A program made the translations under genes and the position numbers. Shown in pieces: positions 1 through 34,577 of a stretch of DNA of 34,577 bases. The stretch comes from a virus (Duplodnaviria > Heunggongvirae > Uroviricota > Caudoviricetes), in IMG/VR virus record IMGVR_UViG_3300022871_000009, positions 64,001 to 98,577 of that record; one strand, written 5' to 3'. How positions within the stretch are numbered: the stretch's first letter is position 1; each line of letters starts with the position of its first letter. A model generated the notes under the pieces. That model saw nothing but the letters and a program-made list of their open reading frames with translations, was not told the origin of the DNA and searched no databases.

Positions 1-850
1 TAGGTTTTTCCTCATCAGGTTCAGGAGTTGGTACCGGAGGTGTTGGGGCAACAATTTTATCCATCCAATCGTTGTCCAAATTACCATAATATCTAGCTGA
101 AGTTATTTTTCCAGCCTTGAACCAATCCTCAGTAATAATCCTTTGGCCATTAAAACCGTGTGACTCTCCCCAACTGTCGTCGATTACTATAGCTTTCTTA
201 CCTTGCCACATAGTAAAATCTACTCCAGTTATCAGGTGAAAATAAGGGTATTTTTTATCAGAAGGCAATTCTGGGACAGGTTGGTTGTACCCCTTACCAA
301 AATTAATACCGATAGAAATTGCTTTTTTTTGATTTTGTATTACAGAAGCTATATCATCAATATCTGTAGCTAATGTGAAAACTGCACCACCTTTTACTAT
401 CTCTCCAACCTTTTCTGTAAAAGTAGTACGCTTAACAGGTTGGTTCATCTCACCTTCAGTCATATTTTGAGAAGGAATCAAAACCTCCATTGTGGCTCCA
501 TGTTTTTTTCCTAAAAGCATTCCCTCTCTAGACCACATACCCTGGTCAGGTTTGTTAGAACGTCTGTCATAGATATCCAAAGCAGATAGTTCAACAAACA
601 TATTTTCCTCTAATTGGTTCTCAACGCCGAGTACTTTTGCAACAGTTTGCGCTACACAGGAACTACTTGAACTCTGATAACGTACAGGAAATTTCTTCCA
701 GTCACTTTGTGGCTTTTCCACCCATTTGACATCACTTTGTGGGGCACCACACACCTCTTCATGACGGAAATCTCTCTCATCGTCCTTCTCCATGTTTCCA
801 GTTCCAAAAAATACTTCCTCTGTTTTTTCTGAATCGTGTTTTTTAGACAT
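1..850 (-). CDS. Papain-like (C1A) cysteine peptidase, 3'-truncated by window edge; candidate endolysin
   Basis: Not in ORF track. Manual translation from ATG at 850: MSKKHDSEK...PVRYQSSSSSCVAQ (Q...SC catalytic Cys motif)...YFHLITGVDF (catalytic His)...VIDDSWGESHG (NSWG-equivalent), then a Pro-rich linker PTPPVPTPEPDEE; directly downstream of a holin-like gene. Confidence 0.8.
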   Translation of the reverse strand, partial: MSKKHDSEKTEEVFFGTGNMEKDDERDFRHEEVCGAPQSDVKWVEKPQSDWKKFPVRYQSSSSSCVAQTVAKVLGVENQLEENMFVELSALDIYDRRSNKPDQGMWSREGMLLGKKHGATMEVLIPSQNMTEGEMNQPVKRTTFTEKVGEIVKGGAVFTLATDIDDIASVIQNQKKAISIGINFGKGYNQPVPELPSDKKYPYFHLITGVDFTMWQGKKAIVIDDSWGESHGFNGQRIITEDWFKAGKITSARYYGNLDNDWMDKIVAPTPPVPTPEPDEEKP

Positions 851-854
851 AAAA

Positions 855-1235
855 TTATTTTATAAATTTATCAAAACCAAGGAGAGCCCCCATGACGGAA
901 ACGATAGACACTACACCCATCTTTATCAAATCCCATCCCAAATCAACAGCTTTTGACCTCTGCTTTTTTCTTCCTTTTTTTAAATCGCTAACGAATTCCC
1001 CATTCTCCATTATCCAACCGCTGTTTTTTATGACCTTACCATTCAACGTAGCGAGATGACTCAAAACACCCTTAACATCTTTGTGAATACCGTCTAACTT
1101 AACGTCCATGATATCTTTACGTACGTAGGTCGCATCATTATTTTTCTGCATAGAAGCAGTAACTTTTGTGATTACTTGTGTGTGTGCTTCTATAGCATTC
1201 ACTACATCTTGATTTGACACATCCTTTTGATTCAT
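855..1235 (-). CDS. Holin-like membrane protein (coiled coil plus C-terminal TM helix)
   Basis: 126 aa; hydrophobic C-terminal segment LIKMGVVSIVSVMGALLGF followed by DKFIK; adjacent to the peptidase. Confidence 0.5.
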   Translation of the reverse strand: MNQKDVSNQDVVNAIEAHTQVITKVTASMQKNNDATYVRKDIMDVKLDGIHKDVKGVLSHLATLNGKVIKNSGWIMENGEFVSDLKKGRKKQRSKAVDLGWDLIKMGVVSIVSVMGALLGFDKFIK

Positions 1236-1244
1236 AATTAAAGT

Positions 1245-1460
1245 TTATATTTCTTGTATTTTAAGAGAAACATACGCATTGTTGCCTCCACTCACTGATT
1301 TAGCACTTGCACTGATTCTAGTCCCTTGGTTGAAAACAAAATCTGTTCCCGTATTATTACCATTTGGGCTAACGTATAAAATGTCTGTTATAGCCCTATT
1401 ATCGACAGAAGCACCGACAGAATCTACAACAGTTTCAAAATTATAATATTTTTTTCCCAT
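1245..1460 (-). CDS. Small beta-rich hypothetical (possible virion) protein
   Basis: 71 aa ORF tightly packed in the late operon. Confidence 0.6.
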   Translation of the reverse strand: MGKKYYNFETVVDSVGASVDNRAITDILYVSPNGNNTGTDFVFNQGTRISASAKSVSGGNNAYVSLKIQEI

Positions 1461-1465
1461 ATATT

Positions 1466-3559
1466 TTAATTATGAATAGTAAACCAATTTGTACCGTCAC
1501 AGTATATTCCGATATCATCATCATCCCCATTAATTACATATGTATCTTCACCATCAATTTTCTGTGCTCCTTCTGTGTCAATTGTAATATTATGTGTAGT
1601 TGCATTTCCACCAGCATCTTTAACTACTATTGTTCTACCATCAATAGTTTGTGCTGTCATGAGTGTTAGACTCGTTACAGCTCCTGTGACTGTGTAAGTT
1701 ACATTTAGAATATCATCAGTAGCAAGCAAATCATAAGTACTAGCATTCACAGTAGTTACATTTCTAATTTTACCACCAACTGTTTCTAGCGTTCCATCAT
1801 CATAAAGCCTCATCTTTTCATCTCCGCTGTTATTTATGAAAGCTAAATCTGCAGAAGTGTCTTCACCTGCACCTGCAGCATTAGCAGCTGCTCCTAAAAA
1901 GTAAGCTACGTCTTCCTCTTCTCCTTCATCAACTGACCAAGCTAACCCAGTCAAAGCAAGTGTAATACCATCTATTTCTTGAGTTCCAACTGTTGCTTCA
2001 CCTATGGCCCCTAGAAGGAAAGATACATTACCATCTATTTCTTCGTAAGCCCACAGAGGAATTTCGTTTCCAGCGTCGTCAATATAATCCATGGCAATCG
2101 AGCCAAACATGTTAGAAGTATTGTCTCCATCAGCTGTATCACAGAAAAGATAAAAAGAAGAATTAACAGCAGTAGATGTATCACTATTCCAAGAAGAAAC
2201 TTTGTACTCTGTTACGACAGAACCCTTATCTTGGTCCCCTGCTGTGGCTTCTCCTGCTTTATCAAATACAAGCATTGATGAATAACCATCTCCACTATAA
2301 CCAGAATACGCAAGTACAAATCTACCAGCGCTATCATCACCATCAATTCCTGCAGCAGTTTTAAGTACTACATCCTTACCGCTACCAGTAGCACTAACTG
2401 CAGTATTTTCTATTGTCAAATCTCTTGCAGAAGCTACACCTTGAAGTAACATACCACTAACTAAAGTATTGCTAATGTGTAAATAATCTTCGTCTGTTGT
2501 AGTTTCGTGAGTACCTATGACCATTACAGCATAAGGAGTCACGCCAGCATTTGCTTGTGTATATATGTATGAAGTTACCGTCTGTTCGTCTGTGTCAGTC
2601 TTGTAAGCATTACCTTCCAGAACTAATCTTATTGAATCATACTCTTCTCCATTAGCCTCAGCTTCTCCTAAAGCACCAATTCCCATATTTATACCAGTGC
2701 CAGCATCATCTTGAGCAAAGCCTAATAAGTCATACTCAGCATCAGTATCATCTGAATAATAGATACCAAAAGACCCGAATATTTTTGAGGTGTTATCTCC
2801 ATCTGCGCCCTCTCCAGATAACCAAATACTACTATCAATAGCAGCAGAGGTACTAGTATTCCAACCTGAACTTTTAATTATTATTGGTAATCCAGAATGT
2901 TCTTGGTCTGCCCCAGTTGCACTTGCATCTTTGTTTAAAGTAAGTGTTGATGTTTCTCCATCTCCTGAACCTGCTGCATAACTAAACACATAGTTACCAC
3001 CGTTTAAATCACCAGTACCAACTGCAGAAGCGGTTTGGAATACAATATCCATGCCATTGCCAGAACCATCTACAGAATTATTTTGAATTACTAAATCATT
3101 CTCATTTCCAGTATTTAAAATCCCATAATCATAAGCTCCAGAAATTACTAATCCAACTTGTGTACCAGTAGTTCCAGCACTGCTATCAAAATAAGCCAAA
3201 AAACTTGCTAATACAGAACTAGTATTGTCAGAAACATGTGATGTTATTTGTGCAGCTTGAGAATATACTACGTCTGTTGCACCTAATCCTTCTGATATAG
3301 CACTACTTCCTAAAGTCCAAGCTGCATATATGCCCATACCTGAAGCAAAATAACCAGTTGTCCCCAAAATTGCAACTGATGCCGTAGTAATAGGTGTACT
3401 AGCACTACCACCTTGCATTGTTACAAGACCAAAATCTATTGCTGTTAAATTTTGTATTTGTAGGGCACCATTATCAACAGTTATCTTTCCTCCAACCCTA
3501 TAAGCCATATCCAGGGAAGGTACTCGTGTCAATGTTGGGCCGCCTAAATTTCCACCCAT
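1466..3559 (-). CDS. Tail fibre / receptor-binding-type virion protein with a ~200-aa internal duplication
   Basis: 697 aa, Gly/Ala/Thr/Asp-rich; C-terminal module (GRTIVVKDAGGNA...ITIDTEG...IDG...IYCDGTNWF) resembles common phage tail-fibre tip modules; internal repeat visible (ADGDNTS..FGS twice). Confidence 0.6.
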   Translation of the reverse strand: MGGNLGGPTLTRVPSLDMAYRVGGKITVDNGALQIQNLTAIDFGLVTMQGGSASTPITTASVAILGTTGYFASGMGIYAAWTLGSSAISEGLGATDVVYSQAAQITSHVSDNTSSVLASFLAYFDSSAGTTGTQVGLVISGAYDYGILNTGNENDLVIQNNSVDGSGNGMDIVFQTASAVGTGDLNGGNYVFSYAAGSGDGETSTLTLNKDASATGADQEHSGLPIIIKSSGWNTSTSAAIDSSIWLSGEGADGDNTSKIFGSFGIYYSDDTDAEYDLLGFAQDDAGTGINMGIGALGEAEANGEEYDSIRLVLEGNAYKTDTDEQTVTSYIYTQANAGVTPYAVMVIGTHETTTDEDYLHISNTLVSGMLLQGVASARDLTIENTAVSATGSGKDVVLKTAAGIDGDDSAGRFVLAYSGYSGDGYSSMLVFDKAGEATAGDQDKGSVVTEYKVSSWNSDTSTAVNSSFYLFCDTADGDNTSNMFGSIAMDYIDDAGNEIPLWAYEEIDGNVSFLLGAIGEATVGTQEIDGITLALTGLAWSVDEGEEEDVAYFLGAAANAAGAGEDTSADLAFINNSGDEKMRLYDDGTLETVGGKIRNVTTVNASTYDLLATDDILNVTYTVTGAVTSLTLMTAQTIDGRTIVVKDAGGNATTHNITIDTEGAQKIDGEDTYVINGDDDDIGIYCDGTNWFTIHN

Positions 3560-3573
3560 AAAATTAAAGTTAA

Positions 3574-4467
3574 TTATTTAGCAAACACTCTGTAAGAACT
3601 ATCTGTTCCACTGTGAGCTATTCTTAATTTGTCAATGTTCAATTGACCTAGACTAAAAGAATCTCCACTTTTCATTGTGAACTGAGTGCCGAATGTTGTT
3701 CCGTCTTCAGATATTTCGACTAGAATATTTCCAGAGCCGTCACATGTAAGATAACCTAAAACTGCATTTCTACTTAGAGATGCGTTTATATCTAGGGTTA
3801 CAGGACTGTCACCAGCGATAAAACTAGTGTCTCCAGTTGCGTAGTATCCAGTGCCTGGAAGCGCTTCTACTACTCGTTGTGTTCCAGCACTAACAGCTCC
3901 TGCGTTTAATGCAGGTGCAACGCCAGCTAATGTAGCTACGTTTACGTTAGGTGTGACAACTGTTCCTCCACCTGTAACTTGAGAGGCTATCTTATAAGCA
4001 GTTGAAGTAAGAGTGACACTTGCATCAGCCTTCTTACCGTAGATGATACCTGTTCTGTGGTCAACACAATACTGCCCATTAGTGAAGTTTTGGGTAATTG
4101 CGTTTAATTTTTCTCTACCGGAAGATTGGTCGTATACTTCTGCAACTAGATAAGGAAAGGCAACTTGCTCAGTAAAAGCAGTTGATGTGAATGACAAAGA
4201 AGAATTTCTTAACACACCAACAGCTCCACCTATTTGGTCTAATATACACGCACCCTCAGTCTTACCTTCTACAGCAACACCAGCTAATTGGCCAGCGTCT
4301 ATGGTCAGGACATTAGTGCCTTCGTAATAATATAATTGTACTGTTTCAGCAGAGACACTTGTTGTAACTTGGCTCTCTGCAAGAACTTCAACAGGAAGAG
4401 CACGCTGTTCGCTTACTTTATCTTGTTGTGACCTATTCATTAATCCTTTGGGAGATTTGTCACCCAT
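3574..4467 (-). CDS. Probable virion structural protein
   Basis: 297 aa beta-rich ORF in the late operon. Confidence 0.55.
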   Translation of the reverse strand: MGDKSPKGLMNRSQQDKVSEQRALPVEVLAESQVTTSVSAETVQLYYYEGTNVLTIDAGQLAGVAVEGKTEGACILDQIGGAVGVLRNSSLSFTSTAFTEQVAFPYLVAEVYDQSSGREKLNAITQNFTNGQYCVDHRTGIIYGKKADASVTLTSTAYKIASQVTGGGTVVTPNVNVATLAGVAPALNAGAVSAGTQRVVEALPGTGYYATGDTSFIAGDSPVTLDINASLSRNAVLGYLTCDGSGNILVEISEDGTTFGTQFTMKSGDSFSLGQLNIDKLRIAHSGTDSSYRVFAK

Positions 4468-4491
4468 ATATTTTCAGTTAAAATGAATTAG

Positions 4492-4584
4492 GCTCTATTT
4501 TCGCAAATAATCTGTCGATTACCCCATTAGCGAAAGCAGAGCATAATATTAGCCAGAGGCCCGCGGCCATTAAGTCGCAGGCCT
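4492..4584 (-). other. Structured intergenic element (two hairpins)
   Basis: GCTCT-ATT-TTCGC...GCGAA-AGC-AGAGC arms (4492-4542) enclosing TAATC-TGTC-GATTA; second hairpin AGGCCTGCG/CGCGGGCCT on the minus strand (4557-4584). Confidence 0.5.
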
Positions 4585-4590
4585 ATGAAT

Positions 4591-5634
4591 CTAGCTAAGT
4601 AAACTTGTTGAACTAGATGTCGAACTAGATGTACTAGAACTTGTTGAAGAACTGGTACTTGATGTACTAGAACTTGTCGAACTCGATGTACTTGAACTAG
4701 TAGAACTTGTAGAACTCGATGTTGAGCTAGAAGTGGAACTAGAGGTACTTGAGCTAGTCGAACTAGATGTACTAGAACTTGTAGAAGAACTGGTACTTGA
4801 TGTACTAGAACTTGTTGAACTAGATGTACTAGAACTTGTTGAACTAGATGTACTAGAACTTGTAGAAGAACTGGTACTAGATGTACTAGAACTTGTCGAA
4901 CTAGATGTACTAGAACTTGTTGAACTTGTTGAACTAGAGGTACTAGAACTTGTAGAAGAACTGGTACTTGATGTACTAGAACTTGTCGAACTCGATGTAC
5001 TTGAACTAGTAGAACTTGTAGAAGAACTGGTACTAGATGTACTAGAAGTAGAAGAAATGTACAAGTTGCTAGTTGCACTTGTAGCCTTTCTAACTTCACT
5101 AAGATTCAAATAATTAAGAAACATTCCGTCATCTGCTCCATTGGAAAAGTACATTGGAACCATAGTTTGTACTGGGAATCTATCGTAATGATTTGCAACC
5201 TGTCTTCCATTTATCCAAAATTCAACGCCATCTATTCTCCATTTAATTTCAAAAACAGTTGGTGTATTTGTCCAATCGCTATCCCAAGGGATAGTTGTGG
5301 ATTCTGCTACAGCACTGTCAGGGCCGTAGGTTCGAGCGTAAAAACTAGTACCACTAATGTAAAAATACGCTGCATTTCGATTGCCTAAAGTTTTTGAATA
5401 TAGTCCGAAAACTCGGGAATCTCCGCTAGAAGGGGCAGTAGGAATGGTAAAAGCCATTGGGTATCTACCAAACATATAGGACCCCAGCGTAGTAAATTTA
5501 CCTGAGTTGATTCTAATTTTCCCGCCAATACACTTTACGTCGCCAGATATGGTAACAAACCAATCTTCGTCGTAGCCGTACCGCAGTGGGTCATAGAAAA
5601 AGTGATAGTTATCACTTACTATTCTTACGTCCAT
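4591..5634 (-). CDS. Virion-associated protein: ConA/GH16-like beta-sandwich domain plus 151-aa Ser/Thr-only tail
   Basis: N-terminal FEIKWRIDGVEFWINGRQVANH resembles the lectin/GH16 C-terminal strand pattern; codons 5055-4603 encode only S or T. Confidence 0.7.
   Translation of the reverse strand: MDVRIVSDNYHFFYDPLRYGYDEDWFVTISGDVKCIGGKIRINSGKFTTLGSYMFGRYPMAFTIPTAPSSGDSRVFGLYSKTLGNRNAAYFYISGTSFYARTYGPDSAVAESTTIPWDSDWTNTPTVFEIKWRIDGVEFWINGRQVANHYDRFPVQTMVPMYFSNGADDGMFLNYLNLSEVRKATSATSNLYISSTSSTSSTSSSTSSTSSSTSSSTSSSTSSTSSSTSSSTSSSTSSTSSSTSSSTSSSTSSTSSSTSSSTSSSTSSSTSSSTSSSTSSTSSSTSSSTSSSTSSSTSSSTSSSTSSSTSSTSSSTSSSTSSSTSSTSSSTSSSTSSSTSSSTSLLS
4603..5055 (-). repeat. Coding low-complexity tandem repeat (SSTSS/SSSTS units)
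   Basis: Imperfect repeats such as GAACTAGATGTACTA and GAACTTGTAGAAGAACTGGTACT; mixed TCN and AGT serine codons. Confidence 0.95.
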
Positions 5635-5651
5635 AATTTAATGTTTATTTT

Positions 5652-6269
5652 TTAAACTTTGTCTTGTTCTTCGATTGCCGGTGTCAGGTTGATTTCAGTC
5701 TCGGAGGTTTCAGTCTCTTGGACAGTAGAAGCTACTTTCTTCTTTGCAGAAGACTTCTTTTTTGTCGTACCTGACGACTTCTTTTTAGAAGAGGCTTTTT
5801 TTGCAGGAACTTCGTCCTCAACTACAGGAGCATTATTAACGACATCACCTGCTTGTTTCTTAAGTTCACTGACAATGGTAGGGATAAGTTCTTTGATACC
5901 AGCTTTGATACCAGCATTTATTTTATTTTGAACTTCCGCAGCAATAGCAGCGGGCAATTTTACTGTTGTTGGAGAACCATGTGTTTTTGCAACATGACCG
6001 AACTCCAATTCCGTAATTTGATGACGAGGTTCGATTTCCTTGCGCTGTAAAGCAAAAGGGTCAGGACCGTCATCAACACAATGGAAATCCACATTATACT
6101 CGTTACATTCCATTACCATTCTACATAATTTTTCATCTTCTACTACTGCAACTCCATCCTCGAATCTGATAGTAACTCCAGGAACACCTGGGGTACCAGT
6201 CTCGCGATTAGACCCTACAGCACTCTTCAAAACAAGAAGATAATTAGATGCTTTAGATACAAACTTCAT
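5652..6269 (-). CDS. Hypothetical late protein with Lys/Ser-rich (histone H1-like) C-terminal tail
   Basis: 205 aa; KKASSKKKSSGTTKKKSSAKKK segment. Confidence 0.7.
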   Translation of the reverse strand: MKFVSKASNYLLVLKSAVGSNRETGTPGVPGVTIRFEDGVAVVEDEKLCRMVMECNEYNVDFHCVDDGPDPFALQRKEIEPRHQITELEFGHVAKTHGSPTTVKLPAAIAAEVQNKINAGIKAGIKELIPTIVSELKKQAGDVVNNAPVVEDEVPAKKASSKKKSSGTTKKKSSAKKKVASTVQETETSETEINLTPAIEEQDKV

Positions 6270-6299
6270 ATTTTTTTTTCTTACATTTTTTAATAAAAG

Positions 6300-6320
6300 A
6301 GGGGAGGGATTTCCTCCCCT
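6300..6320 (-). terminator. Intrinsic terminator
   Basis: AGGGGAGG-GATTT-CCTCCCCT perfect 8-bp stem; CTTTTATT follows on the minus strand, T-rich on the plus side as well. Confidence 0.7.
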
Positions 6321-6334
6321 TATATTTTATTTGT

Positions 6335-7048
6335 TTATTCTAATTTACCGATTACTCTCAAGTAGTTATCAGCTGAATCAGCTAAAGATGTGTCATCAAC
6401 TACTACGACAACTATATCGTTACCGTTAGCTGATGTTAACATTCCTTCACCACTTGCAAAGTTTTCTGTAGTTTCTGTAGCAGAAACAGATAGCAATCCC
6501 ATCTTTTGTGTTTCCACTGTACCAGCAACTTCCCATACTTGAACGCCACCTGCTGTTACATTTCCAAGAGTTGCGTAATAAACGAATTCTTGTAAATGAA
6601 CACGATGTCCTGCTGTTGGTTTTGTTGCACCTACGTTTCTATCAGTTGTCAAACGATAAGCAAAATAAAATGCTGTGCTTGTATCAACTAACACATCGTA
6701 GTATGTATTTCCATCAGTAACACTTGCTGTAATAACACCAGTTACAAATTGGTCTGCTGTTGCAAATGAACGTAATGAATCTAAAACTTTTGCTTCAACA
6801 TGTCCATCTGCATTAATTGCGTCAACTAATGTTCCAACAGTTGCATATGAACTAAACAAATATGTATCTGTGCCACCTGTGGCTGTTATAATTTCTATAT
6901 CTGTCGCTGTTGTTGTAGTAACAGATGTTACAGCACCTGCTGTAGATTTTACTGCCAAACGGATAGCAACTGGTTCGTCAGAACCAACTTGGCCAACTGC
7001 ACCTGAAGCTGCTATAGCTCTTGATTGTAGTGAGTCTAATGAACTCAT
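6335..7048 (-). CDS. Probable capsid decoration / minor capsid protein
   Basis: 237 aa Ala/Thr/Val-rich ORF immediately downstream of the MCP, followed by a terminator. Confidence 0.5.
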   Translation of the reverse strand: MSSLDSLQSRAIAASGAVGQVGSDEPVAIRLAVKSTAGAVTSVTTTTATDIEIITATGGTDTYLFSSYATVGTLVDAINADGHVEAKVLDSLRSFATADQFVTGVITASVTDGNTYYDVLVDTSTAFYFAYRLTTDRNVGATKPTAGHRVHLQEFVYYATLGNVTAGGVQVWEVAGTVETQKMGLLSVSATETTENFASGEGMLTSANGNDIVVVVVDDTSLADSADNYLRVIGKLE

Positions 7049-7064
7049 AGGATTAAATTTTATC

Positions 7065-7159
7065 GATTAAACGGTCAGTTACCCGTGACCTAATCGGGCT
7101 ATGGGTCGAGGCCCACAGATGGGGGTGATTTTACATCGCACCCCCATGTATGATGGCCC
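7065..7159 (-). other. Structured intergenic element downstream of MCP
   Basis: GATTA-GGTCA...TGACC-TAATC hairpin (7065-7095); ATGGGGGTG/CACCCCCAT stem (7119-7147); enclosing GGGCTAT/ATGGCCC (7096-7159). Confidence 0.55.
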
Positions 7160-7205
7160 TTACTTCACAGTAAAAGCAAGTAATTTTAAACTAATCTAGA
7201 AGGGT

Positions 7206-8477
7206 TTATGCTTCTACACCCTTGATAAGAGCACACAAAGGAGCTTGTTTTCTTTCAAGTCCAGTCTCTGTAACATATTGGTCCACAATACCATCAACAT
7301 CGTTGCCTTGGACGTTAGTCTTAAGCATAGTGTCACGATTGTTCATGTATTTGTATTTGAAACAATTTAGGTCTACCAAGAATCCGTAACCAGCGTATGC
7401 ACCCACGAATAGAGGGTTGTGGATAATTTTAATACTTCCAAATGCTGTCATGTACTCACTAACTTTTACGCCGTAAGTAGATTGGCCAACTTTTGTCTGT
7501 ATTTGCCCACGAGCAATTTCGTTAACTGATTGGATAAGTTTACTACCAGCAAACAATACTTTTGTACTGTCACCGTAGATGAAGCCTTCTCTCAAGAAAG
7601 TGTTGAAATCAGGAGCAGTCAACATACCATTTTGGTTTTGAACATAAGAGTTCCCAGCCAAAAGATATTCTAAGATACCACCTGTAACACGACGAGGATG
7701 ACCTTGAGTACCGTTAGTATCATGTTTCTTTTCACCAAACCAGAAAGCACGTTCGATGTCTAAAGCATGTTCTGTACCTTTTTTGATACGTTGATACTTC
7801 ATGTCTGGTCCGCCATACAATTTGGCTTCGTTCTCAGTACCAGAGACAGCAATTGATGTCTTAAAGATTTGAGTATAGTTTGTTTCTTTTGATGAACGTG
7901 TGGTGTTAACATTTCTTGCACCAGAGTTTTCTTCACTAGCGTTACCGACAATGAATAGTTCATCACCATCTGCACCAGCTGCGGCAGCTGTTGAACCGAA
8001 TGAACGGCCAATTGCGGCTACAGTAATAGTAGTAGCAGAAGCGATAGTTGCGACAAGCAAACGCTCGCCTGTTCTAGAGTTCATAAAGATATCACCTGGG
8101 GTGAAAATGTATGCTGAACTAGAACCAGCACCAGTCACTGTAATTGTTACAGCGCCTGTAGCTGCGTAGGTAGTGCTAACTTTACAGTAGCGTCCACCAT
8201 ATTGGTCTTCAAACCAACCGAATTCTGGATTTCCTGTTGCGCCTTTAAGCATGCCTGAACCTTTCCAAGATGAACCATCCCAAACTTTACCAACATTTGT
8301 AAGTAAAGTCACTAATGGATGCTTGTTAGGTTCCAACAGCATGATTTTGTCAGCTACGTCGACAATCAAACGACCTTCGGCATCCGAAGTCGCAGTTGTA
8401 CGTGCAGCATTGCTGGAGTCAACAGTTACCGTACCTCTATCATGTGTAGGTTCGGTATAATAAGGATAATCAGCCAT
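7206..8477 (-). CDS. Major capsid protein, SU10_MCP / DUF5309-like (HK97 fold)
   Basis: 423 aa; NYTQIFKTSIAVSGT...HALDIERAFWFG...TGGILE motifs typical of this family; located after the scaffold gene. Confidence 0.88.
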   Translation of the reverse strand: MADYPYYTEPTHDRGTVTVDSSNAARTTATSDAEGRLIVDVADKIMLLEPNKHPLVTLLTNVGKVWDGSSWKGSGMLKGATGNPEFGWFEDQYGGRYCKVSTTYAATGAVTITVTGAGSSSAYIFTPGDIFMNSRTGERLLVATIASATTITVAAIGRSFGSTAAAAGADGDELFIVGNASEENSGARNVNTTRSSKETNYTQIFKTSIAVSGTENEAKLYGGPDMKYQRIKKGTEHALDIERAFWFGEKKHDTNGTQGHPRRVTGGILEYLLAGNSYVQNQNGMLTAPDFNTFLREGFIYGDSTKVLFAGSKLIQSVNEIARGQIQTKVGQSTYGVKVSEYMTAFGSIKIIHNPLFVGAYAGYGFLVDLNCFKYKYMNNRDTMLKTNVQGNDVDGIVDQYVTETGLERKQAPLCALIKGVEA

Positions 8478-8528
8478 ATTATAAAATAATTTAGATATTA
8501 ATTAATCTCTCAAAAAAAATTAATTAGG

Positions 8529-9407
8529 TTAGAATCTGTCGTTGGCATTCATAGAACCAGGAATCAATTCATCAACGAGGTTTGTATCCTTGATAATTTG
8601 TTTCCCCTGTGACATACCACCCTGAGCATTAGCTGCGAGGTTCTTTTTTTCCTCAGCAGCAGTCTTAATAGCATTGCTCGCAGCTTCTGATGATAACTTC
8701 ATCCCTTTAACAGCAAAATATGCTGTTTCAATGTCATCGACATTAGGATGGTCATTCAAGTATTCAACAACACCTTCAGCATATTCGTCGAAATCTCCGA
8801 CGTTTTCTATGAAAACTTTTGTTTCGTTTTCCACTTTACGCTTTTCTTCGATGTCACTAATACCTTTTGAAAAGTTATCAGTTGCAGCTTTGATTTTTTC
8901 ATCAACACTAGCAAGTTGGTCAGCGACTAGTTTCTCTATATCCCCTGGAGCTGCTTTTGCATAAGCTTTATCCCCAAGGTCCTTCTTAACTTTGTCATGA
9001 GCGTTTGTAACGTCATTAGCATCTCCTAGAGATACTTTTCCCTCCAATATTGCAGTTGCCATTTCAGCAGTGAACTTTTCATCTAGAATAGCATCAGCCA
9101 CTTCAGGAGAATCATGCAATTTATCAAGTACAGGGGAAATTTCTTTGAAGAATTGGCGATAACTGCCAACCTCTTCGCTGTTCTCTCCCATCTTCTTGAG
9201 TAATTCATCGTAGTCTTTTTTTGACACGTAATCACTAATGTCGATGTCAGATGCTTTAGCTTGAACCTGTGGCTCCCCCCCAGAACTGACGTTGTTTGGA
9301 TTTACCTGTGGGGCATTTCCATCCACGTTTCCTGAAGGACCAGCATTATCGGCTGCTGCGGCTGCATCTACGTTAGGGGTATTTGTGTTATCTGTATTGT
9401 CAGACAT
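8529..9407 (-). CDS. Capsid scaffolding protein
   Basis: 292 aa acidic, helical/coiled-coil, disordered N-terminus; directly upstream of MCP. Confidence 0.65.
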   Translation of the reverse strand: MSDNTDNTNTPNVDAAAAADNAGPSGNVDGNAPQVNPNNVSSGGEPQVQAKASDIDISDYVSKKDYDELLKKMGENSEEVGSYRQFFKEISPVLDKLHDSPEVADAILDEKFTAEMATAILEGKVSLGDANDVTNAHDKVKKDLGDKAYAKAAPGDIEKLVADQLASVDEKIKAATDNFSKGISDIEEKRKVENETKVFIENVGDFDEYAEGVVEYLNDHPNVDDIETAYFAVKGMKLSSEAASNAIKTAAEEKKNLAANAQGGMSQGKQIIKDTNLVDELIPGSMNANDRF

Positions 9408-9472
9408 ATTTCTTCATATTAATGTTTATTTAAACAACAAACAAATTTGTTTACTCTTTCCCTACTTCTCTA

Positions 9473-9649
9473 TTATTCACCCTCATTTGCTTTCACACGC
9501 CTAGCGGCTAATTCCTCTGCAATTTTGGCCAAATCGACACCTTTGTCGGCCTCAGGAGAAGACTTTTTACGCTGCTTAGCGATAGAAGCAACAACATTTT
9601 GGGCTTTGGCGATATTTTCTCGCCGGGTTTTGTCTATCTTCATATTCAT
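9473..9649 (-). CDS. Small basic hypothetical protein (58 aa)
   Basis: Below ORF-track cutoff; manual translation MNMKIDKTRRENIAKAQNVVASIAKQRKKSSPEADKGVDLAKIAEELAARRVKANEGE; fills the gap on the operon strand. Confidence 0.65.
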   Translation of the reverse strand: MNMKIDKTRRENIAKAQNVVASIAKQRKKSSPEADKGVDLAKIAEELAARRVKANEGE

Positions 9650-9662
9650 TTATTAAATTAGG

Positions 9663-10190
9663 TTATTTTTTGACTCCTCTATAATACTCAGCGTTCTTTT
9701 CTCTTGAATATTCTCTAGCACCTTTGTAATCGCCTGATTTGATTTTCTTTCTGATGGACTTACTTAAATTTTGATATTTCCCTAAATCCATTGCTTTTTC
9801 TCCAACGTATCTCTTAGGCAATAATCTTTTTTCTAATTTTCTTGCGCCTTTGAAAGCCTTGTACTTACTTTTTGCAGCTCCCTTGATTGCTCTGGCACCT
9901 TCCGAGGCTTCAGAGAATTTCTTGGCGACTCCCTTGACTATAGAATTCTTACTTTTTTTATTTTTTGTATAATAAGGCATCTTATCTACAAGCTTACCAT
10001 ATGACTTTGAGAGCTTTGCGGCACCTTTACCTGCAGATTTTCCGCTTGCCTTAGCAAAATTAAGAGGATTTAATGTAGTATCAAGTGCAACTGCTAGAGG
10101 TCTCTTAGATTTTTTACCTTTAGAAAACTTGCTAGCGATACTCTTAACCCAAGAATTTTTCTTTTTAGGTTGTGTTGATTGTTTGGCCAT
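9663..10190 (-). CDS. Lys-rich basic protein
   Basis: 175 aa, very Lys/Ala/Ser-rich, few acidic residues. Confidence 0.7.
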   Translation of the reverse strand: MAKQSTQPKKKNSWVKSIASKFSKGKKSKRPLAVALDTTLNPLNFAKASGKSAGKGAAKLSKSYGKLVDKMPYYTKNKKSKNSIVKGVAKKFSEASEGARAIKGAAKSKYKAFKGARKLEKRLLPKRYVGEKAMDLGKYQNLSKSIRKKIKSGDYKGAREYSREKNAEYYRGVKK

Positions 10191-10230
10191 ATTAGTATTA
10201 TTTAAATTTTAGATTTTGTGAAATTACATC

Positions 10231-10428
10231 CTAATACTTAGAGGGCTTTAAAGTTTTCTTCTGTTTTTCAAGAAATTCTCGTAATGCTTTAGCTCTTGTG
10301 TGAACTACAGGTTTTCTCAATTGTTTTATCCCTTTAACATTCGTATAATATTCTGATTCTGACGAAGGTTTACGACTTTTTATAGAACCAAGCAATGTTT
10401 GTCTTTTTATTTTGTTATCAAGTGCCAT
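10231..10428 (-). CDS. Small basic protein
   Basis: 65 aa Lys/Arg-rich ORF. Confidence 0.6.
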   Translation of the reverse strand: MALDNKIKRQTLLGSIKSRKPSSESEYYTNVKGIKQLRKPVVHTRAKALREFLEKQKKTLKPSKY

Positions 10429-10430
10429 AC

Positions 10431-10613
10431 TTATTTAGATTTAGAACTACCTTTGTCTAAGGATTCAACGCAATTTTTTAAATTTTCATTTCTCTTTGTT
10501 CGTCTCTTTTTGCGCTTCTCTCTACGTTTTCTCCTCATAGAACTAAAAGATGCTTTGAGTCTACCCTCAGACTCTGATGTGGCAGTTGTACGTGGTGAGT
10601 TATCAATTTCCAT
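10431..10613 (-). CDS. Small Arg/Lys-rich (protamine-like) protein
   Basis: 60 aa containing MRRKRREKRKKRRTKR; first ORF after the promoter at 10665. Confidence 0.55.
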   Translation of the reverse strand: MEIDNSPRTTATSESEGRLKASFSSMRRKRREKRKKRRTKRNENLKNCVESLDKGSSKSK

Positions 10614-10664
10614 ACTTATTTCTTAAATTTATTAATATTCAGCACCATAGTGTATCTTATTTAC

Positions 10665-10679
10665 AATTATAGCATAAGT
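10665..10679 (-). promoter_or_regulatory. Putative late promoter (extended -10)
   Basis: Minus strand ACTTATGCTATAATT = TGn-TATAAT; 14/15 identical to 19362-19376. Confidence 0.6.
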
Positions 10680-10700
10680 CCCTCTTAACTCTGCAAAATT

Positions 10701-11021
10701 CTACATGTTGTATCCGTTGAATTCTACTGGCTCATCTTTTTTAGAACCTTTGGAATTCTTGTTAGTAGAATTTGCGGCTGCTTTTCTAGACTCGTTGATA
10801 GCCCCAACATAATTTATTAAATCGTATATCCCTAGCCTCTTCCCCTGACTACGAGCCACTATGGTTGGCTCTTTGAAGGGGTCGACTGCAAGAACGGCAG
10901 CGATATTGTCGGAATCTATACTATGTGTATATTGTAAGATTGCATCCCAGTATCTTGTACTTGAAAGTTCAACTAGAAGGCTGTTCAACTCATCTTGTTC
11001 TATTGGTTTCTTCATATTCAT
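10701..11021 (-). CDS. Small head-associated protein following portal (Bbp19-like position)
   Basis: 106 aa helical ORF with SQGKRLGIYDL; synteny after the portal gene. Confidence 0.45.
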   Translation of the reverse strand: MNMKKPIEQDELNSLLVELSSTRYWDAILQYTHSIDSDNIAAVLAVDPFKEPTIVARSQGKRLGIYDLINYVGAINESRKAAANSTNKNSKGSKKDEPVEFNGYNM

Positions 11022-11027
11022 TTATTA

Positions 11028-13115
11028 TTAAGATTGCAAATTATTTGCTTGGTTAGCGATATTTCCTTCTATTGGGTAGTCTTTGGTAGGAACATTTGTA
11101 TTTACTTTTCCACCTCTATTAAGACCACGAGGATTTGTTGTCTCCCCTAAAGTAGGTGCGGTAGGAGGAACTTCACCCGAAGTAGGCAAAAGGTTTATTG
11201 GCGCTCCTGCTTCTTGAAATCCTGCAGCTCCACCAGGACCTAACTTAGCCAAGGCACTGTCAATAATATTCTGAGGAATCTCTCCACCCTGTATATTAGG
11301 CATCCCTGGAGCTCCTCCAGGAGGTGACCCTTCTGGTGGCATTCCAGCCTCTTGGCCCTCCGCCCCTGGCATACCAGGCATACCTGGCATTTGAGGTTCC
11401 TCCTTCTTAGTAACAGAATCAAGACTCCAATCCCAACTATGAAGTACCTTAGAAGTAAGCTTCTCAGGGTCGACAAATGGTAAATTGATAAGTAACTGGA
11501 ATAAATCCATACTCTGTTTTTTATCAATATCATTCTTACCAGCTATAGAAGGTAGTACAGCAGCCTTATAATCGAATTCGCCCATAAGGTCATCCTTCTC
11601 TATAATAGGGTATAATTCTTTTCCATCTTCACCAATAATTCGAATAGTCATCTCTTCAGTAAAAAATTGTCTGTACATAGAAAGCCAGAACCTCATCAAA
11701 AGAGAGTAAGCATCGCCCATGTGATTTACAAACAATCTTACACGTTCTAAAGTAGATTCTCTCAAATGTCTAATTTCAGTAGCACTGCCTGCGCCTCCTC
11801 CAACAGCCATCGAAAAATCGTCCACACCTGAGGCGTATCTCATGTCATTTTTCAACATCTCTTCTTCTTTGTAAGCACTAGCTTTGACATCAGAAAATAC
11901 AACTTCCCTAACACCATCTGGAGAGGCAGAGTAGATAATACCGAAAGGTCTAGCCACTAATTCTTCTTTATTAACATTAGCCATTGGGTTTACTATCCAC
12001 ATTTTATGGATGTTCAATGTTACAGCATCTAGTCTCTGATTCTTCATTGAGTTAAGCATGATTTGTGGACTCTCCAAAATAAGAGGTAAACCAATACCTT
12101 CATATTCGAAAGGTAATTTCAAAAATGGAATGTCGATAAAAGGAGTATCTTTGAAATCATAAGGATTAGGCATTTGCCCTTTCTTTAGGACAGGCACTTC
12201 ATTTACAATAACAGCGTAAGAATCTTTGAAAGGTCTCCACCACTCGAAGACCTCATTCATCTTTAGTTTACTATCACCTTGATTAGCATAGATATCACTT
12301 CCAACGCCACTAGCGCCTGCAATAGTTTTGTCTCCTCTGTTTATTGATTCATGAGAATACTTTACTTCTCTTCTTATATGAGAGTAATCTTCAGTACTTT
12401 GAGGTGACGCGCTAAAAGCCAACTTCAACCTCTTTTTATCCGCATAAGGATAACGTCTCTCAATATCGCCATCAGTCAAAAGCAAACGTTTAAACCAAAA
12501 CTGTTTACTCTCTCTTGGAATATTGTGCCAATCATACCACAGGCCGTAGTTATCTACAGCTTCACAAAATGGAGCATCATAAAATGTTCTCTTCTCTTTT
12601 TTCCAAGTATGTTTCTTTTTAATCAAATCTTTATCGTCTAGAAATTGATACTCTCTAACATCTTTTTTCCAACTAACTTGCATGTAACCTGTACCATAAA
12701 CCAAAGCAGACCGTGAAACAGTCTCAGTGGTAGCATCCATCCCGGCCACTTCCCAAGTATAGTCGCAAAGTTGTTGTAACTTTTCTGACTTAAGTTGGTC
12801 ATTTTCTGTACGTCCTTGAACGTTAAATTCTGGCCTAGCATCTAAGATACGAGGCATTAAAGTTTCGACAGCAGCGTGAATATAAGGAACGAAAATATTC
12901 GCCATCCAAGTTTTTCCTAGACGCCTTAGCTCTGCAGCTCTATCTCCACTATAAGATATATATAGTTTGTAGGCTCTATCGAGACGTGGTTTGATGCAAC
13001 TTTCGAAATACCTTTTTGCGTCATCGCGCTGTATTTGAAAATCTGCCATCATCGCCACTTCTTTTTTTCCTCCGAGCCTTTGTGCGTCGTATGTTTCATT
13101 AGAAGTTGTTGTCAT
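11028..13115 (-). CDS. Portal protein (P22/SU10-like)
   Basis: 695 aa directly after TerL; NIFVPYIHAAVETL, ALVYGTG, NQRLDAVTL.IHKMWIV, SGVDD motifs; Pro/Gly/Met-rich C-terminus. Confidence 0.85.
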   Translation of the reverse strand: MTTTSNETYDAQRLGGKKEVAMMADFQIQRDDAKRYFESCIKPRLDRAYKLYISYSGDRAAELRRLGKTWMANIFVPYIHAAVETLMPRILDARPEFNVQGRTENDQLKSEKLQQLCDYTWEVAGMDATTETVSRSALVYGTGYMQVSWKKDVREYQFLDDKDLIKKKHTWKKEKRTFYDAPFCEAVDNYGLWYDWHNIPRESKQFWFKRLLLTDGDIERRYPYADKKRLKLAFSASPQSTEDYSHIRREVKYSHESINRGDKTIAGASGVGSDIYANQGDSKLKMNEVFEWWRPFKDSYAVIVNEVPVLKKGQMPNPYDFKDTPFIDIPFLKLPFEYEGIGLPLILESPQIMLNSMKNQRLDAVTLNIHKMWIVNPMANVNKEELVARPFGIIYSASPDGVREVVFSDVKASAYKEEEMLKNDMRYASGVDDFSMAVGGGAGSATEIRHLRESTLERVRLFVNHMGDAYSLLMRFWLSMYRQFFTEEMTIRIIGEDGKELYPIIEKDDLMGEFDYKAAVLPSIAGKNDIDKKQSMDLFQLLINLPFVDPEKLTSKVLHSWDWSLDSVTKKEEPQMPGMPGMPGAEGQEAGMPPEGSPPGGAPGMPNIQGGEIPQNIIDSALAKLGPGGAAGFQEAGAPINLLPTSGEVPPTAPTLGETTNPRGLNRGGKVNTNVPTKDYPIEGNIANQANNLQS

Positions 13116-13124
13116 ATCGTCTTA

Positions 13125-14591
13125 TTAGTAAGCAAAGTTAATAGGTAAATATTTTTCTGAATTAAGCTGTGTTAGAGAACCACTGTACATAGATTTGAAT
13201 CCTTGAAAAGCAATTCCAGCAGAGAAAATACAATCATCATGGAATTTATCTGGTACAACCATATTTGCATTCTCGTCGTATACCATGATGGTCATCTCAT
13301 CCAATATCTTTTTACTGTGGATTATCAAATCGTCATCTCTTACCGCTTGTCGCAATTCGTCAATCAATAGTTCTCTTGTTAATTTTGTAGTCTTCCATCC
13401 GAATTTATCACCTGTTGATGTTGCAATTGTTTCGAACTTCGATGGTCTATAATATAAAGATGGATAAATCATTTGTCTCAAAGCTGTCAGTGTAGTCAGT
13501 CCGTGGTTATTTATCTCCACTACCATCAATGCATTATTATAAATTCGGCCCCACTCGTTCAACTTTGTTCCTAGAACATCAGGTGGTAAAAAACCTCTGT
13601 ACATTGCTACCTCTTCTCCAGTTTTTCTATCCCAAAAAGTTGCAACACTATAATCTCCTCCTGCTACACCTTCTGACACATCAACTCCACAAACATACAA
13701 TCCATCTGGTTCTGGTGGTTTGTAATAAACAAACCCATCAACTTCGTTAACGACATAAATCTTGCCGCTAGAAAGTTTAACATCGTCCCCTACTTTCAAA
13801 ATATTGTCTCTTTGTCTCTTCACAGCTAGTTGGTCAAAAACACTTCTACCAGAAGAGAGGAACTCACAACCATACTCTTGCGCAAACTTACGTGGGTCAT
13901 TCAAACGTCGTCTAATAATATCAATCTCTTCTTCACTGTAACCCCACCACCAACCGTATTCTTTCTTAGCATAACCGTTATCTTCCGTCATCCACATCTC
14001 ATGGTACAAGTTACCCTGCCCATTAGGAGTACTCTCAATAACAATCTTTCCATCAATAGGTACAGCAGCTTCTAAAGCAGTCATCTTGTCATCTGGGTCA
14101 TCCCAGAAAGCCAACTCTGTAACGTGACAATTATTAATTGTATAACCACGACCTACATTCACAGTAGAAGGCAGCACCAATATCTTTGAGTCAATGGCTG
14201 GGAAACTAATCTCAGACTTAGAGTTATATTGGATTGTAGGTCTCAATTCAGGGGGTGTTGATTTGTAAAAGGTCTTCACTTTTTCTAGCAACTCAGCAGT
14301 CAACGCAGCATTATAACCAATCAAAGCAGTGTTAGAACTTGGATTCATTATCGTATTATGGTAAAAGAATCCTACAGTTGCTGTAGAAAACCCAATTTGA
14401 CGGGCCTTCAAGATTATAATACGAGCGCATCGCCTCATAGTATTGAGGACGTCCTTCTGAGCCTCTCTGAGTTTAAATGGTATCAGAGACCCAGTACTCT
14501 TACCCTTAATTTTTGTAAAGTTCTCTAGATAAAATTTTGTATCTTGTAATTTATCTAAAGCTATTTTGCTATATCCTATATTATTCTTCAT
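13125..14591 (-). CDS. terL: Terminase large subunit
   Basis: Walker A-like LKARQIGFST, Walker B-like HVTELAFW, IESTPNG coupling motif, RNase H-like GVDVSEG...DYS, HDDCIFS. Confidence 0.93.
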   Translation of the reverse strand: MKNNIGYSKIALDKLQDTKFYLENFTKIKGKSTGSLIPFKLREAQKDVLNTMRRCARIIILKARQIGFSTATVGFFYHNTIMNPSSNTALIGYNAALTAELLEKVKTFYKSTPPELRPTIQYNSKSEISFPAIDSKILVLPSTVNVGRGYTINNCHVTELAFWDDPDDKMTALEAAVPIDGKIVIESTPNGQGNLYHEMWMTEDNGYAKKEYGWWWGYSEEEIDIIRRRLNDPRKFAQEYGCEFLSSGRSVFDQLAVKRQRDNILKVGDDVKLSSGKIYVVNEVDGFVYYKPPEPDGLYVCGVDVSEGVAGGDYSVATFWDRKTGEEVAMYRGFLPPDVLGTKLNEWGRIYNNALMVVEINNHGLTTLTALRQMIYPSLYYRPSKFETIATSTGDKFGWKTTKLTRELLIDELRQAVRDDDLIIHSKKILDEMTIMVYDENANMVVPDKFHDDCIFSAGIAFQGFKSMYSGSLTQLNSEKYLPINFAY

Positions 14592-15114
14592 ATAATTGTT
14601 TAGCTATACTTTTCTCCTCCTTCTGACGATTCTTTACTGATTCTGGAACTATAGGGGCGTCTACTTTGTATTCTTCAACTTCTTCATCTGTACCAAGTTG
14701 CTCTGAGGTATTGTCAGCTAATTGCAATATAGTTTCTTCCCAACTCTTACCAGCTTCTTCATCTTTTTCATACTTATCTAATCCTAGTGACCTCATCAAT
14801 GTTTGCAAAGACTGAAGCTTAACAGAATCAGAGGAAGAATTAAGTGCTAAGTTTTTTATTCCGACAACTATGCTGTCCATAGATAGCCCTGCATCTGACA
14901 AAGCACGATGATAGTCTTTCCTAATAGCCAACTTGTCTAAAGTCACAAGCACTTGTGCCGCGCTTTTTGCACCAGAGATTGTAACTAAATCATCGACATT
15001 GGTCACACCTTCAGACAATGCCTTTAAAAGCAATGTCTGTAAATGAGTATCCCTTCGAGTAGTTACTCTGAAACTATTTGTAAAAATTACTGGTTTTAAA
15101 GATTCTTCGTTCAT
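14581..15114 (-). CDS. Probable terminase small subunit
   Basis: 177 aa helical ORF overlapping the terL start; HTH-like N-terminal part and acidic tail. Confidence 0.55.
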   Translation of the reverse strand: MNEESLKPVIFTNSFRVTTRRDTHLQTLLLKALSEGVTNVDDLVTISGAKSAAQVLVTLDKLAIRKDYHRALSDAGLSMDSIVVGIKNLALNSSSDSVKLQSLQTLMRSLGLDKYEKDEEAGKSWEETILQLADNTSEQLGTDEEVEEYKVDAPIVPESVKNRQKEEKSIAKQLYEE

Positions 15115-15115
15115 A

Positions 15116-15754
15116 TTATTTTACTTTCTTCACGTAAGGAAGTGTATAGTGAGATATGACGAAATCATATTTATCAGTATCCAATTCCTCGTTTAAACAT
15201 TTGTAGTAGTTGATTACGTAGTCCATGAACTCAGCATAGAGCATTCCTTTCGCCTCTCCAATCTTTAACAACTCCATACGCTCATCCATCTTTCCAACAA
15301 GGAACAAACACTCTAAGTTCATATACTCGAATGGATACGCATACTTCACATCGAATGGACTATGGTATTTGAAGTCTGGGAAAAATTCGTAGATGTAACT
15401 TACAATTCCTCGCATCCATCCACGCGAGTAGAATATTCCACCAGAATCAAAGCCAATTTTACTCTTAAAAATATGTCCAACTGCTATGTCGTAATCGTGT
15501 CTCTTGGCACCGAGTGTAGATTCTAGTATCAAACCATTATAGATAAGTCTAGTTCTCATCCACTCGTATTTTAAAAGACCGTCGAAATACGCTAGCTCTG
15601 CTTCCCACATAAACTTCTTAGTAGTCTCTACGTATTCTAGAAGTGACTGTGGACCATCTTCCTTGAAGTCCACCAAGTCTGGGTTTACAGTTTTCTCTTT
15701 TTTCTTTCCTGTATAAATTGGGCGGTATGTACGTTTATAATCTTTTATCTTCAT
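15116..15754 (-). CDS. Hypothetical protein
   Basis: 212 aa ORF in operon. Confidence 0.75.
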   Translation of the reverse strand: MKIKDYKRTYRPIYTGKKKEKTVNPDLVDFKEDGPQSLLEYVETTKKFMWEAELAYFDGLLKYEWMRTRLIYNGLILESTLGAKRHDYDIAVGHIFKSKIGFDSGGIFYSRGWMRGIVSYIYEFFPDFKYHSPFDVKYAYPFEYMNLECLFLVGKMDERMELLKIGEAKGMLYAEFMDYVINYYKCLNEELDTDKYDFVISHYTLPYVKKVK

Positions 15755-15767
15755 ATTTCTTTATTTT

Positions 15768-16343
15768 TTATCGCATAATTTTGTCTTGCAAATTTGTAGT
15801 AGCGCCACCCATCAAATCTTGAGGTGCTCCTCCAGGTTGAACAGGAGCTCCTTCTTGTGGCATTCCAGCAGGAGGAACACCTGGTACTACACCTTCAGGA
15901 GGCACACCAGAAGGCATAACTGCTCCCCCAGGTTGCATACCTTCAGGTGGCATGATTCCAGGAGGCATTGTAGCTTCCTCTGCACCTGCAGGAGGAGAAG
16001 CAGGTTGCTCTGGACCTTCTTTCATTGGGTCAAGAGCGTTTATAGCACTCTCAAATAATATCACCAAATCAGGGTCAGTTTGTTCCAACTTTTCTAAAAA
16101 TTTACCTACTTCTTCGACGTTACCTGGGTCTACACCCAAAGCTCTCATTTCAGAATAAATCTTCTCTAAAAGACCAATTTTAAAATCTCTAAGTTCACCT
16201 TTTTTTGTTATAATTTCTTTGTCTACGTCATCATTCATTTGTTTTACGTTGTCAAACTTAAAATCAATGTCTTTCTTACGTGCATCTTCTACAGAAATGC
16301 CACGAGACGGCATACCATTTTTTAACATATCCATTATTCCCAT
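15768..16343 (-). CDS. Hypothetical protein with Pro/Gly/Met-rich C-terminus
   Basis: 191 aa; MPPG/VPPEG repeats. Confidence 0.75.
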   Translation of the reverse strand: MGIMDMLKNGMPSRGISVEDARKKDIDFKFDNVKQMNDDVDKEIITKKGELRDFKIGLLEKIYSEMRALGVDPGNVEEVGKFLEKLEQTDPDLVILFESAINALDPMKEGPEQPASPPAGAEEATMPPGIMPPEGMQPGGAVMPSGVPPEGVVPGVPPAGMPQEGAPVQPGGAPQDLMGGATTNLQDKIMR

Positions 16344-16348
16344 ATATT

Positions 16349-19300
16349 TTATTTATTACGTAAATTAATTTTGTAAGTAGGCCAACCAGCCAATGAGGAT
16401 AGCGCTTTATTTTTTAGTTCTGATGCAGAATCACTTGATTCAGCTCCTATTGCTGTCTTTCCTCTAAATGCAAAACCAGTCTTTCTTGCCCTATAACTAG
16501 GTACATATGGTAAAACACTTTCTGGTAAAGCTCCTAATGGAGCACTGAATAACGGTGGGACAACAGTCTCGACTCCAGCTTGTGCTGTCCTACCAAATTT
16601 TTCAAGAACCCCCGCATCATCTGCCCATAATTTTTGACCAAAGGCACCTTGTGACTCTCCAGTAAGTAAAGGAAGAATTGCATAATCAAGCATTATCTGA
16701 CCTTCTGGTTGTTTTAAAAATGGTAAAGCATCTAATAACGCAGATGCCTTTCCACTAAATCTATTATCATAAGTTCTCTCTGATGGTTGGAACATATTCA
16801 AAGTATAATAAGGAAGCTTCTCTGCCATATTCAAATAAACAGGATTTTCTTTATAGAAAGGTAATTTAAGCATTCCCTCTCTATCGAGCCAGTTATAGTA
16901 CTTACTATCTAATGCTTCCTTCTCTAATGGAGACTTTTCTCCAGAAATTTCTTTCATTAAAAATCTAACCTTATTAAAATACGCTGGATTATTCACTGCT
17001 GTTTTTGCCGTTATAGCCCCCATACCATAAGCAAAAGAGATAAATGGAGCACCTAAGAGAGGGGTTACACGCATCATCTTTACAAACCCAGGCATAGCTT
17101 GATAATTCATATATATCATAGAAGCTAATTCTGTTGCTTTTGCTGGGCGGAGTTTCCAAACATTCCTACTAGCTTCCTTTATTACATCAGTTTCAGGGAC
17201 ACCGAATGTTCTAGAAAGAATTCTTAACTCTTTTTCTGATATTCCATTCTTTGTTAAATGCAAAGCAAGTCCCAATCTATAAACTTGGTCAACTTTACTA
17301 TAAGCATCCATTGGCTTAGTTAGATACCAGTGCATCCACTTATACATAGGACTCCCTGTTTTTTCTGCTAACGATTCCACTTTCTTAACAAAATCCGTAA
17401 AAGGCCCTGTCAACACCTCTTGAGATAAAAAAGTTGTCGCGACATCGTCACTCATTGCTGCTGTCACAGGAGATACAGCTTCTCTTATCGCTCTATTTTC
17501 TACACCTGACCGAACACCTCCAGTTTTAGAAACTGACTTTCTTAAAGCTCCGTAGTTTGCTGGCATATCTCCTATGTTTACCATCTCTTTAAACATATCC
17601 AAAATCTCATCCCCCTCTTTGTAATATTTACTCATTTTATTTTTATCTCCTTTTCCTATCTTTCCCACTATGTCTGTTATAGCATTTTGTAAATACCTTT
17701 CTCTCTTTAGAATAAATTCAGGCTCTAGTGCAAAAACACCTTTAAATGTAGTTGGGAATTGTTTTATAAATTCACTCCAACCTATATCACCCACCAACTC
17801 ATCTAAAGCTTTCATATCTTTTCCTCTTACAATCTTAGTAGCCTTTCTCATCGCATTAAGATAGTTCATGTTAGCCACATCAATACCTGCCATACCCGTC
17901 ATCACAAGATTGCCTACCAAAGCATTTGATGCAGCGACAGTAAAATTACCTCCAATTTTTGAAGTCTTAAACAAACCTATGTAATTAGCGTATGCCTTAA
18001 GAACTTTCCGTCCTTTAGGTGACTCTATTATGGCACTCATTGCCTCATCAAATCTTTTCACACCTGTTTTAGAATATATTTCAGACAATTTTGCCTTGTC
18101 GAATTTAATTGCATCTTCAGCTGATAAAGTTTCTACAGCACCGTCTAAATCATTTTTTAAACTCTTTTTAAAAATCTTATCGGACCCTGATTCTTTTCTC
18201 AATCTTACTATGTTTTCAGCACTACTAGCAGAACGAACCTTTTCTGGATTTGCAGAAATATAAAGTCCTTCTCCAATTTCTTTTCCAACAACCTTATCTG
18301 AAACACTAGCCTTTGTTTTGATGTTATCTGCTTTAAGTAAATCACCAAATAAATTATCAGAAGACCCAGAAAGAGTACCCTTTCCTACTGAATTACTAAT
18401 TTCTACTAAATCGTCTACTTCATCAAGAGCTTTTATGTCTTTTCCCATGCTATTCACAAACCATTCTTTTGCATCTCCCTTTGCAAAATCTAAAAATTCT
18501 TTACCTTTTTCTGTTTTTGAAAGTTCTCTTGAAACTTTATCAATAAAATGTTCTCTACCAGAATAATGACCCAACATATCCATCCATGTCTTATTTGTTA
18601 ATATTTCAAATTCTGTTCTACCAACATCAGCCGCCATAGAAACTTTTTTATATAACTCTGGTAACTTTCCAGCGTTTGTCATGCTAAAAGCACGTTTAGT
18701 CAAACCAGGTACAAGTCTACCTGCAGTTTCAGCTTTTTGAAGTAATCCTGATTTAGCTGCTATTTTAGCCCCCTTCACCATACCAGTACCTGTTGTAATC
18801 CCAGCCTTAGCGCCTACAGCAACCCTAGGAATAAGTGCAGTCGTACCTGCAAAAGCCCAATTAATTGGGTCTAAGGCAATATCCAAAGCAAAACCAAGAG
18901 GAGCCGAGACTAAATTAGACAAACCGTAACTTCTGAGAATATCTCCATAAGTACCTTCCTCGTCCACATTTGCAGCAATGTTAGATAACAAACCAGACTT
19001 AGTTCCTTTACCAAGCAGATGTTCAGCAACTCCCGCACCAGCTGACATAGGAGCACCTAGAGTTTTGAGTGTTCCACGAAGAAGACCTTGCTTTTTGTCT
19101 TCTTTTTTTTCACTACTACTATACCACTTCTGCTTCAATGCATCCGATTCACTTCTTCCAGACTGTTCTTCGGCTGCGATTAACTTCTTTTGAAGAGAAA
19201 TATCTTTTTGTGTAGGTTTTACGCCAGGAGTATAGGCAGTAGAGGACTTTTTTAGCAATCCTTTGTACTTTTTTATCTCGTTTTCAAAGTTTGATGCCAT
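16349..19300 (-). CDS. Large helical protein, probable internal virion / DNA-ejection protein
   Basis: 983 aa, Lys/Ala/Gly-rich, amphipathic helical segments; first gene after the promoter at 19362. Confidence 0.5.
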   Translation of the reverse strand: MASNFENEIKKYKGLLKKSSTAYTPGVKPTQKDISLQKKLIAAEEQSGRSESDALKQKWYSSSEKKEDKKQGLLRGTLKTLGAPMSAGAGVAEHLLGKGTKSGLLSNIAANVDEEGTYGDILRSYGLSNLVSAPLGFALDIALDPINWAFAGTTALIPRVAVGAKAGITTGTGMVKGAKIAAKSGLLQKAETAGRLVPGLTKRAFSMTNAGKLPELYKKVSMAADVGRTEFEILTNKTWMDMLGHYSGREHFIDKVSRELSKTEKGKEFLDFAKGDAKEWFVNSMGKDIKALDEVDDLVEISNSVGKGTLSGSSDNLFGDLLKADNIKTKASVSDKVVGKEIGEGLYISANPEKVRSASSAENIVRLRKESGSDKIFKKSLKNDLDGAVETLSAEDAIKFDKAKLSEIYSKTGVKRFDEAMSAIIESPKGRKVLKAYANYIGLFKTSKIGGNFTVAASNALVGNLVMTGMAGIDVANMNYLNAMRKATKIVRGKDMKALDELVGDIGWSEFIKQFPTTFKGVFALEPEFILKRERYLQNAITDIVGKIGKGDKNKMSKYYKEGDEILDMFKEMVNIGDMPANYGALRKSVSKTGGVRSGVENRAIREAVSPVTAAMSDDVATTFLSQEVLTGPFTDFVKKVESLAEKTGSPMYKWMHWYLTKPMDAYSKVDQVYRLGLALHLTKNGISEKELRILSRTFGVPETDVIKEASRNVWKLRPAKATELASMIYMNYQAMPGFVKMMRVTPLLGAPFISFAYGMGAITAKTAVNNPAYFNKVRFLMKEISGEKSPLEKEALDSKYYNWLDREGMLKLPFYKENPVYLNMAEKLPYYTLNMFQPSERTYDNRFSGKASALLDALPFLKQPEGQIMLDYAILPLLTGESQGAFGQKLWADDAGVLEKFGRTAQAGVETVVPPLFSAPLGALPESVLPYVPSYRARKTGFAFRGKTAIGAESSDSASELKNKALSSLAGWPTYKINLRNK

Positions 19301-19361
19301 ATTTTGATGTAAAAATGCAAAAACTTGGTAATTTTTGCTTTAATTTGTTATTTTCTAATAT

Positions 19362-19376
19362 AATTATATCATAAGT
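19362..19376 (-). promoter_or_regulatory. Putative late promoter (extended -10)
   Basis: Minus strand ACTTATGATATAATT; immediately downstream of the terminator at 19392. Confidence 0.6.
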
Positions 19377-19391
19377 ACCAAACAAGTAATC

Positions 19392-19416
19392 AAAAAACAG
19401 CACAATCGTGCTGTTT
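19392..19416 (-). terminator. Intrinsic terminator ending the groES-groEL...HicB-like transcript
   Basis: AAACAGCAC-AATC-GTGCTGTTT stem; T-run follows on the minus strand. Confidence 0.75.
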
Positions 19417-19455
19417 CTTCGTTCTACGCAAGCCCACTTAAACGTGAACGCTATT

Positions 19456-19698
19456 TTAACCAAGTCTTAAAAGCTGATGCCAGAATCTACTCCACCGACT
19501 ACAAGGAATTTCCTTTACAGTCAAAAAGCAATCTGCTGTCATCTTAAAAATGTCTTCTTCCGAACTACCGTAGGTATTATAGTTGCCGCCCTCATTGTCT
19601 ATCAATGAAGCTGCATAATAGTCACTACCATCATCTTCGTCTCTCCTTTTGTCGATTGTAAATTCGTAGCGTCCTTCTATCATATGTTTATTCTTCAA
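19456..19698 (-). CDS. HicB-like antitoxin-fold protein
   Basis: YEFTIDKRRDEDDGSDYYAASL...YNTYGSSEEDIFKMTADCF matches the HicB N-terminal pattern (..DEDG.Y.A...G..T.G....EA). Confidence 0.55.
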   Translation of the reverse strand: MKNKHMIEGRYEFTIDKRRDEDDGSDYYAASLIDNEGGNYNTYGSSEEDIFKMTADCFLTVKEIPCSRWSRFWHQLLRLG

Positions 19699-20056
19699 TT
19701 TCTAAACGCACCCTTACGCCCAATGCAGCGCAGTACTTTTCTAAAGTAGAAATGGTGGGGTTAGAAAATAAATAATTCTCTGTCTCGTTGACAGTTTTCA
19801 GGTCCACGTGCATCAGACGTGATACCTTCTCCTTACTGATTCCTTTTTTCTTTCTAATCTTTCTCAAATCAGACTGAAATTGACTGAAGTCCGTAGGCCA
19901 TTCGCTCTTTCCACATTCTGTACAGCAAAGCTCTACATGGAAGCTCTTATTTTTTAATCTAAAATTATGTGGTCCTTTAGTTTTTTTACAAATTGTAGGA
20001 TTCCAGCGACGCCTCTTTCCTTTCAAGATTCTGTCGCCATACTCATCATGTTTCAT
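19688..20056 (-). CDS. Zn-ribbon plus XRE-family HTH protein
   Basis: C-terminal LRKIRKKKGISKEKVSRLMHV...NPTISTLEKYCAALG; N-terminal C/H/CCTEC cluster. Confidence 0.75.
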   Translation of the reverse strand: MKHDEYGDRILKGKRRRWNPTICKKTKGPHNFRLKNKSFHVELCCTECGKSEWPTDFSQFQSDLRKIRKKKGISKEKVSRLMHVDLKTVNETENYLFSNPTISTLEKYCAALGVRVRLEIEE

Positions 20057-20148
20057 AAATCTTTTGGTTAATTCAATTAAGCCATATTACTGGGTTAAGA
20101 ATTATTGCCCTCCTCTACATTCCCAGGAGGCAACCCTGGCAACGCCTA

Positions 20149-20439
20149 TTATTTGTCTTTGAAAAAATCTTTCATCTTCTTGACTGGCAAGAAAGTTATT
20201 CGTTTCGATTCTGGGGCAATGTCCATTGCCTGTTTAGATACATTGAAGTATCTCTTCGGGCGCACGTTCTTCAACTTGAAAGTGCCGAGCTCTGGCAACT
20301 GGATTTGTCCGTTCTTCTTGAGCTCATGGATTATGTGTTTAACTAAACCATAATAAAACCTCATGGATGAGTCAGTGTCTGCTACGCCGCAGGCGGCAGA
20401 CAATTCACGGAATAAATCTTTTCTAGGTGCTATTCCCAT
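20149..20439 (-). CDS. HU/IHF-family DNA-binding protein
   Basis: 96 aa; GQIQLPELGTFKLKNVRPKRYFN...ITFLPVKKMKD matches Bac_DNA_binding arm motifs. Confidence 0.85.
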   Translation of the reverse strand: MGIAPRKDLFRELSAACGVADTDSSMRFYYGLVKHIIHELKKNGQIQLPELGTFKLKNVRPKRYFNVSKQAMDIAPESKRITFLPVKKMKDFFKDK

Positions 20440-20443
20440 ATCT

Positions 20444-21325
20444 TTATTTTACCCCCTTCACAATATCTTCAGAGATATTGTTAAAGGTTTCTTCACCAAT
20501 CACACCTTTGAGCAAATCAATATCTTTGTGTGTGATAATAAGTAGTCGGCTATTACTAGCTTGCATGTGACCAAGTACAGTCGGTGCAAAGATATCTTCC
20601 GGAACCTTCTGTTTGTACATTTCTAGCAAAGCAGCGAAATCTTTTATCAAGCAATGTCCACCGGCACCTCTACCATTCTTATCTATAGGGTTAGTATGTA
20701 CTGGATGGATTCTACTATCTCCCAGAACTATCTCTCTTACTTTCTCCCACTCACAATCATACTTGTTGCACAAGTTATACATCATGTTGAAGAAATTATT
20801 TTTTGCAAAGAAGAAACAATTCCCTATATATTTTACCAATGTAGATTCTTCGTAAGTACACACAGTCTCATGTTTTGCTTTCGGAAGTATAGCCATTATT
20901 GTTCCAGCTAGTAACACCAATCCTTCGTCCTTCGTGTCTGACACCCCGATAATATTTCTTTCTGGTTCATCTGTATCTTTCTTAGCTGTGTCTTCTGACA
21001 AGAACTCAGGACAATGCATAAAAGTCTTCTTAGGATACTTTTCCTGTAGACTACGCATTGTTTCGGGTAGGACTGTAGATTTAATCAGCACTGTGCAGCC
21101 GCTAGGAGGTATCTCAGCGACTTCCTGCAAGATACTGTCATCGAACCCGTCTTTGGTAGTGGGGGTCGGTACAGCGACGAATATGACGTCACAGGATGCT
21201 AAGGCATCTTTGTTCTCAGCAAACTTGTCGTTGTCATAGCGAACTATGTCAGCATAGCCACGCTCCTCGAAGTTATCTGCTAGGTTTCCTCCGATGAAAC
21301 CCTGACCTATAAAACCTATCTTCAT
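20444..21325 (-). CDS. ugd: UDP-glucose/GDP-mannose dehydrogenase family protein lacking the C-terminal domain
   Basis: GFIGQGFIG Rossmann motif, VPTP, KSTVLP, PEFLSE, KYIGNCFFFAKNNFFN, catalytic GGHCLIKD; only 293 aa. Confidence 0.85.
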   Translation of the reverse strand: MKIGFIGQGFIGGNLADNFEERGYADIVRYDNDKFAENKDALASCDVIFVAVPTPTTKDGFDDSILQEVAEIPPSGCTVLIKSTVLPETMRSLQEKYPKKTFMHCPEFLSEDTAKKDTDEPERNIIGVSDTKDEGLVLLAGTIMAILPKAKHETVCTYEESTLVKYIGNCFFFAKNNFFNMMYNLCNKYDCEWEKVREIVLGDSRIHPVHTNPIDKNGRGAGGHCLIKDFAALLEMYKQKVPEDIFAPTVLGHMQASNSRLLIITHKDIDLLKGVIGEETFNNISEDIVKGVK

Positions 21326-21341
21326 ATATTTATAGTTAATA

Positions 21342-23272
<1,931 letters not shown>

Positions 23273-23275
23273 ATT

Positions 23276-24028
23276 CTAGAAAATGTTAAAATGATTATGA
23301 CTAAATTTATTAAATACTTCTTCTGGAACGTCATAGCCACACTGTTCACATTTTACACACATATTACTCGCAGATATTACCCACTGCCTATGTTTACATT
23401 CAGAACACATAATATTTGATTTCTTACCTTTTTGTTGCAAAACGTATTCCTCAAAAGTGTTTACCTTTTTAGGCTTTGCTAGCATTGCTAATTCTTGTTC
23501 TAGTCTGGCAATCCTCAATCTACTTTCAGCAGCTTCTTGTTCAATATGATTTGATGTAGTAGTGGATGTGACAAAAGGCCCATCAGGAGGGCACGGCATG
23601 TCCGCTTCGTTGATGGATTTGCAAGCCGCATCAAAAAAATTGTCAGTAGACATTTTAGGGGCAACGCCGTCGCTACACCATGATGACGATGAGTCCTTAG
23701 GCAGGTTGCTGGCAGATACAAAACCATCAGAACGAGCACCTGACCCAGCCGCCTTATACATCTCGTAAAAAGAACTACCTCCACTGGGGGTAGAGGTTAT
23801 TGTAACTGTGCTGTCGTCTTTTCCTTTACCTGCTAAATCTATACAGGAATCCATGTTCCTAGTAACAGAACTAGGACGACTTCCTTGAGTAAAGGCCTTC
23901 AACCATCTTTCATTCTCAGCCTCTTCGGCTATTCTAGCAATCTCCTCCTCATCCTCCCAATCTCTTTTCACCTGACCAGCTGAATTGTCTTTTATAAATT
24001 TGTCTCCTACGTCAACTATTTTATTCAT
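23276..24028 (-). CDS. Hypothetical protein, low-complexity centre and C-terminal Zn ribbon
   Basis: ATG at 24028 (track TTG 24034); CSECKH...CEQCG. Confidence 0.7.
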   Translation of the reverse strand: MNKIVDVGDKFIKDNSAGQVKRDWEDEEEIARIAEEAENERWLKAFTQGSRPSSVTRNMDSCIDLAGKGKDDSTVTITSTPSGGSSFYEMYKAAGSGARSDGFVSASNLPKDSSSSWCSDGVAPKMSTDNFFDAACKSINEADMPCPPDGPFVTSTTTSNHIEQEAAESRLRIARLEQELAMLAKPKKVNTFEEYVLQQKGKKSNIMCSECKHRQWVISASNMCVKCEQCGYDVPEEVFNKFSHNHFNIF

Positions 24029-24044
24029 AAACAATATTTAATTA

Positions 24045-24166
24045 GCAACATGCCAAGGGAAGAAGTCAACTCTCGAAACAACCGTCACTCAGGTAGGGGT
24101 CGATTCCATCTGAAGGATTGGGCTGTCGGTTCTCGAGTCAACGGTCTTCCCTAGCTATATTGTTGC
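24045..24166 (-). ncRNA. ~120-nt rod-like structured leader / sRNA candidate
   Basis: 5' GCAACA pairs with 3' UGUUGC; AGGGAAGA/UCUUCCCU perfect 8 bp; further stems with G-U pairs favouring the minus strand; begins at the predicted TSS of the promoter. Confidence 0.55.
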
Positions 24167-24170
24167 CTAT

Positions 24171-24199
24171 ATTATACCACATATGTGCTCACTTGTCAA
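24171..24199 (-). promoter_or_regulatory. Consensus sigma70 promoter
   Basis: TTGACA-17 bp-TATAAT with TG extended -10 (TTGACAAGTGAGCACATATGTGGTATAAT). Confidence 0.9.
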
Positions 24200-24474
24200 G
24201 TGCATAACTCAAAAAATGGTGGGGATTTTTTTTGAATGTAGCAAATTGTAATATGCAGTTTGTAGTGGGGGCGGGGGTTAGGGTGTAGGATGCAGAATGG
24301 AAAACTTTATCTGTGGCTTTTAGGGTAGAATTGAAAAATGAAGTAAAAAAGTAGGTGGGTCCCTATACTATAGTATCTGAAGAAAAGTATGAGTCCCAAA
24401 TGGAATCACTCCCCCCTACCCCCAATAGACAATATAAAAACTATATCGCTGTACTTATTTATTCATCTAACCAC

Positions 24475-24651
24475 ATGCCTATGTACCCTTTAGCTTTAGT
24501 GTCATACTCTGGCACTGCAAAAGACCTTCGTTCACAGCTAGCAGTCGGCTTACTATCAACAGCCGAACAGAGAGCAGCCGAAGAGGCTGAGTCAACAGAG
24601 GACATCGATACAGCATTGCATCATGCACTTGCATGGTTACAAGCTATATAA
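24475..24651 (+). CDS. Small hypothetical protein (58 aa)
   Basis: ATG start within track ORF 24355-24651, preceded by TTTATTCATCTAAC resembling other early-gene leaders. Confidence 0.45.
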   Translation: MPMYPLALVSYSGTAKDLRSQLAVGLLSTAEQRAAEEAESTEDIDTALHHALAWLQAI

Positions 24652-24704
24652 AAACTATACTCACGAGCTATCATTAGCTCATTTATTATTAACCATATAA
24701 TCAT

Positions 24705-24974
24705 ATGGCAGTCAAAAGAGAAGAGCCTCAAGTACAAACAGAAACACCTCAAATCAAGAGAGATTTCAAGAGAGATTTCATTGGCAAGGCCTGGTTGAAC
24801 AAAGTACTCAAAGGTGAACACGAAGGTACAGAGTATATCAACCTCACACTGGATAACAACATCCAAGAGGTTACTATCGAGAAGGGCAATAGATTGTTAC
24901 TATGGCCTAATGAGAAGCGTGAAGGCAAGCAAGATGCTGACTTCCGTGTGTCTCTCGTACAAACAGCCGCTTAG
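24705..24974 (+). CDS. DUF736-like small protein (possible nucleic-acid binding)
   Basis: IGKAW...YINLTLD...LLLWPNEKREGKQDADFRV pattern. Confidence 0.5.
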   Translation: MAVKREEPQVQTETPQIKRDFKRDFIGKAWLNKVLKGEHEGTEYINLTLDNNIQEVTIEKGNRLLLWPNEKREGKQDADFRVSLVQTAA

Positions 24975-24986
24975 TCACCGGTTCAC

Positions 24987-25017
24987 AGGCAGTAGGCCGC
25001 CTTTCGGTCTACTGCCT
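24987..25017 (+). terminator. GC-rich hairpin, possible terminator
   Basis: AGGCAGTAG/CTACTGCCT stem plus GCC/GGT; weak U tail. Confidence 0.5.
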
Positions 25018-25046
25018 AATTAATTCTAACATAATCCCATGCTTTT

Positions 25047-25199
25047 ATGTTAAACGCAACACAGTATATTGTCGTAAACCTCGACAATAAAGAAGAGAAT
25101 AACTACAACACAATGGACGAGGCTAGAAGAGCTCTAGTATACCTACTCACACTAGGCTACGGAGCTTACATAGTTACTCTACCTCTCCACCAGGTGTAG
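25047..25199 (+). CDS. Small hypothetical protein (50 aa)
   Basis: Manual translation MLNATQYIVVNLDNKEENNYNTMDEARRALVYLLTLGYGAYIVTLPLHQV; A/C-ending codons like its neighbours. Confidence 0.55.
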   Translation: MLNATQYIVVNLDNKEENNYNTMDEARRALVYLLTLGYGAYIVTLPLHQV

Positions 25200-25328
25200 C
25201 TTAACAGCTCACTGGTGAGGGTCCAACATGAATTTGAGTTGAGAGTTTCAATATCTTCCTTAATGGTGGTCAAGCGTTTCGCAGTATCGTATAAAGAACT
25301 GTACAACTTGTGTGAATTATAAGATAGC

Positions 25329-25353
25329 AGACAGCCCTTCGGGCTGTCTTTTG
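25329..25353 (+). terminator. Intrinsic terminator
   Basis: AGACAGCCC-TTC-GGGCTGTCT followed by a T-run. Confidence 0.8.
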
Positions 25354-25572
25354 TCGTGCTTACTACACAATGTAGAGTGTAGTATGAAGATATGTAGTTG
25401 AATATGTGAAATGTGTATGTAAAGAAGTAGGTGTTGAGAGACGCTCATACATATACGCATTTTAGCTAGAAAACCCGCCTCACGGCGATTTCAACCAATT
25501 ACAGCCAAACTAATCCACAAAGAGAACCTTTATTACAACAACCTCAAGTTTAAATAATTTAATAACCACTAT

Positions 25573-25890
25573 ATGAAGAAACACATAACAAAAAAACAAT
25601 GGGATGAATTAACTGACGAACAAAAATTAAAATGGGTAGAATTTGATGATACTCATCTTGTGGAGAATGGTTGGGATAAATTTATGTTAGTAACACATAT
25701 AAACCAGTGTACAACAGCAAAACCAAACATAGGTCAAATGATAGAGTTCTTGGGTAAGGATTTAGGAACTGATAACAAAATTTTCCACATATATGATTAT
25801 GATAAATTCAGAGAATGGAGATTCAAGCTACCATTTAGAGAAGAAATATGTGACGCTCTATGGGAAACAGTTAAAGAGAAACTACAATAA
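25573..25890 (+). CDS. Hypothetical phage protein
   Basis: 105 aa; HITKKQWDEL...IGQMIEFL...ICDALW. Confidence 0.75.
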   Translation: MKKHITKKQWDELTDEQKLKWVEFDDTHLVENGWDKFMLVTHINQCTTAKPNIGQMIEFLGKDLGTDNKIFHIYDYDKFREWRFKLPFREEICDALWETVKEKLQ

Positions 25891-25891
25891 T

Positions 25892-26021
25892 ATGCAAATA
25901 GTGGAAACTAGATGACTCAAAAGGTAGAGGAGAACTTATTCCTATATGGTCTAAATGGAACAAAGAACTAGATAAATACTGGAACTCTCTACCTGTACCC
26001 AAAAGAAAAGACTTGTTCTAA
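25892..26021 (+). pseudogene. Frameshifted small ORF
   Basis: ATG CAA ATA GTG GAA A CTA GAT GAC...: removing one A gives MQIVELDDSKGRGELIPIWSKWNKELDKYWNSLPVPKRKDLF. Confidence 0.35.
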
Positions 26022-26058
26022 TTCAATAGCCATCCTAACGGCTAATCAACACTAACCT

Positions 26059-26328
26059 ATGAAATCATACAAAATAATACTCATAGCAACACTAAAAAGC
26101 ACACTAACCGATAAACAACTAAGGGACAAAATAGCTCTATGTCTCTACGACACACAAACACAAGAAAGCAAACAAGACGGAGTAGACAGTGAGCTCGAGA
26201 TTTTAGACTACATAGACACTGAGGTATACCCAATGAGCTGGTTTGACTTCATAGACACAAATACATCAGATGTAGATATTCTATCTACATTACTAGATAA
26301 TGAATTAAACTTATCTCCCACAGATTAA
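26059..26328 (+). CDS. Hypothetical protein
   Basis: 89 aa, region-typical codon use. Confidence 0.7.
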   Translation: MKSYKIILIATLKSTLTDKQLRDKIALCLYDTQTQESKQDGVDSELEILDYIDTEVYPMSWFDFIDTNTSDVDILSTLLDNELNLSPTD

Positions 26329-26329
26329 A

Positions 26330-26354
26330 CCAGCCACTCCTCCAATTCATCAAC
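26330..26354 (+). repeat. Early-region leader motif, copy 1
   Basis: CCAGCCACTCCTCCAATTCATCAAC, 9 nt before ATG 26364. Confidence 0.85.
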
Positions 26355-26363
26355 CAATAACAT

Positions 26364-26561
26364 ATGCTCACCTTACTCGCATTCATAATAGCAGGATTAG
26401 GTATAGTATTATTCGCAGTAATACTAGCAGTAACCACAACAAAAACTATGGACAAATACCCAGAACTAACAACGACAGCAAGCAGCAAAACAACTATAGA
26501 AGACCCAGACCTAGACATTAAGAGGCACTCCCTTAGAGAGGGAGATACTAATAGATATTAA
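26364..26561 (+). CDS. Small protein with N-terminal TM helix
   Basis: 65 aa; LLAFIIAGLGIVLFAVILAV. Confidence 0.7.
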   Translation: MLTLLAFIIAGLGIVLFAVILAVTTTKTMDKYPELTTTASSKTTIEDPDLDIKRHSLREGDTNRY

Positions 26562-26580
26562 TACTCTCCTACGGGATATA

Positions 26581-26609
26581 CCAGCCACTCCTCCAATTAA
26601 TTCATCAAC
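26581..26609 (+). repeat. Early-region leader motif, copy 2
   Basis: CCAGCCACTCCTCCAATTAATTCATCAAC; first 18 nt identical to copy 1. Confidence 0.85.
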
Positions 26610-26690
26610 ACAAAACATGATGAGATAGCAGAAATACAAAGTATTATCAAAGACTTAGAATAATAATAAACATAGAATAATAATAAACAT

Positions 26691-27020
26691 ATGGCAACAT
26701 CAGCAGAACAAGAACTACTAGATGCAATCATGCGTCTAAGAAAAATGGCTACAGAGAGAGCAAAAGGAAGTATATTCCGCCGCTTGGCCAATAGAAACAA
26801 CTACTTCTGGGACTTCATGACTGGTCTACTAATAGAACGATACGAATCAGATGGAGAACGAGAAAAACGCATAGCCAACAGTGAACGTGTCAAACAACTC
26901 TACCATAGCAGAAAGAAGAAAGGATTCTGTACTAAATGCGGTGACGCTGTAGCACAGGTACACAGAAATGGTAAGCCACATATATACTGCGAAGACTGTA
27001 AAAGTAGAGACCACAAATAA
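26691..27020 (+). CDS. Hypothetical protein with C-terminal Zn finger
   Basis: CTKCG...CEDC. Confidence 0.75.
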   Translation: MATSAEQELLDAIMRLRKMATERAKGSIFRRLANRNNYFWDFMTGLLIERYESDGEREKRIANSERVKQLYHSRKKKGFCTKCGDAVAQVHRNGKPHIYCEDCKSRDHK

Positions 27021-27080
27021 AATAGAAAGAGAAAGAAATAGAGTTAATAATTATATAGTTATTCCCCTATACATTAGGGG

Positions 27081-27107
27081 AGCCACTCTCCCACTTTATT
27101 CATCAAC
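27081..27107 (+). repeat. Early-region leader motif, copy 3
   Basis: AGCCACTCTCCCACTTTATTCATCAAC preceded by the CCCCTA/TAGGGG hairpin, followed by TTAAAACTATATG. Confidence 0.85.
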
Positions 27108-27117
27108 TTAAAACTAT

Positions 27118-27726
27118 ATGCACACATTAGCCATACTGCTAACCAAAGCAACCACTAAAGACGAAGCCAAAACAAACATAAACTCATTCATGGAAGAATA
27201 TGGAGACGGACAAGTTTGGGACTGGTTCGTAATAGGAGGAAGATGGAGCGGACAACTCAACAAAAACAACCAGAAGTTTAAAGACACAGTCAGAGAAAGA
27301 AATGTATTCGAAGACAACGACATGATATCAGTCAAAGATGTAGAAGATAACCAAGAAGTACTCCAAGGAATATGGGAAGAACTAGGAGAATTTAGCAAGC
27401 ACCCATACAACAGAGATAGCTACGACAACAGAGGGAATGACGAAGACATAATGCACGCAACCAAGTGCGAAGAGATAATAAAAAGACACACAAGAGACAT
27501 AGAGAAATCAATAGAATCCAAATGGCAAGAGATACTCAGCGCCAGGCGCAGAGCCAAAGACAAAGAAATGCACGACTCAAGTGGTTATCTTGCAAGAGAG
27601 TATGCAGACCTAGTAGGTGACGACTTCTCATTTGAGAGTACAACCTTCGATGTAGACGCATACACAAACAATCCACCTAAAGATTTAACTAACTACTACG
27701 CAGTAGTAGTAGACATGCATAATTAG
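27118..27726 (+). CDS. Conserved phage hypothetical protein (WDWFxIGGRW motif)
   Basis: 202 aa; VWDWFVIGGRWSG and C-terminal YAVVVDMHN, a pattern recurring in phage proteins of unknown function. Confidence 0.75.
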   Translation: MHTLAILLTKATTKDEAKTNINSFMEEYGDGQVWDWFVIGGRWSGQLNKNNQKFKDTVRERNVFEDNDMISVKDVEDNQEVLQGIWEELGEFSKHPYNRDSYDNRGNDEDIMHATKCEEIIKRHTRDIEKSIESKWQEILSARRRAKDKEMHDSSGYLAREYADLVGDDFSFESTTFDVDAYTNNPPKDLTNYYAVVVDMHN

Positions 27727-27731
27727 AATAT

Positions 27732-27926
27732 ATGAAAGTAAAACAACTCATAGAACAACTAAAGAAGTCAGACCCAGAAGCAACCATATACATGTCTACA
27801 GATGAAGAAGGTAATGGATTCCATGGAGTAGAAGAAGTAGCCACAATGGATGGTTACACAGGAGCTAAAAAGAATGGGAAGACTCACCTACTCATCTGGC
27901 CTGACAATGAATATCATGACTTCTAA
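27732..27926 (+). CDS. Small phage hypothetical protein
   Basis: MKVKQLIEQLKKSDPEATIYMSTDEEGNGF. Confidence 0.75.
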   Translation: MKVKQLIEQLKKSDPEATIYMSTDEEGNGFHGVEEVATMDGYTGAKKNGKTHLLIWPDNEYHDF

Positions 27927-27944
27927 TACCCTATAGGTTAGGCA

Positions 27945-27971
27945 AGCCACTCTACCACTTTATTCACCAAC
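27945..27971 (+). repeat. Early-region leader motif, copy 4
   Basis: AGCCACTCTACCACTTTATTCACCAAC, 25/27 identical to copy 3, preceded by the CCTA/TAGG hairpin. Confidence 0.85.
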
Positions 27972-27980
27972 TTAAACTAT

Positions 27981-28151
27981 ATGAACGAAGAAACAAAAAT
28001 ATGCCCAATCTGCAAAAAACCAAACAAAGGAATAGGTGCTCTATCAAGAAAAGACAACAAAACAGAAATATGTTCAGAGTGTGGTACTAGAGAAGCACTA
28101 CAGAACTATTACGCACACACCAAAGAATTATCAATTAAAAATAAAAAGTAA
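27981..28151 (+). CDS. Small Zn-ribbon protein (56 aa)
   Basis: Manual translation MNEETKICPICKKPNKGIGALSRKDNKTEICSECGTREALQNYYAHTKELSIKNKK. Confidence 0.75.
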   Translation: MNEETKICPICKKPNKGIGALSRKDNKTEICSECGTREALQNYYAHTKELSIKNKK

Positions 28152-28203
28152 GACCAGTTTGAGAGCACCCCCAAGCAAGTGAGACCAGTTTGAGAGCACC
28201 CCC
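28151..28203 (+). repeat. 22-bp direct repeat x2 (31-bp period)
   Basis: AGACCAGTTTGAGAGCACCCCC at 28151-28172 and 28182-28203. Confidence 0.9.
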
Positions 28204-28253
28204 TGTTCTCATAATTAATCAATCATCTCGAAAGAGAACTATAAAACAAATCT

Positions 28254-28385
28254 ATGGACATCATTCCAAGCACACCAATAGAACATCTCCTCATAGGTAT
28301 TCTACTCGTAGAGAAGACAATCTTCTGGATTATACTCATCCTATCAGCCATCATCATCCCACATAAACTCAGTAGAAGTAAATAG
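28254..28385 (+). CDS. Small membrane protein (43 aa)
   Basis: MDIIPSTPIEHLLIGILLVEKTIFWIILILSAIIIPHKLSRSK. Confidence 0.5.
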   Translation: MDIIPSTPIEHLLIGILLVEKTIFWIILILSAIIIPHKLSRSK

Positions 28386-28570
28386 TCAATGAAAGTAGAC
28401 AACAAAGACAAAAATATTTAAAAACTACATCTTTGCTTTACATTTTGTTCATCTAGGGTTTTATAAAACTCTGGTAACCTATTTAACTTATGGCCAACAC
28501 AGGAGAATACATAGACATCCACCTAAGATTAGAAAATGAAGAAGACCTAGAATAATTAAACAAAAAGCCT

Positions 28571-28732
28571 ATGAAATGTCCGCAATGTGGCCATGAAGCA
28601 AGCACATACCTCGAAGATGGTCGATACTTCGTAATGTGTATAGCTTGTGGCCTCCATACACTCCTCAAATTAATTCATCAATACAAATCTAACTATGGAA
28701 ATACAAATACCCAAGAACAGCAAGTTAGATAA
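28571..28732 (+). CDS. Small Zn-ribbon (Lar-like CPxCG...CxxCG) protein
   Basis: Manual translation MKCPQCGHEASTYLEDGRYFVMCIACGLHTLLKLIHQYKSNYGNTNTQEQQVR; runs through motif copy 5 and overlaps the next start. Confidence 0.5.
   Translation: MKCPQCGHEASTYLEDGRYFVMCIACGLHTLLKLIHQYKSNYGNTNTQEQQVR
28659..28681 (+). repeat. Early-region leader motif, copy 5
   Basis: CACTCCTCAAATTAATTCATCAA, 22/23 identical to the copy 2 core. Confidence 0.75.
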
Positions 28733-29462
28733 GTGGCCCAGCGAAGAGAGACTACAAACAGATATAAATGAACAAGAAGAAAGTTACAAAGACCACTTAA
28801 CACTACGCTTTGATGACCTATCACTAAAAGGTCAACGAAAATTATGTCACATATTCAAGATGCACTCTCCACTATGGTCACTCAAAAAACCAGACGAATA
28901 CGGTGGCATAACTTTAAAAGAAATGTACCACGCACTGCGCATAAGCAATCCAGTTATATTCAACAACTGGCAAAAAGGATTCTGTTATGGAAGTCTACCG
29001 AGAAACCAGGCAGAAAGAATCAGCCAAATTATCTACTACTTATGCAGACGTAAACCAACAAGGAAAGCAATCGCATTCGTCAAAGAAAAAACAAAAACTT
29101 ACCCAACACACATTAGAACACAATGGGGAAGCAGACCAGACAGACAAACAGGAATAGAATCTTTAAATCAAATAAGAAGAAGAATATTGGAACTCAGCCA
29201 AATAGGAGTAGACATAGACCCAGCAAGCTACACTCCAATATTCACAGAAGAACCAATAGTAGAACAACCACCGATAGCAACCACATTGTCTGACGGCAGC
29301 TCCAGACCACTAACAGAAGAAGATGTACAAGAAGCATACGATAGATTAACCGCACAACGAACTACAGAACAATATTGGAACGAAGCAGCAGCAATGATGG
29401 ACACAAGTACCCTAGACGAAGGAGAAGAGCCCGAAGAAATAGACACATCAACCATTAACTAA
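28695..29462 (+). CDS. Hypothetical protein, acidic C-terminus
   Basis: 255 aa, region-typical codon use. Confidence 0.75.
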   Translation: MEIQIPKNSKLDKWPSEERLQTDINEQEESYKDHLTLRFDDLSLKGQRKLCHIFKMHSPLWSLKKPDEYGGITLKEMYHALRISNPVIFNNWQKGFCYGSLPRNQAERISQIIYYLCRRKPTRKAIAFVKEKTKTYPTHIRTQWGSRPDRQTGIESLNQIRRRILELSQIGVDIDPASYTPIFTEEPIVEQPPIATTLSDGSSRPLTEEDVQEAYDRLTAQRTTEQYWNEAAAMMDTSTLDEGEEPEEIDTSTIN

Positions 29463-29479
29463 TTTTAATTCACAAACAT

Positions 29480-29899
29480 ATGCCCTACAAATGTAAACAC
29501 TGCGACGCAGTAGTAAAATACCTATGCTACAGAACAGGAGGATACGAATACGGTTCATGTAGCCCAGAAGGAGACGACTGGGAAGAAGAAGGACATGAAT
29601 GCGACGGAGACACAACATTCGAATGTCCAGAATGCGAATATGAAGACTCAAACGAAAGAAACATAGTAGAAGAAGTAGATGATGAAGATGAAGATGAAGA
29701 AGAAGAAATCAAACCCATAGACATCATGGCTCCAATCAAACCTCCAAAGATAAAAAACAACCCAATGATGAATGAATTCAGAAACAAAAGAAACTCAATG
29801 TCAAATGTAAAAGAATGCCCAAAATGTAAAACGATAATAGACGTTGACTATGAAGAAACAGCAATAGAATGCCCCATATGTAACACTACTGTAAATTAA
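29480..29899 (+). CDS. Multi Zn-ribbon protein with acidic linker
   Basis: CKHC...CPEC, poly-D/E linker, CPKC...CPIC. Confidence 0.75.
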   Translation: MPYKCKHCDAVVKYLCYRTGGYEYGSCSPEGDDWEEEGHECDGDTTFECPECEYEDSNERNIVEEVDDEDEDEEEEIKPIDIMAPIKPPKIKNNPMMNEFRNKRNSMSNVKECPKCKTIIDVDYEETAIECPICNTTVN

Positions 29900-29940
29900 T
29901 AAAACTCTAATCTTTTTATTCACATAAATATATAAACCAT

Positions 29941-31461
29941 ATGGTAAAGAAAACCATAAAAGAGTTCCCGTTCACAATGGGCGCAGACCCAGAGTTCAAC
30001 ATAGTCATGCAAGACAAGCAAATCAACGCACAAAACTTCTTCAAAGACATCTTCGATAAAGATAAAACACGAAAAGACATGGGATACGAAATTGGAAAAG
30101 AAGGTTCAATCGGTTGGGACGGAGCATCACACACAGCAGAAGCAAGACCAGCTCCAGCTAACACAGCAGCAAAATTAACAGAAAACCTCGGAGCAATATT
30201 CAAAGAAACAGCAAAACATGCACAATTATTTGAACTATCAACATTATCAAATGCAGCCCCAGTAGGAGGACATATTCACTTCTTACTTCCAGACAATTCA
30301 ACTGATTCAACATCAGTAAAGAAAATACACAAACAACTCAGCTCATTTTACATTCCACTTCTTCTAGGAGAAGATGCCCTAAATTTAAGAATCAGAAAAA
30401 ACAACGGCTACGGAGAAATAACAGACCACAGAACACAAGAAATCAGAGGAGACAAATACACATTCGAATTTAGAGTACCATCAGCAGAATGGTTAACCAC
30501 ACCAAGAATAACTCTAAGCACAATAGCTTACCTAGGAACAGTATACAACGAAATACTGAACCACCCAGAAAACATGAAACTAGTAAAAGAGATTCTAATC
30601 ACAAGCAACAAACAAGCCGAAGCACTACAGTCTCTCTCAATGTCTAGCTTCGTATTCCTAACTCAAGCACTCATACAAAAAATCAAGAAACACATCAAAC
30701 AATTTGAATTCTACCCACAATACAAAGAAGAAATAGACTTCATATTAAATCCTAAGAAAGTACTAAAAGAAAAACAAAAGGTAGACTTCAACATCCTAAA
30801 AGGCTGGAATCTGTATGATGTAATCAAATTCAACAAAACAGAATTCCTAAATAGAAAGAACGTAGAAAAATTCGGCAAAAAAGTAGATTTAGACAAATAC
30901 AAAGGAGGAATTCCAGTCAAATACAATGATGACGACTATGTAAGCAACTTTGTAAGAGACTTAGAACACAGAACACTCACCTTCAACATGAAGCTGAAAA
31001 ACAAATACTTTGTATTCGGTCTAAGAAAGGGAATTACTAAAATAATCGCCACCAACAAAAACCATAAATACGTAAGAGGTGCCGAATTAATCAAATCTGA
31101 TTATGAACATGAAATAATAATGACCCAAGTATTCGAAAGAATGAACCAAAGATTCTACACAACAAACTCAGGGAACCATCGCCCCAAAGATGAAGACGAC
31201 GGAAGAAAACATATCATCATAGGACTACCATACGAAATGAGGTTATCTCAGGACTCAGAAGAATTCTTAAAATTCATCTACGACCTAGAAAAACAACCTA
31301 AAAAATACCCTGAAGTAATACCAGAACGCAACAGTCAAGTAGACTCAAACTCAGAAGTGTACAGAGCATACAAAACAGACACAGAAACAACAACCAGACC
31401 AATAGAAGCAACTGACGCAACAAGACAAGCACAGCAGGAAATAGACGAAGAGTCACTTTAA
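29941..31461 (+). CDS. phiEco32-like COOH-NH2 ligase type 2 (glutamine synthetase/GCS-fold amidoligase)
   Basis: FTMGADPEF, IGWDG, EARPAP, GGHIHF, FEFRVPS motifs. Confidence 0.8.
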   Translation: MVKKTIKEFPFTMGADPEFNIVMQDKQINAQNFFKDIFDKDKTRKDMGYEIGKEGSIGWDGASHTAEARPAPANTAAKLTENLGAIFKETAKHAQLFELSTLSNAAPVGGHIHFLLPDNSTDSTSVKKIHKQLSSFYIPLLLGEDALNLRIRKNNGYGEITDHRTQEIRGDKYTFEFRVPSAEWLTTPRITLSTIAYLGTVYNEILNHPENMKLVKEILITSNKQAEALQSLSMSSFVFLTQALIQKIKKHIKQFEFYPQYKEEIDFILNPKKVLKEKQKVDFNILKGWNLYDVIKFNKTEFLNRKNVEKFGKKVDLDKYKGGIPVKYNDDDYVSNFVRDLEHRTLTFNMKLKNKYFVFGLRKGITKIIATNKNHKYVRGAELIKSDYEHEIIMTQVFERMNQRFYTTNSGNHRPKDEDDGRKHIIIGLPYEMRLSQDSEEFLKFIYDLEKQPKKYPEVIPERNSQVDSNSEVYRAYKTDTETTTRPIEATDATRQAQQEIDEESL

Positions 31462-31498
31462 ACCAGACCAATTTATTCAAATATTAAACTAAAAACTT

Positions 31499-32692
31499 AT
31501 GTGTGGAATAGTAGCAGCCTTCAATCATGGAGAAAACAAAGAACCAGTCAACGAAGACATAACAAACCAACTAGAAGACCAACTAAACAGAGGAAAAGAA
31601 GGATTCGGAATAGCTTTTCTCAATCAACACAAAAACGTTTGCATAGAACGTTCAACAGAACTAGTCAAAACAATCGTTGACCTTAAACTCAACAAAAGCA
31701 GAATGATTCTCTTACATCATAGATATCCAACAAGCTCAGAAAACAAAGTAAGCCAGACTCATCCAATCCTAGTTTCAGATGGAAGTCTAGAATACAACTA
31801 CCTAGTAGTACACAACGGAGTCATACACAACGAAGACGACCTAAAAGAAGAACATGAAAACGAACTAGGATTCGTATACAAGACAAAAAGAATCAAAGAC
31901 AAAGGATATACAACAGAAAAAGAAGAATACAATGATTCAGAATCACTAGCAATAGAAGCAGCAAGATTCATAGAAAAACAATCAAACAAAATAAAAGCAG
32001 AAGGCTCCGCTGCATTTATTGCTATACAAATCGACAAAAAGACGAACAAAGCAAAAAACTTATTCTTCGCCAGAAACAGTTCTAACCCTCTAAACATGTC
32101 AAAAACAAGAGGTAAACTAAGACTAAGTTCAGAAGGAGAAGGAGACCCAATTAAAGAAGACACACTATACAGCTGTAATCTAATAGACTTCAAACTCACC
32201 AAACGAGCATGTATAATAGACACCTGGAAAGTAACTCCAAAATCATACACACCAGTAAGCCCATACCCAGAGTGGTCAAAACCAGGAGCAATCAGCAAAG
32301 CCAATGAAGCGAACAAAGAAGAACTAGCAAACAGATATATAACAACAGGAAAAGAAGAAGAAAAAGAAGAAGAAGAAGAAGAAGAAACAATACAAGATAT
32401 GGCACAAGACCAAATGAACGAAATACAAGAAAAAACAGAGCAAGAATGCACAAATCTCATGACAGAATGTATAAACTCAATGGTAGACGACTTATTCGAC
32501 GAACAAGAAATAAAATCAGAAAGACAAATCAAAAGACAATACATAAATGAAGTGATAGACGAAATAGAAGAAAAATTAATTAAAGTATATGAATCTCTTG
32601 GAGAAGCAGCAGCAGAAATAGTACTAAAAGCAGAAATAGAAAAAGAGAACATACAATCAATTGAAGAATATGAAGAATCTCTATCCACATAA
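31499..32692 (+). CDS. Class II (Ntn) glutamine amidotransferase with acidic C-terminal extension
   Basis: N-terminal MCGIV (nucleophile Cys2), RG.EGFG, HHRYPT, THP, HNGVI, DSE. Confidence 0.88.
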   Translation: MCGIVAAFNHGENKEPVNEDITNQLEDQLNRGKEGFGIAFLNQHKNVCIERSTELVKTIVDLKLNKSRMILLHHRYPTSSENKVSQTHPILVSDGSLEYNYLVVHNGVIHNEDDLKEEHENELGFVYKTKRIKDKGYTTEKEEYNDSESLAIEAARFIEKQSNKIKAEGSAAFIAIQIDKKTNKAKNLFFARNSSNPLNMSKTRGKLRLSSEGEGDPIKEDTLYSCNLIDFKLTKRACIIDTWKVTPKSYTPVSPYPEWSKPGAISKANEANKEELANRYITTGKEEEKEEEEEEETIQDMAQDQMNEIQEKTEQECTNLMTECINSMVDDLFDEQEIKSERQIKRQYINEVIDEIEEKLIKVYESLGEAAAEIVLKAEIEKENIQSIEEYEESLST

Positions 32693-33101
32693 AGAAGAAA
32701 TACTCAAAGGAATCTTCACGCCAAAAGAAAACCTAACAAAAACTATACAGACCTGGCAAAAAGAATTCTGGAAAGAAAGTAAAAAAAAGGGCGAAGAAGA
32801 AAGGTTCTTCGCCCTAAAGGGCTTGATACAACAATTAGCAACACTACACGATAATCCTGTTAAAGTAGAATATCGTCCTTCCTTAGCTTCGTGTTGCTAT
32901 GTACCGACTATAAAAACTATATTTTTGAACAATTCACTTTCCATCATTTCTAGTTTACATGAACTTAGTCATCATTTAGCAGGTAGTTCTGAGCTCACTG
33001 CTTGCATTTGGTCGATTAGCCTGTTCAAAGCCGCATTCCCAAAGGCTTACAACAAACTAGAATGGAAAGGACATTTATTAATCAGAGGCAAAGCCTCATA
33101 A
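32670..33101 (+). CDS. HEXXH zinc metallopeptidase-like protein
   Basis: SIISSLHELSHHL preceded by CCYVPTIKTIFL; ATG 32670 overlaps the GATase stop. Confidence 0.65.
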   Translation: MKNLYPHKEEILKGIFTPKENLTKTIQTWQKEFWKESKKKGEEERFFALKGLIQQLATLHDNPVKVEYRPSLASCCYVPTIKTIFLNNSLSIISSLHELSHHLAGSSELTACIWSISLFKAAFPKAYNKLEWKGHLLIRGKAS

Positions 33102-33112
33102 ACACAACGCAT

Positions 33113-33556
33113 ATGCCGAACACACCAGAAGCACAAGGGCCATCAATCCTACGAGACAAAGTACAGGGTTTTAGAGACAAAGCAAGAGAAACATTACGCA
33201 TGGAAAAAGTAGCAGCTTTACTACAAGATTACTTCCACGCAGAACGAGTCCTTAAAACAGTTACAAAAGATGCAGAGGAACATGCAGAAATGATTGAAAT
33301 AATGAAATACGAAGCAACAAAATTAGATGACAAACATCCAGCATATAAAGAAAAACTAGAGAGAGCAGAAACTACAATTAAAAATGAAGAAAAACGTACA
33401 GAAAAATATGCAGAAAGCATCGAAAAATGTCAAAAATCTCTCACAGATATTGACACACAAATCGCAGAAGTAGAACAAGGAAAATACTTAGTAAGCATCG
33501 ACAATGTAGAAAGCCTTACAAGAAAGTTGATTGAAAGAGATATGTACACAAGCTAG
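33113..33556 (+). CDS. Coiled-coil hypothetical protein
   Basis: ATG 33113 within track ORF 33062-33556; heptad-rich. Confidence 0.7.
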   Translation: MPNTPEAQGPSILRDKVQGFRDKARETLRMEKVAALLQDYFHAERVLKTVTKDAEEHAEMIEIMKYEATKLDDKHPAYKEKLERAETTIKNEEKRTEKYAESIEKCQKSLTDIDTQIAEVEQGKYLVSIDNVESLTRKLIERDMYTS

Positions 33557-33564
33557 AAATAATC

Positions 33565-33687
33565 GGGGTTAGGCTGGAGTATACAGTAGACCTAAACCAA
33601 AAAAGACTTGCTGAATAACACGCCAAACACCACACAAAAAGTCGTATATTTGGCTTATCTTATCACTGACCTCCACTCCAGCCCCCC
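33565..33687 (+). ncRNA. Structured RNA candidate
   Basis: GGGG-TTA-GGCTGGAGT pairs with ACTCCAGCC-CCCC; sits between the last early gene and the terminator. Confidence 0.35.
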
Positions 33688-33712
33688 ATTTTATTACAAT
33701 TTAATAGAGCTC

Positions 33713-33750
33713 ATAAAAAGCCCGCATCCAAAAGATGTGGGCTTTTTTAT
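33713..33750. terminator. Bidirectional intrinsic terminator at the convergence of the two arms
   Basis: ATAAAAAGCCCGCATC-CAAAA-GATGTGGGCTTTTTTAT. Confidence 0.85.
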
Positions 33751-33773
33751 TGTAGACCTGGCAGCCGCAACCC

Positions 33774-33833
33774 TAATTTGAGTCGAGGGTTTTTTATTTT
33801 TGTCAGACCGTCTTAATTTGAGTCGAGGGTTTT
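33774..33833 (+). repeat. 20-bp direct repeat x2 (40-bp period)
   Basis: TAATTTGAGTCGAGGGTTTT at 33774-33793 and 33814-33833. Confidence 0.9.
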
Positions 33834-34083
33834 GAGTTTACGCAAAAGTAGCGCAAACAAAAACCAGCTTCAAAAGCTGGCATTGAGCCTCACCGGACCG
33901 AAACGGATTCAACTAATTACCTAGGTTAATAGAGAATCATTTAATCCAGAGGAGCGAATTATAGAAAACGCCACTACCCAATGAAAAGTCTAATTAATTA
34001 TTGCGACTTTTCTCAGATTTTTTGTTAGAAACTAACAGAAGCGCAAGCCTATACACACACAATACCATAAGTCCGCAACAAAA

Positions 34084-34155
34084 GCAAGAGGGTCGGGGTC
34101 GAACCAACTACCTTCTGCTTTTCAAGCAGACACTCTACCGTTGAGTTACCTTGGC
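34084..34155 (-). tRNA. tRNA-Phe(GAA)-like element with a disrupted acceptor stem (possible pseudo-tRNA)
   Basis: D arm ACUC/GAGU, anticodon arm UCUGC-UUGAAAA-GCAGA, T arm GUUGG-UUCGACC-CCGAC; acceptor GCCAAGG vs CCUCUUG pairs at only 3 of 7 positions; no encoded CCA. Confidence 0.6.
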
Positions 34156-34422
34156 TCTAACTCTCATCCTTTGATAACAGTTTTGTGTTTTTGTGTTACA
34201 ACTTATTTTATTTAAAAACCCTGCCAAGTCGCGCCTCTTCTGACAAGAGGTGCACTCAACACTATGAATCTTTCTAATGTGCCAATTGTCCATCTCATAC
34301 CAACCAGCAATACAATCTACACTCCAATTACCTGATGCTTGCCAATTTTTACTACACGTCTTACATTTAAACTTCCAACAATTTTCTGTTTTTATTGCTG
34401 AATATCTTTCTGGGTTTTGCAT
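34135..34422 (-). CDS. Zn-finger-like hypothetical protein
   Basis: CKTC...H...CTSC; last codons overlap the tRNA-like 5' end. Confidence 0.65.
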   Translation of the reverse strand: MQNPERYSAIKTENCWKFKCKTCSKNWQASGNWSVDCIAGWYEMDNWHIRKIHSVECTSCQKRRDLAGFLNKISCNTKTQNCYQRMRVRAKVTQR

Positions 34423-34440
34423 AAATTATTATTAAAGAAT

Positions 34441-34567
34441 TGGTCCTGTCTATGAAGCGAACAGGAACGCTTGGTGAGGCTAGACAAAAGGTGTCTCTAC
34501 TACATCGGCGTAGCTACACGATGTGCAGAGTTCTACGAACTGGAGTCCTCCTTCCCATTCTCTCCAG
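34441..34567 (-). ncRNA. Structured RNA candidate ending in an H-type pseudoknot plus CCA (may extend past the window)
   Basis: Hairpins CTGGAG/CTCCAG, ACATCG/CGATGT, AGACA/TGTCT; pseudoknot AAGCG/CGCTT with TCCTGT/ACAGGA, then CCA. Confidence 0.45.
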
Positions 34568-34577
34568 CAGAAGATTT

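Follow-up and report, generated by a model that had tools for sequence, protein, structure and literature searches.

A conserved early-region phage operon pairs a predicted COOH-NH2 ligase and a class II glutaminase with a putative minimal zincin

The window, by which we mean the whole stretch of 34,577 nucleotides that was analysed, comes from an uncultivated phage of ~99 kb whose analysed genome of 98.6 kb is 99% complete. A sequence-only reading had described a cluster of four genes at 29480-33101, and the four open reading frames, encoding a Zn-ribbon protein, a COOH-NH2 ligase, a class II (Ntn) GATase and a HEXXH protein, are all present at these coordinates; that reading missed, however, the gene c9 upstream and the coiled-coil gene c14 downstream, with which the module extends over ~28695-33556 (Table 1). 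The module genes lie close together on the early strand, among early small genes and apart from the sugar-metabolism island. The same genome also encodes metabolic genes (rhamnose pathway, ugd).

Table 1. Features of the operon, in window coordinates
Feature	Coordinates	Strand	Evidence
c9 accessory protein, 255 aa, facultative module member	28695..29462	+	homologues upstream of ligase in 27/53 testable loci
c4 double Zn-ribbon protein, acidic linker EEVDDEDEDEEEE at 29669-29707	29480..29899	+	four CxxC pairs
Predicted COOH-NH2 ligase (PF14395) fused to c3-like accessory domain, 506 aa	29941..31461	+	PF14395 E=2.9e-15; AF2 pLDDT 93
Ligase catalytic domain, residues 9-290, modelled glutamine-synthetase/GCS2 fold	29965..30810	+	VIA-align, Foldseek
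C-terminal alpha/beta domain of ligase, residues 323-455, probable homologue of separate ~150-aa c3 gene	30907..31305	+	hhalign
Predicted stand-alone class II (Ntn) glutaminase domain, ~residues 1-235	31499..32203	+	GATase_6/7/4 matches, PurF alignment
Acidic variable C-terminal GATase tail, including (GAA)n-encoded KEEEKEEEEEEE at 32351-32386	32204..32692	+	55 relatives compared
Putative minimal zincin-fold HEXXH protein, 143 aa from ATG; alternative TTG at 32661	32670..33101	+	AF2 fold, motif
c14 coiled coil, 147 aa from ATG 33113; ORF opens at 33062	33113..33556	+	downstream of HEXXH in 30/42 loci

A neighbourhood survey covered 81 non-redundant related loci, with all counts given over testable loci only. 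Throughout an uncultivated clade of ~86-102-kb phages the genes follow the order (c9)-Zn-ribbon-ligase-GATase-zincin-(c6)-coiled coil; because this order is preserved in the 81 loci though the ligases share only 30-60% identity, the arrangement lies far beyond chance. The GATase gene comes next after the ligase gene in 63/63 loci (median gap 19 nt), which bears out the proposed pairing of a phiEco32-type COOH-NH2 ligase with a class II GATase. The HEXXH gene comes next after the GATase in 52 of 53 loci (median gap 4 nt), so that the peptidase which the sequence-only reading had placed beside the pair in this one genome is its near-obligatory partner elsewhere. The module also wraps around the contig ends in two further contigs, and catalytic residues are conserved among relatives in all three predicted enzymes (ligase, GATase and HEXXH protein). 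Neither outcome named beforehand as refuting the sequence-only reading, a loss of catalytic residues or a peptidase that does not accompany the pair in other genomes, was thus observed. Since the adjacency of ligase and GATase is kept in classic short-ligase clusters and in phiEco32 as well, these two genes form the core of the module, and the operon as a whole is a conserved early-region unit of the phage clade. Module-bearing contigs fall into CPR and DPANN genome bins and were recovered from 0.1-µm groundwater fractions.

The ligase matches the PF14395 profile with 56.6 bits against a cut-off of 25, upholding its earlier assignment; the match spans residues 13-270 of 506 and profile positions 1-234 of 254, and a six-frame profile search gave 57.7 bits. 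When the predicted structure was compared with solved ones by VIA-align, YbdK (Z 18.8, rmsd 3.0, 244 residues aligned), Dop (18.2), PafA (18.1) and plant GCL (17.5) were recovered, together with glutamine synthetases at Z 10-12, and Foldseek returned the same families; as modelled, the ligase adopts the glutamine-synthetase/GCS2/PafA fold. Sequence similarity to PafA/Dop and YbdK/GCL is undetectable, and the likeness lies in a common fold over ~245-265 residues and in similar conserved metal- and ATP-site residues. Six positions (E67, G109, G110, H111, E176 and R178) are invariant in 133 ligase sequences, and D16, E18, R69, H113 and R152 reach 90% conservation or more. The acidic, His and Arg residues among them probably make up the metal and ATP site, their mapping to the catalytic residues of the solved enzymes being inferred rather than superposed. 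The chemistry common to PafA/Dop and YbdK/GCL would be the attack of an amine on an acyl-phosphate intermediate, and we predict the ligase to be an ATP-dependent amide-bond-forming enzyme. A literature search found measured activity reported for no PF14395 protein, and tblastn with the ligase against 50,697 GenBank phage records gave zero matches.

The long C-terminal extension of the ligase, pointed out in the sequence-only reading, is kept in more than 120 full-length relatives and has a confident modelled fold to about residue 455. In hhalign it matched c3, the product of a separate gene that stands between ligase and GATase in classic clusters, with a probability of 80% and E=1.5e-5 over 112 columns, whereas the best control E was 0.018 for 10 unrelated families and 0.045 for 20 column shuffles; comparison with solved structures gave weak matches only (Z about 5). 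The extension is thus most readily interpreted as a fused copy of c3, which newly traces it to a separate accessory gene of the classic clusters. The fusion explains why the ligase has 506 aa here and 268 aa in phiEco32, and it would imply that the enzyme works with operon-encoded protein partners.

The GATase gene (full ORF 31499-32692) starts 37 nt after the ligase gene. Its GATase_6 match passed narrowly, at a marginal 27.9 bits against a cut-off of 27, and the GATase_7 and GATase_4 matches fall under their cut-offs; residues 1-118 align to PurF (chains with E 8e-4 to 2.5e-3). The start MCG, with the nucleophile Cys right after the initiator Met, is found in the window protein and in 55/55 relatives, in which the motifs RG, HHRxPTS..N..QTHP, HNGxIxN and NDSE are each at least 90% conserved. 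The PurF alignment pairs HHRYPT with HVRYPT and VHNG with AHNG, and equivalents of PurF Arg73, Asn101-Gly102 and Asp127 are retained, the Asp (in NDSE) being assigned by motif outside the aligned stretch. The protein is therefore best described, as judged from its motifs, as a predicted stand-alone Ntn glutaminase with a complete set of glutamine-binding residues. All 55 relatives carry a tail of 120-260 aa with 17-30% D/E, the sequence of which is not conserved.

The HEXXH ORF overlaps the GATase stop, as had been observed from the sequence, by 23-32 nt. It encodes HELSH at 32958-32972 within the motif HELSHHLAGSSE (32958-32993), and H97, E98, H101, G105, E108 and C112 are invariant in 25 family members sharing 36-58% identity. 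The AF2 model (pLDDT 95) matched SPRTN (Z 6.6), selecase (6.1), jannalysin (6.0), CapP (6.0), PprI (5.8) and Wss1 (5.3), nearly all of the top structural matches being zincins; Foldseek probabilities were 0.9-0.99, with E about 0.04. With Z-scores of a modest 5-6.6, the model identifies the protein as a minimal zincin and putative protease. Like other minimal zincins (SPRTN/Wss1, selecase and other minigluzincins, ImmA/IrrE/PprI, CapP), it would place the HEXXH helix on a small alpha/beta core, over ~100 aligned residues, and the invariant E108 is a candidate for the acidic third ligand. Unlike these named zincins, it reads HEXXHxxxGxxE followed by an invariant Cys, and is a stand-alone protein of 135-160 aa linked to amidoligase operons, without a DNA-binding or repressor partner. 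It reaches no Pfam family, the best E values being 0.02-0.09, in 2 of 25 members (M78 ImmA/IrrE, SprT, WLM and Tox-MPTase were considered), and it matches the 'metallo-protease' phrog_87 with E 0.0027. The family comprises 792 representatives.

Gene clusters of the phiEco32 type were introduced by Iyer, Abhiman, Burroughs & Aravind (2009, Mol Biosyst 5:1636, as cited in PMC10580990 and PMC7824862), and their function, a modification of peptides or the cell wall, is so far a prediction. In phiEco32 itself (EU330206), which we checked, gp86 is the PF14395 protein, gp84 belongs to PF12224, and gp83, gp80 and gp77 are a GATase, a RimK-like ATP-grasp enzyme and a GGACT protein. In both phages the gene of a PF14395 ligase closely precedes that of a class II Ntn GATase, the two sharing a strand; the present phage differs in lacking ATP-grasp, Amidoligase_2 and GGACT genes and in having a zincin, a coiled coil and a Zn-ribbon. 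The absence of an ATP-grasp or gamma-glutamylcyclotransferase partner, earlier remarked for the window, extends to the whole 98.6-kb genome, in which there were zero matches to ATP-grasp profiles (phrog_2599, PF13535; controls positive), to GGACT/AIG2 (PF06094; control positive in 9/14) and to Amidoligase_2 (PF12224). The short-ligase clusters (L012-L022, from jumbo and other metagenomic phages) comprise an AbrB-like c8, a ligase of ~290 aa, c3 of ~150 aa, a GATase of ~265 aa, a RimK-like ATP-grasp enzyme and a small Zn-ribbon. Their succession of ligase, c3 and GATase genes is repeated here by ligase domain, c3-like domain and GATase, and a small Zn-ribbon occurs in both. In contrast to the present operon, however, these clusters have c3 as a gene of its own, a GATase that lacks the acidic tail, and an ATP-grasp enzyme, while none of the 13 short-ligase loci contains the HEXXH family. 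The operon is thus a new variant of the phage enzyme set predicted in 2009.

What the operon does can be proposed only tentatively. We favour, at somewhat less than an even chance, a cytoplasmic amide-bond system in which ligase and GATase act as a split glutamine-dependent amidotransferase, our best guess at the function being that a peptide or protein is amidated or ligated at a carboxylate in a glutamine-dependent reaction, together with proteolytic processing. The ligase would phosphorylate a carboxylate of a peptide-like substrate (a protein of host or phage, or a peptide precursor of the cell wall) and the adjoining glutaminase would provide Gln-derived ammonia as the nucleophile, giving X-COOH + Gln + ATP -> X-CONH2 + Glu + ADP + Pi; the zincin and its coiled-coil partner may prepare the substrate by cleavage, or trim or reverse the product. 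The location among early host-takeover genes suggests that a host target is remodelled soon after infection. In enzymes of the glutamine-synthetase fold ammonia reacts with an acyl phosphate, and class II GATases feed ammonia to partners that activate a carboxylate with ATP, as in AsnB and in LtsA, which acts in peptidoglycan amidation. The modest fold matches of the zincin count against amidation, and so, weakly, does the failure to find a ligase-GATase fusion among longer proteins.

The same pair of enzymes could instead serve gamma-glutamyl or peptide tagging and its removal, a somewhat unlikely alternative in which the ligase, in the manner of PafA, GCL and EgtA, couples a protein or metabolite through an amine to Glu or a short peptide, the GATase is an EgtC-like gamma-glutamyl-amide hydrolase and the zincin removes or processes the tag. 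It resembles the earlier writer/eraser idea, minus the poly-Glu acceptor; that idea's writing and erasing on Glu residues, and its suggested role in superinfection exclusion or anti-defence, are plausible conjecture. To our knowledge, the well-studied ammonia-channelling class II GATases are all fused to their synthase, and the stand-alone one that we know of is EgtC, a gamma-glutamyl amide hydrolase that pairs with a GCS2-type ligase; this precedent favours tagging, since the GATase here is lone, without a synthase domain. The ligase fold is as near to PafA/Dop and GCL as to YbdK, the RimK-like ATP-grasp enzyme and the GGACT gamma-glutamylamine cyclotransferase that classic clusters add are both glutamate or gamma-glutamyl enzymes, and SPRTN and Wss1, two proteases that act on protein adducts, are among the structures that the zincin model matches best. 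The EgtA/EgtC and RimK/RimB pairs are known precedents. In ergothioneine biosynthesis, EgtA is the GCS2-type ligase and EgtC the stand-alone class II GATase-fold protein; the pathway, to which EgtB and EgtD also belong, makes a small molecule, and the step of EgtC in it is the hydrolysis of a gamma-glutamyl amide. The likeness lies in a GCS2-type ligase beside a lone GATase fold, whereas the present operon has a phage early setting and neither EgtB nor EgtD. Against tagging, a Pup-like small protein with a conserved C-terminal Gln/Glu was not found (the C-termini of the c4, c6 and c14 families vary), isopeptide cleavage by the zincin is conjecture, and the GATase retains all residues for free-glutamine hydrolysis, although EgtC-type enzymes do likewise.

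A bolder version is improbable: a pupylation-like conjugation system, in which the PafA/Dop-fold ligase with its fused adaptor would modify host proteins early in infection by attaching Glu, a peptide or a Gln-derived group, the Ntn enzyme would activate or deamidate the donor, and zincin and coiled coil would be a maturing protease or deconjugase. If true, the phages, possibly infecting CPR bacteria, would carry a full writer/eraser set for host takeover or counter-defence. Unlike PafA/Dop pupylation, however, this phage has no gene for a Pup-like tag and no proteasome, and an Ntn glutaminase partner, present here, is not part of the PafA/Dop or YbdK/GCL systems.

There is a similarly slim chance that the genes are auxiliary metabolic ones, which would serve a host of reduced metabolism by producing or recycling, through ligase and glutaminase, an amidated metabolite or a gamma-glutamyl compound (for instance a thiol, polyamine or cell-wall precursor), the peptidase supplying or trimming the substrate. 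The closest solved folds (YbdK, GCL, glutamine synthetase and gamma-glutamyl-methylamide synthetase), the CPR/DPANN binning of the groundwater contigs and the rhamnose and ugd genes would fit such a role, but the constant partners are a Zn-ribbon, a zincin and a coiled coil rather than metabolic enzymes or transporters, the module lies off the sugar-metabolism island, and the ligase bears an additional protein-like accessory domain.

In the sequence-only model, poly-Glu/Asp tracts of neighbouring proteins are possible carboxylate acceptors that the ligase would amidate or extend. Both tracts exist, but KEEEKEEEEEEE belongs to the GATase's own tail rather than to a neighbour. Homologues of c4, the Zn-ribbon protein, lie immediately upstream of the ligase in 46/53 loci; CPxC...CPEC and CxxC...CPxC are conserved in the family, while the acidic run is variable. 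An acidic composition does recur, the Zn-ribbon homologues having 10-29% D/E overall and the GATase tails all being acidic, but the maximum D/E count per 15 residues ranges from 4 to 13 among the Zn-ribbon homologues. The tracts are encoded by simple repeats, (GAA)n, and the early region around them is A-rich; proteins of this strand have a high acid content generally (16.8% D/E, vs 12.9% for virion genes). The resemblance of c4 to the classic-cluster Zn-ribbon (E 6e-6, vs 1e-4 in controls) is barely above generic Zn-ribbon similarity. Unconserved in length, and one of them inside the GATase, the tracts are very improbable acceptors. The facultative c9 gave zero matches to Pfam and PHROG.

Decoration of a modified thymidine in phage DNA by the amidoligase and amidotransferase, suggested by the co-association of such Pfam genes with 5-HMUDK and aGPT-Pplase thymidine-hypermodification genes on viral contigs (Lee et al. 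2021, PMC8989533), is hardly credible here, where a thymidylate-synthase-type hydroxymethylase (PF00303) is absent from the genome (control positive in 10/14 genomes), the conserved neighbours in 81 loci include no kinase, glycosylase-fold or PLP enzyme, and the module lies in the early region, away from replication genes; the TET/JBP profile (PF12851) gave zero matches in the genome, but its control also gave none.

Two further associations of the HEXXH family are new here. In some relatives c14 is fused to the HEXXH domain, as in P0144 (301 aa) and P0216 (286 aa), and the family also accompanies a different amidoligase in high-GC phage, being found after a PF12224 protein and a 238-aa 'MCV...' protein on phage contigs of 67.7% GC.

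The phage record is 98,577 bp long, with an estimated completeness of 99%, and the window is its final 34.6 kb. The minus strand of window positions 1-24034 carries virion and host-like genes (major head protein, portal, terminase, GroEL and a UDP-glucose dehydrogenase-like protein), while the plus strand between 24355 and 33556 holds densely packed genes in an A-rich region of early type (AT skew +0.3 to +0.45). The four genes delineated by the sequence-only reading are all present here as ORFs, within a module ordered c9 (an accessory protein), Zn-ribbon (c4), PF14395 COOH-NH2 ligase, class II Ntn glutamine amidotransferase (GATase), HEXXH protein (zincin) and c14 (a coiled-coil protein); c6, an optional gene between the last two in relatives, is absent. 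We conclude that this operon is real, conserved and widespread in phages, and that within the predicted phage amidoligase system it represents a new variant, with a putative function. PADLOC returned no matches beyond coiled-coil noise at c14, and an Atlas search with c9 returned none.

Coordinates of the module and of related features (window positions, or locus:positions)
Feature	Position	Size	Details
c9	28695-29462	255 aa	first gene of module in window
Acidic tract in Zn-ribbon protein	29669-29707		EEVDDEDEDEEEE; GAA-rich simple repeat
Ligase	29941-31461	506 aa	PF14395 E=2.9e-15, residues 13-270
GATase	31499-32692	397 aa	begins MCGIV; GATase_6 match just over cut-off
Acidic tract in GATase tail	32351-32386		KEEEKEEEEEEE; GAA-rich simple repeat
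Zincin	32670-33101	143 aa	counted from ATG; carries HELSHHLAGSSE; overlaps GATase stop
c14	33113-33556		last gene of module in window
tRNA-like element	34089-34151 (-)		Rfam RF00005, 47.7 bits (gathering score 29), model positions 5-66 of 71
L120 arrangement	L120:3189-5459		Amidoligase_2, MCV... protein, HEXXH member; L121 alike
c8	L014:6714-6974	85-100 aa with homologues	directly upstream of short ligase
Enlarged module	L100:5965-10658		ligase frame 667 aa, GATase >730 aa, then ~210-aa HEXXH ORF
Second ligase paralogue	L008:4100-5173
Second ligase paralogue	L035:1449-2609
Second ligase paralogue	L062:2423-3571
Second ligase paralogue	L100:4226-5395
Second ligase paralogue	L101:2530-3666

Linkage among the three enzymes is nearly obligatory. 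Loci were drawn from viral, metagenome and genome contigs and scored with HMMs built for this analysis, and neighbourhoods were counted in a non-redundant set of 81 loci, the long-form ligases of which share 30-60% identity with the window ligase. The GATase follows the ligase in 63/63 testable loci (median gap 19 nt) and is itself followed by the HEXXH protein in 52 of 53 (median gap 4 nt), L095 being the sole exception; a Zn-ribbon precedes the ligase in 46/53 loci, c9 is found in 27/53, and downstream c6 and c14 occur in 24 and 30 of 42 loci, respectively. In addition, two viral contigs carry the ligase at one contig end and the HEXXH gene at the opposite end. Together with the 52/53 count, these contigs defeat the objection, foreseen in the sequence-only reading, that the peptidase might not accompany the ligase and GATase elsewhere.

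The AF2 model of the ligase, built from 133 sequences (pLDDT 93), superposes over residues 9-290 on YbdK (Z 18.8), Dop (18.2), PafA (18.1), plant GCL (17.5) and glutamine synthetases (10-12), and among viral models the closest comes from Salinivibrio phage CW02, whose COOH-NH2 ligase is of the short form (267 aa). Tblastn against GenBank phages gave no match for either the ligase or a short-form ligase, nor did PDB sequence searches with the ligase, single or as a 133-sequence profile. The long C-terminal extension noticed earlier can be accounted for as a domain resembling c3, a separate ~150-aa gene of the classic clusters (short-ligase loci L012-L022): hhalign aligns a profile of residues 292-465 with the c3 family over 112 columns (probability 80%, E=1.5e-5), and the two have the motifs YN.D.N, Y.FGLR and I.IG...R in common. 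Because this match stands above its controls (E at least 0.018 for 10 unrelated families and at least 0.045 for 20 column-shuffled c3 alignments), and because the order ligase, c3, GATase is identical in the fused and separate-gene arrangements, we conclude that the extension is a fused accessory subunit. The c3 family has no Pfam or PHROG match. Structural matches to the C-terminal domain are weak (3pu6, Z 5.0; Amidase_3-type amidases, Z 4.7-4.8), and we did not accept the amidase likeness as a sign of muropeptide binding; an Atlas search with the domain yielded nothing usable, and a search for ligase fusions longer than 886 aa found none (weak evidence).

All three enzymes retain their catalytic residues, so the refutation by their loss, foreseen in the sequence-only reading, fails. 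When the GATase is aligned to PurF, HHRYPT falls on Arg73 and VHNG on Asn101-Gly102, and conservation across 55 relatives is 90% or higher for the motifs MCG, RG, HHRxPTS..N..QTHP, HNGxIxN and NDSE. In the zincin family H97, E98, H101, G105, E108 and C112, which include the HEXXH residues, are invariant. The zincin model (25 sequences, pLDDT 95) finds nearly all zincins among its top fold matches (SPRTN, Z 6.6; selecase, 6.1; jannalysin, 6.0; CapP, 6.0; PprI, 5.8; Wss1, 5.3); the family reaches no Pfam family, and the protein has no tblastn match in GenBank phages. Profile search recovered 792 cluster representatives at 50% identity, 489 of them with E<=1e-10, and among the matches listed (the best 150 of the 792) almost all are 130-170 aa long. 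Two representatives, P0144 (301 aa) and P0216 (286 aa), carry the HEXXH domain and a coiled coil of c14 type in one polypeptide, which ties c14 to the zincin. The family is moreover linked to amidoligases of two families, because in phage contigs L120 and L121 (67.7% GC) a member is the third gene of a series opened by a PF12224 Amidoligase_2 (E=2.3e-18; phrog_2443, 5e-26), with a 238-aa MCV... protein as the second. This 238-aa protein has Ntn-like HxR, HP, HNG and SDS motifs; its profile match is not significant (E 0.21), and neither Pfam nor PHROG yields a match. In the same lineage the neighbours are a P-loop/GNAT fusion protein and an ASCH protein.

The operon is a stripped variant with partners other than those of phiEco32. 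That phage (EU330206) encodes a PF14395 ligase (gp86), a PF12224 amidoligase (gp84), a 676-aa GATase (gp83), an ATP-grasp protein (gp80) and a GGACT protein (gp77), and the classic clusters of jumbo and other phages comprise the small gene c8, a ligase of ~290 aa, c3, a GATase of ~265 aa and c2, a RimK-like ATP-grasp (phrog_2599, E=5e-11; phiEco32 gp80, 1.3e-40). The lack of an ATP-grasp or gamma-glutamylcyclotransferase partner, first remarked for the window, extends to the entire genome, where neither these nor Amidoligase_2 was found while controls were positive. Conversely, the HEXXH family occurs in 0/13 classic-type loci. Homology between c4 and c11, the Zn-ribbon of the classic clusters, was rejected as unproven (hhalign E 6e-6, versus ~1e-4 for unrelated Zn-ribbons of the window). 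By eye, c8 has an AbrB/SpoVT-type swapped-hairpin look, with no Pfam or PHROG match.

Amidoligase and glutamine-amidotransferase genes are, to our knowledge, among the commonest unexplained enzyme sets of phages; the system was reportedly predicted by Iyer et al. in 2009, and we know of no test of that prediction. Later papers still cite it (cell-wall or peptide modification), and our literature search returned no report of activity for PF14395 proteins. The types of the three enzymes, their catalytic residues and their linkage are shown here, and their joint action is inferred. We tentatively favor a split glutamine-dependent amidotransferase, in which a peptide-like substrate would have a carboxylate phosphorylated by the GS-fold ligase, with ammonia coming from the Ntn glutaminase, and the zincin with c14 would process substrate or product. 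In the main competing explanation, which is possible if somewhat unlikely, the ligase would add a gamma-glutamyl or peptide tag, and hydrolysis would fall to the zincin and to an EgtC-like Ntn enzyme; this view draws on the glutamate-centred partners of the classic clusters (RimK-like, GGACT) and on the stand-alone class II GATases so far known to us, which are hydrolases. Pupylation-like tagging is a further rival that fits the ligase fold, yet the search for a tag gene whose C-terminus is conserved found none. A role in small-molecule metabolism is improbable.

The sequence-only reading had also proposed the poly-Glu/Asp tracts of neighbouring proteins as carboxylate acceptors. Such tracts exist, but one lies within the GATase itself, and by sequence comparison acidic composition is a recurring trait while the tracts themselves are not conserved sites, which weakens the acceptor idea and leaves that model very unlikely. 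Plus-strand early proteins contain 16.8% D/E versus 12.9% in virion-side proteins; the 45 Zn-ribbon homologues listed have between 4 and 13 D/E in their most acidic 15-mer; and GATase tails (120-260 aa, 17-30% D/E) are present in every relative without conserved sequence. Poly-Glu repeats of the (GAA)n type are likely prone to slippage, which fits the length variation of these tails. DNA hypermodification, suggested by amidoligase and amidotransferase genes adjoining thymidine-hypermodification genes (Lee et al., PMC8989533), is most improbable here, since the genome is without a thymidylate-synthase-type hydroxymethylase and no conserved neighbour suits that pathway (a TET/JBP search of the genome gave no match, but its control was silent too).

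Should the ligase and GATase prove to be a protein-tagging system or to work as a split GS-fold/Ntn amidotransferase, the known phage-directed modifications, post-translational or of the cell wall, would gain a new kind. The variant is pared down to three enzymes, yet it is widespread, as the 792 clusters of the zincin family alone attest. With a fixed set of partners, and with cooperating proteins revealed by natural fusions (ligase with c3, zincin with coiled coil), it offers a compact and tractable route to the substrate through co-expression and mass spectrometry.

The tRNA-like element lies in the gene-poor end of the record (~1 kb); its anticodon loop reads GAA (Phe), its acceptor stem is mispaired and ARAGORN makes no call. 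Possibly this is what remains of an attachment site or of a decayed tRNA gene. Contigs with the module (genome contigs L105, L106 and L107; metagenome contigs L026, L032, L034, L038, L041, L047, L068 and L103) include some binned in MAGs of Candidatus Shapirobacteria and Paceibacterota (both CPR) and Aenigmatarchaeota (DPANN), and for many others the source was a 0.1-um fraction of filtered groundwater; these may hint at CPR hosts, or phage contigs may have been mis-binned with small-cell genomes. The genes of the distant relative L100 are enlarged. Finally, five loci, L100 among them, encode two ligases: the second, a highly divergent paralogue of ~360-390 aa, lies upstream of the main module at a distance of a few kb. 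The genome of the window has a single ligase.
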